From NCBI GenBank assembly GCA_021613535.1, contig CP075496.1:4836001-4900000 (forward strand): DNA of 64,000 bases. Direction: 5' to 3'. Under the pieces are notes generated by a model that saw only the letters and a program-made list of their open reading frames with translations, was not told the origin of the DNA and made no database searches. This document shows positions 1-64,000 of this stretch, one piece after another. Both the position numbers and the translations under genes were made by a program. The stretch's first letter is position 1. The number at the start of each line of letters is the position of its first letter. The stretch is from Adineta vaga. Taxonomy: Eukaryota; Animalia; Rotifera.

Positions 1-1484
1 AAGTAAATAAACATTCCAATAGAAATAACCAGGTCGTCGAGCGACATAACATGTAACTAAATAACGAAAGATATATGTGAAAACAAAAGAAAAAAACAAA
101 TATACCTAAATATGTTGATTGGCGAATAGGTCGAAAACTGAAATCTTCTGTTGTTATTGTTGAACGTGTTTCAATATGTTCATAAAGAAACCATTCTTGT
201 TGTGCTAAACAAATCAATCCAGATATATTTACTAGTATAACTTTCCTTCTTTTCGAAATACCTAGAAAAGCTTCACGATTGACAATCGATGGTTGAAAAC
301 GATTCTCAACAAGAATACATTCATCCGTTGGACGACTCGCTACAATTTGTAATGAAAGCTGTTGAACATCAGCTGGAAAACTATTCAATTCAAGTTTTTC
401 CCAAAATGTTCCATTAATTTTACGTATTTCCCATACATAAATCATATCATGATTTTTACTATCTGGTTTAACTGGTTCATCTAAATGATCGACTAATTCT
501 GAAATAATCTCTTCTTTAACATCGCCAAGTGCATTTTTAATATAAAGATTTGGATTCCAAGATGCTGCTGTTGGATCATATAACCATCGTGCTTCAATAA
601 CAACTTCAGCATAGAATTTTTCTTGTAATGTAATAACCTTTTATTTCAATGAATAGAAATCAAAGAATGAGATTGTTTTGTAAGAGAACTTACTTCGCCA
701 AGACGAATAAATTTCACACGAAGTGATACTTCACGTGGTGGTTTTATATTCGATGGACTTCTCATTAATCCTGAATGAATATCATTTGATGATCGTTGCA
801 TTTGAATACGTTGATGATTTGTAGATGTAGATGTTATAGCTAAAAACAAACAGAGCATGAAAGTATTCACATGCAAAATTCTCATCGACATGAATGAATA
901 TAATCTGATAATTCAAAAATCTTAACAAGTCATTAATCATGCAAATTTTATATCAATAGTTGATGATTGTCGGTGATCTTCAATAATTAATGATGATAAT
1001 CTCCGGTAGTTTCGAATGATTTTCATATCTCGAATGATTTCCGATGATTTTCTATAACGAGAGTATAGGTACTTTTTCTCTTGCAGAAATTCATATAAGA
1101 CTAACTCTTTTGATCATATATTTTCTAAGGTCAAAATCGTATTTATTCTAATAAGAAATACTTTGCATGACTTACTATTTGTAGATACCATGAAAGGTTA
1201 TTATTATCATATCTTTCTAATCAAATGTAGATCATTCAAAACAAAACACATGAATATCGAACAAAGATTCATTTTCTAATACGATAATCGTACATACGTA
1301 ATGATGAAGCAATACATTTTTCACTTGAAGATAATTCTGGTATAGTTGAATAATGAATAGATGCACGTTGAACACCACCAATAGTTGTGGCACGTCTATT
1401 TGTTATTAGTAAGTGTTTTGCTAAATCATGAGTATCATGAATTGTTGATTCTAAATTTGAATCAGATTGTCTTTGACTCGGCAT
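1..1484 (-). CDS. Cys-less (Pro-loop) pentameric ligand-gated ion channel-like subunit, 5' part; 3' end runs off the window
   Basis: Spliced exons ~1298-1484, 694-839, 262-637, 107-204, <1-57 with GT-AG introns in compatible phase. Translation includes VSLRVKFIRLGEVITLQEKFYAEV, WNPNLYIKNA, KLELNSFPADVQQL and VARRPGYFYWN, the ECD and pre-M1 signature of metazoan Cys-less pLGICs. Confidence 0.8.
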
Positions 1485-2844
1485 AATCTAAAATCAAAAT
1501 AGAACATTTCATTTTCTAGAACAACATATATTTTACTTGGAGAATAATGTATATCTAGTAGGAATAATAACCTTGATTATAAATAGCAATGGTGCGATCA
1601 GCTTTTTAGCATTTAATAATTACATATATCTACATTGATAAATATATTCGAAAAGATTTGTTATTTCCTCTTAATTGTATGCTTCTATAGTTTTGTTTAT
1701 ACAACACTGAAAGAAGCACCAGATAAGAATAAGAAATAGGATGGGAAACGAAGTAAGACAGATAACGCCCAATGAGAATGAAACTTACTGATTTCTACTA
1801 GAACAAGAAAAAAAAACGATAATAAACAGTCTGTTCTCTTTTCTTTCAGTCATTTCTTAATAATAACTATTGAGCACGTAATAATCTGTACTTTGCCAAA
1901 GAAGATTTTACAACGTCCCTCCAGACTAGAAAATGATGACGATAAGGTACCAATTGAGTGAGACAATGAACTTCCATTATAGTGGAAACTCTATATATAA
2001 TAACTTAAGTGTTCGATTTGAGCTAAATATTAATACTCATTCACTCGATTGATATACTTTTCCGGCAACAATACGTTTAATCTTCTTTCGATATCAAAGA
2101 TTTTTCATTGTTAATGTCGAAAAAAAAAGTTCGAAAAAGACATCAATCATGTTTATAAACATATGTTTAAATACAGTACTCAGTCTATTTACTCCGTTGT
2201 GCAAATACTAATGCATAAATTTCTGATAAAAGATGTTGTATGAAAATTATTTACCAGAGAATAAAGAGTGCACTAAGTGATAATGAAATACGTCATGTTG
2301 TATGGTCAATATTGACCGACGCAATGACATGCAAAAAGGATGTTTTTTTCAAACAAAACAACTTCTTTCATTCTAATTAAACAATCTATCAAATAAATAT
2401 GAAAGATGTTTACCTAAGATCTCGATAGAATGGGAACATAGAGAACGAGTTTGAGAGCTGCGTTACTATTCTTCTTATTTTCATCAAACAGATTTGTAAA
2501 TATACACTTTGAAATTATCAAATATGCAAGATAACTCTATGTTTGAATCTACTGATTATGTGAGAAGTATCTCAAGAAGTTTTGAAAATGGAATATTTAG
2601 TGAATGGCAATGACTCAGGAAATGTTCTTGTTTGAAGGTATTCGTCATTGTGCGACCTCTTTCAATCCTATTCAGTATTATTCGAACTAAAACGAATCAG
2701 ATACGTGTGGTATAACTAGGATAATGAGGAAAAATCATATGTGTCTATCCGAAAGAAATAACAAAATAACCTGTGTTTTCTTGAAGTTGAATTAGGATAA
2801 TTCTGTCAGTATTCAATCAGTAGAATCTCAAAATATACAAAACT

Positions 2845-4681
2845 ATGGCGTTCATCAAAAATACTTTATTTAAAGTGAGTCATAATGAATAGAAAAAGAA
2901 TTTCATTGCTATTCTGTCTTGTTTTTAGCTTAGTCCAATCTCGAGAAACTCGCTGTTAACAATACAAAAACGTTATTACTTATTACTTCATGAATATGTA
3001 TCAATGGGATTACTTGAAGAAGCAGGTATTCGTGTGCCAAAGTATCGTGTAGCCGAAACAGCCAATCAAGCATATAATATAGCTGCGAGTGATGGTTTGT
3101 TTTTTCTTAATGATTTTATTCGAATTCATTGGTTTTAACATCAATTTTATCCATTTAGAACTTGGTAATGATCTTGTCATTAAAGCACAAGTTCTTGCTG
3201 GTGGTCGAGGTAAAGGAACATTTGATACGGGATTAAAAGGTGGTGTGAAAATGACCTACTCGTAAGAATTATCATTATATTCATTTAAAAAGTGTTCATC
3301 TATATATCTGTTTTCTTCTATAGACCTGAAGAAGCTAAACAAATTGCATCAAAAATGCTTGGCCATCGTTTATATACGAAACAAACCGGTCGAGATGGAA
3401 AACTCGTTTCAAAATTGATCATGTGTCAAAAATTATTTACTCGACGGGAATATTATTTTGCATGTAAGTGTATAGAAATATCATTTGAAGACTTTATGTG
3501 AAATACTTTATATCATTTAGTGGCATTAGAACGACGTTTCGATGGACCAGTGATTATTACATCAACACAAGGTGGTACAAATATCGAAGAAATAGCTGCT
3601 GAACATCCTGAAGCTATTATTCGTCATCCAATTGATATTCATAAAGGTCTCGAACATAAAGATGCATTAGCCATTGCACAACGACTCGAATTTCTGGATG
3701 AAGCTATGGAAGATGTATAAAGCTTATTTATATAAAACCACTTATCTTTCTTTTTCTCATTAAATAGGCAGCGGATACGATTATGAAATTGTATAACTTA
3801 TTCGTAACGAAAGATATTGTTTTATTAGAAATTAATCCATTAACAGAAGCAGCTGATGGAAAAATATATTGTAAATTATATTCTTCTTCTTCTTCTTCTT
3901 CTGTTCTATTCTTTGGTAATATGATGTAGGTATGGATTGTAAAATTAATGTTGATGACAATTCAGAATATCGACAACAAAGTGTATTTGAACAAAAAGAT
4001 ATAACACAAAGTGATTGGCGTGATGTTAAAGCACAAGAATCCAATTTGAATTATATTGGTCTTGATGGTGAAATTGGTTGTCTTGTCAATGGTGCCGGTT
4101 TAGCTATGGCTACTATGGATATTATTAAATTACATGGTGGTAGTCCAGCAAATTTTCTTGATGTTGGAGGTGGTGCATCAGCTGCTCAAGTAAAAGATGC
4201 TTTTGAATTGATTACAGCTGATCCAAGAGTAAGATTGACTATTTTCGAATATATTCGATGAATCTGCATGATTGATTAGGTTCAAGCTATATTTGTTAAT
4301 ATCTTTGGCGGTATTATGAGATGTGATATTATTGCTAAAGGCATTGTTGCTGCTGCCAAAGAATTAAAATTAAGTATTCCGATTGTTGTACGATTACAAG
4401 GTAAATTATCTTTTTAACTACTACAATGCCTTTAGAATTATTGAGACTTAATTTAGGCACACGTGTTGATGATGCTAAAGCAATCATTGCGAATAGTCAA
4501 TTTAAAATTCTTGCTTGTGACGACCTTGACGACGGAGCCCGATTGGTAAAATGATTATTTTCTTGTTTCTTGAAATATTTAATACCTATATTCTATATAT
4601 TTCTAGGTAGTCAAACTTGCGCAGATAGTCAGTCTTGCTCGATCAGCTTCCATAGCAGTTCAATTTGAATTACCGATTTAA
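2845..4681 (+). CDS. SUCLA2: Succinyl-CoA ligase [ADP-forming] beta subunit, mitochondrial (multi-exon)
   Basis: Motifs [56 protein letters not shown]-terminus FELPI* (TAA 4679-4681) is typical of the ATP-specific beta subunit. Confidence 0.93.
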
Positions 4682-4716
4682 ATGATTCTCAGGTGATCAA
4701 ACATCTTCCTCACACA

Positions 4717-4736
4717 CTCTCTCTCTCTCTCTCTCT
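4717..4736. repeat. (CT)10 microsatellite in the SUCLA2 3' region
   Basis: Read directly from the sequence. Confidence 0.9.
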
Positions 4737-5021
4737 AGATCTAATATTCGACCATTTTATTTTTTATTTTATTTTATTTCCGCTTTATTTTTTCTTCTCT
4801 TTTAAAATATTAATGCCAATATTTTTCTAATTCAGTATTTTCCTTTAATTATGTAGTACAGCGAATGCTAATTTTGTTTTGTCTTTGTTGTTTTCCGATA
4901 TTCGTTTTGTAATTCCTTATTTGTCGCTATTGAATCTCCATTTATCTCGCAATAAAAATCTACCCAAGCGATAACAAATGAATAGAACATAATCTTTATT
5001 TCATGATCTGTTGAACTGTGT

Positions 5022-5995
5022 TTAGTTTTGAAAAAACGGACTAGGTCCTACGCTTCTTTGTTGTTTGTGAAATAAGGTTTTGATAAAATTTGAAAGATTT
5101 GGCAATACTACGAATGGAATTAAAATTGGTACCATGTAAACGAGAATGAATAAATAATTTGTTTGTATATCCATCGAAAACGACGATGGTAAGAAGGTGA
5201 CGAAAAGGCCATTAATTGTCAGTGGAAACCAGAAGATTATGAATAAAGTTGAGAAACAAAGAAGTTGTAAAGTTAATTTTCGTTGTCGACGCAATGTTGT
5301 TTGTCGATATTGTCTTTTCCGAACTACTCGAAATACTAAACAGATATTAGCAATAGTAATCATCATTATTGGAAAGACAATATTAACCACGAAATCGTAT
5401 GTTACCATGACAGGTTCTTCGATCATAAAACAAGGAACTGAACATAAAACCTATTGAAAGTATAAAGAAGAAATTCTTATCAGTCGTTTATACAATAACT
5501 GTATGAATTTACCACATTAAAATCCCATTGGTTTTCGCATTTGTTCAGTATGATGACAGATAAATAAAATAGAAAAGGATATGCACAAGCAATTACAAAT
5601 GGAAAGAAATGAAAGACAATTCTTTGCCATCGTATAGCTAGAAAAGCGTTACGAAAAACAAACATATGTCTTTGAACTGAACTCCAAGCCATTATAAACA
5701 GTAAAAAACCATTTAATGAATATTCCCACCAATTCCACCATGTGCAGAAAGCTGCTGATGTTATTATAACTCGCCCTTGCCGGTAAAATAGTATGGAAAA
5801 TAAAATATCAGTCGTTATTTGTAATAAACTTAGAATGACTAAAACCAATGTTAAATGATGATGATGAGAAATAGTTCGTTTTTGTCGACAAAAATAAATT
5901 ATGATCGAAATCGAACAAGAAACAGATGGAACGGAGAGAATCAATAGAAACCAAAATTTCACTGTATATAATAATGATATCGTATTTTCAACCAT
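5022..5995 (-). CDS. Orphan rhodopsin-like 7TM GPCR, copy 1 (exons 5513-5995, 5022-5450)
   Basis: Seven hydrophobic segments, TM3 FCTWWNWWEYSLN...AWSSVQRH, TM6 IFWFPLTIN, one GT-AG intron. Confidence 0.8.
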
Positions 5996-6467
5996 GATGC
6001 GATGCTTTTATTGCAGATAAGCCATATTTGAAGTTTAATCATTGATACAGAGATATGTCTGGATTTCATCGTGTGATTCTGACATTTTCATTTCCTGAAT
6101 ATTTATTTTTAGACTCTTAGTTTAATCTTCTCTCAACATACACAATTTTATAGACAGATCAATGAAATATCAAAAAAATATTTTCTTCATTGCAAAATAA
6201 TCGAAGACTATCATTTTCCAATGCAAAACCATGCAGCATTGAATAACTAAAGATTGGATTCTTAATTTTGTATCATGATAGTACATTTAGTTTAAAATGT
6301 GAAATTAGCAATGATATAATCTGAATATGGTGATTGCTGCTTTTCCTGATTGTTTAGATGTATTTGTATGTATAACAGTTATACATCATGCGCGAAAGTA
6401 ATATATACAGATCAAGCGACAAGTAACAATGAATGTTGAAGTAAATTTTCAATCGAAATAATTATTT

Positions 6468-7451
6468 CTATGCATGCACAGGTGGTAATCTTGACATAAT
6501 CAGTGTCAATGGCCCAATAAGATTAGGTCGTATATTGAAAACTACTTGTTTAAAATTGAGTAAAAATGGTACTGAAAAGAATGGTAATAGTACTGGAACC
6601 ATACAAGGAAGATACAATAGATATGTTGACTGCAGATCACCTAATTCTGATGAGCCTGAAAACGTATAGAGAATACCATTGATTGTCAGAGGAAACCAAA
6701 AGATAATGTAAAGACTTGCAACAGCCAAAAGTTGTAAAGCTAGTTTTCTCTGTCGAGCTGCATCACCTTGTCGATTTCGTTTTTGCCAACAAACTCGCAA
6801 TATTAAAACTATATTTGCCAAAATGATTACAATAATTGGTAATACAATATTGATTAAAAAATCAAATAATGCAAGCATGGGTTGAACAGTTAAATAACAT
6901 GGTTGAAAACAGAATAACTAATTAAGTATGAAAAATCTCTATGAGAATTCTTTTCAAAGGAAAAGAATGAATGCAATACTTACTGTTGTATAGTCCCATT
7001 CATTTTCACATGAATTCAATATAATAACACTGAAGTAGAATATCAGTGGATATGTACAACAGATTAATAAAGGTAAAATATGATATATAATTCGTTTTCG
7101 TAGAGTAGACATGATTGAATTATGAAAAACAAGTAAATGACGATCAATTGAACCCCAAGCCATGATAAATACAAGTAATCCAGAGAGCGAATAATCCCAC
7201 CAATTCCACCATAAACAAAACTGATTCGATGCTGGAACAACTTCTTCATAATGGTAGTAAACCAATACAAATGGAAAATCAGTGACGAGTTGTAAAAAAC
7301 TAAATAAAGTTAATACAAGTGTCAAATGTTGATGTGATGAAATACGTTTTCGTTGATGATAAAAGTAAATTAGAATTAATATTGAACATAGAATAGATGG
7401 TATTGTTGGAATTAGTAGAAGCCAAAATTTAACAGATGCAAGCCAGGACAT
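6468..7451 (-). CDS. Orphan rhodopsin-like 7TM GPCR, copy 2 (exons 6984-7451, 6468-6917); TAG stop
   Basis: Paralog of copy 1: VKFWLLLI, FCLWWNWWDYS, AWGSIDRH, IFWFPLTING. Intron at the equivalent position, just after CEN-W-D. Confidence 0.8.
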
Positions 7452-9123
7452 GGTATTACCTGTGATAGTTATAGTTTAAAACAGAACAAGATCAATCAAC
7501 GAAGAATCTGTAATATTTAAATACGCAGCGATCAATTCAGTGAAAGCAAGTCGCGTAAATAGAATTTGTTGACAACTGAAAAGTAAAGAAAAATGGTGTG
7601 CTTATTCTATAAGTGTTCAATTCTATGCATGACTGAATTCTTTCGTCAGTATGGCTTAGAAAATGCAAAGAGTCTATTCAGCGGTGAAAAAATGTTTTCA
7701 GTAATACTTATATTTAGTTGACCTGAAAAAAACGTAGTATGTAAACAAACATCTTCTTCGAAAATATGAACCTAAAAATTTCGATTTTATATTCAAATAA
7801 CGATATGACTATATCCTGAAGTTTGCATTTTCTCTGATAGAATATGTAAGTATCTAAAAATAATCATACTTAGCGCAAATCAGTCTGTAAAAAACAGGAA
7901 AGATCACACATGCTTAGACATTTGGGTACAAAATATATTAAAACTTCTACACTTCACATCTCTAATTATAATTGCTTTTATCTGAAGAAATCTTCAACAT
8001 CAATCATGGAAAACCGTCATGTATATTCAATTCAATAAGACTAGCCAGAAATAATTTACAAAGTTAATTTATTTAACATAGATATTATACACCTTCAATT
8101 CATCGGATGAACAAAGACAGATTATTTTATGAAATTGAAAAGAAATATTTATATTTGTTGATAAAATCTTAGTAAATCTAGATGATCTTTCAATATGAAA
8201 AGTTGATAACTATTCTAAGACGATGATAAGATAAGAAAAAGATTCATCTGACCAAACTGTTATCAAAAAACATTTAGAGAACAAATAGAATATGTGTTAC
8301 CTAAAAATTGTTTATGATAACACATTGACATCAAATTACATAATTCTTTTCTGCATTTAATCTTCACTTTATTGTTGAATAGATCTTTGATTCTGTTGCT
8401 TATTCGTTACATTCTGCGCAAAAGATGATTGATATTGAAATCTAAGATTTCAAAAACTTTCAGACTTTGTCCTCCGAATTGAATAGAACGTTTAAGAACA
8501 TTTCTTCAACAATCATATTTCTCTTTTTAACTTTAAGAGAAAATCTTCTTCTTCTTCTATCTTGATGATATGGTATCTTACACTCGCTCACAAGTTATCT
8601 ATCACTTGAAAAACGTCAAGATTTTCTTTTCATTTTTGTTTTATATTTAACAATCGCTATCATTATATAACATATTTACAGAAAATGAGTCGAAAAAAAA
8701 CACACTTTTAACGACAGAACATTTATCCATTCGTTTTTTTTCTCTATTTATCTTCTATTTTCGTTTCGATTCTTGTTAGATTTAATCGAGAGTTGATAGA
8801 GAGCGCACAAATAGAATCGAGAAAAAAATAAAACGAACGATAGAGTAGCATAACAAAACGTAAGTATAAGACGAACCTTTTTTTTTCGAAACTTCATATC
8901 ATTACGAATTTTTCTTATATATCACTAACAAATAATTTATCAAAACTTTCATTCATTGTCAATCATAGAAATTCAATAATAAATTTGATGAAAGTAAAAG
9001 AATTCAGATGAACTTATGATTCATCTTCAAATATTTATCTTATGTCTATCGACATCACGCCATATATTTCTTCATTTTATAGTTGGTCTATTTCATTCAG
9101 TTATCTCTTTTAGATATACCATC

Positions 9124-10239
9124 ATGAAATCTGTCGAAGAATATCCACCAGATCGACAAAATCTTAAAGCAGCAATTGAAGATAATATTGGCTCATGTAT
9201 AATTGCTTTATTATCATTTTTATCTTTAATATCTGCTTTATGTTGGCCTTTCATTAAAATGAATAAAGTTCTAACGGAACATTTAATTGATATGACATCA
9301 TTCAATGATTTTCTTGTTGTTAATGTATTTGTCTTTGCATCGTATACATTGCAATATATATTAACAGCTGGTATATTAGAAAGTACAAATCCACGAGGTT
9401 TTAAATCTGAAAAATTAACGGAAGAACAACGACAACAACGACGAAGACAAATTCGAAAAGAAATTCTTTTAGGAATTGGTGCTATGTTCGGTATGTAAAT
9501 AATTGATAGAGAAAATCAAATCTAATTCGATTATTTCAGGTAATACAACATATGCTGTATCGTGGATGTATTTTATTGAACCATATTTATGGACAACAAA
9601 TTATTTTGTTACTCATCGATATACTTTAACATGGTTTATTTCAAATGTTCTTGTTTATGGTTTTATATTTGATTCATGGTTCTATTGGACACATCGAGCA
9701 CTACATGAATCACAATATCTCTGGGATAAAATCCATACAACACATCATGCATTTAAAAATCCATCGGCTTTTTGTCAAGATGCTGTTCATCCATTAGAAG
9801 GTCTTGTACAGGGTCCAGTAGGTCATTATTTAACTGCATTAGTCATGCCTGTTCATCCAATTGCTATGGCATTCTTTGGTTTATTTACATCATGTTATGC
9901 TAGTAAATAGACTGATATTTTTATCGATTGATAATGAAGAAATTTCTCTGTTTAGTTGCTGCTCATGATGGACGTTTAGGAGATTTTAATCATCATTCTG
10001 CTCATCATAATAAAGGTAATCTTGATAATGATTTGAAGAGAAGAAAACGAAGATGTCATTAACCAAATGTTTTCTTGTTTATCTGTATAGGAAAAGGTCG
10101 TTTACACAATTTTAATTATGGCCTTTATTGGCCACTATGGGATCTAATATGTGGTACTCGTTATCATGATCGTCCTAATATAAATGATGTCAATCATTCA
10201 TCGAAGATAAAAGAACACGACGAGAAAAAATCCACATGA
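9124..10239 (+). CDS. Fatty acid hydroxylase superfamily / sterol desaturase-like membrane di-iron enzyme (4 exons)
   Basis: His boxes FYWTHRALH, IHTTHHAF and NHHSAHH, plus FNYGLYWPLWDLICGT. TGA stop at 10237-10239. Confidence 0.85.
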
Positions 10240-11383
10240 TTTCTTCTATTCTTAATCATATGTCTGTCTAGTTTTCATTCTCTGATCCGATTCGACAATT
10301 AATATATATGATCCACGTACACATCACATTGCATGTGAATGTATATATGGTGATCATTGTCAATATCCGGTCTATTCGATTTTCTCTTTCCTTTCAATCC
10401 AATTAATTGTAATAACAACAGATGTTCATTCGTTTTTCTTTTCCTTTTTTGTTCAAATAGATTCTTTTCATATATTGTTTCTTCAATTTCAAATGTGCAG
10501 TTCATTACTTTTTCTCATAGATAATGCAAAAAGGAAAAAAGAATGTCTGTGCATATAATTTTACACGGAAGCAAAAGTCAGAGTAATACTAAAAGAAGAA
10601 GATGAAGAAAACAAAGAGTTAGCTGTGAGAATAGAACAAAAAAGGTAGAGCAGAACAACCATAGTAATAGCAAGAAGTAAGCGCATCAAAGAAATCAAAT
10701 AGATACCTGAGATATGAGTTGAACAAAACAAAATGACTTAACTCTCATCATAATGACAAAAAAAAGACCGGGTCATTCATTTCTATATGAGATAGTCGAA
10801 TACTACATGTAATAGCAAAGTATAAATACATGATGATGATAATAATGACGATATAACACTGATGTACTGTTATGAAGAACAAAGAAAAGAAACGAAGATT
10901 AGATATAGTATTAACTATTCAAGAGAGAAGAAACTAATATGGCGAGCAAAAATTAATGATGTTATATACAATAATTAACAAAACAAGAATAGGAATGTAG
11001 ATATATATACATACATATGTTCTACAATCATATTTTTTAAAAATGAGGAAAAAAACCGGTGAGAAAATTCGCTCAGCGGGATTTTTTATATAATTATGTA
11101 TATATATATATATGCTTGACAGAAGACAATGGAGTAATGGCTAACGAAAACAAATAGCAAGGAAAAACAATCGGGAAGACAAAAGACCAAATACACTAGA
11201 TAAAGGCAAGTCAGGCATCGAAGAACAAGACAAATACTTGACAAACATTGTCTGTTACTCAGATAGGCAAATAGAAATAAAAACTAACAGAAAAATCATA
11301 TATATATATAGTATGTTTTAATAAAACATTGAAGTTTCTTCTTTTCTTTTCACCTGGATTATGCTCAATTGTGTTTGTTTCTT

Positions 11384-12293
11384 TTATCCATCATGAATAC
11401 CAATTTCCATTGGTGTTCGGTCATATGTGTTTAATGTATAACATGAACGAAGTGGTGAACCACTTCCACTACTATGATTTGTAGTAGATGGATTAACACT
11501 AAAAACATTCGATGAAAGAAACCATGAAATACCACGATTTGGTGATGAAGTCATTTGTGTTGGAGAATCATTTAATTGTTGTGGAATATGAATATTTATT
11601 GATGTCGATGGTGTTAAACGTGAAGTTAAATTGGATGTCATTGGTATAGAAGATTTAGTTGTTGGTGTAGATGTGGGAGAAAACCGTTGTGATTTTAAAC
11701 GACGTACTGCTTCTTTTACTAAATTTCCTTCGTCGATTAAACGTTGTAATAGACAAGGTAGACGACGTTTCTTTTCGAAATTATGGAAATCTGTGGAGAG
11801 ATTCACACGATGTTTTGAATGAGGATGATGATGATGATAATGGTGCAAAGAACGATTGGAAATTGAACTTTTATAATGTAAATTAGATGATTTCCATGCG
11901 ACTGTTGGTGTCACTGAGTTATTCAATAGAGTTGGTACAAGATCTGCAGTATTATGTAAAGGCTCAAAACTAGTCGATTGCAAACGCTTTAAGCTTGTTG
12001 TTGTTGATGGTGGTGGAGATTGTTGTTGTTGTATAACACCAAAATGTCGTCGACAACCCGAACGAAATCGAAGTATTTCAGTTAGTTTATCCTAAGTCAG
12101 AATAAAAACAATAGAATGATAAGAAAACAAGAGTTTCTTTTCTTACCAATAATAAATTTAATTCAGGTGTGGATGTTGATGATTCAATTTGTGTTTCAGT
12201 ATCATTTGATAGATTGGCTGATGATGTATGAGTATCAATTGAAACATTTACTGTTGCTGATGGAGTATGAGATGTACAACCGATCGAACACAT
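11384..12293 (-). CDS. FRAT/GBP-like GSK3-binding protein (~284 aa; exons 12147-12293, 11384-12091)
   Basis: LLQRLIDEGNLVKEAVRRLKS matches the FRAT GSK3-binding helix (LLQQLVLSGNLIKEAVRRLHS). ELNLLLDKLTEILRF resembles the FRAT N-terminal helix (EVDRLVAQIGETLQL). Phase-0 55-nt intron. Confidence 0.8.
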
Positions 12294-12574
12294 TGGTAAT
12301 GTATGTGAATGTTCTTGTATTCAATTGACAAGTAAAGACTAGAAATATTCTTCGTAATCAAAGAAGATATGATCAAATTGAAAATATGAAAGTGCAGGAC
12401 GACTCTGGGCTGATAGTCAGCTGTCACCGCCTGTGAACATCGTTTATGGTATGGTATATGATTTGTGTTTAGTTTAGATCTAAAAATGAATGTAGAGAAT
12501 AGGAAATAATCAAAAAGAAAAAAGAGAAGTAGAGAGATGACTCAGAATCGGATTGATTGGACGAAGAAGATGAA

Positions 12575-12601
12575 GACGACGACGACGACGACGACGACGA
12601 C
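12575..12601. repeat. (GAC)9 trinucleotide microsatellite
   Basis: Read directly from the sequence. Confidence 0.9.
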
Positions 12602-14096
12602 ATTTTGACACCGGTCCACAGCAAGAGCAGTAATAAACGGGAAGAAGATGTCAAAGAAGAGAAGAATAAACATAACGAGAGGGGGCGCAACTCGGCATAA
12701 CATAGAATGAAATTTCTTTCGACATGATTTTTAATCAAAATAAATCGATCAATGACGTGTGAGGCGACATCAACGAATATTTGATCAACAGATAAAAATC
12801 ATATATTATATATATATATATACTATATAAACTCAGGTAAAGAGATTGAAGTCAAAAAATCCGAACACAAATCATTACTTTAATATTTACGAATATATCG
12901 AAGTATATAAATAACCTCAATTGAGGATAGAGAAATTTATATGTGCATGTGTGCACTCACAAAATCAATTTGACAACTTTACTACGCGCAACTCATACCA
13001 TTATTTCTTCATTTTCTTTCTTCTTCTCTCTTTCTCTTTCTCTTTCTCTTTCTCTTCTCTTTTATTCTATTTATACATTCATTCATAGTAATATAGTAGT
13101 TGCCATCATCGCCGATGTGGCGTGCCTTTGTATGTCTGAAAACAACGCGAACGCATGCACACTCCTCACTACTGTAACAACTGAGACTGACGAAAGAGAG
13201 AACAAACCAATTTCTAATAACAAAAAACGCCAAGTACATGATAGAGAAAAAACGAGCAAAAGAAAACGAGAGTTATACGAAATACAAAAGAAAATCGAAC
13301 AAATAATAGATTTAAACGTAAAGATCATTGACAAAGCGTCAAAGTTATATCTATTGTATCAAGTATATTTATAACTACGTTTGACAAGATAAATGTCTTC
13401 GTCTATATACATGTATACACTAATTCTAATAATAACTATATGAGTGTTGAGAAACACGTCAAAAATGCCATTATTATGTTACTCTCACTGCTACTATAGA
13501 ATTCGCTTTTTCTCTCTCTTACACACTTTTCTTTTTTTTGTATCTGTGCGTGTTCCTTCATTCTTTTTCTTGTTCTCTCTCCTTTTCTTTTTCATTTAAT
13601 CTATTTTTCACATATTTCCTGTGTGTCTAGAAGATGATAAATGAGGAGAAGAAGAGACACACATACACACACATACAAATCACTGAACGTTATTATCATA
13701 GCAAAAAAACTAACAAAGAAAGAACAGAAGAGAAACAAATCAGATGCACAAACACGTACATACTCATCAGCTCAGTCTTCTAGTTCGGAAATGGTTACAA
13801 TCAGTAGAGATGTTTATATAAATTGGCAATAGGCCAACATAGAGAAAGGAAGAAATAATAAATTATCAAACGATCTTTTTTGCTCGTTCTATAAAACTTC
13901 TTTTTTTAAATATGAAACATGGTATGTACGTCATAGATATATATATATATATAGTATAACTTGATGTTTGACAGATTGCATACTGTACGCAAAAAGAAAA
14001 AAAAGATATAATAAATAAAAGAGTTGGGAGAAACAAACGTATATTGCATACGTACTTGGTCTCCTGCCAATAAATCCATATACACAGAGGGTGGCG

Positions 14097-14141
14097 TATA
14101 TATATATATATATATATACATATACATCTATCTCTATATAT
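14097..14141. repeat. Imperfect (TA)n microsatellite, one of many simple repeats in 12.5-17.3 kb
   Basis: Read directly from the sequence. Confidence 0.8.
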
Positions 14142-17100
14142 ATGTACTGTGCATGACTGGGTGTGATGTACTAAGAGAAAGAAAAGCAGCTCATGCTGTC
14201 AAAAAAACGAAAGATAACTTGAATATGTATATATATTTGCTCGATTCATCTTAATATATGTCTTTATCTTCATTTAAACTCATTCGTTAGGGTTCAACTT
14301 ATTGGTATATCAGATATACATAGACAACGACTCACATTTTAATCGATAAAGTAAAAGAGGTTGGTCCAGATCAACCCTCTTCTAACCGATGAGAGAAGGC
14401 GATGAACGAGTCGTAATGGGAAATTGAATGAACAATCGAGTAGAGAGAGACAGAGACAGAGACAGAGAAAGGGAGAGAGAGAGAGTTAACGATCGACCGG
14501 CAATCACCAGCAGAGTACTAATGTCCTTGCTTAATGGTAATAGTATTGTCGTATTAGTTACTTTCGAAACTTATCATTGAATTGGTTCGATGCAAACGAG
14601 GCAGCATATTAGGTGGAGTGAAAAAGAACAGCACGAGAGAATGAGAAGAAGAAAAAGAAGAAGAAGAAGACGACGACGAAAAAAAGAAAGAAAGCCATGC
14701 TCGTGTTACCTATCCGCTCTTGACATACTCCTAACACTTCGCAATGCAAAGTAATAGACGCCGAAGCGAACGACAAAAACAAGCTGTGGCAAGCAACAGC
14801 AGCAGCAACAGCGGCGGCATGAATGACAATGTTGGTGGTAAATACGGCAAACGCATATATATATATATAAAAGTAAATTTACATAAGGCATACACATACA
14901 CACACACACCAAATGTCGCATAAATTGAAAAAGTAATATGTAAAGAAAGAAAAGAAATGGACCACAAACGATAACTAATAATATATATATATATATAACA
15001 AACCGTCAAGAGTTCAAGTACTATATCTCAAGATCTATTTGATACTGATGATGATGACGACAACGACGACGACCATAGAATTGACTTTTTAAAAGTACTA
15101 GTAGGAACGTGACGATGATGTAATCATTATTACTATGTTGTACATCATTAATATCGTAAATATGAATGTCTGGATGGAAAGAATATGGAATGCATACGAA
15201 CATATATACATACAGTCATCAAAATGGATGACCCCACTTTTCTCATTTTCTATACCTCCTCTCGTCTTTCTTTTTCTTCTTCTTCTTCTTCTTCGTCTTT
15301 TTTCTTGTGCTCTACTCTGACTAAAGGGATTTGATTGACAAACACACACGCATTCAAGAGAAAAAATGGGAAGAGATTGCTATGACTATATTTGGCGCGA
15401 GAAATGCATGTGTCCCTTGTGTGACAACTATCGATCTTATCTTGTGCTTTATCTCATCCATTCAAGGTGGATCTTCTACAATATATGTCAAGAGGGACAG
15501 AGAGAAAGAAAAAGGGGGAGAGAGAGAACGACGATTAAGAATTGTTGTATTAGCTTGAAAGATGCGACTAATTGATGTCATGAAAAAATGGAAGTACAAA
15601 CGAATAAAAGAAAATGAATGTTGAAATTTCGATGAGTTTTCATTTGACTTCTGTTACTACTTATATATGTGTTTTTGCACGTATTCAAAACACATTTTCA
15701 CCGGAAGACAAATGAGTTGGTAAGCGAAAGCCGAATGATGTAATAAGCAATTTATTTTTTTTTCCGAACTACTACAATCATAGATGACAGGAAAAGATAT
15801 ACATATGAATGTATGTTGCATGATAGTTAAACTCACTTGATATATTACTTTGTCTCGGAGATGAAAAAGAAAAGTCCGATCAAAATAACCTTCTGAAATA
15901 TATATCTCACTTAATGATAATAATTGATGTTTTCATTTTCTAGAAACTATCATTTGTTCTTTTTCTTTCATGTTTTAATACTAAAGATTCTTCTTTGTAT
16001 TTATCATTTACATATTTCATCAATGGTAAACATATGTGATGAACGAGAGATAATTAGTCTGATTGTAAAAAGAAGATATCAGTGACATTCTTAGCAAGTT
16101 AGTGATAGAGATCTTAAGAGATTTCCTTGCATTTCAATAATCGCAAACAGAAAAGATAATCATTGTTCTATAATAAACAACAAGTCTATATAATCAATGT
16201 AGTTTATCAATATATACATATACATATATATTTATGCAAGAGAAAAGATAATAATAATATGAAATGAGCAGAGATCATTTTTTCTTGAAGAAAATCTATA
16301 AACTATTCATCAAGTGTTTATCATTTCCTTTGTATTACTCAAGATGACAATTACTTACAAAAGTAAAACATGCAAACATGAAATCAACTTAATTTGTCCG
16401 AGTTTTTCTCCGTAGAATAATCTAAAATGAAAGAGAAAGATAGAACAAAATGTATTCCAGATTGACTTAATATCGACGACGATGATGATAATAGTGATGA
16501 CAGAATCCATACTGGCCTTGTTACAGTTATCTTGTCTTGAAAAGCGAAGAAAAGCCTGATTAGCAAGTAATCACACGTCGTCATCATTTGTTTACAAGAT
16601 AAAAAAAGACGCACGTAGGCATAAATGTACATATATTAAAAGATCTGCAACTGATCATCCTTTTTTTTTGACTTACCCGTCAGATAAAAAGAAATATAAA
16701 ATTAGACGCTCTTTAACCTTTCCTAGAATGGCAAAGAAAATGTAACAGAGATTTATACAATGACAAACTTTCTTATATACTAAGATTTCCTTCAAGCAAT
16801 TGTACAATGTGCATGTCATGAGCAAAGAGGCCAAACAAGCAAACATATGCAGGCACTTGATCTCTTATCTTGATGCATCTATATTGGCATCAATGAGTTT
16901 CACTATCTAGACGACAGTTGAAATAGAAAGATAGAGAAACTCGATGTTGTTTACAGATCGATGCACTAATTGGCATGCAAACTTATCGAACACTCATACG
17001 AGAGAGATAGTTAAATAGATGGATAGCCGATCGGATGTGATGCGACGAAGGCAGTGTTGCACAAACATACAGTTTTTTCTCTTATCGCCTAAAGGCGGGC

Positions 17101-18398
17101 ATGCATCAACATGGGAGGAACTTTTTTTTTTGACAGAATTAGATTGTCATCATACAGTGACTTATATAAATATATACATAGACAGACAGACAGATCAGGA
17201 ATGAAAGAAGAAAATCATATTTGATGAATTGAAGAAAAGACATACACTTAATGAATATAAACTTTTCGATGATCGTTAAATGTCAATGTTCGAATACTTG
17301 CCAGAGGATTGAATGAAGGTCAAGAAAGGAGAGAAAAGAGAAAAGAAAATAAGAAATATGTGACTGTAGTTTTATCAACTGTGAATTCTGTTATTCTTAG
17401 AAATTCGTTATACAGATGTAGAAGAAGAAAAATAGAAGATAATTATCTACCTCATCTCAAACTAGTCTTATCAATGACCTGAACAAAAACTTATTAATAC
17501 AATATTCTTTATTGACGAGATAATTAATTAATGCGTTCATCAATCTTATAGAATGAGCGAAGATTTCTTTAGTATCTGATTGACATTTAAATTGACTTAT
17601 CTGTTCTCCTATACAAATTACGTTAAAATATTTCCGTTTCAAGATTGCATCGGCCATCTGAAAAAGAAAACATAGTTGCAAAAACCCCGGAAATAATTAT
17701 CATTTGAAGATAACTAGAATTAGAAGCTCATAAATATTCAATTGAAATCGTACAAAGTACCGACGTAGAGTTTTTTTTCTCTGAATAAGAAAGAAAAGAA
17801 CCTCATTGTCTTCTGTCATTAAAAGAAATCTGTCTTGTGTTAATAAAAATATTGTTTATTGTCGATTTGTTGACCTTCTGATCAACTCATAATTGAGCAT
17901 GACATCGTCTTATTTATTTTTTCATGATATAATAGCTTACATATCAAGGTTACAAACGACATTTTTCCCATCACGATATGTTGAAATATGTATACATATA
18001 TACTGTTTTATTCAATGACAAAGATAAAACTTATGAAACACATTGATTTATGACATTAATTTTGATAAATGTGAAGATAGAAAAGTACTTATACATTATT
18101 ATGATAATAAAAAGAAATTTTATGTCAAATTTCTATTATTTAAAATATAAATAAACATTTCTGTTGAAAGATGGTGAATGGAATGTTCTTAGTAAAATAG
18201 CTTTTTATAACCTATGAAATTTGAATATATTGAGTGAAAGAAAGATGATTTATTTTTATTCTGAATCATTAAAGAAAAGATGAAAGTGACACATTCTTTT
18301 TTTTCTTTTCCTTCTTATTTTTATACAGGAAAAAGAATATATTAGAAATTACGAAATTTCTTTGATAAATAATGAAATTAAGTGAAGATTTATATGAG

Positions 18399-18403
18399 AA
18401 AAA
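18399..18403 (-). terminator. RNA polymerase III terminator (T5) just downstream of the tRNA
   Basis: TTTTT on the minus strand, 2 nt after the discriminator base. Confidence 0.7.
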
Positions 18404-18405
18404 CT

Positions 18406-18477
18406 TATCGGTGCCGGGATTTGAACCCGGGCCAGAGCATTTAGAGTGCTCTATCCTAACCACTAGACCACACCGAT
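18406..18477 (-). tRNA. tRNA with CUA anticodon (amber suppressor-type), Glu/Gln-like body
   Basis: Minus strand reads ATCGGTG TG GTCT AGTGGTTA GGAT A GAGCA CTCTAAA TGCTC TGGC CCGGG TTCAAAT CCCGG CACCGAT A. This gives a 7-bp acceptor stem, D arm, 5-bp anticodon stem with 7-nt loop (U33, CUA, A37), 4-nt variable loop and 5-bp T arm. A and B boxes are intact. Confidence 0.92.
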
Positions 18478-18940
18478 TTGATCAATTGACGAAAGCATAC
18501 TGTTGACAATTCAGTGAATTTCTTTGTCATCATTTTGTCACTTAACAAATTTACATACATTTGTATGTTCTGATATTGCATTTACTTCCATGCAAATAGT
18601 TTGACAAAATCAAGATTCTAGATATCAGCAGATGTATTCGATATAGTTCGAAGAAAACTGTTTGAACATTACTTCAGATTCTCAAAACATAAATTTTGTT
18701 CAAAATAATATAAATTTAATGAAAAAGAAGAAAGAAGTGTATCGTTGATTTATTCTATATATCTTACTCTCGAGTTTCTTACTGACTGAAATCTTTAAGA
18801 GATATTGTGAATAAGTCAAAAGTAGTTTTGAATTAATTTATTTGTTGATAATGTTTTTAGAAAAGCACTTTACAAAATCATTGGGAATAGAAGAAAAAAG
18901 TATCTTTTTAATGGAAATTAGTGAAAAAAGTTCTTTATAT

Positions 18941-21900
18941 TTATGTATCACTGCTTGCTGCAGTTTCACTGTAAGCAGGATTTGTTATTGGACCCAATGC
19001 TTGTGCTCCCATTAACGGTAAACTTGCTCGATCTCTAGAAAAATAATAAAGAAAATGAACAAATAAGTAATCGTTTTCTAAAGATAAAACTATTCTATAC
19101 GTACCTAGCAGCACGAATACGTGGTAGAACAAAAATATATCCTAGTACAACAAGAGCAATGGCTGCAATAGCACCGAATATTCCTCCCACAATGGCACCC
19201 ACTGAAAGTACATGCATAGATTGAATATATTTTAATAAAAGATTTCGAGTCACTTACCATTACTCTTCTTTTTCGGTGGTTCTTTATTTTCACATTGTGG
19301 ACCGGTAAAACCAGGTTTACATCTTGAAAATATATTAATCAATCAACAAAACAATCTTTTTCAAAAAACAATACACTTACTCGCACATTGGTTTGCCAAC
19401 TTCTGTTGGTGATGGTTTACAAATACCATGATTATAACAAGTGTATTGAGCACATTCTAAACGGAAGATGAATAAAGTCAATTAGCCTATGAAGATTTTG
19501 TACGAGAGAAAACAAATATTTACCACTAGGTGTTGTAGTTGTTGTAACTGTGCTTGTTGTTGATGGACCTGTATATGTAGTCGTTGTTGTTGATCCTGGT
19601 GTAGTGGTTGTTGTTGTTGTTGAAGAGCCTGTGTATGGTGTTGGTGTAGGTTTTGTTGGTATTGTTCCATTATATTTAGAACATTGTGGTGTAAACGTTA
19701 TATCATCGATTGCCATGATTGCATCACGATCAGCACCAGTTTTGACACCAATCATAATCTATTTTAGAATAAAATACAAAATAATTTATAATTATAAAAA
19801 CAGATTTCTTGTTTTTAATGTTACTTCTGTTGCACTGATTAAGACTGCACTTAATGGAACATCAATGCGTTGCCATGAACATCGTGTTGAATTCGTTGGA
19901 CATGATGTATAACTGGAGATGGCGAGAGATTTCATATCACCTCCGATTTCATATCGATAATTAACTAATAATTGTCCATTATACGAACTCTTGAAATAAA
20001 TCCAAAAACGCATTGTACATCCTTGGTCAACTGTTGGTGCTAGATAAGTTGATATAGCTGCGAATGAATCACGTGGAGTTGTTGCATTCAATCGTAATAA
20101 ATAGAAATGTCCCTTTAAAAAAAAAGCATCGAATGGATTTATCAAAAACAAAATATATTAAAAAATTTATGTTTCAACTTACAAGATGACTACGTGTTGT
20201 ATGATCGTAAGGTGGTCGTTGTTGGTATAACAATGCATTAGTACGATATCTTTCCCATATTAATTCACTACCAGATGTTGTTTCCCATGAACATGAATCT
20301 TGTTCAAAATCACATCTAATCAAAAGATAGACGAAATGCGTTTCTCTCAAACATCTATTTCATTTTCTTCTTACCGATGATAATCATAACAGACATAATC
20401 TTCTTCATCACTACCGTCGCAGCAATCTAATTCATAATCACATTTACTTGTTTGGGGCACACAGTGTCGACTTTGACACATAAATTGAGTTGAATCGCCT
20501 GCTGCACATGTTGGTGTAACGACTGGTTCTTCATAACATTGTTCAAAGCGGAAATCATCTAATGCTATATCACCAGTAAATGATGTACCACGTATACCTT
20601 CAACAATAATATTAAATTGTGATGCACATGTTGGTAAATAAGCTATTCCTTGTAACCAATCCTTTCCTTGACTTCCTTTCAATGACCATATTAATGTATC
20701 CATACCACCTGCACGTATATGAATGTTTAGTGTATCGATTGTCGCACCAAACATATGATACCTATGTAAAAGACGAAAGTCAGTTTTCAACAATATATTT
20801 TCGATATTTTCATTTTACCAGAATGTGAACATGCAAGTTTTTGATGATTTACGATACAATGGACTGATAAGACGAGCACTATCACCAGTAAAACCTGTAC
20901 TTGTTTCCAAATAGATATATGTTCCGTTGATACTATGTGTTGTATGATCTGTTTTAAAAAAAGAATATAAAAAAAAACAGTTTTGAATATTTTTTTCAAC
21001 GTTCATTGTCAAAAACAAAACTCTTACCATAACTTGGACCTGTATCAGATGATGCTGTATTACCACTACCAAAATCCCATTGAAGTTTTTGTTTCTTATC
21101 ATTTGTCCATTGACATAATGATTTTTGTTCAAAATTACATGCTAATGGGCATGCTAATTCATCCGTTTGATCTTTACAGTCAATATAGAAATTACAGAAT
21201 GCATCGTTTGGTATACATTGACTTGTAGTGGTTAGACATTGTGAATGTGTTGCATTACAAGGTGGAGTTCCTGTTACAGGAGGAACAGTTGTTGGTAGTG
21301 TTGATTGTGATTGTAATGTGCAACTTGGTGTAAAACTTATATCATCAACACCAATATCACCTATGAATAGATAGATTTGAATATAAAAAAGTTCAAGAGA
21401 AATTTTCGAATAAAAACTACCTTCATAACCTTTACCACGAACACCTTCAATCAGAACTTGAAAAGGTTGTGCAGAATTGAGTACAAGTTTACGACGTAAC
21501 CATTCATCACCTTTCTCACCGGTTTGACTCCAAAGTAGATTTAATTTACCACCAACATTAGAACGTGTATAAATATTCAATGCTCCAATGTCATAGCCAT
21601 ACATATGATACCAGAATCTAAAATGACAATTACCAGATGTTGTTGGAGCAAATACTGGACTAATAACACGTGCAGTATCATTTGGTTTACGAGGTGAACT
21701 TGTTTCCAAATATAGTAAATGACCTTTTGATGTTCCTGAAATTAAAAATAGAAATATAAATTGTTTTTATTGTTTTATTTTTTTTCAATCTTACCTAATG
21801 TATGATCACGATCGGGTCCATAGATTTGCCAAAAATCATCATACCAATTGTTATTATTAATTTGATCACCACGCACACGTTGCCAACGGAAATCAGCATC

Positions 21901-24900
21901 AGTGTCATGTGACCATGAACAGAATGGATCAGCATGATTTTCAAAATCACACATCGCTACATAATTATCACAAACACTTTCATCAGTACTATCACCGCAA
22001 TCATCACTGTAATCGCATAACTAGAAGAAAAGCAATCGTATCAAAGAGATATATTCATCTGAAAACAAACACTAGTCTTACATTATCTTGATGAATACAA
22101 TTTCCATTAGAACAGTTGAATGGATCAGGATAACTTTCACAATGAATAGGTCCTTGTGAACCACAATCTTCGAATTTAAAGTCATCGATTGATATATCAG
22201 ATGATATTGTTGATCCACCATGTGTTGAAATAAAGACCAATCGAAAACCAGTACGTCTTCGTCCGATACTAACTCTAACCAATGACCATTGTCGGCCAAT
22301 TGTTGTTCGTGGATCTGTCCAAAGTCTTGTTGAATATTGATTATCATCTTCCAAATATAGTGATAATGTACCATCTTTATCGCGATTACGATATAAACCA
22401 AATATTACATGACACGATGCAAGTGTTGACGCAATACGTTCTGATTCCAATCGACTACCACCAGCAAATGAACCTGCACCACCAGCAATATTCATTACAA
22501 AACCACTTGTTTTATCTAAAAATACACATAGATCACAATGAGCCTATGAATATCGGTTTTGTGTTCAGAAAAATCAACGTACTTGTTGTTAAATCACCAG
22601 GCATGAGTGAAATTGATGACGCATTTCGTCGTGCCCAAATATAAAATCCCGTACTTTCATCTTTCCAACCACATGTAGATGTTTCAAAATCACATTGACC
22701 ACAATCCATTTCATCTTCACCTTGTGAACAATCTGCTACAAAATTACAACGCTAAAAAAATATTGAAAGCACTTGCATGTTTTTTTGTCTATTAATTCTA
22801 ATAAAAACTTATTACCTTCTCTTTTGCGATACATGTACCATCTTTACATTGGAATGCACATACTGGACGTGTACTTGTTCCGGTTGGTTTCGTTGTTGTT
22901 CCATAGTCTAAGTATTGATCTGTATGAGTGCATTGTGATGAAAATGAGATATCATCCAAGGCAATATAACCACCACCACCTAAACTTCGTACTTCAATAA
23001 GTAATTCGTATTTTGGTCCTGTTGGTATGAAGACTTCTTGTCTTTCCCAATGATCACCTAGTACTTTTGATGTTGACCATAAATATGTTGTTTGTCCTGC
23101 TGTTAGATTTCGAATCATGAAAGTTAATTCACCTGCACTTGTTGCACTGTTCATATAATAATAAAATCTCACTTTGCAACCATTCGTTGGAATAATACGA
23201 GATGATTTCAATCGACCAGAACGTCCTACATCTTGACCAATAGTGTTGACATATACAAATGAACCTGCTAAATTATTTAATGTATGATCTCTTTCAGGTG
23301 CATATTCATCAACTAATTGAAAAGCACGTGCTCGTTCAAATTTAAGTTCTGTATTGTATTCATTTGAGAATTTGCATAGATCTGTTTCAAAATTACAACT
23401 AAAACGAAACAAATAATTAATAAAGGTTTATTCTCTCTTTCTCTATCTATTCGTATATATATATATATATATTTACCCAGGTGCAACAGTAGGTCTTGTA
23501 CAAAGTGTTTTTTCTTCATCACTATTATCACCACAATCATCACTATAATCACATACACGACTCTGATCAATACAACCACCGCGTTTACACTGAAATTGAG
23601 TACTATCACAAGTTGCTGTTTCATTGTTTATTATTGGTAAATTACAACCAATCCATTCTACGTCATCAATTGTAATATCAGCTAGTGTTGTTGCTGTTTT
23701 TCTTGCATCAAAACGAATACGGAATGGACGATATAGACGTCCAACTTTTACAACAGCTTTACGCCAACGATCACCTTGATTACCTTCGATCGACCATAAA
23801 CGACTTTTTTCTAAACCTTCAATAAGTAAAACTTCAAGACGACCAACATTGACGCCTGACATATGATAATAAAATGCGACTTCACATGTTGATGATGATT
23901 GTTGAAGTATTGGTGAAATTAAATGTGCTTGATCATCAATTGTGCCATTATTTGTTGATACAATCATATAGTAACCATTTGCTGAGAATGTCGTATGATC
24001 AATAGGTGGACTTGAACTTGTACCACCTGTATTAAGACCAGCTCGTTGTCGTCGCCATTTATATAAGCCTGCTGATGGATCTGTATATTTACATTGATCA
24101 CGTTCAAATGTACAATCATAACCGCATGCACTTTCATCAGCACCATTTAGACAATCTTTATTAAAATCACATACTTGACTTGTTGGTATACATTGTTGTG
24201 TACCAGTAATTGTATCACATCGAACTGAACAATTACTTGGTAATACTGGACATGCTCCATAGATTAATTCAAAATCATCAAGCATCAAACGACCTACACC
24301 ACTGACACTAATAGCTTCTAATAATAAACGATAAACTTTCGTTGTTTGATTAGTTAATTGATTTAATACAATTTGATTGACTTTCCATTCATTTTTAAAA
24401 TCGTCACTTTCATGTTTAAATAATTGCATACGTACTGTTAAATTAGCAAATGATTGTCGATTGATTGTTAACGTAGCTTGACCATCACCATAACGTCTGT
24501 AATAATATTGAAAACAATATTGTGCTGTATTATCTAAATCAGCTGATATCAAAACAGCACGACTTGATGGTTGTACAGTTGCTGTCATATCAAATGCAAG
24601 ATATGTTCCGTAAATTGTTCCGATAGTATTATCACCTGGATCACCACGCATACGTATCCAATCAATTTGTCGATCAATTTCAGCGTTTTTATATGTACAC
24701 ATGTCTTGTTCAAAATCACAATTGCCAAGTTCTGGACAAGCTCGTTCTTTCATTAAGATATCATCAATAGCAATGTCCTACAGAGAGTGAACACATTTAG
24801 ATGTGTACAAATTATAATTAATAAAAATACTTACTCCTTCATAACTCTTGCCAACAATACCTTCAAAAATAATATTGTACGGTCTAGGTGCAACAATATT

Positions 24901-27900
24901 AATTTCTTGTACATGCCATTCATTAAAACGATCTCCTTTTGCAGTAAACAGTTTCGATGGAACTAATGAACCACCAACATCACGTTTATAAACATTCAAT
25001 GTATCGACATCAGCACCTAATTGATGATAATAGAATTGTAAGCAATTATATTCTTTTGATGCTGGAAATGTGGGACTAATTAACCGAGCAATATCACCGG
25101 GTTGACGTGGATAACTTGTTTCAATAAACATATAATAGCCTAAGAATAAAATAGATAGATAATTATAAAGATATTCTGATTTCATTTTTCTTTTCTTCAT
25201 TCTTTACCTTCTGCTGTAAATGTTGTATGATCATATGGTGGACCGGTATACCAACTTTCTGTTTTTCCTTTATTACGGGTCCAATTAAATGTACCTGATG
25301 GATCATAAGTATAACCACAGATATCTTGCGATTCAAAATCACAGAAACGTTGTACTGGACAAGGACCTAGAGAAAGCAAATAATTGTGTTATCTTCTTTT
25401 TTATTCTAGATCAATTAATATATACCTTCTTTCGTTACGATATCATCAATAGCAATATTATCTGAATCAGCTACGACGAAACCAACAATAGCTTCAAGAA
25501 TAAATTGATAATTACCATATGTTTCTCGATAGATAATTGCTTCACGCCAATCGATATCTAAATTTGGACGTAGACTATAAACTAATGTAGCATTTTGTTC
25601 ATTGGATGCTTTTTGTAAGAGATTTAATTTTCCTTGTCGTGAACCATAAGCACGATACCAGAATCGAAAACATATTCCACGAGTTGGTATAGATGTCATT
25701 GTACTTATCAAACGAGCTGTTTGATTACTCTTCAAATCCGATGTATCAAGATACCAACCATCTTGTGTTTGTAATGTATGATCTAAATAAAAATCATTTA
25801 ACCAATTATTTAGCAAAATAATTGAAATCCTTAGTTTTTTTCCCTATCTTACCGTAATGAGGACCAGTATGAAAATCACTTGGTTGACCTTGATGTCGTG
25901 ACCATTTACCAGATACTGTTAAGTCATGTGTCCATTTACATGTGTCATTTTCGAAATTACAAGATAATGGTGTATGTCCACCGATTGTAGTCACCGGGGC
26001 TCTAGTTGTAGTCGTTGTTGGAATTGTACAATGTGAACCTGTCATAACTAGAATATCATCAAGAGCCATATCTCCTCTATAATCACCACCATGAACACCT
26101 TTGAAAAGAAAATAAGAGCAATTAATACAAGAAATTTAATGTCGATTTTATTACCCTCAATAATAAAATAGAATTCTGCTGCCATATTTACATTAACTGC
26201 TCCCATTCGCCATTGATCGCCGTGATCTCCATTCAAACTACAAATAGAGGAAATAGTTGCTATATTAAAATAGTAAATTTCTTCTCACCTCCATTCAAGT
26301 TGTGGTTGTGAAGTACCAATACGTGAGTAAACATTTAATGTACCAATATCTGGACCATAAAGATGATACCAAAATACTAGACAATGAGGACCAGCATCAT
26401 AATGTTCCGAAATAAGCCATGCTTTATGACTTGTATTGAATGCATCACTTGCTTCAATATAGATATACATTCCTTCGGGTGTTCCAAATGTATGATCGAC
26501 ACTAGGACCTGTTCCATAACTTGGTGTTTCACCTGAATTACGTAACCAATCAAAATCATCAACAACACCATTTTCCCCATTGGCCCAAGTACAAAAATCT
26601 TCTTGGAATGTACATACTTCTGAACCAGGACATTCACCTTCGCTATTCGATATATCATCAATTGCCAAATCTAAAATCATGACAAACGTATGAATAAATA
26701 CGATCATCGAGAGATACCTTACCTCCAGTAGGTTTTGCACCAACGATGCCAGCAATTAAAATTTTGTATGTACTCATACCAAGTAATGGTGGAATATTTA
26801 TACGTGCTTGTCGCCAAATGTTATCTAATTATGAATAAAAAATATACATTTTTGTTTAATCAAAACTAAGAATTAAAGTTCTTACCTTGATTATTTAATC
26901 GTGTCCATAATGTTTTAGCTCGACCAATTTCAGGTTTTTGTTGAATTTGTAATATACCTTGATCAGCGCCAAAGAGATGATACCATAGCCGTAGACATCT
27001 TGGTTGACTACCTTTATAACTTGGTGACATAAGATAAGCTGTATCACCTTGTAAATGACCAGTAGCATTAATATACATAAAATGGCCAATGACCGATGAA
27101 AATGTATGATCTATATATTTATAAAATAAAATTTAACATATTCTTTTTATGATTTAAAATACATACCAATAGTAGGAGTACCACTTGGTGTTGAACCATT
27201 TCGACCACGAGACCAATTAAAATCACCTTCAGGATCATGTTCCCAACCTGCACATAATCCATGTTCAAAAGTACATTCGATTGTTGTTGGACATTCACCG
27301 ACATTGAGTTCAATATCATCTAGTGCAATATCACCATCAAAACTCTTTCCCACTAAAATAAATGTTAGAAAAATGCAATATATTATATCGAATTAAGTAC
27401 TATTTGCTATAAATATATCTATATACTTACCAATTCCTTCAAACACGACTTGATATGATTGTGTTGAATGATATTCGACTTGTCCCAGTCGCCAGATGTT
27501 TCCTTGAGGACCATTACGTGTAAAAACTGTTAAATTTGAGCTTGGTGTTTGTATCATGACATTGAGTGTACGTATATCAGCTCCGAACCTTTTTTTGTTC
27601 GAAGAAAACAAATGTATTAAAAATTTAAATCACACACTTCTTTTTTACTTACATATGATAGTAGAAATTAAGGCAATTTGTCAGTGCTGGTGGTATCATC
27701 GGACTTCGAAGCCAAGCTCGGTCACCAGGTTTTTGTGGAAGACTTGATTCAATAAAAACATAAGATCCTGTACCAGTTGTATGATCACCAGGTGGACCAG
27801 TTGCAACTGATGGTGTCTGTGATGAAATTCGTGTCCATTCAAAATCAGCTAAACCTTTAGTTTCCCAAGAACAAAAATCTGTTTCAAAATCACAATCGAG

Positions 27901-30900
27901 TATATGTCGTGATCGATTTGTACTGCATTTTGTAAATGAAATATCATCAATAGCAACATCATCTGTCCAAATACCAAAGAAGTCAAGATTTGGCTCAAGT
28001 TCAAAATATATTCTCCATCCTGCACGATTAGCTCCAACATTGACTGTTGCTCGATTCCAACGATTTGCTGGTGCACTTGTTTGTCTCCAAAGTGCACTCT
28101 TATTTGATGATGAATATACTTCCAGTGTACCAGTACTATTACCGACGAGCCAATAATAAAATACCATTTGACATTCAGGACTTGATACCGGTAATGCAGG
28201 ACTGCGTAATTCAGCGAGATCAGTAAAATCACCCATGTCACCAGCAACATGCATATACCTATTAAAAAAAACGAAGAATTCAATCTATTATTCTAATAAA
28301 TGTCTTTCGCAATAATCATACCATCCTGCTGCATTATTTAAAGTATGATCGTAAGCAGGTGCGTGTGATGAAATAGAGACAGCATCACTTGCTCGAACAC
28401 GAGACCATGTATAATATGTCCATGATACATCTTCCCAACCACAATCATCTATTATATAAGAAGAAGTATTAATGATAGAGACATCCCTCAAATAATTCTT
28501 TCTATGATAACTAACCTTTTTCGAAATTACATGGACCACAACGATCCTTTAAAAAAATACAAATTAACATTAGGATAAATATTTTTGAAAAAAAGAAAGA
28601 ATTTTTCATACTTCATCTGAGGCATCAGGGCAGTCAGCAGTAAAATCACAAATCTAATAACATGAATTAAATTTATATACATATAATCATAAGAAAATAA
28701 ATAAATCGTTTACTTTATCTTTATCAATACATATATCAGTTCCAGGACAATGAACTTGATCTGCTACAGGACATACTTTCGGAGTTGTTGTTATAATAGT
28801 TGTTGTTTCAGGTAAATCCGACAATGGAGAAGGTTCACATTCAGGCGAAAAGATTGTATCATCGAGACCAATATCACTTAAGAAACTTGATCCAACAACG
28901 CCTTCAATTAAGACTTGGAATGGTGTCGTATAATTTAATTTTAATTCATGTCGGATCCATGCATTGCCTCGTTCACCTAGAAACAAAATCAATCAAACAA
29001 ACAAACAGATGATGTTTCATACAAATCAAGCTAAATCTAAGTCATTCTATTTACCTGATACACCGAAAACTTTATCAAGTGGACCATTTGAAAAATATCG
29101 AACATAAATATTTAATTCACCCATATCTATACCAAACATATGATAATAGAATACAAGACGACAACCGGCTATTTTTGGTTCGAATGGTCGACTTATTAAA
29201 CGAGCTTTTTGTCCTGGTGTTTGTGGATAAGATGCTTCGATTAATGCATATTGACCTGTTGCATAACCAGTTGTATGATCACGATTTGGCTAGAAGAAAA
29301 TCGTATAAAATTAAAAGTTATCTAAAAAGATTGTATGACATACTCCTGTATCATCAGATGGTGATACACCTCGAACTAATTCCCATTTGAATTCTGTTGT
29401 ATTGTCATGTTTCCAATCGCAGAATGAAATATCGAATGTGCACGTTTGATAAGATGCACATAAACGAGTTGATTCATCAGAATGATCACCGCAGTCATCA
29501 GTCATATCACAAATACGTGATTTTGCAATACATGAACCACGTGAACAATAGTAACGATCGGCTTCTTGACATTTAGTTATATTAACAATAGGTGGTAAAT
29601 GGCAATGAAGTATTTTTGTATCATCAAAAGCAACCCATCCATATGTTGAAGTACGTCTTGAATCCATTGCTATTTGAAATGGTACATCAACACGACCAAT
29701 TTCGATATTAACTTTTGTCCAGTTTGTCATTGATTTATAATGAAATCGTTGTAATGTTGCTCGTTCAATTTGATTACCAGTTAATAATGTAACAGTCAAC
29801 TGACTTGCTGAAGTACCTGTTAGGTAAATCCAAAATTCTAGAAGACATGTGGTACTTGCTTCACGAAGAACTGGTGTAATGAAACGTGCTGGTGCATCAG
29901 GAGTAGTTCCATTGCCTTGTGTTAAATAGATATAGTTACCATCAGATTTGTATGTTGTATGATCAAATGGCGGACCCTGGCCTGCACCTAATAATGTCTC
30001 GTTGGAACCACGTGTCCATTTAAGAGTACCTTTACTAATATCACTCCAACCACATAATTGATTTGCTGTACCTTCGAATGTACAATTACCGCATGAACGT
30101 TCATCATCACCGCCTTTACAATCAACAATAAAATCACACACCTAGAAAGAAAAAGAAATCTTATTTTCAAATATAAAATTTCCTTCAATAAAATTTACTT
30201 TATTTTTCGGAATAAGTGTACCATCAAGACATTTGTACATGTTTTGAGGTGGTGTCGTTGATTGACATGTTCCCGATCGTATACTTAAATCGTCAATAGC
30301 CAAATCTAAAATAAGAATTTAAAATCATTAGAAATAGAGAACGATTTTGATTTTATATTTTCTAATTCATACCACCAATCTTTGATCCAATAACACCTTC
30401 ATAAACAATAGTAAATGTATTCGTTCCATTGACTGTCATATTCGGTCGAACAGTGACTTCTTGTAATACCCAGAAAGATCCATGAATGGTATCAGTTGAC
30501 CAAATTGTAGAATAGACATCTGAACGTGGATCACGTATATAAACATTTAATTGAGCACCGACCGTATTGTTCATATAGTACCAAAATGATACACACTGTA
30601 TACCAACTGGAATAAGTTCAGATTCAATTCGAGCCTTTTTACCTTGAGTAGTTTGTCGACGATCTATCCATAGATAAAATCCTACAAATAATAGAAAAAT
30701 AAAATTTTAGCATATAATGAAACTTTAGTCTTATAAAAAAAAACATACCTGCACGAGTATTCGTCGTATGATCGAATTGTGGTGCACTATATGTTTCAAC
30801 ATTGTATGATGTTCGTTTCCAATCAAAATCAGCTTTCATATATTGATAACCACAGATACCTTGTTCAAAATCACATGAACCTAATGGATCACATGCACCT

Positions 30901-33900
30901 GATCGTATACTAACATCATCAAGTGCTATTGAATCTAACATGCTATTGGTATTATTCAAAAGACCTTCAAAAACTACTTGATATGGTGAACCACTTCGTA
31001 CTGTTATCTGAGCTGCTTTCCATTGTGTGCCTTGAGTACCATGAATTGTATAGAGAATATTTGGATTCAATGAACCAAATGCAAATGTACGCACACGTAA
31101 TGTTGGTGTATTTTCTAATAACATATACCATCGTATACACGAACCACTTGTATCGGGATAGCTTGGTGTAACGAAACGACCAGATAATGATTTTGTAGCA
31201 TCATTTCCTTTTAAGAACATAAAATGTCCATGCGATGAACCATAACTGACATCTGTAGCTGGTATAGATGCATCAGTTCCTGCTTGATGACGTATCCAAT
31301 CGATTGTATTAGTTGGATCATTAACATAACCACATAGATCACTACTTTCAAAATCACATACAGCTAAATAAAAATATATCTTAGAAAAACAATTATATAT
31401 ATTTATATACTAGTTACTTGATATTGGACATGGTCCATTATTAACAGCAAGATCATCGAGACTGATATCACCACGAAAGCCTGTACCAACAATACCTTCC
31501 AACACTAATTGAAATGGTTGACCAACAGCTTGTTCAACATTACCACGTAATTGAATACGACCAAATAGCCATTGATTTCCCTAAACGAATAAAATATTAT
31601 ATATATATATATATATGAGTTAAAAATGATATTAGTTTCATTGTCCACATACTTGATTGCCTTCTTTTTGCCATAAAGCTTTACCGAGATTTCCATCTAC
31701 AGAAAAAGAATGATAGAAAATTGTGAGATCAATTTTTTAACCTTTTGAACATACTTATTCGAGCATAGACGTTTAATCGATAGACATCTGATCCAAACAT
31801 ATGATAATAAAATCGAAAACATTGATCGTCATTTACGACTATCAAATCTGGACTGATTAAACGAGCTGTATCATTGAATTGTGCAGGTGAACTTGTTTCA
31901 ATGTAGATGAAATGACCTTGTCTTGAACCTGTTGTATGATCAGCTTCTGGTCCTGTATCAATACTTGATGTCGAACCTTTTCGTATAATCCATTTAAATG
32001 GTAAAGTTTCATCGTGTTTCCATTGACATGTACAATTACATTCAAAATCACAATCATAGATTGTAGGTGCTATTTATAAAGAGAAAAAAAAAGAATATTT
32101 CAAACGATCTATTATCTCTGTACATATCGTTACTTACGATAAGTAGTTGGTACACTCGGTGTAGTTGATGCTGCCGTTGTATCTGTCGATTGACATGTAG
32201 CATTTGGTGACCAAGTAATATCGTCAACAGCAATATCACCTAAGAAAAGATCGATGAAATGAATTATAATTCGTACTGAGTTATTCATTTCTTATTTTAC
32301 CTTGAAAACTTGGTCCAGCAATACCTTCCACAATAATTCGTACCCATTCTCTATTTTGTAAAGTAACTGCAATATCGGTATTCAATTTTTTCCAGAGATT
32401 TCCTTGTTCTCCATTGATTCGATTGACTTCTGTTTTTGGATTTGCTTTTGTACTTGTATAAATAACTAACGAACCAATATCTTCACCATGCATATGATAC
32501 CAAAGTGAAAAACAACCTTGTCCAATTAAAAGATGTTCACTAATTATTCGAGCTGTATCATTTGGTTTCGTTGGACTTGATGTTTCAATATAGATATAAT
32601 GTCCTTGAGCAGAATTTGTTGTATGGTCTAATATAAGGAGTTAGAAAGATAGAGAAAAAAGACGTATCTAAAACATTCTTACCAACAAGCGGCCCAGTAC
32701 CAAATGAATCTGTTGAACCTGATTGTAATAACCAATCAAACGTGTTGTCTTTCATTTGTACCCAACTACATAGATCGGGACCTTCGAAATCACAATTAAT
32801 TGGTGGTGAACATGAGCCAAGAGTTAAAATAACATCATCAACACCGATAACTACATCAGGAGATGATTTCGAGGCTTGAAACATATAATAGAACGGATCA
32901 CGAAGACCATTGATAGTAACTTGTTCATAACGCCATTCATTTACATAGATATCATTTGACCAAAGTGTACTTTCAATTGAAGAACCACTATTTTGTTTAG
33001 CTACACTTAATATACCTGTTGCTCCATCTGGTCCATTAACAAAATACCAGAATTTCAAACATTCATCACCGACATTTGGATATTGTTTACTGCGAAGTCT
33101 ATCAAATAGAAATATATCGATATTATTTTAAAATCAAACTTTTCTTCTTTCTCTATTCAATCTTACTTGGCATTGTCTTGAGTTGCCATTGCAAAATAAC
33201 CTAAAGATGTTCCTGATGTATGATCTTCATTAATAAAATTTGATAAATTGGTAGCCTGTTGTCGTATCCAACCATTTTCAGGAGTAGATTGAAAGTCACA
33301 TAGATCAAGTTCAAAATTACAAGTACGACTTGCTGGACATTCCGATTGACTGACAAATATATCGTCAAGTGCAATATCACCTTGATAACTTTTATCAACA
33401 ACACCTTCGAATGCGAGTCGCCAGCCATACATATTAGTTGTATTCAAATTTCTTAATGTTTGTGTTGCACGACGCCAGATATTACCTTGTGTACGAGATT
33501 TTGTCCAAACAAGTGCTGAAGAAACACTCGATGAAGTCGTTGTTAAAGTTTGTAAATAAACATTTAATGTGCCAATATCAGCTCCAAACATATGATACCT
33601 ATAAAAGAATACAATGCATATCATTTCGTTTTTATTAGAAATTTTTTTGATTTACCAGAATGTTAAACAACGAGGAGTTGATGTAGGATTTTGATAACCA
33701 GAAAGAAGTCGAGCACGATCATTTGGTACTCTAGTATAAGTAAAAGAATTTCATGCTTTATTAGGAAGAATATTATCAACAAGTTATTACCTTGGCCAGG
33801 ATGATTCAATAAATATATAATAACCGGATCCAGTTGTATGATCTATCGTGACAGATAAAAGAACCTATTAAAGAGAACAAAAACAGATGATTTTTTTCTC

Positions 33901-36900
33901 ATACCAAAGCCTGGTCCTGTATTTGATGTTATTGTTGCTGTGTTTGAACGTTCCCATTCAAAATCTGCACTTTCGTCATGGAAAAAGTTACACCAACCAT
34001 GTTCAAATGTACAATCAATTAGTAAACTAATAAGAAAACAATCATAATAATATAATGTTTATAAAAGAAAACAAATTTTCATACCCAAGTTGAGGTGGTG
34101 CTGATACTTGACAATTGTAGAATTCAATATCATCAATTGCAACTGCATTAAATTCTCCAGGTGATCCGTCAATTTCTGAAAAAGAAAAATAATATATTTT
34201 GTATACTTTTTCTATTTTAACACATTTAGAAACTATTGTATATACCGATAGAAATTCGTTCTGATCGTCCTCCAATATCAACAGTAGCTTGTTTCCATTG
34301 TGCACCAGTTGGTTCATCAACAGTTGCAATATATGAAAATGTAGTGAAATTATTCGATTCTGGTCGAATATAGACCGCGATTCTGGTGCTAGCAGTACTT
34401 TGATCATAATCTAAATAGTACCAAAATTTCAATTGACATTCAACACCAGTAGGACCAATTGTTGGTGTACGCATTGATGCAAATGAAAAACTATCCGATG
34501 CTGGTACCGAAACATAAAATCCACTACCTGTTGTATGATCACTAGATGGTCCTAAATCTGTTTTGCCTGTTGTTAATTTCCATTGAAGATTTGCATATGA
34601 ATAATCTTTCCAACCACATAATGTTCCATTATTATTGTCAAATGTACATGTACCACATTCAGCTTCATCACTGCCGCCAGGTTGTGGACAATCAACTTTA
34701 AAATCACATACTTTAGCTTTATCAATACATTGACCATTTTCGACACACATAAATTCACCTGTAGCTGCACATGGATTTGGTGTTGTTGTACTTGGTATAG
34801 GTGTTGTCACAGTAACTAAATCAACATTTGCTAGCACACAACCAGATGTAAAAGATGTATCATCGATAGCAATATCTCCAGCATAACCATCACCAACGAT
34901 AGCTTCAAGAACAATTTGAAATGGTTTACCCAAAATTACAGGCAGGTCAGTTCTAGTCCAATAATCACCCACCTCACCTTTTTTCGACCAGATCTTAGAC
35001 ATTTCACCACCGTATGTTGATCGAGTATAAACATTGAGTGCACCAATATGCTATTAAAATATTGAAACAAAATCATATAATATTATTAATATACACTATT
35101 GAGACACTTACTTCTCCGTACATGTGCCAATAGAATCTAAATTCACACGAAAATCCAGTACTATTTATAACGGGTGATGCTACACGAGCTCGTTCGCCTT
35201 CATTTGCTGGATAGGATGCTTCAAGAAAAATAAAATGTCCACTTGGTAAACCAAGTGTATGATCCCGTTTAGGTCCTGTTTTGTACGATTCAGTTTCACC
35301 TTGTCCAAGTTCCCAATCAAGATCATTATCTTCATCTTGTGTCCAATCACACATGCCTGTTGGTTCTTCAAAACTACACATGATATTATTCTGACAGTTA
35401 AGCTCATCTGAATTATCACCACAATCATCCCTACAAAGTAAACGATATATTTTTGGTTTTATTCTAAGAAAAAAGAAGAAGAAAAACTTACGTAAAATCA
35501 CAAACACGATCTAGTGATACACAAGCACCACGTGTACATCGAAATTGATTGTCGGTACAATTAGGTCGTGCAGGTGGAAATCGACAGTTATATAAACGAA
35601 CATCATCGATAGCAACTGTTCCATCACCCCAACTTTTTTCTGCTAAAAATTGAAGACGCCATGGTCGTGTGATGCGTCCTAATGGTATAGTAACAGGTTC
35701 CCATTGATCACCATGAGCATGATCTTCTTCCCAGATTTCGATTGAAGTATCACCTTCGAGTAAGTGAACACTAAGAAATTGATGATCAAGCATATGATGC
35801 CAGAATTCTAAAACACATCCTGCAGAACTTTGCTGTAAAACTTGTTGTAATTCAAATGTTGCATCATCCCAGAATAAACCATCACTTTGTTTAACGTACA
35901 TATAAAAACCTCGACCTGTATGTGTTGTATCTAAATAAGAGAATCGAAAATCAAAAGATTGTTAGAATAGGAAAAAAAAGAAGCAGTGTTGAAACTTACG
36001 ATCTACAACGGGACCAAGATGTAATGGTGCAACATTGTTACCTTGATCACGTGTCCAAGCAAAAGGTCCAATACTAATATCTAACCATCGGCATGTACCT
36101 TGTTCAAACGTACAATCTGCACAGTCTTGTTCATCATGACCATTATCACAATCCGTAATAAAATTACTAAAGAAACAAAATATATCAAGTCATTTTTTTT
36201 CTTTGATAAAATTATTTTCTTACCAAACTGATGATTGGGGTATTGTTGTTCCATCGCCGCAATCAAATGGAATTAAAGGTGATGGTGTTGATTCAATTTG
36301 CGAGCATGGTGTTGAATGTATATGTAAATCATCTAATGCTACCGAGCTAGTACTGACAGATGGATTGAATATTCCTTCAAAGAAGATCTATAATATAGAA
36401 GGAAATAAATAAATGTTTCTCTTCAAAGTAAAATATTCTTACTTCAAAATCGCTTGCAATTACAGGTACATCGATTTCTTCTTGTATCCAGTAATCATAA
36501 TGGTCATCAGATTGTGTCCATAATAGTGTTGAGTTTTGATTAGCTGGACGTGCACGTGAATAAACATTCAATGTTGCTGAGTTAGCTAGAAAATAACTAA
36601 ATGTAATACATGCACCACCTTGATATTGATAAGCGAGAAGAATTTCAGAATAAAGAGAAGATGATTGATTTGCACGATTTGATCGAAAATCAGATGCAGC
36701 CCAAAGAAAATGGCCATATGCATTGTTGATTGTTGTATCGGTTGATGGATACGCTGAATTATTGTAAAGTAAACCTATTTGTTTTGATGATAAACGATAC
36801 CAATCAAAATCATTCTTTCCATCAGATGGTGTCCAAGCACATAAATCTTGTTCAAATGTACACGAACCCGGTGGTGAACAAGGTCCAGATGAGATAGAAA

Positions 36901-39900
36901 CATCATCAATTGATATATCGCCTGTAAAACCTGGTCCAACGACACCTTCGAAAACAACCTAACGAAATAGTAAAAATTAAAAAAATGATTAGTAGGAAAA
37001 ATATCGTATATTGTCCGTATTTACTTGAAATTTTCCAGTTGTTTTAATTGTTGCACGTGCTGGTCGCCAAAGATTACCTTGATCTCCACTAAGTGCCCAC
37101 AATGGACGACCTTCCAAAGTTTGACCAACTTTAAGATAGACATTCAATGCACCTGTACTTGCACCCCACATATGATAGAAAAATTGTAAACATGAACCAC
37201 CAGCTGCAACTTTATATTCTGGTGTAATGAGTCGAGCTTTATCACCTTGTTTTTGTGGAGAGCTTGTTTCAATATACATATAATAGCCAATACCAGTTCC
37301 ATACGTATGATCTAAAGTAGATAATAATAATAGAAACATCTAAATAACGAAGAAATCTGTTTTCTCATGTTTGACATACCATTCGTAGCACCTGTTACAG
37401 ATGATGTAGTTGAACCACGATGTCTAGACCATGAAAAATCAGCTGTAGCATCGTTTTGATATCCACATATTGATGCATCTTCAAAATCACATACACGTGG
37501 TGAAGGACAAACACCATTAAGTATTTTTAGATCATCAAGGGCAACATAACCCGTTGAACTCGGTACGACAACGGCTAAATTATAGAATTTCATTATATCT
37601 CTCTACATTTCAAAACATCTCTTGTTCGTTCATACCTGATATAGTTATATGTGCTGCACCATGAATTGTTCCTAAATTAATTGACGTATGTGTCCATTGA
37701 TCTCGTACAGTTGTTCCAGGTCGACTCCATAGAAAATCAGCTTTGGAAGTACCATTTTGCATATAAACATTGAGCATTGTAGTACTTGAAATAAATGATT
37801 GATACCAGAAATCAAGACAGAATGTAACACCTCTAGGTAATGAACGAATACCAAGTGTAGCAAAATAAACTGGACCACCATTTCCTTCGATTGGAACGTA
37901 AGCATATTTTCCATGTATATTTTGTCTTGTATGATCAATTAATGGTGCTTTTCCATAAACTGCTGTTTGACCACTGGATACTATCCATTTCTGATCTGTT
38001 TCTACTTGCCAATCACAGAATGAACCATCTTCAAAATCACATTCATAAGCTGCTGTTTGTGGTGTAACAGGTGCTTGAGTTGTTGATGCCAAGAACGCAC
38101 AAGTACCAGCTTGTGCTAAACTAATATCATCAAGAGCGATATCTGATTCATGACCATCACCCTAAGAATAATTTTTTTTGTAAGATAAAACAAACACTAG
38201 ACTATCAGTTTACTTACCACAACACCTTCAAAGATGAAATCATAATGATCATTTGTTACTGGTAAGTCGACTTTAGCATTTAGCCAGAGATCACCTTGAT
38301 CACCCTGAAATAAAGAAATATTGCATTTTATTTTTTGTATCATTAGCATTTTCTCTATATTTACTTCTTTAGACCATAAAATTGTTGGTTGTTTATCCAT
38401 AATTCGATGTAATACAGTTAAATTGCCTGTTGTATCACCTTTCATATGATACCAAAAATCTAGACAAGCACCTTTAGGTGATTCGACAACTTCACTAACA
38501 AGCCATGCTTTATCTCCAAGTTTCTGTGGTAATGATGATTCAATATAAGCATAATAACCTGCGCTTGTTCCTGTTGTATGATCGATAATTGGTCTAGAGA
38601 ACGAATTACAAAATATATCTATATTCTTCTATTTGATTTATGAACTTTTTATTTACCCAGTATTTTCTGAGAAAGTTTCACCTTGATTGAGTGTCCAATC
38701 GAAGTTATCTTCTTCTTTAGTATTGTAAAATCCACAGAATGTTCCATCTTCAAATGTACAACTTCCTTCATCTTCACAAGGTCCATTAGCTATCATTATA
38801 TCATCAATGGCTATATCACCCTAAATTCAAGACAATACATGATTTTTGTAAATGAAAAAAAATCTTTTCTTTTTTTTCTCTACTTGAAAACTTGAACCAG
38901 CGATTCCTTCGAATGCTACTTGATATGGACTATTACTACGAACAGTTACATGTCCATAACGCCATCGGTTACCAAGATTACCACTAAAGAAAATAGTTTT
39001 CATACTGAAATTCAATGATTCAATTCTTTGTCATACCTCTTCGTCCATAATAATTGTTTTGTATTTGCCATAAGTACATTTAATGTACCAATTGATGCTC
39101 CGTACATATGATAATGAAATTTCAAACATACGGATGATGATGCAGCATACATTGGACTAACAATACGTGCTTTATCACCAGGTTTTTGAGGTGAAGATGT
39201 TTCAATATAAAGATAATAACCACGATCAGTTCCAGTCGTATGATCTGTCAAGAAAAAAAAAAGAAATGTTAGAATGATCTTCAACTCTGATTAAATCATT
39301 AACCTGTTGATGGTCCAGTACTTGGAGAATCTGTAGCTTTTCGTGCTCGAGTCCAATAGAAATCTCCAGTTGTATCATTTGTCCAACCACAAAAAGATGT
39401 TTCAAAATCACACCAAACTGAGGGTGGGCATTCACCATCAAGTAAAAATAATTCATCAACACCAATCTAAATATGTTGTACATATATTTGTATAGATAAA
39501 ATAAATTTCATTCAATAACATACATCTCCTTCCCATCCATTACCAACAAAACCGTCAATTTTCAAGGCAAAATCATATGGAATATCACGAAGATTGAGAT
39601 AAGCTACACGCCATTCTTTTGCTTGCGTTTCATTACGTTCCCAAAGTAGAATTTGTTGTTGACCAGTGGGTGTATTCTGAAGAGCTGAAATTTGTAATGA
39701 ACCAATATGAGCACCCCACCTAGAGAAAAACAAACAAATAGAGAAATAAAAAAGAACTGACTCTCTTCAAATATTTTTATTTACATATGGAAATAAAATT
39801 GAAAACACATATCAGATTTTGCCTTCGAGATGACTGGTGAGATCAGACCAGCACGATCACCTTGTGCTTGTGGATAACTTGTTTCAATATAGATGTAATA

Positions 39901-42900
39901 TGGTGTATTATCTGCGCCTAAAAAAACCATAGGATACAATTTTTGACTTTACTTTGTAATATTTTCATACCTGTACTTGGACCAGTATCAACTGAGGGTG
40001 TACTTTCTGTATGTCGTGTCCAGTTAAATTTTCCAGTTGGATCATGTTGCCATTGACAAAAATTGTTTTCAAATCCGCAGGATATTGCTTGTTGAGAAAC
40101 TTGAATTGGATCGGCATCAACTGGTTGTAATGTACATGAATCTGATGTTATAACACCAATATCATCAATTGCTATATCACCTTCAAAACTCTTTCCACGA
40201 ACACCTTCGATAACAATTTGATAACGTCCATTTGGTTGAATAGGTGCAAAGCCATGTTTCCAATTATTTTCTTGTGGTCCTGCTAATACCCAAACTAATG
40301 ATTCACTAGTGAAATTATTTGTTGCTATTGAACGTAGATAGACACTTAAACGTCCAATATCACGACCGTACCTAATAAAAAGAGAAAGAAAAATTTTGAA
40401 TATATTCATTTTTTTTTCTACTATAAACTTACATGTGATACCAGAATGAAAAACATCTTGGACCATTATCAAGATATACTTCTGATTCTAATCGAGCTTT
40501 CCATCCAAGTAGAGCTGGAGTTGATGTTTCAATATAAAGATAATATCCATTACCCGTAGCTGTAAAAAAAAAAGGTGAAGGAATAGTTCGATTTACATGA
40601 GAAAACAATTTATGTTTGAATCTTTTAACATACTATGATCTCCATTTGGTCCAGTACTTGATGTAACTGTTGTTCCCTTTTGTGCAAGCCAATCAAATTG
40701 ATTATCTGCCGCATTTGTCCATGAACACAATGAACCATCATCAAAACTACATTCATTTTGACGAAAACCACATTCACCTGATTTATAAGTATAATCATCA
40801 AGTGCCACAAAACCTAAGAAGAAAATAACAATCAACTTCATTTTACATTCGTATAATAAATTATACCTTGTCGAAAAAAGCCAGTAATAGTTTCAAAAAC
40901 AATTCGAAATTCACTAGGTGATGTTACTGATGCTTCACCTTTGATCCATGCTAATCCATGATCATAACTTCGTGTAAAGATTGTTCGTTTTGTACCGATA
41001 TTACTTTCTGTATAAACATTAAATGATGTATTTGAACCAACTAATACATAATAAAATTCGACGCAATATGTTGCATTCATTGTCGATGCATACATAGGTG
41101 AATAGAGACGTCCATTTAAGTTTTCACCTTGATTTTCTAAATCGATATAAACATACGAACCACGATTTGTACCAGTAGTATGATCGTATGGAATTGGTGT
41201 TGTACGTAAAACTTCATCACCACCAGAATATGTTTTCCATTGCAATGTGGAACTAGTTGTATTTTGTGTAAAACCACATTGAGAAACGTCAGTAAATGTA
41301 CATGATTCACCGATCGCAGCACTTTCTCTACATATACCTGATGTAAAGATTACATCATCGATGGATACGCCACCAATTGCATTTGTTCCAGCAAGAGCTT
41401 TCAAAAAATGAAGTAAATGAAATGATTTCTTAAATTCTATTTCTCACCTTCGAAAACAATGTTGGCATTATCTTTTGTTGCTGTTATTCGACCGAATCGC
41501 CAAACATCTCCTTGTGAACCTACTCGTGTCCAAATTGGAATACCAAGATTATTTCCCAAAGCCATATAAAGATTAAGAGTACCACCATGACCATATAGAT
41601 GATAATAGAATGTCATACATTGTAAATTACTGAGAAGAGGAGTTTTCAAACGAGCAAAATCATTCTTTTGACGTTGACCTAGATTAGCTTGCATAAAATA
41701 ACCTTGACCAGTATGTGTTGTATGATCGATTGCTAGATGATACGAAATATATTCATATTCAAAATTAAAATAATGGTCATATCGATACATACATGGTGCT
41801 GGTACAGTTGAAGCTTGAACTCTCGTCCAATTAAATCGATTATTCGCCATATTTTCCCATCCATTACAGCTATCAGTTTCAAATGTACAATCATATGGTC
41901 CTAATGGATTTGTTGTAGTAGGTACTGTCGTTGTTGTAGTTGTTGGTGGAAATAATTCTGGATCAGCATCTGCTGGTGTTACGACACATGGATTTTCAAA
42001 AATGCGAAGATCGTCAATAGCTGCGTCTCCTTGAAATGAATCACCTAAAGAACATACACAAATTGAGATGACATACATTGAAGAAAATAAAATATTCATT
42101 CATACCGATCACTCCTTCGATTCGTAATCGTAAGTATGAACTTGAACGAATAGTAACTTGACCATTTAACCATTGATCACCTTTATTACCTTTTTGTGTC
42201 CTATGTTAAAAAAGAATTGAACAAATTAAATCTTATTGAACGAAAAAAAATATTCTTACCAAACCCATTTTGGTTCAAGTGATTTAACACCGTTGATGTA
42301 AATATTGAGTGCACCAATACTTCCATACATGTGATACCAAAATGAAAAACAAGAACCAATTGTTGATGTTGGCATAAGAATAGTTGATTCGAGAATAGCA
42401 CGATCATTAGGTACCCGAGGATGGGATGCTTCAATGAAAGCATAAAAACCAAATTGATCATTATAAGTATGATCAACAGATGGACCTGTAAATGCTGAAT
42501 CTGTTTGACCATGACCAATGAGCCAATCGAACTCATCTAATGGTGCACGAAGATTATGCCATGTACAAAAATCGATTGATTCAAATGAACATGAACCTAT
42601 TACTTGACAAGCTCCATTTTTAATCAGAACATCATCAATAGCTAAGTCACCAAAGTATCCAATACCATATTCACTTTCGAAGACAATTGCATATGGTTCA
42701 TTTGTATATCGAATAGTTATTTCTGCTGCATTCCAGATATCACCAAAATTATAGTTGACTTTCCATATTGGATATAGATTATCAGACGATGCTACACGTT
42801 TGTAAACTGTTAATGCGCCCACATCAACACCATAACTATGATACCAAAACGAAAGACATTGACCATCTGTATCATTCATCCATGGTGACATCAATCGAGC

Positions 42901-45900
42901 TTTTTCTCCTGCTTTTATTGAACTAGCACTTGGTGTATACATATAATAACCTATTATAAATTCAAATCGAAAATCAATTTGAAAATCTTTTTCTTCTTAC
43001 CATTGACACTTTGTGTTGTATGATCGATACTTGGGCCACTCAAAGAACCCGGTGTTGCTCCTACAATACGATTAGTTAATTAGTATTTTTTTCCAACGTA
43101 ATTTTCTTATGTCTTTCATACCTTTATGTCTAAGCCATTGATGTTTTTCTGTAATATCATGTGTAAATCCACATATACCTGCATCATCGAAATCACATTC
43201 TAATGGTAAATCACTTGGACAATTGCCATCGATAAGTATAAGATCATCTAATGCAATATCACCTTGATAACTATTACCGGCAACTCCTTGAATAATTATC
43301 TAAAGAAATTAAAGAGACGAACAATGACTATTCTGAAATCTATTAATTCTATGAAATATACATACACTATATTCATCTGTGATATCATTCAATTTAACTT
43401 TTCCTAAACGCCAAACATTTCCTTGTGTTCCTTCTCGAGACCATACAGTTGTTTCTTGATTAGTGAATCAATAGCTATGATATCTAAACGATTGATATCA
43501 GGACCATGCATATGATACCAAAATTCAAAACATTTTGGTGTTGAACCAGGAATTGATGGTGATTGTAAACGGGCTGTATCATTCAAAATGACTGGAGATG
43601 ATGTTTCAAGATAGATGTACCAGCCTTGATCTGAAAGAAACAAGCAACATGCAGATAGTTTCAAAGAATATGATCTTGATCAAAAAACATACCTGTATGT
43701 GTTGTAACATCGAACTGAGGACCTGTTTCAAATGTTGATGTGCTACCTTGATTTCGTGTCCAATTAAGTGCAGCATCAGAACGATGTGTCCATGAACAAA
43801 AATCAACTTCGAATGTACAATCATAAATACTTGGAACTAGAAGAGAAATTTTTCTAGAATTTTTATTCTAGATATGAATCAATGAACAAACTTTGATATG
43901 CTGTAGTTGGTCGAGTTACTGTTGCGGGTGTTGTTAAAACGCTCACAGCTGCATTAGTTGGATTTGTTCCACAATAACTATCACGAATATCAATATCATC
44001 GATTGCATAATAACCTTGCATTTGTGCAGTAACACTTCCTTCAATTGCAATCTATTCAAAAATGGAAAAAACAACAATATAAATATTTCAATTATTTAGA
44101 AGAAGAAAAATTGATCTTACAGCATGATCTTCATCTGAATAATAACCAACTGATGCAAAAAGCCATGAATCACCTTGATCTACTGTACCGAACGACCAGA
44201 TCATAGATGTATCTTTATCGGTGGTAATATTCACATCCACACGACCTAATTGACTACCACGCATAAAATACCAGAATGTTAAACAACGACCAGCTCGTGA
44301 TGTAGGTGCGAATGTTTCACTTAGAATAACAGCCACTACTGATTGTTGATTGGTAAATGCTGAACTCAATAAGAGATATTGACCTTTATCATTACCTATT
44401 TACAATAGAAATAATAAATATGAAAATTTCTATGTTGATAGATGGAAAAAAAATCACACTTACCTAATGTATGATCATTTTGAGGTCCATTATAAGGTGG
44501 TTTTGATAAACCAGAACCAATCATCCAAGTTGCATTTCCAAAAAGTAACATATTTCTCCATGTACACATTCTAATATCGGAAAAAAAAATATGTAAATTA
44601 ATCCTCAAAGAAAAGTCAATTCATTACCCATTTTCAAAATCACAATCGCCTGGTTCGAGACAAGCTCGATCACGAATGAAGACATCATCAATAGCGATAA
44701 CGGGTACATCAGAACCAGATTTGAAAACAACGGCTTCAAAAATAACTTGATATGGTGATAAAACTAAACCATGTGGAACACGTTGTTGACTAATTCGCCA
44801 TTGACGTTCCTGGAAAATTCGAATAATTATGATTAGACTTCTATTCTCGATATTTCATTCAACAAAACAAACTTACTCGAAGAATAGTTTTCGACCAAAT
44901 TAGATAATCCGATGAATTTGATGTTACTGTACTTGGTCGTACAAATATATTCAATTTCGATGATGTACTAATTGCTTGTGCATCTGAATAATACCAAAAT
45001 TCGATACATTGTTCACCATTAGGTATGATCGTTTGTGACATAAGACGTGCTCGTTGATTTGTAACTGTTGTTGATGATTGAGTTACATCAACAATCATAT
45101 ATGCACCATTACTTGTTCCATCAGTATGATCTGTATTTGGTTTAATACCATTCATTAATGGATCATCAGCAGTTGTACGTAACCAATTATATTGTATTGT
45201 AGCATCATTAGCATAATTACAGATAGTTGGATCTTCAAAGGTACAAATTCGATCATCATTTGGACATGAATTATAAACAACAATATCATCGAGACCAATA
45301 TCACCAAGATGAAATCTATAGATTAATCAAAAGAAATCTGAATCTATTAGATCACTGAATTTCATAGGATCTTACCGTCCAACAATGCCTTCAAAGACAA
45401 TTTGAAATTTAGTATTTGCTGGTGGAAAAATTGCATATTGTCCTTTTAACCATTTATCACCTGTAAAAAGAATAATAATCAATGATTGGTACTCTTTAAA
45501 GACTAAACTCACCTTGATTTCTTGATCGTGTCCAAACTGGTTTATTGAGTTGTCCATTCATTTTGATATAAACATTCAATGTATCAACATCCATACCATA
45601 CATGTGATACCAAAATTGTATACATTTTTGGCCTGAGATTTCTTCAGATACTATTCGACAACGTTGGTCTGGTTGTTGTGGATAACTAGCTTCCATATAA
45701 ATATACCATCCTTGAGGTGTACCAAACGTATGATCTAATGAAAAAGAAATAAACTAGATTGCATAAGATTTCTTTTCTACATACCAACACTTGGACCTGT
45801 ATTTGCTGAAAATGTTTGACCTTGTTTTAATTCCCATCGAAAATCAGCAGTGACATCATGTGACCATGTTGAACAGAGAACACCTTGTTCGAAATTACAG

Positions 45901-48900
45901 TCCCATGGTGATTGTGGTGCTACTGTTGTTCGAGTTGTTGTCGTTGTTGGTGGCATAGTTGTTGCAATAGTTGGTACGGCATCATGTAATGGTCGAATTG
46001 AACAATTACTTGTTGTAAATGTAAAATCATCAATTGAAATATCTCCCTAAAATCAATAAAATATTCTTATGTAGAAGAAATAAAAGTCAATCGACTGTTT
46101 TTCTTACCAAGAAATCTTTTCCAGCAATACCTTCAACCAAAATTTGATGTTGTACTGATGAAACATATGAAACTTGTCCTTCATACCACATATTACCACG
46201 ATTACCGGATAATGACCATATACGTGTAAATGAACTATTGAATAGATATACATTCAATGTTCCAATTGAGTCACCATACCTGATAAAAAAAAACAAGATA
46301 AATGGTTGATTTGAACAATAGATAAAACCGAATTCTAAACTTACATATGATACCAAAATCGAAAACATCGAGCATCACCATTTGTACTATCAAATACAAC
46401 ACTTTTTAATCGTGCACGATCACCTTGTTGTGTTGGCCATGATGTTTCAATCATTAAATATTTTCCTTGTGCTGTATTTGTTGTATGATCTATTTGAATA
46501 CAAAATAAAATTTATGTAGAATTTAATTTAGCATTATTTTCTTTGTCTTACCATATTGTGGACCAGTTCCAGATGAATGTATACCTTGTCCTACAAGCCA
46601 ATCCATTTCGACATCAATATCATCATTGGTCCATCCACATAGATCACTTTCAAATGTACAATCTCCTGGTTTTGGACATAGACCTCTTGTAATCGATACA
46701 TCATCGATAGAAGCACTGGCATCGGGATTTTGTGTTAACACGTCAGCTTCAAATACAGCTTGCCATGATTGACTAGGACTATTAATATTAATTTGTGCAT
46801 ATAACCAACGATTTTCTAAACTTCCATCATGAGACCAAAGAATGGGACCACCAGAAGCGAGAAAAACATTTAAGTTCATTTGTTTAGTTGATGCATGATG
46901 AAAGTACCAAAAATGTAAGCATGAACCACTAGTACGATCTTGTATTGGTGTTAAAAGTCGAGCACGATCGTTAGCATTACGATTTTTTCCTTCAGCTACC
47001 ATATAATAACCTTCATCAGTTAAAGTAGTATGATCATTATTTGGATTAACGCCTGCTTGTACAACGGATGCTAAACCACGTATCCAATTAAATTGACCTG
47101 TTGAATCATATTGAAATCCTAGAAAACAAAACGAAAATGAGTTCACTCAGTAAAACATTAATCATTTAAAGTTATATTTTCATTTCATACCACATATAGA
47201 ATCGTCCGAATCAAAATCACATTGATCAGTTGATGTTCGACATGTACCATTGAGAAGAGTAATATCATCAATAGCGATGGAACCACGATTACTTCCTGAC
47301 CATATACCTTCGATTGCGATCTAAAGCAAGGAAAATCAAATCAATAATAACTATTCTTCTTTCCTATAAGTAAGAAGAAAACAAACACTAAAAGTTGCTG
47401 GATTGCTTGTTGATGATTGAAGATTAACTTGTGCATGATACCATTCATAACCTTTACCACCGAATGTAGTCCATCGTAATTGTGAAAATGAATTCGAAAG
47501 TTTTTCAACATTTAATGAACCAACATGCGAACCGTACATAAAATACCAAAATTCTAAACATTGACGATTATTACTCATTTGTGTACTTCGATATTGACTA
47601 GTAATGTTTGTCTATAATCGAAAAACAAACAAACAAACATGCAATGGAGTTTATTAAAAAAATCTTTTTTCTTACATCCGGAAATGGTGTTGATTTCGTT
47701 GGTGTTAATAGAAGATAATATCCTTGTACTTGATTTCCTGTATGATCATACAATGGATTATGTTGATCATCTTGAGACGCTGTTGCACCTTGAACACGTG
47801 TCCATGTAAGTTCAGGTTTTGCAGTAATACTCCATAATGGACATTTATCACTTTCAAAATCACAATCAAAATCTGTTGGTGGATGTGGTGGAGTTGTTCT
47901 AAAAACAAAATCCGAGATTAATCACATGAATGAAAGAAAATCATTTCTTTAACTAACACTTTCGTTGTTGGTGATGTAGATGCAGTTGAGAGACCATCTT
48001 GTGGTATTGCATATGGTGGAAGTGTATTGCAATATCCATTCTTTATTGAAATATCGTCAAGACCGATATCTCCGTGATTATTTAGAGTTACTCGAGCTTC
48101 AATTAAAACTGAATGATCAGAACTGACAGCAAAACCAACTTTTCCTTGAAACCAATCATCATCTTGTTCCCCTTCTAATGTCCACATTGCTAATGGTTGA
48201 AAACCTTCCAGTTGTAAATAGGCAGTCAATCGGCCGATTCCTGGACCATACCTGTAGATAAGTTTACAAATAGAATTTTATTCTAACTAAATATTTTTTC
48301 GATTTCATTACTTACATATGATAAAAGAATTCTAAACACATTCCATTTGAACCAGCATTTGCCATTGATTGTGAAATAAGTATAGCTGTATCGTTAGTTT
48401 TTCGATTTTTATTTGTATCGATATATGCATATGAACCTGCACTTGTTCCTAAAGTATGATCATACAAAGGACCTAAACAGAATAATGAAAATGTGAAAGT
48501 TATTCTAATATTCGTAGAATTTCTTACCACTAGCCAATGAAGCCGATGATGGACCATTTGTTATTTCCCAATCAAATTGATCAGTTTTAACATTTTCCCA
48601 TCCACAAAAGGTATCATCTTCAAAATCACAATTGTTCGGTTCTTGACATGAGACACTTAAACGTTTGATATCATCGATAGAAATATCACCCTTGATTGAA
48701 ATGAATAGAAAATTGGTATTCTATATTAAAACTTCCTTCTTAACTTACTTCAAATCCATTGCCGATGACTCCTTCGAAGATAACGCGAAATGGTGTCGTA
48801 TATTCTGTTGAAACATGTGCTTTACGCCATACATCACCAACATTAGCACCACGTGACCATAGAAGTGTCATTGTACTATTTGCAGATGTATTTGTACCTG

Positions 48901-50806
48901 TATAAACATTTAATTGACCAACACTTCGACCGTACATATGATACCAAAATTCTAAACAACGGCCTTTTTCAGGTTGTTCAACAACGGATAATAGACGAGC
49001 TTTTTGACCGGGTCTCTGTGGACTTGATGATTCTATTGAAGAAAAACAATGAATTTAAATTTTCGAGATATAAAACTTTTGTACATACCAATATACATGA
49101 AATGACCTAATGCAGTGCCGAGTGTATGATCTGAAAATAAAATCAATATCAATTTCTATAATCAAAACACTTGTGTATTACCTTGATTTGCACCAGTTTG
49201 AGATGATGGTGTTGTACCTTGACCTCGAGTCCATGCAAATTGTCCAGATGGATCAGATGAATATCCACAAATATGTTCTTCTTCGAATGTACAATCAATC
49301 GAATAGAAATCTGGTTGAATACATGGTCCATCAACAAGTGTCAAATCATCTAATGAAACTTCTGATCGAATACTCCAAAGTGCAACAACTTCGTATACAA
49401 CTCGTGTAATTTGATCTCCAGGATTAATTTGTATTTGACCATGTTGCCAATGACGTCCTTGATCACCTGATCGTCGCCATGCGGATTTTGCTGACGCGAA
49501 ATTTTCATTGATAACAAAATTTAGATTGAATTCAGTATCATCTGTGCCATGCATCATATACCACCAATCTACACACATTGGACTAGCGATATTATCTGGT
49601 AAACGTGGACTGACTAATTCTGATATATCGATATCATTGAAATTAATAACAGGAATTTCTAATCGTGCAGTAACGTAATAACCAGTAGCGTTTCCATATG
49701 TATGGTCATACAATGGACCCACAACACCGGCAAGAGAATTTGATGCTGCTTGTTCACGAAACCATGGAATAGTCACATTTTGACCTTGTGTCCAACCGCA
49801 ATGATCTTGTTCAAATGTACAATCATAGCCAGCAACAGCTTTTGATGTAACTGATCGAATTGTTCGTGAACGAGATGCTGACATTGCTAAAAAAGAATAA
49901 ATCATATTAAACATTTTTCTCAAATGAGTATAAAAAAAATTAATGTTAATCTACTTTGAGTCGATCGTTTTGAAATTGATCGTTTCGTTACTAAATAAAT
50001 CAAATCTATAGAATATCTTCTTCATGAAAAGAATCAATCATACTCGAAGGACATGCTTGATGATTAATCATGATATCTTCGACTTGAATTTGTGCATTCT
50101 TTTGTAATTGTCCATCGAAAGCAATCAGAGTTGCTGTTCGAGATGAGCCTATTGTAATTTGTGATGAAATATTCAATTGCACTTGTGTTCGACTAAATAA
50201 ATTAGATTGATCGAAATTGATTTGTAAAGAAAAATGTTGTTGTACAAACCTTTGTCCTTGAATTAATCGACTACGCCAAGTGTATTGTTTATCAACGAAA
50301 ACAGACAATTTGTTCGATTTATCGCCCATTATTTGATAGGTAAATGTGAGACAAGATGGTGAATCTCTTGAAGATAAATGTGCAGTGCCTATCAAACGAG
50401 CAGAATTTTGTTGAGATGATTGTAGAGTTTCTTTATCATCAAGATATTTTAGGACAAAAGATTGTTTGTCTAAAATATCAATCGAAATAAAACATATTTT
50501 TCTAAATTAATTTTCAATTTAATAAACATACCCGTCGTTGTAGAGGAGAATTGATGCCATTCTAAACTTTGATTACTACTAAGTTCATTTCTCCAACCGG
50601 GATCTGTATATATATCAATGTATAATTTATTTTAAAAAATCGAAGATCTATCAATTATACTAACCTTCATAGGGAATATTTAATTGAGCTATAAAAATAA
50701 AAGAAATTTTTGATCAGATAGGTTTTTTTCCTTGAATCAATTCTATAAACTTACCCGCAATACCTATAAGGTACAGAAAAAGGAGCAAGAACACCAAATG
50801 GTTCAT
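18941..50806 (-). CDS. Giant MAM and LDL-receptor class A domain-containing type I membrane protein (MALRD1/MLRP-like); many short introns; apparent frameshift near 43464
   Basis: Signal peptide [18 protein letters not shown] at 50806. About 45 MAM starts counted by eye (C-[DTN]-F-E...DHT...FWYHMYG...GDIAIDD) and ~12 LDLa modules (e.g. [14 protein letters not shown]). Then a Thr-rich stalk (19524-19660), an EGF domain, a TM segment ([26 protein letters not shown]) and a cytoplasmic NPAY motif. TAA at 18941. Confidence 0.9.
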
Positions 50807-53236
50807 GTTCCTCGTGAAAAATAGTGAATATACAAAATTGTATATATGTATATCTAAAATTAATGGAAAGTACGTGCACTTAAATCTTACTCTCGTCGTT
50901 TCAATATGTCTATCTTCATTTTGAATAATATATATATACGTTTTTAAAAGACATGTTAGTTGGACTCTTATCTTTTTTTCTTTTTGTTTGTTACTTTTTT
51001 CAGTAGTAGATATAGCTGATAATAATCTCTCTCCTACTCTATATTCCGAATTTCATATTAAACAAAGAAGGAGAGAGAGAGAATTTTTCAAGTAGTACAA
51101 GGACAAATAGATATATACTTTTTCAGCAAGATAAATTTGCATATTTATTAACAAGAGATGACAAATTCATCGTTACAAAAACATGCAAAATCTATTGTCT
51201 ATAAACAAAGAAAACTGTTGGTTCTTCGATCATAAATAGTAATCTAGCAACAAAAAAGAATTGTTACTTGATATCTTATAAGATACCCAGATATGGTTAT
51301 GAGTAATTATGCAATAGAATGAGAGAGATAGCTTTCTAGAAGCATCTTTTGTGAAGCAAAATATTAATGACCTTTTTTGTTATCTTAAACATTTACATTT
51401 AAATTTTTAACGCAAAAATGTAGAAAAATTTTTTCATTTTGAGATACATCGAAAGATATGTTGAACTTTGTACTTATGCAAATATCGTCATTCATAGAAC
51501 TTTCGAGAAGCAATCAGAAATATAGCTTCGATAATATTATGTGATTGAATAAGGATTTCGAGGGAAAATTTTCAAATGATTTTGTCTTTGTTAAATATAT
51601 AACTTGACAGGATGAGTGATGTTATCTCAAGCACATGCTGTTTTAGAAGATGATGATAATAATGAGTGTACTGATAAAACGTTTTCAAACAAAACGGAAT
51701 GTGACAGTACGAGTGAAATAGTATGAAATACTTCTAGAACTCTTTCGTAATAGAATTTAAAAGTGCAAAATCTTTCGATACCTCCTTCGTTGTACTGATA
51801 ACTATTTATATGCACGAAGCATAGTTGATATTTATTACTATAAAATATCATGCAAAATGTTTGTTAGTATGAAATAAATACTATCGTAAGAGATTTTCTT
51901 TGCACATGTTGATCAACTCAACTTTTGTTTTTCATATATTCAATGTTCACGTGCCATTGATAATCAAAATATAAGATATCATTCATTATTACTTTTATTA
52001 GCAAATTTGTAAAATATATTTTTTGCAATACAAATGTATGTATCAATATTGGAAAACTTTGCAAATTAACAACCCTTCTGTTGTACTGTCACAATGATAG
52101 GTTCAATTGATGATAACATATAATTTGAATTGACAAGCAAAATTCGACATATTTTAAAGAAGTAATTTTCCTTTGGATTACTTCTATTTTATGCCAATAC
52201 AAAGTTTACTCAACGTGCTGAAAATATTCAGTATCAGATATATAAATGTATCCTTTGATATCCTAAATGAACAATTAGAATTTGTTACATGGTACTATTT
52301 CATATGTGAGACGAGTAGTAATCTTACAAATCAATGCGAAGAAATAGTTTTCTATAGGTCTTAGATAAATTTCTTTGTTTGCATCATCAGATAGCTATGC
52401 ACAATTGACCATTCAGATTATATGTGGTGATAATTATTCGTTCTGCAAAGAATCATTGTGCAGTTGACTTTTACTTCTTGAATAAAACATGTTTAATCAA
52501 CCTAGTATATGATATTGTCTTGTATGTTGGTTTTTATATCAAACAGATTGCTATTTATTTCATCTAATCGATCTTTCTCTCATGATAGTATATAATCACG
52601 TGTTTATCTTAGCAAAAAAAGAATAATGAAATACCGGTTTCATATAACTAGATGACCTTTCTATATTTGCTAGGCGCGTTTTGGTGAAAATATAACACAT
52701 AGTCAATAAGTGTGCATATATTATTGTTCGATTTATAATCGACAGAATGTGAATAAATTGTCATACTTTTATACTTTCCTCCTTGTTAATTATGCTTTTC
52801 TACGAATAGAAAAGTTTGAAAACCAATGTTTCTTATACTACTAGAATCTATAGTATTTTAACACTTTATAGAATGCATTGAAATTTCATGCATAAATCAG
52901 TTATTATACACAAAACTATAAGATAAAGTTCTAAAAAACTTCGTATAGAATATAATAATAATATATACGTGATTAGACTAGGAACAATTCACACACTACC
53001 ATAGAACAGATACAGAACTGCATGACAATGATCATATATATTTTCATATTGTTCAGTACAGAGTTTGTATGTAAAATTATTCGATGAATTCTATTGGTCT
53101 ATAAAATGAACTACTAATCTTATTCGAAATGACTCATCGATCATTAGACCTTCAGGTTTTAGTTTTACCTTTCTTCTTCTTCTTCTTCTTCTTCCTTTTT
53201 TATTATACAATAAAATGAAACATTACAATTAAGCAA

Positions 53237-56200
53237 ATGTCAGCTCGCCGAAATAGTTTCGGCAACCGATCGATGAGTATCAATCGGCAACAACAACAAA
53301 CATCTAAATATACTGATGATTCGGAGATCGATTTAGCAACAAAAAATGATGCATCATTAAATATCTTACCTGAAGTAAAACAATTATTACGTTAAATTGT
53401 TGTTTTCATCCTATTTTCTATTTTAGTTAATGAAAAGTATACGAAGATTATTGCCACGTTTGTATTTTCAAGTTTATCTTAAAATAATATGAGAACATAT
53501 GTTTTTAGAGGAAATCCCATTGAATATGTCTGTACGTCAAGTAGAATATATAGAAAATCGATGTGAACGTCGTATTGGAACTTTATATCTGACTACATTC
53601 CGACTTGTCTTTATGCCAGATCAAGAAACTGAACATAATCAATTTGTATGCTTCAATTCAAAAACATAAAATTGATAGATATTGAAAACTATTCGTATTT
53701 TTATATTAGATTATTACTGGAAATAAATACATTGGTGAATATGACATTCCATTAACATCAATTTATAAAATACATGTAGCACGTGAGTTCATATACATTT
53801 GGAATTATTGGATTTGATTTATCGAACATTTCTTTAGCGGTTGATTCTCGATCAGGATTTAAATCATTTTTAAATGAAAATCAAATACAATCAGAAACAC
53901 GAACATTCACAATCATTACACGGGTTAGTTTAACTTTTTTTAATATTGATTTTACATCTTTTTTTCTAAAAATAATAATAGGATTTTCGTAATATTACTT
54001 TTACAAAATGTTCAGTTACAAAATCAAATACTGGAACAAAACAATCATCTACAGCTGTAACAAACATGGAAACAGTAAGGTTTAATCAATCGACAATAAT
54101 TTTTATCTGACTTCATATCTATAGTATATCAATGCATTAAGACGTCATAGTCAATTTCAATCAAAACAACAATTATATCCATATCTTGCTATGCAGCAAA
54201 ATTCTTCGGATATCAATTCTCGTGATTTTATATTCAAATCAATATCAAAAGCACGATCGATTGATGATGTTACAAAAGGTGAATTATCGTACGATACTTT
54301 ACTTTGATAGATGTATAATATGTTTTTGTTATTGATAGATTTCTGTTTAAGTAATGATGAACGTATAAAGAGTTATTTGACCTATTATGATTGGCGAGAT
54401 GAATTACTTGAAGCAGATGAACAACATTGGATTGTTGATCATAAGAAATTTAATAAAAATTATGTCGCTCAAGAGTAAAAATAGATTGATTTTATATTGT
54501 AATATGGTTGATGTCTTTTATTTAGAGAAGGACCTTATATTCGTTTAGCAAAAAGTTTCGAAGAGAATGGCTCTACAGATTTAGTAAAGAGAGAATTTCA
54601 TATTTCTCTTTGTATAAATCAATAATTTTCTTTGAAGATTTGGCATTGGACTCATACATCTCTAATTCATATTGATCGTCCGGCAAGAAAACCAGTACAA
54701 CGGCAAAAATTTATACTTATTACTGTTTCTGGTATTGGAGATATTACAACTATAGAACCGTAAGTAAATCTGTTGAATGAACCAGTGCCTTTTTTTAGTA
54801 CAGTTTTGAAATATCAATGAGAAGACTCCTTTCATCTTCTATTCTTAAACAGTCCTGAATCACCAAGTAGTGCACCGACTGCACCACAATCATCATCATC
54901 ATCATCATCATCGTTTCGTTTCTTTCATATAAAAATGAAGTTACCCAAATCATTACGATCAAATCCGACTGATGGTCCAAAATTGATTTGTGCCAATGAA
55001 ATTAAAACAACAACTAGCGGCTTACCAGTTACGTCGGAAATGGTATCCGATGCTGGGTGAGACGTACGCGCGTGCTCGGTAATCGTTGCTATTTTTTATA
55101 TATTGCACGTATACTTATCAATATTGTTTTAATGTGGATATGTTGCATATAATAACTAAAAACACGACGTTTTATTTATAATTATTCAAGTACAAATATA
55201 TTGATTTTGTTTTTCGTTTTTTTCAGTTTACGACGTGTAACAACTGATACAAGTCTAGTTTCTTCATCTCATTATGTCCATGATCAATCATTTCAACGTT
55301 ATAATTTAGCAAAATTTCCGTGTACTTTAAAACGCTTACAAGCAAGTTATGAAAAACTAATTGAAACATGTATTTTAACTTTAGGTTTGTAGAATTTTTG
55401 GATGTTTTTCCTTCTTCTAAATAATACTTATTCTTTATTTTTGAAGATGATGACGATGAAAAATGGTGGACAAAATTGAATACATGTAAATGGCACAAAT
55501 ATATATCTAAAACTTTACATGGTGCTGCATCTCTTGCTAAATTACTTGATTTTAAAAATATTGAATTAGCTGGTAAGATATTAAAGTTCGTTAAGAATAT
55601 ATGAGAATGCTTTCATGGAGTTTTGACTCTTGATAGGAAGTGATACCGATAATAATTGTTTAATGTCATCATTGATACAAATCTTTCTCCGTCCTAAATG
55701 TCGTACAATCAAAGGTTTTTGTGAACTAATTGTGCGTGAATGGCTTATTCGTGGTCATAAATTTCGTGAACGTTTCGGTCAAGTATTGCACGATGCTAAT
55801 GGATATCCTGCGCAAGAAGTAAGATTATTCATCTATCTCTTAGTATTAAATCAATTATCTTTACCTTTAGTCACCGGTTTTTCTTCTCTTTCTCGATTGT
55901 GTACATCAATTAATTCTACAGAATCCTTTATCATTTGAATTTACTGACTATTTTTTACTTGAACTTTATCGCAATGTTTGTTATTGCTATCATCATACGT
56001 TTGTTTTTAATACTGTTAGTGAACGACTTGATGCAATATATAATTGTCCAAGAAATCTTCTTGTTTTATCATCATTTGATTTTTCACTGTATCTTTATCC
56101 TGATGCATATTGTTTATTAAAAAACTATGCATCACCTTTCAATATGCAATCATCATCATTAATTTCATCTCATCAACAAAACAAATCTCGAATTGAATCC

Positions 56201-56669
56201 GCTGTTTATTATCCTCCATCGGCGTCTTCTCAACGACCTAGTCGAAGTGTTTATTTTCTTGAACGACCAAAATCAACAAGTTTTACATCGGAAATTCTCA
56301 AAACAAATGAAGTATCATTACCAATTGCTGAACATTATGAATATGATACTATTGAATCGCCACAATCATTTCCTGATAATCTACATGTCGATTGGCGAAT
56401 ATTTAATTTAGAATTATGGTCGAAATGTTATTGCCGATATGATCAAATTTATAGGCCAACAACATTCGAACAATCTTTATCTTCTGATATTAATTATTTA
56501 AAAGAAACTCTAGTTCAAAAATCTCAACAATCCGTCACATTAGATGCTTATCATTACGTATGTATTGTATATACAAATGATACTTCGAAACAAGATGTTT
56601 TTTTTCGGATTATTTAAGGTTGACCATGCTAATTCTTGGCATCCACAAACACTAGACACTCGTGTATAG
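53237..56669 (+). CDS. Myotubularin-related pseudophosphatase (MTMR10/11/12-like), multi-exon; TAG stop
   Basis: GRAM-like GTLYLTTFRLVF and IGEYDIPLTSI. Phosphatase-domain motifs RTIKGFCELIVREWLIRGHKFRER and SPVFLLFLDCVHQL...FEF. No CX5R catalytic motif. Ends DTRV*. Confidence 0.8.
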
Positions 56670-56982
56670 ATGAAAAAGCACAAAAAACAACAATATTTCT
56701 TTGGCATTTATGATTTCTTTTTGAATCATGCTTATATCTTCTTCCTAACAATAGTGCTACATGCTCAATGTGTGTGTCTTTTCTCTTTTGCTTTATCTCA
56801 AATTTTCTCATATTGACTTGTATATATTTTTACTTATTCAAATTATGCACTTGTTATTCTTTTATTTATTTTTTCATTATTACAATGATTTACGCTACTC
56901 ATCACGAACAATATATAATACTAATATAATCATCTTTTTAGATTTTTTTTTGGTTTGTCGTTTTTAATTCAAGGAAAAAGCA

Positions 56983-58020
56983 ATGTCTAACAGTGAATCG
57001 GACGATGAATCGGAACGTTCTTTTGCTCATTATAACTATTCTACTCGACCTGACTGGTCCGATGTTGTGCCAATTGAGCAAGATGATGGTCCAAATGCTG
57101 TTGTTAAAATAGCTTATTCAGACAAATTTCGTGAGACATTCAATTATATTCGTGCATGTATGCAAGCAAATGAAATGAGCGAACGAGCACTTGAATTAAC
57201 GAAAGATGCTTGTCTTTTAAATCCAGCTAATTATACTGTTTGGTGTTATCGACGTAAATTATTATATCATCTCAATTGTGATTTAAATGAAGAAATATCA
57301 TTCATTGGAAGTATGATTCGTGACAGTCCAAAAAACTATCAAGTAATATTTGATTAAAATCATAAGAAGAAAATCTTTTTTTCTTTTTTTTTCTATTAGG
57401 TTTGGGAACATCGTCGTTTAATTATTGAACGTTTAGGTCATACAGCAAATGAATTATCATTTCTCGCTGATATTATTCAATGTGATTCGAAAAATTATCA
57501 TGCTTGGCAATATCGTCAATGGTTATTGAAAACCTATGGGCTTTGGTCGGATGAATTGACATATGTTGATCGTCTATTACAAGAAGATATTCGAAATAAT
57601 TCAGCATGGAATCAACGTTATTTTGTTATTGCTCATACAACAGGTTTTAAAGATGATATTATCGAACGAGAATTAGATTATATTGAAAAACGTATTGAAT
57701 TCAATCCAGATAATGAAAGTGCATGGAATTATTTACGTGGCATAGCACGATTTCGTTCAACGAATTTAACAGATCAACGTTTATGGAAATTTTGTCAAAA
57801 TTTATATGAAAATAGATATCAAAAAGATGATTTTAATAGTCAACAATGGAGATTTTTATTAGCATACATGATTGAATTATTAATTGATGATGATCGAGCT
57901 GAAAAACATGACGAAAATAAACGAACAATAAATGATCTTTGTGAAAGATTAGCCGTTACAATTGATCCTATACGAAAAAAATATTGGCACTATATTCAAA
58001 AGCAACATAGCACTAAATAA
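56983..58020 (+). CDS. FNTA: Protein farnesyltransferase/geranylgeranyltransferase type-1 subunit alpha (2 exons, intron ~57343-57399)
   Basis: RPDWSDVVPIEQDDGPNAVVKIAYS, NPANYTVW, PKNYQVWEHRR, KNYHAWQYRQW, RNNSAWNQR, DPIRKKYW. Confidence 0.95.
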
Positions 58021-58226
58021 TGTTGACTTATTTCATGTATTTCTTATTTTTCTTTTGCGTTGTATTCATTTATGATTGTTATCACCGGTTAGGATCGTAT
58101 TCGATCTCCATTACATTTTCTTTTCCATCAGAAAATAAAAGATAAAACGATTAATCAGCAAAGTCAAAAACAAATATATACAAAATGAAGTGATATATAT
58201 ATATTGAAAATCTATTAAATTTGAAA

Positions 58227-59874
58227 ATGTTTGCTCTATTGACTTGTGTCTTTTTCCTTGCTTTCTGCAAATGTTATGCACTTAATAGTGATGGAGTGCA
58301 TCGAGTTTATGCAAATGGTACGTATAGAATCGCAAATGTGAAAAACTAGAACACTGTGACAATGACAGAAGCAACTTCTATTTTGAAATACATAGACATC
58401 TTACCTATATATTGTATTCGCTATTGAGTACGACGTTTGTTTTTTAGGTGAAAGATCTCAATTAGAATCAACGCGTGCTGTAAATGTAAGCACATTTTAC
58501 AATGTTATTGCTCAGGATGGAGCTGATCCTTGGGTTTATAAACATTCAGATGGATGGTATTATTCCACAAAAACTACAGGCGGTGACGTTCGTATTTGGC
58601 GATCACGTACTTTTATTTCGATGGATGCGGGCGAAAGTCGAGTCGTATGGAAATCTCCAAATTCAGGTCCTGCTTGTCGAGCGGTCTGGGCCCCAGAAAT
58701 GCACTATATTCAGTCACGTTGGTATGTGTGAACATGTATTTATGTCATTTTTAATTTTATGATTATTATTAAAAGGTACATTTATTTTGCTGCAACGACA
58801 TGTGATGATAAAAATGAAAATCATCGTATGTTTGTGATCGAAAATACAAATGCTGATCCATTTTCAAGTACATTCACATGGAAAGGACAAATAACGGATG
58901 CGACAGATAAATGGGCTATTGATGGTACTGTACTTGAGCTTCCTTCTGGTCAACTCTATTTTATTTGGTCTGGTTGGGAAGGTAATATTAATGAAAGACA
59001 AATCTTATATATTGCTCAAATGTCTAATCCATGGACAATTAGTAGTGCAAGAGTAGAAATTGCACGACCTACATATAGTTGGGAAATCAATCATAAACCA
59101 TATATTAATGAAGGACCTCAAGTTACTATACGTAATAATATTATTTCACTTGTTTATTCGGCATCGGGTTCATGGACAAATGATTATTGTCTTGGTTTAA
59201 TGACTGCATCAGTCAATAGTGATCTAATGAAAGCAAGTTCATGGAAAAAAACTGCCAATCCAATCTTTCGTTCGAGTAATTCTATTTATGGACCAGGTCA
59301 TCAAAGTTTTACGAAATCTCCTGATGGTCGAGAAGATTGGATTATTTATCATTCTGCACGTTACAGCGGTTCAGGTTGGACTCGACAAGTTCGTGCACAA
59401 CAATTTACATGGAATGCTGATTCTACACCAAATCTTGGTTCACCAGTGAATCCTAATATTCCAATACGTATTCCATCGGGTGATCAATTACGCGACCGTT
59501 ATGAAGCAGAACATGCACGTCTTTTAAATGGTCCTTACGCACGTGCACATTCAACTGCATCGAATGGTCTTAAAGTTGGACATATTGATTATCCAGATAG
59601 TACTGTTGAATTTACTGTGCATTGTACAAAAGCTGGTACATATGTTGTAGTCATCCGAAATGGAAATGGATCAGGAGGAAATGCAGATGCAACACATTCG
59701 TTATCAATAAATAACGGTAATCCAATTGAAATATCTATTGTCTTTAGTGGATGGGATATATGGGGCGCAAGTATGATTCGAACAACTCTTAAACAAGGTG
59801 CAAATATATTAAGTTTTAAGAAAGGAACGAATTATGCTGAAATTGATGTCCTCGATGTTTTTCTTGATACATAA
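58227..59874 (+). CDS. Secreted GH43 (likely exo-alpha-1,5-L-arabinofuranosidase-type) glycoside hydrolase with C-terminal CBM6/35-like module (3 exons)
   Basis: Signal peptide MFALLTCVFFLAFCKCYA. GH43 motifs GADPW, VWAPE, WAIDG, INEGP, YGPGHQSF. C-terminal YEAEHA...VGHIDYPDS...LKQGANILSF. Introns ~58318-58447 and ~58722-58775. Confidence 0.9.
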
Positions 59875-59980
59875 CACGATTTTTAATAATTCTTGAAAAT
59901 AAAAATTAGATTGTCAAGCTAAACTTAAGTTTACTTAATTTTTATTTCGGTGCAAAACTTTCATCTCACGTAGTTTTCTT

Positions 59981-60874
59981 TTACAGAAAATTATCATAAG
60001 AAATTTTTAATTGTCCTTGTAATACAGTTACAGCATAACCACGTAATAAAACGCGTTGATTTTGTTTATCTAATTCACATTCAACATATCCACCACGATC
60101 ACTTTTTTGATAACCATAAAGAATTGTTTTATTCAACAATCGAGACCAATAAATAGCAAGAACAGTATGTGCACTACCTGTTACTGGATCTTCAAGAATA
60201 CCATTCCATGGAGCAAAATAACGTGAAATAAAATCTTCAGTTGTATTTGTTGATTTACTCGTCAGAATAATACCACGTATGAATGATTGTATCGAAGGAT
60301 CAAATTTAATTTCCGTTAAACTTTCTTGTGGTTTGATATTATCATCCAACGAAGATAATTCAATAAGGAGTTTTTTTGTTCGTTTACATAATTGTACGGC
60401 TAAAATCTGTTGTTTTATATTTAGTTTTAATTTAATTTCATCTATAATTTCATTATTCAGTTCAATAGATTGTGGATCACCTTGAGGAAAATCAAGTTGT
60501 AAACGACCTTGATTATCACATTTTTTAACTTTCAATTCGCCGACTTTTTTTGTTTCAAAAATTAATTCATCAATCGAAGTATTTTGTAGAATTTGTTCAA
60601 ATAAAATATGAGCTGTAGATAATGTTGCATGTCCACATAAATCAACTTCATTTGTCGGTGTAAACCATTGAAGAAAATAACGAGCATTTGAAGATGAATC
60701 ATTTGCTTTTGTAATAAAGGCTGTTTCTGATATATTCATTTCAGTAGCAATTTGTTGAAAAAACTTGTCCAATTTTGATGAAGATGGTACATCTTGAAAT
60801 GAAGTACAAACACCAGCTGGATTTCCTTTGAATAATTCACGTGTAAAAGCATCAACAGTATAGATGGTAATCAT
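59981..60874 (-). CDS. PBLD: PhzF/PBLD family isomerase-like protein, intronless
   Basis: YTVDAFT...KGNPAGV, MNISETAF, WFTPTNEVDLCGHATL, RYFAPWNGILEDPVTGSAH. ATG at 60874. Confidence 0.9.
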   Translation of the reverse strand: MITIYTVDAFTRELFKGNPAGVCTSFQDVPSSSKLDKFFQQIATEMNISETAFITKANDSSSNARYFLQWFTPTNEVDLCGHATLSTAHILFEQILQNTSIDELIFETKKVGELKVKKCDNQGRLQLDFPQGDPQSIELNNEIIDEIKLKLNIKQQILAVQLCKRTKKLLIELSSLDDNIKPQESLTEIKFDPSIQSFIRGIILTSKSTNTTEDFISRYFAPWNGILEDPVTGSAHTVLAIYWSRLLNKTILYGYQKSDRGGYVECELDKQNQRVLLRGYAVTVLQGQLKISYDNFL

Positions 60875-61106
60875 GATTTTCAATGAAGATAATATTGATA
60901 TGAAAAAACAAACGAATAGATAGATATACTTAAGAAAAGAATAAAAACAATCCAATCATGTCAGAGAGCGACACCTGAATGAATGAATGTAGGTCTACAG
61001 AACGAATCATTTTGATTATCGTACAAACCAATGATTTTCATTAGAACGATTTCATTCAATTCATCTTCTAATCTAATTCTAAGATTTATTCATTAGAATT
61101 AGAAGA

Positions 61107-63044
61107 ATGTTATCAAATAAAACATCATCGACTGTTCGTTCAGTTATCAATGCAATTCAACGTTATAAGGTTCTCAATACTTTAACACACGATTGTTTCG
61201 AAACAGCACTTGAAACTGAACAAAAACTACTAACAGAAAAGAAAAGTATTTAAAAAAAATCGTTAATTACCATCTATTTTATGAATATTCTCGTCCTATC
61301 TATCTCTAGATGATTCGCCATTATATGGACGACCAATTTTAATCAAAGATAACTTTTGTTTACGTGATACATTGACAACATGTGCTTCCAAAATGCTCGC
61401 AAATTTTCGTGCACCATATACAAGTACTATTGTACAACGATTAATTGATCATGGTTGTATTATTGTCGGAAAAACGAATATGGATGAATTTGCAATGGGG
61501 TATATTGCTGTTATTTTCCAAAAAAATTGAACATATCCTACATCAACTCTAGATATTCTTCAGTACCGCAAGTTGGGGTGCATTTGGACCTGTTGCTAAT
61601 CCATGGAGTTTAACAAAAAACATGGCAACAAATGAAGAAACGAATAAGACAGTTTTACATGTTGCGGGAGGAAGTTCAGGTGGAAGTGCAGCTGCGGTTG
61701 GAGCAAATTTAGTGTCGTTGTATGAAAATAATGCATAGATTTATTCAAATCATTTGTTTTTATTCATATTATTTTAGAGCACTTGGTTCAGATACAGGTG
61801 GTTCCATACGGAATCCAGCGGCACGATGTGGTTGTTATGGATTTAAACCTTCATATGGTTTACTTTCTCGATCTGGTCTAGTTGCATTAGTCAATTCTTT
61901 TGATGCACCTGGTTTTTTTGCTCGAAATATTGATGATCTTATCTATGTGACAAGTTTGTTTTATTTTAAACTTATTTTTGATTTTCCAATAAATAATTTT
62001 GAAATTCTAGATGCTGTCGCTGGTCCAGATGGTGAAGATGCTACTTTAATATCGAAATCATTTCAACCATTCAAGACATTACGAAATCATCGAGAGAAAA
62101 ACGAAAAATCATTATTGGTTTACCTGATGTGCGTAGTCTCGTTTTCTTTTCATTTAATTTTGATTCATTGAATGACGTATAGGATTATGATATTAATGCT
62201 CTATCAACAGAATATCGTTCATGTTGGCAAGATCTTGTACATCAATTGACGGAAACAGGCGAATTTGCATTCAGACGAGTACAGATACCGCATAAACCAT
62301 ATGCGAATGCAGCTTATACAATTCTCAGTTCATGTGAAATTGCTTCAAATATGTCTCGCTTTGATGGAATTAAATATGGTAAAAATAGCTGTGAATTTTA
62401 ATCTGTAAGACTTATTCAGTTAATATCTTAGGTCATCATACGGAATATTGATGCGAATAAAGGAACATATGAAACAATTTTAAGAAACACACGTGATGAA
62501 AGTTTAGGTGAACGAGTTCGTGGTCGAATTCTGGCTGGAAATTATTATTTACTTGAAGAGTAAGTGAGAATTATTTTATTGGATTTATTAATCGATTCTA
62601 TTTTGATTTCATTAGAAATTATGATAAATATTATGTGCAAAGTCAACGGGTTCGACGTGGTTTAGTCAATGATTACAAGAAGTTATTCGAAGAAGATAAA
62701 ATCGATTGTTTATTAGCACCTGTCGTGTCTGATGATCCAATAACGCTTGCTGAGTATGAACAATCAGATGAAATTTTTAGTGGTGATGATGGATTAACTG
62801 TAGATGCTAATCTAGCTGGTAAATATTTTTCAATAGTTTTGAGAAAACTGCTTCTAGTTACTACGAATTCTCTTTTTTAGGTCTACCAGCACTTAGTTTT
62901 CCAGTTCGAATATCAAGTAAAGGATTTCCGATTGGTTTACAAATAATCGGTCCATTCATGCAAGATCAAGCAGTACTTTCTATTGCTCAACGTATTTGTT
63001 CAACATACCATTTCCCTTTTCTTGATCTTAGCATCCAAATGTAA
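61107..63044 (+). CDS. QRSL1: Glutamyl-tRNA(Gln) amidotransferase subunit A, mitochondrial (GatA); apparent -1 frameshift at ~62083-62108
   Basis: [74 protein letters not shown]. Confidence 0.9.
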
Positions 63045-63147
63045 ACTCTATATTTTGTAAAACAATAAAACGAGAAAAAAAAACACCAAATGAAAATAGT
63101 TCAGATTGTTTAATATTCTTTTTCTCAATTGAAAGTAAAAAAATTGA

Positions 63148-64000
63148 TTATGCAGTACAATAACGTGCACTACAAATGTTTAACGGTGGTAGGAGATAAA
63201 TAAAGAAACCAGTGCAACTCATGACTTCTATTCTATATAAGTTAACCAATGCCTGGAGAGAAGTTTAATATTATTGTTCCATTAGACGAAGAACCAGGTG
63301 AAGCAGGTAAAGTACCGTTGAGCCAAGTTGATATATAACCGCCACAGTGGCTCCTACCAGGGGGTGAAATGGCCATTGTTGTGCCACCAGTACCAATAAA
63401 GCGTATCCAAGAACCACGGCTAGTCGCATTGAATAATGATCCGCTATCACATGCGGCAGAAACTGTAGTATATGCAATATTTCGTGTTGGATCATTAATG
63501 CTTGTATAAGATAAACAAGGAGGACCCACTTGGCTTCCTATGCTAATAGTACTGGCCATAACGGATGATGCTGTGCTTGATACTGCAATAGCAAAAAAAG
63601 CAACATAATTTGTTTTAATTATATATTTATGCAAAACCGAAAGAGACATAATACTGACATGAGTTTATATTATTAGTGTTTGTTTCTGATTCTGATGTTT
63701 TTTTTCGTGAATTAATTGTACTAATTAATACACCAAGAGTGATCGCTACAACGATAATAATTAAAATGATAATAAGAAATGTAATAATTAATGCTCGACC
63801 ACTACAAAGTATGTTTTCATTCTTGTATGGTGATCTAAAGAATATCTTCTGTTGAAAATCAAATAGTGAGATTTGATCTTACTCATTCGCAAAAATATTT
63901 GATGTTGATGAGTTTATATTTGCATCTTCAAAAATTAATCTTGGTGGTTCAATTGTCGATGAAACTTGTTGTTTTGGATCTTCAAATGCTTGTTGTTTAC
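63148..64000 (-). CDS. Single-pass membrane protein with C-terminal UMOD/GP2/OIT3 D8C-like domain; 5' end off-window; apparent frameshift near 63244 (possible pseudogene)
   Basis: TM segment LIITFLIIILIIIVVAITLGVLI, then PCLSYTSINDPTRN...WIRFIGTGGT...HCGGYISTWLNGTLP. After a frame change it continues IEVMSCTGFFIYLLPPLNICSARYCTA*. Confidence 0.7.

What the first reader, a model, noticed from the sequence alone, without database searches (positions are those of the whole stretch)
18406..18477. Intact nuclear amber-suppressor tRNA (anticodon CUA) in an animal-type genome
Seen: a 72-nt cloverleaf with fully Watson-Crick acceptor, anticodon and T stems, anticodon loop CU-CUA-AA (plus-strand tag at 18442-18444), intact Pol III A/B boxes and a T5 terminator. 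Known: the D arm (GTCTAGTGGTTAGGAT) and CCGGG/CCCGG T stem match eukaryotic tRNA-Glu, and the anticodon loop and TTCAAAT T loop are within one base of tRNA-Gln(CUG). The acceptor stem (A1-U72, ATCGGTG/CACCGAT) and anticodon stem (GAGCA/TGCTC) differ from canonical Glu/Gln tRNAs yet remain fully paired. Inference: this is a long-maintained, dedicated UAG-decoding tRNA rather than a fresh point mutant or decayed pseudogene. It may reflect an undescribed readthrough or recoding system in this lineage. The amino acid it carries is unknown.
Basis: partly seen in the sequence, partly recalled or inferred. Interest (0 to 1): 0.92.

Follow-up and report, generated by a model that had tools for sequence, protein, structure and literature searches.

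The report
Conserved amber-suppressor-type tRNA in rotifers
A single, intact tRNA gene whose anticodon reads the stop codon UAG sits at the same chromosomal spot in at least 13 related rotifer-like genomes, so selection keeps it, although what it does in the cell is still untested.

Summary
Window 18406-18477 (minus strand) is a canonical 72-nt tRNA with anticodon CUA (Rfam 67.4 bits; ARAGORN). An independent DNA run shows the same letters. It is single copy in a 100.8-Mb, six-contig genome that fits Adineta vaga.

It is not a fresh mutant, pseudogene or SINE head. I found the same gene about 2 kb downstream of the same MAM/LDLa receptor gene in at least 13 other, diverged environmental genomes. 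The anticodon loop never varies. The tRNA is about 93% identical across them, against 77% or less for the flanks. Two stem pairs changed on both sides and stayed paired.

Its body is glutamate-type, nearest to a minor tRNA-Glu(UUC) of this genome, not to Gln. It is not a pyrrolysine tRNA.

No UUA or UCA partner tRNA turned up. I found no in-frame UAG, and UAG still ends the neighbouring gene in seven relatives. A genome-wide code change is therefore unlikely.

One thing is new and unexplained. In several relatives a second form of the gene carries a homologous 90-nt insert that splits the T loop and the B box.

Expression, charging and readthrough remain untested.

The parts
18406..18477 (-). 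tRNA gene, 72 nt including discriminator A, Glu-type body, anticodon CUA
   Evidence: ARAGORN. Rfam RF00005 at 67.4 bits. Same letters in the run X2 contig.
18442..18444 (-). anticodon CUA (TAG on the plus strand), within the loop C32 U33 C34 U35 A36 A37 A38
   Evidence: The loop is invariant in all 14 related sequences.
18460..18470 (-). A-box-like internal promoter block (tRNA positions 8-18)
   Evidence: Read from the sequence. Identical to the genome's Glu(CUC) genes. Promoter function is inferred from the Pol III type 2 consensus.
18417..18427 (-). B-box-like block (G-G-T-T-C-A-A-A-T-C-C, T arm)
   Evidence: Read from the sequence. Invariant in 9 of 10 intact relatives. Split by the insert in L054, L060/61/64 and L129.
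18399..18403 (-). T5 run, Pol III terminator-like, 3 nt after the gene
   Evidence: Relatives have T-rich runs of about 5 to 10 T at the same place, some interrupted by a C.
18502..18516 (-). upstream block about 28 to 42 nt before the gene, conserved only at this locus
   Evidence: Alignment of 14 upstream flanks. Not seen upstream of 50 other tRNA genes of the genome. Function unknown.
18423..18424 (.). T-loop point where relatives carry a 90-91-nt insert, and where contigs of run X1 break
   Evidence: X1 pieces cover 18368-18425 and 18423-18571.

Best explanation
This is a real nuclear tRNA gene. It arose by duplication of a minor tRNA-Glu(UUC) lineage and acquired the anticodon CUA. Purifying selection has kept it at one chromosomal position, just downstream of a giant MAM/LDLa receptor gene, across many related bdelloid-type rotifer genomes.

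The most likely mechanism runs as follows (all inferred). Pol III transcribes the gene from its internal A and B boxes. A synthetase charges the tRNA, most likely GluRS because the body is Glu-type, with GlnRS as the alternative. The tRNA then pairs with UAG in the ribosomal A site in competition with eRF1. That would give low-level or conditional amber readthrough rather than a changed genetic code. The A36-A37-A38 loop is the context in which A37 is isopentenylated in tRNAs that read U-starting codons. It differs from every Glu tRNA of the genome at positions 36 and 38, so the loop looks fitted to UAG.

In several relatives a second form of the gene carries a 90-nt insert that splits the T loop and the B box. 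I read that form as a silent copy, which would limit the dose of the suppressor. This last point is the weakest part.

Shown: the gene, its anticodon, its copy number, its origin in the Glu family, and its conservation. Inferred: transcription, charging, decoding, and the role of the insert.
For: - Gene and structure.
- Letters confirmed in an independent run.
- Single copy.
- Synteny: relatives share both flanks at 67-77% nucleotide identity. The tRNA lies about 2 kb past the same MAM/LDLa exon in L059, L062, L065, L067, L068-70, L071 and L128.
- Conservation: mean pairwise identity is 93% for the tRNA against 77-78% for aligned flank columns, not counting many indels. In ten intact copies 58 of 72 columns are invariant, including the whole anticodon loop.
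- Pairs kept through changes on both sides: 28-42 (A-U, G-C, G-U) and the first T-stem pair (C-G to U-A).
- Origin: the copy in L071 differs from the genome's minor Glu(UUC) at 10 of 72 positions. The window copy differs at 17 from that type, 18 from Glu(CUC), 25 from the major Glu(UUC) and 30 from Gln(CUG).
- A locus-specific upstream block is conserved.
Against: - No RNA evidence. The two RNA-guess runs cover only 18823-19000, which is the 3' end of the neighbouring mRNA.
- UAG still behaves as a terminator. The neighbouring gene ends in TAG in seven relatives that carry the tRNA, with no conserved extension beyond it.
- All 11 actin genes end in TAA.
- Apparent in-frame TAGs are intron ends.
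- The 27-43 pair is mismatched in most relatives, and 31-39 is mismatched in L065 and L071.
- Covariation alone does not exceed the shuffle control.
- A36 replaces C36, so charging by GluRS is uncertain. C36 is a GluRS identity element in bacteria (my knowledge).
Confidence: 0.55

Rival explanations
1. It is a dedicated decoder for a small set of programmed UAG sites. Specific mRNAs would carry conserved in-frame or terminal UAG codons that this tRNA reads, much as Sec and Pyl tRNAs serve special sites. General termination at UAG would be spared by low dose or by codon context.
For: Long conservation of a single-copy gene with a fixed anticodon loop. A gene-specific conserved upstream block hints at its own regulation. 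A second, interrupted form is present in several species.
Against: No target was found. The MAM gene exons need no TAG readthrough. No extension is conserved after the neighbour gene's TAG. The search was very small.
Confidence: 0.15
2. It is a tRNA-shaped RNA or DNA element kept for a role outside decoding. Examples would be a source of small RNA fragments, a primer, a Pol III/TFIIIC-bound chromatin boundary next to the large receptor gene, or a substrate of a tRNA-dependent enzyme.
For: UAG still terminates the neighbouring gene. The position beside one gene is fixed in all relatives. The interrupted forms keep both halves intact.
Against: A boundary or fragment role does not explain why all seven anticodon-loop bases, including the A36-A37-A38 context, never vary while stem bases do. 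The whole cloverleaf stays canonical.
Confidence: 0.2
3. UAG is reassigned genome-wide, or is ambiguous between sense and stop, as in ciliates or Blastocrithidia.
For: A cognate CUA tRNA with a Glu-type body resembles the tRNA-Glu(CUA) of such organisms (my knowledge).
Against: There is only one gene copy, and no UUA or UCA partner tRNA was found. About 30 kb of MAM gene exons are open in the standard code, and the TAGs that lengthen ORFs sit at intron ends. Seven orthologues of the neighbouring gene end in TAG. eRF1 could not be read.
Confidence: 0.03
4. It is a neutral relic: a dead or dying tRNA copy that looks conserved only because the species are close, or because gene conversion from Glu genes refreshes it.
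For: Mismatches at 27-43 and 31-39 in some lineages. Interrupted copies exist.
Against: The flanks are full of substitutions and indels while the tRNA is 86-97% identical to the window copy. Conversion from Glu genes would restore a Glu anticodon, yet all 14 lineages read CUA. The nearest Glu gene differs at 10 to 19 positions.
Confidence: 0.05

Closest known systems
tRNA-Glu(CUA/UUA) of eukaryotes that read UAR as glutamate (peritrich ciliates, Blastocrithidia); my knowledge, with context papers PMC5304391 and PMC11040004 listed
   Same: A glutamate-type tRNA body with a stop-cognate CUA anticodon, encoded in the nucleus and kept by selection.
   Different: Those organisms use UAG and UAA as frequent sense codons and also have a UUA partner tRNA. 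Here there is one gene, no UUA partner, and UAG still ends genes. The host is an animal.
tRNA-Gln(CUA) of ciliates and other lineages with UAR=Gln (my knowledge)
   Same: A cognate UAG reader derived from a neighbouring sense tRNA by a change at position 36.
   Different: The body here is Glu-type, 30 of 72 positions away from the genome's own tRNA-Gln(CUG).
Laboratory amber suppressors, such as yeast SUP tRNA mutants and C. elegans tRNA-Trp suppressors (my knowledge)
   Same: CUA anticodon, competition with eRF1, and a dose-dependent cost.
   Different: Those are single-base mutants of multicopy genes, identical to the parent elsewhere. This gene differs from every Glu gene at 10 or more positions, has paired stem changes, and is shared by many species.
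tRNA-Pyl (ARAGORN's label for any cta anticodon)
   Same: Only the CUA anticodon.
   Different: This tRNA has a canonical 8-nt D loop with GG, two bases between the acceptor and D stems, a 5-bp anticodon stem, a 4-nt variable loop and a T-U-C T loop. tRNA-Pyl departs from all of these (my knowledge). I did not search for PylRS.
'Suppressor' calls by tRNAscan-SE in animal genomes, for example in the sponge Oopsacas minuta (PMC10280926)
   Same: A predicted stop-anticodon tRNA in an animal nuclear genome.
   Different: Such calls are usually listed without follow-up. Here synteny, conservation across many genomes and the parent lineage are shown.
Anticodon-shifted tRNAs, such as the nematode nev-tRNAs (my knowledge)
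   Same: A tRNA body of one identity carrying another anticodon, conserved within a clade.
   Different: Those read sense codons. This one reads a stop codon.

Membership tests
Eukaryotic nuclear tRNA gene (Pol III type 2) | Canonical cloverleaf with conserved tertiary-contact bases | tested here: met
   Rfam RF00005 at 67.4 bits, full length, no non-standard pair. ARAGORN.
Eukaryotic nuclear tRNA gene (Pol III type 2) | Internal A and B boxes and a downstream T run | tested here: met
   Read from the sequence. T5 at 18399-18403. Relatives have T-rich runs of about 5 to 10 T at the same place, some interrupted by a C. Only the match to consensus was tested.
Eukaryotic nuclear tRNA gene (Pol III type 2) | Transcribed and processed | tested here: inconclusive
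   The RNA-guess runs X13 and X17 cover only 18823-19000. Contig data cannot show small RNAs.
Nonsense (amber) suppressor tRNA | Anticodon complementary to UAG in a standard 7-nt loop with U33 and a purine at position 37 | tested here: met
   Invariant in 14 lineages.
Nonsense (amber) suppressor tRNA | Aminoacylated, and inserts an amino acid at UAG | not testable with these tools
   Needs acid-urea northern blots, reporters, ribosome profiling or mass spectrometry.
tRNA-Glu family | Glu-type D arm, 4-nt variable loop, and nearest relatives are Glu genes | tested here: met
   The D arm is identical to Glu(CUC). The copies are 10 to 19 differences from the minor Glu(UUC), against 30 to 32 from Gln.
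tRNA-Glu family | Glu anticodon (YUC) | tested here: not met
   The anticodon is CUA, so this is a Glu-derived body, not a Glu decoder.
tRNA-Pyl | Atypical fold: short D loop without GG, 6-bp anticodon stem, 3-nt variable loop | tested here: not met
   The alignment to the general tRNA model is fully canonical.
tRNA-Pyl | PylRS and pylBCD genes in the genome | not tested
Variant nuclear genetic code (UAG as a sense codon) | Frequent in-frame UAG in conserved coding sequence, and UAG not used as a stop | tested here: not met
   The MAM exons are open in the standard code and the TAGs lie at intron ends. Seven relatives end the neighbouring gene in TAG. The sample is small.
Variant nuclear genetic code (UAG as a sense codon) | Altered eRF1 stop-recognition motifs | not tested
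The one stretch I read is Pelota, not eRF1.
tRNA pseudogene or tRNA-derived SINE | Many copies, decayed stems, no conservation beyond neutral | tested here: not met
   Single copy. Intact stems. 93% identity against 77% for the flanks.
Bulge-helix-bulge tRNA intron (for the 90-nt insert of relatives) | Two 3-nt bulges 4 bp apart at the exon-intron junctions, conserved across copies | tested here: not met
   The L060 fold puts both junctions in one unbroken helix. That helix is not kept in L054 or L129.

The most novel reading that the evidence does not exclude
Bdelloid rotifers keep a dose-controlled natural amber suppressor. A dedicated Glu-derived tRNA(CUA) would give programmed or stress-dependent UAG readthrough in an animal with an otherwise standard code. 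Its activity would be set by two forms of the gene: one intact, and one interrupted in the T loop by a conserved 90-nt insert. The two forms persist side by side across species.
Probability: 0.3. Interest if true: 0.9.

Novelty: new variant of a known kind. Interest (0 to 1): 0.78.

Why it matters
To my knowledge, no conserved cognate stop-codon tRNA other than tRNA-Sec has been described in an animal nuclear genome. I found no paper in the held library that describes one in rotifers.

If this tRNA is active, an animal tolerates a permanent amber suppressor and apparently needs it. That bears on three questions:
- how stop-codon reassignment begins;
- how readthrough is regulated;
- how long-lived asexual lineages might buffer nonsense mutations.

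It would also offer a natural animal suppressor tRNA scaffold for comparison with engineered ones.

The co-occurring interrupted form is a separate puzzle that a simple PCR can address.

Tried and rejected
- **SINE or multicopy origin:** rejected. There is one copy in the genome.
- **Fresh point mutant of Glu(CUC):** rejected. The window copy differs at 18 positions, with paired stem changes.
- **Gln origin:** rejected, with 30 differences.
- **tRNA-Pyl:** rejected on structure.
- **Ochre or opal partner tRNAs:** pattern scans for UUA and UCA loops joined to a canonical T loop gave only chance hits. ARAGORN accepted none. tRNAs with long variable arms or odd T loops would be missed.
- **Second (ohnologous) copy of the locus:** none. 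The MAM exon matches only its own gene.
- **In-frame TAG in the longest TAG-readthrough ORFs:** these are the 3' ends of short in-frame introns.
- **Earlier-note lead, shared in-frame TAG in two DYW genes:** 112 codons span 93 profile positions. That fits a 57-nt intron, so the lead is not supported.
- **Histone H4 C-terminus pattern:** no match, so uninformative.
- **Actin C-terminus:** 11 of 11 genes end in TAA. This says nothing specific about TAG.
- **eRF1:** the best PF03463 hit is Pelota.
- **The 90-nt insert as a repeat family:** no match in the own genome or in any held sequence. Rfam gave nothing significant. It has no GT..AG ends and no target-site duplication longer than 1 nt.
- **Naming the relatives' species:** the sources give no names.

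Full report
**What is there**

The window is AT-rich (32% G+C) with short ORFs, as expected for an intron-bearing eukaryote. It is C4:4836001-4900000 of a 100.8-Mb genome in six contigs. That fits the six-chromosome haploid assembly of the bdelloid rotifer Adineta vaga (PMC8494291). This identification is my inference, not a tool result.

ARAGORN finds exactly one tRNA in the 64 kb, on the minus strand at 18406-18477 with anticodon cta. The Rfam tRNA model scores 67.4 bits against a gathering score of 29. The match is full length and has no non-standard pair. The gene has:
- seven, five and five Watson-Crick pairs in the acceptor, anticodon and T stems;
- a Glu-type D arm;
- the anticodon loop C-U-C-U-A-A-A;
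- a 4-nt variable loop;
- A- and B-box-like blocks;
- a T5 run three bases after the gene.

A contig of an independent DNA run (X2) spans the whole gene with no difference inside it.

**Copy number and family**

A DNA search of the whole genome returns the locus itself plus three Glu tRNA genes at 76-82% identity. A pattern for the Glu-type D arm with any anticodon gives 17 hits:
- two Glu(CUC) genes;
- ten copies of the major Glu(UUC);
- three copies of a minor Glu(UUC);
- one Gln(CUG);
- this gene.

The minor Glu(UUC) shares three features with the CUA gene: the unusual A1-U72 pair, the T arm, and the discriminator. The window copy differs at 17 positions from that minor type, 18 from Glu(CUC), 25 from the major Glu(UUC) and 30 from Gln(CUG). 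The copy found in relative L071 differs from the minor Glu(UUC) at only 10. The gene is therefore a derivative of a minor Glu lineage, not of Gln, and not a one-step mutant.

**Relatives**

A scan of JGI metagenome contigs for the Glu D arm followed by C-T-C-T-A-A gave seven contigs. Six hold an intact 72-nt CUA tRNA. Their flanks align with the window on both sides at only 67-77% identity.

I then searched one exon ORF of the neighbouring gene (window 20371-20793, minus strand) by reference. It returned 32 orthologous exon products at 52-77% identity. I fetched the contigs that encode eleven of them. An intact CUA tRNA lies about 2 kb past that exon in L059, L062, L065, L067, L068-70, L071 and L128. 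L072 and L125 show the 5' part, including the anticodon, up to the end of the contig.

Counting near-identical contigs once, at least 13 lineages besides the window carry the gene. The sources give no species names.

**Constraint**

- Ten intact copies align without gaps. Of 72 columns, 58 are invariant, among them all seven loop positions.
- Mean pairwise identity is 93% for the tRNA. It is 77-78% for aligned columns of the 250-nt flanks, which also carry many indels.
- Pair 28-42 occurs as A-U, G-C and G-U. The first T-stem pair occurs as C-G and U-A.
- The 27-43 pair is mismatched in most copies, and 31-39 is mismatched in two.
- With so few changes the covariation score does not beat the shuffle control (58 of 500 shuffles reach it). 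The case for selection therefore rests on the contrast with the flanks and on the fixed loop, not on covariation.
- A block about 28 to 42 nt upstream is also conserved. It is absent upstream of 50 other tRNA genes of the genome. Its role is unknown.

**Is the code changed?**

I found nothing that says so.
- Scans for CUA, UUA and UCA loops joined to a canonical T loop find no other stop-anticodon tRNA that ARAGORN accepts.
- The neighbouring gene encodes a giant MAM/LDLa/EGF/transmembrane protein on the minus strand. Its many long exons are open in the standard code.
- The ORFs that grow when TAG is read through do so because short in-frame introns end in TAG.
- That neighbouring gene ends in TAA in the window. 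Its poly(A) site lies near 18823-18826, about 350 nt before the tRNA.
- In seven relatives that carry the tRNA, the homologous stop is TAG and no extension is conserved beyond it.
- All 11 actin genes end in TAA.
- eRF1 could not be read.

UAG therefore still terminates, and any suppression must be weak, conditional or site-specific.

**The interrupted form**

In L060, L061 and L064 the gene is split after the two T's of the T loop by a 91-nt insert. These contigs are 99.9% identical to L059 over 12 kb. L054 (98% identical to L052) and L129 carry a 90-nt insert at the same point.
- The three inserts align with one or two small gaps at 58-66% identity. They are homologous and old.
- Scaffolds L062 and L063, which are nearly identical to L059, have 100 N at exactly that point. 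The right-hand contig of L062 restarts before an intact gene. L072 and L125 end there.
- The contigs of A. vaga run X1 break at 18423-18425, while run X2 reads through.
- Both forms therefore seem to coexist within samples in several species.

The insert splits the B box. It has no GT..AG ends, no target-site duplication beyond one base, and no conserved bulge-helix-bulge. It has no copy elsewhere and no Rfam match.

My preferred reading is a silent allele kept beside an active one, with flanks and exons homogenised by gene conversion. An unusual intron, or DNA removed in some cells, is not excluded. I could not fetch it.

**Mechanism**

The best-supported chain is:
1. Pol III transcribes the gene.
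2. A synthetase charges the tRNA, GluRS by body type, possibly GlnRS.
3. A37 is modified in the A36-A37-A38 context.
4. The tRNA competes with eRF1 at UAG.

Only the gene, its origin and its conservation are shown. Every step after transcription is inferred.

**Literature**

Full-text searches found no description of such a tRNA in rotifers and no conserved cognate stop-codon tRNA in animals. One sponge genome paper lists a predicted suppressor tRNA without comment.

**Verdict**

This is a real, old, selected gene of suppressor type in an animal lineage. Its activity is unproven, and it comes with an unexplained second form. Interest is high and novelty is a new variant of a known kind.

Noticed in passing
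L004:1509-1580 (-), L049, L051 (own genome C5:2491762, C3:635279, C5:4282988): Three copies of a minor tRNA-Glu(UUC) with A1-U72. Each lies about 300 bp from an odd tRNA that has anticodon GUA but U1-A72 and a non-Tyr-looking body. ARAGORN calls that partner Tyr.
   Followed up: partly
L060:8054-8144, L054:796-885, L129:2934-3023: A homologous 90-91-nt insert splits the T loop of the CUA tRNA gene in three relatives. Intact copies exist in the same or nearly identical genomes. Other contigs end, or have N runs, exactly at that point.
   Followed up: partly
window 18826-50000 (-): A giant receptor-like gene with many MAM and LDLa repeats, an EGF-like exon and one transmembrane segment. It ends in TAA at 18941-18943, with a poly(A) site near 18823-18826. 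It has no second copy in the genome.
   Followed up: partly
window 15568-17427: This stretch is 72% identical over 1.9 kb to relative L053 and also matches L057, yet has no long ORF. It may be conserved non-coding sequence or a gene with many small exons.
   Followed up: no
own genome, e.g. C1:6450933-6451268 and C1:6467849-6468184: The genome has 69 DYW-deaminase domain matches. Two tandem copies carry one TAG inside a match that is 19 codons longer than the profile, which most likely marks an in-frame intron.
   Followed up: partly
L124 (own genome C1:6641200-6641800): The best match to the eRF1 N-domain family is a Pelota/Dom34-like gene. The eRF1 candidates lie at C2:7695137, C5:10678368 and C6:5190363. 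The last sits in a 473-codon open frame without introns.
   Followed up: no
L122 (own genome C4:13962798-13962827): Beside an intact tRNA-Arg(UCG) gene lies a degraded copy whose loop reads T-C-A. ARAGORN does not accept it as a tRNA. It shows what a decayed point-mutant suppressor looks like in this genome.
   Followed up: no
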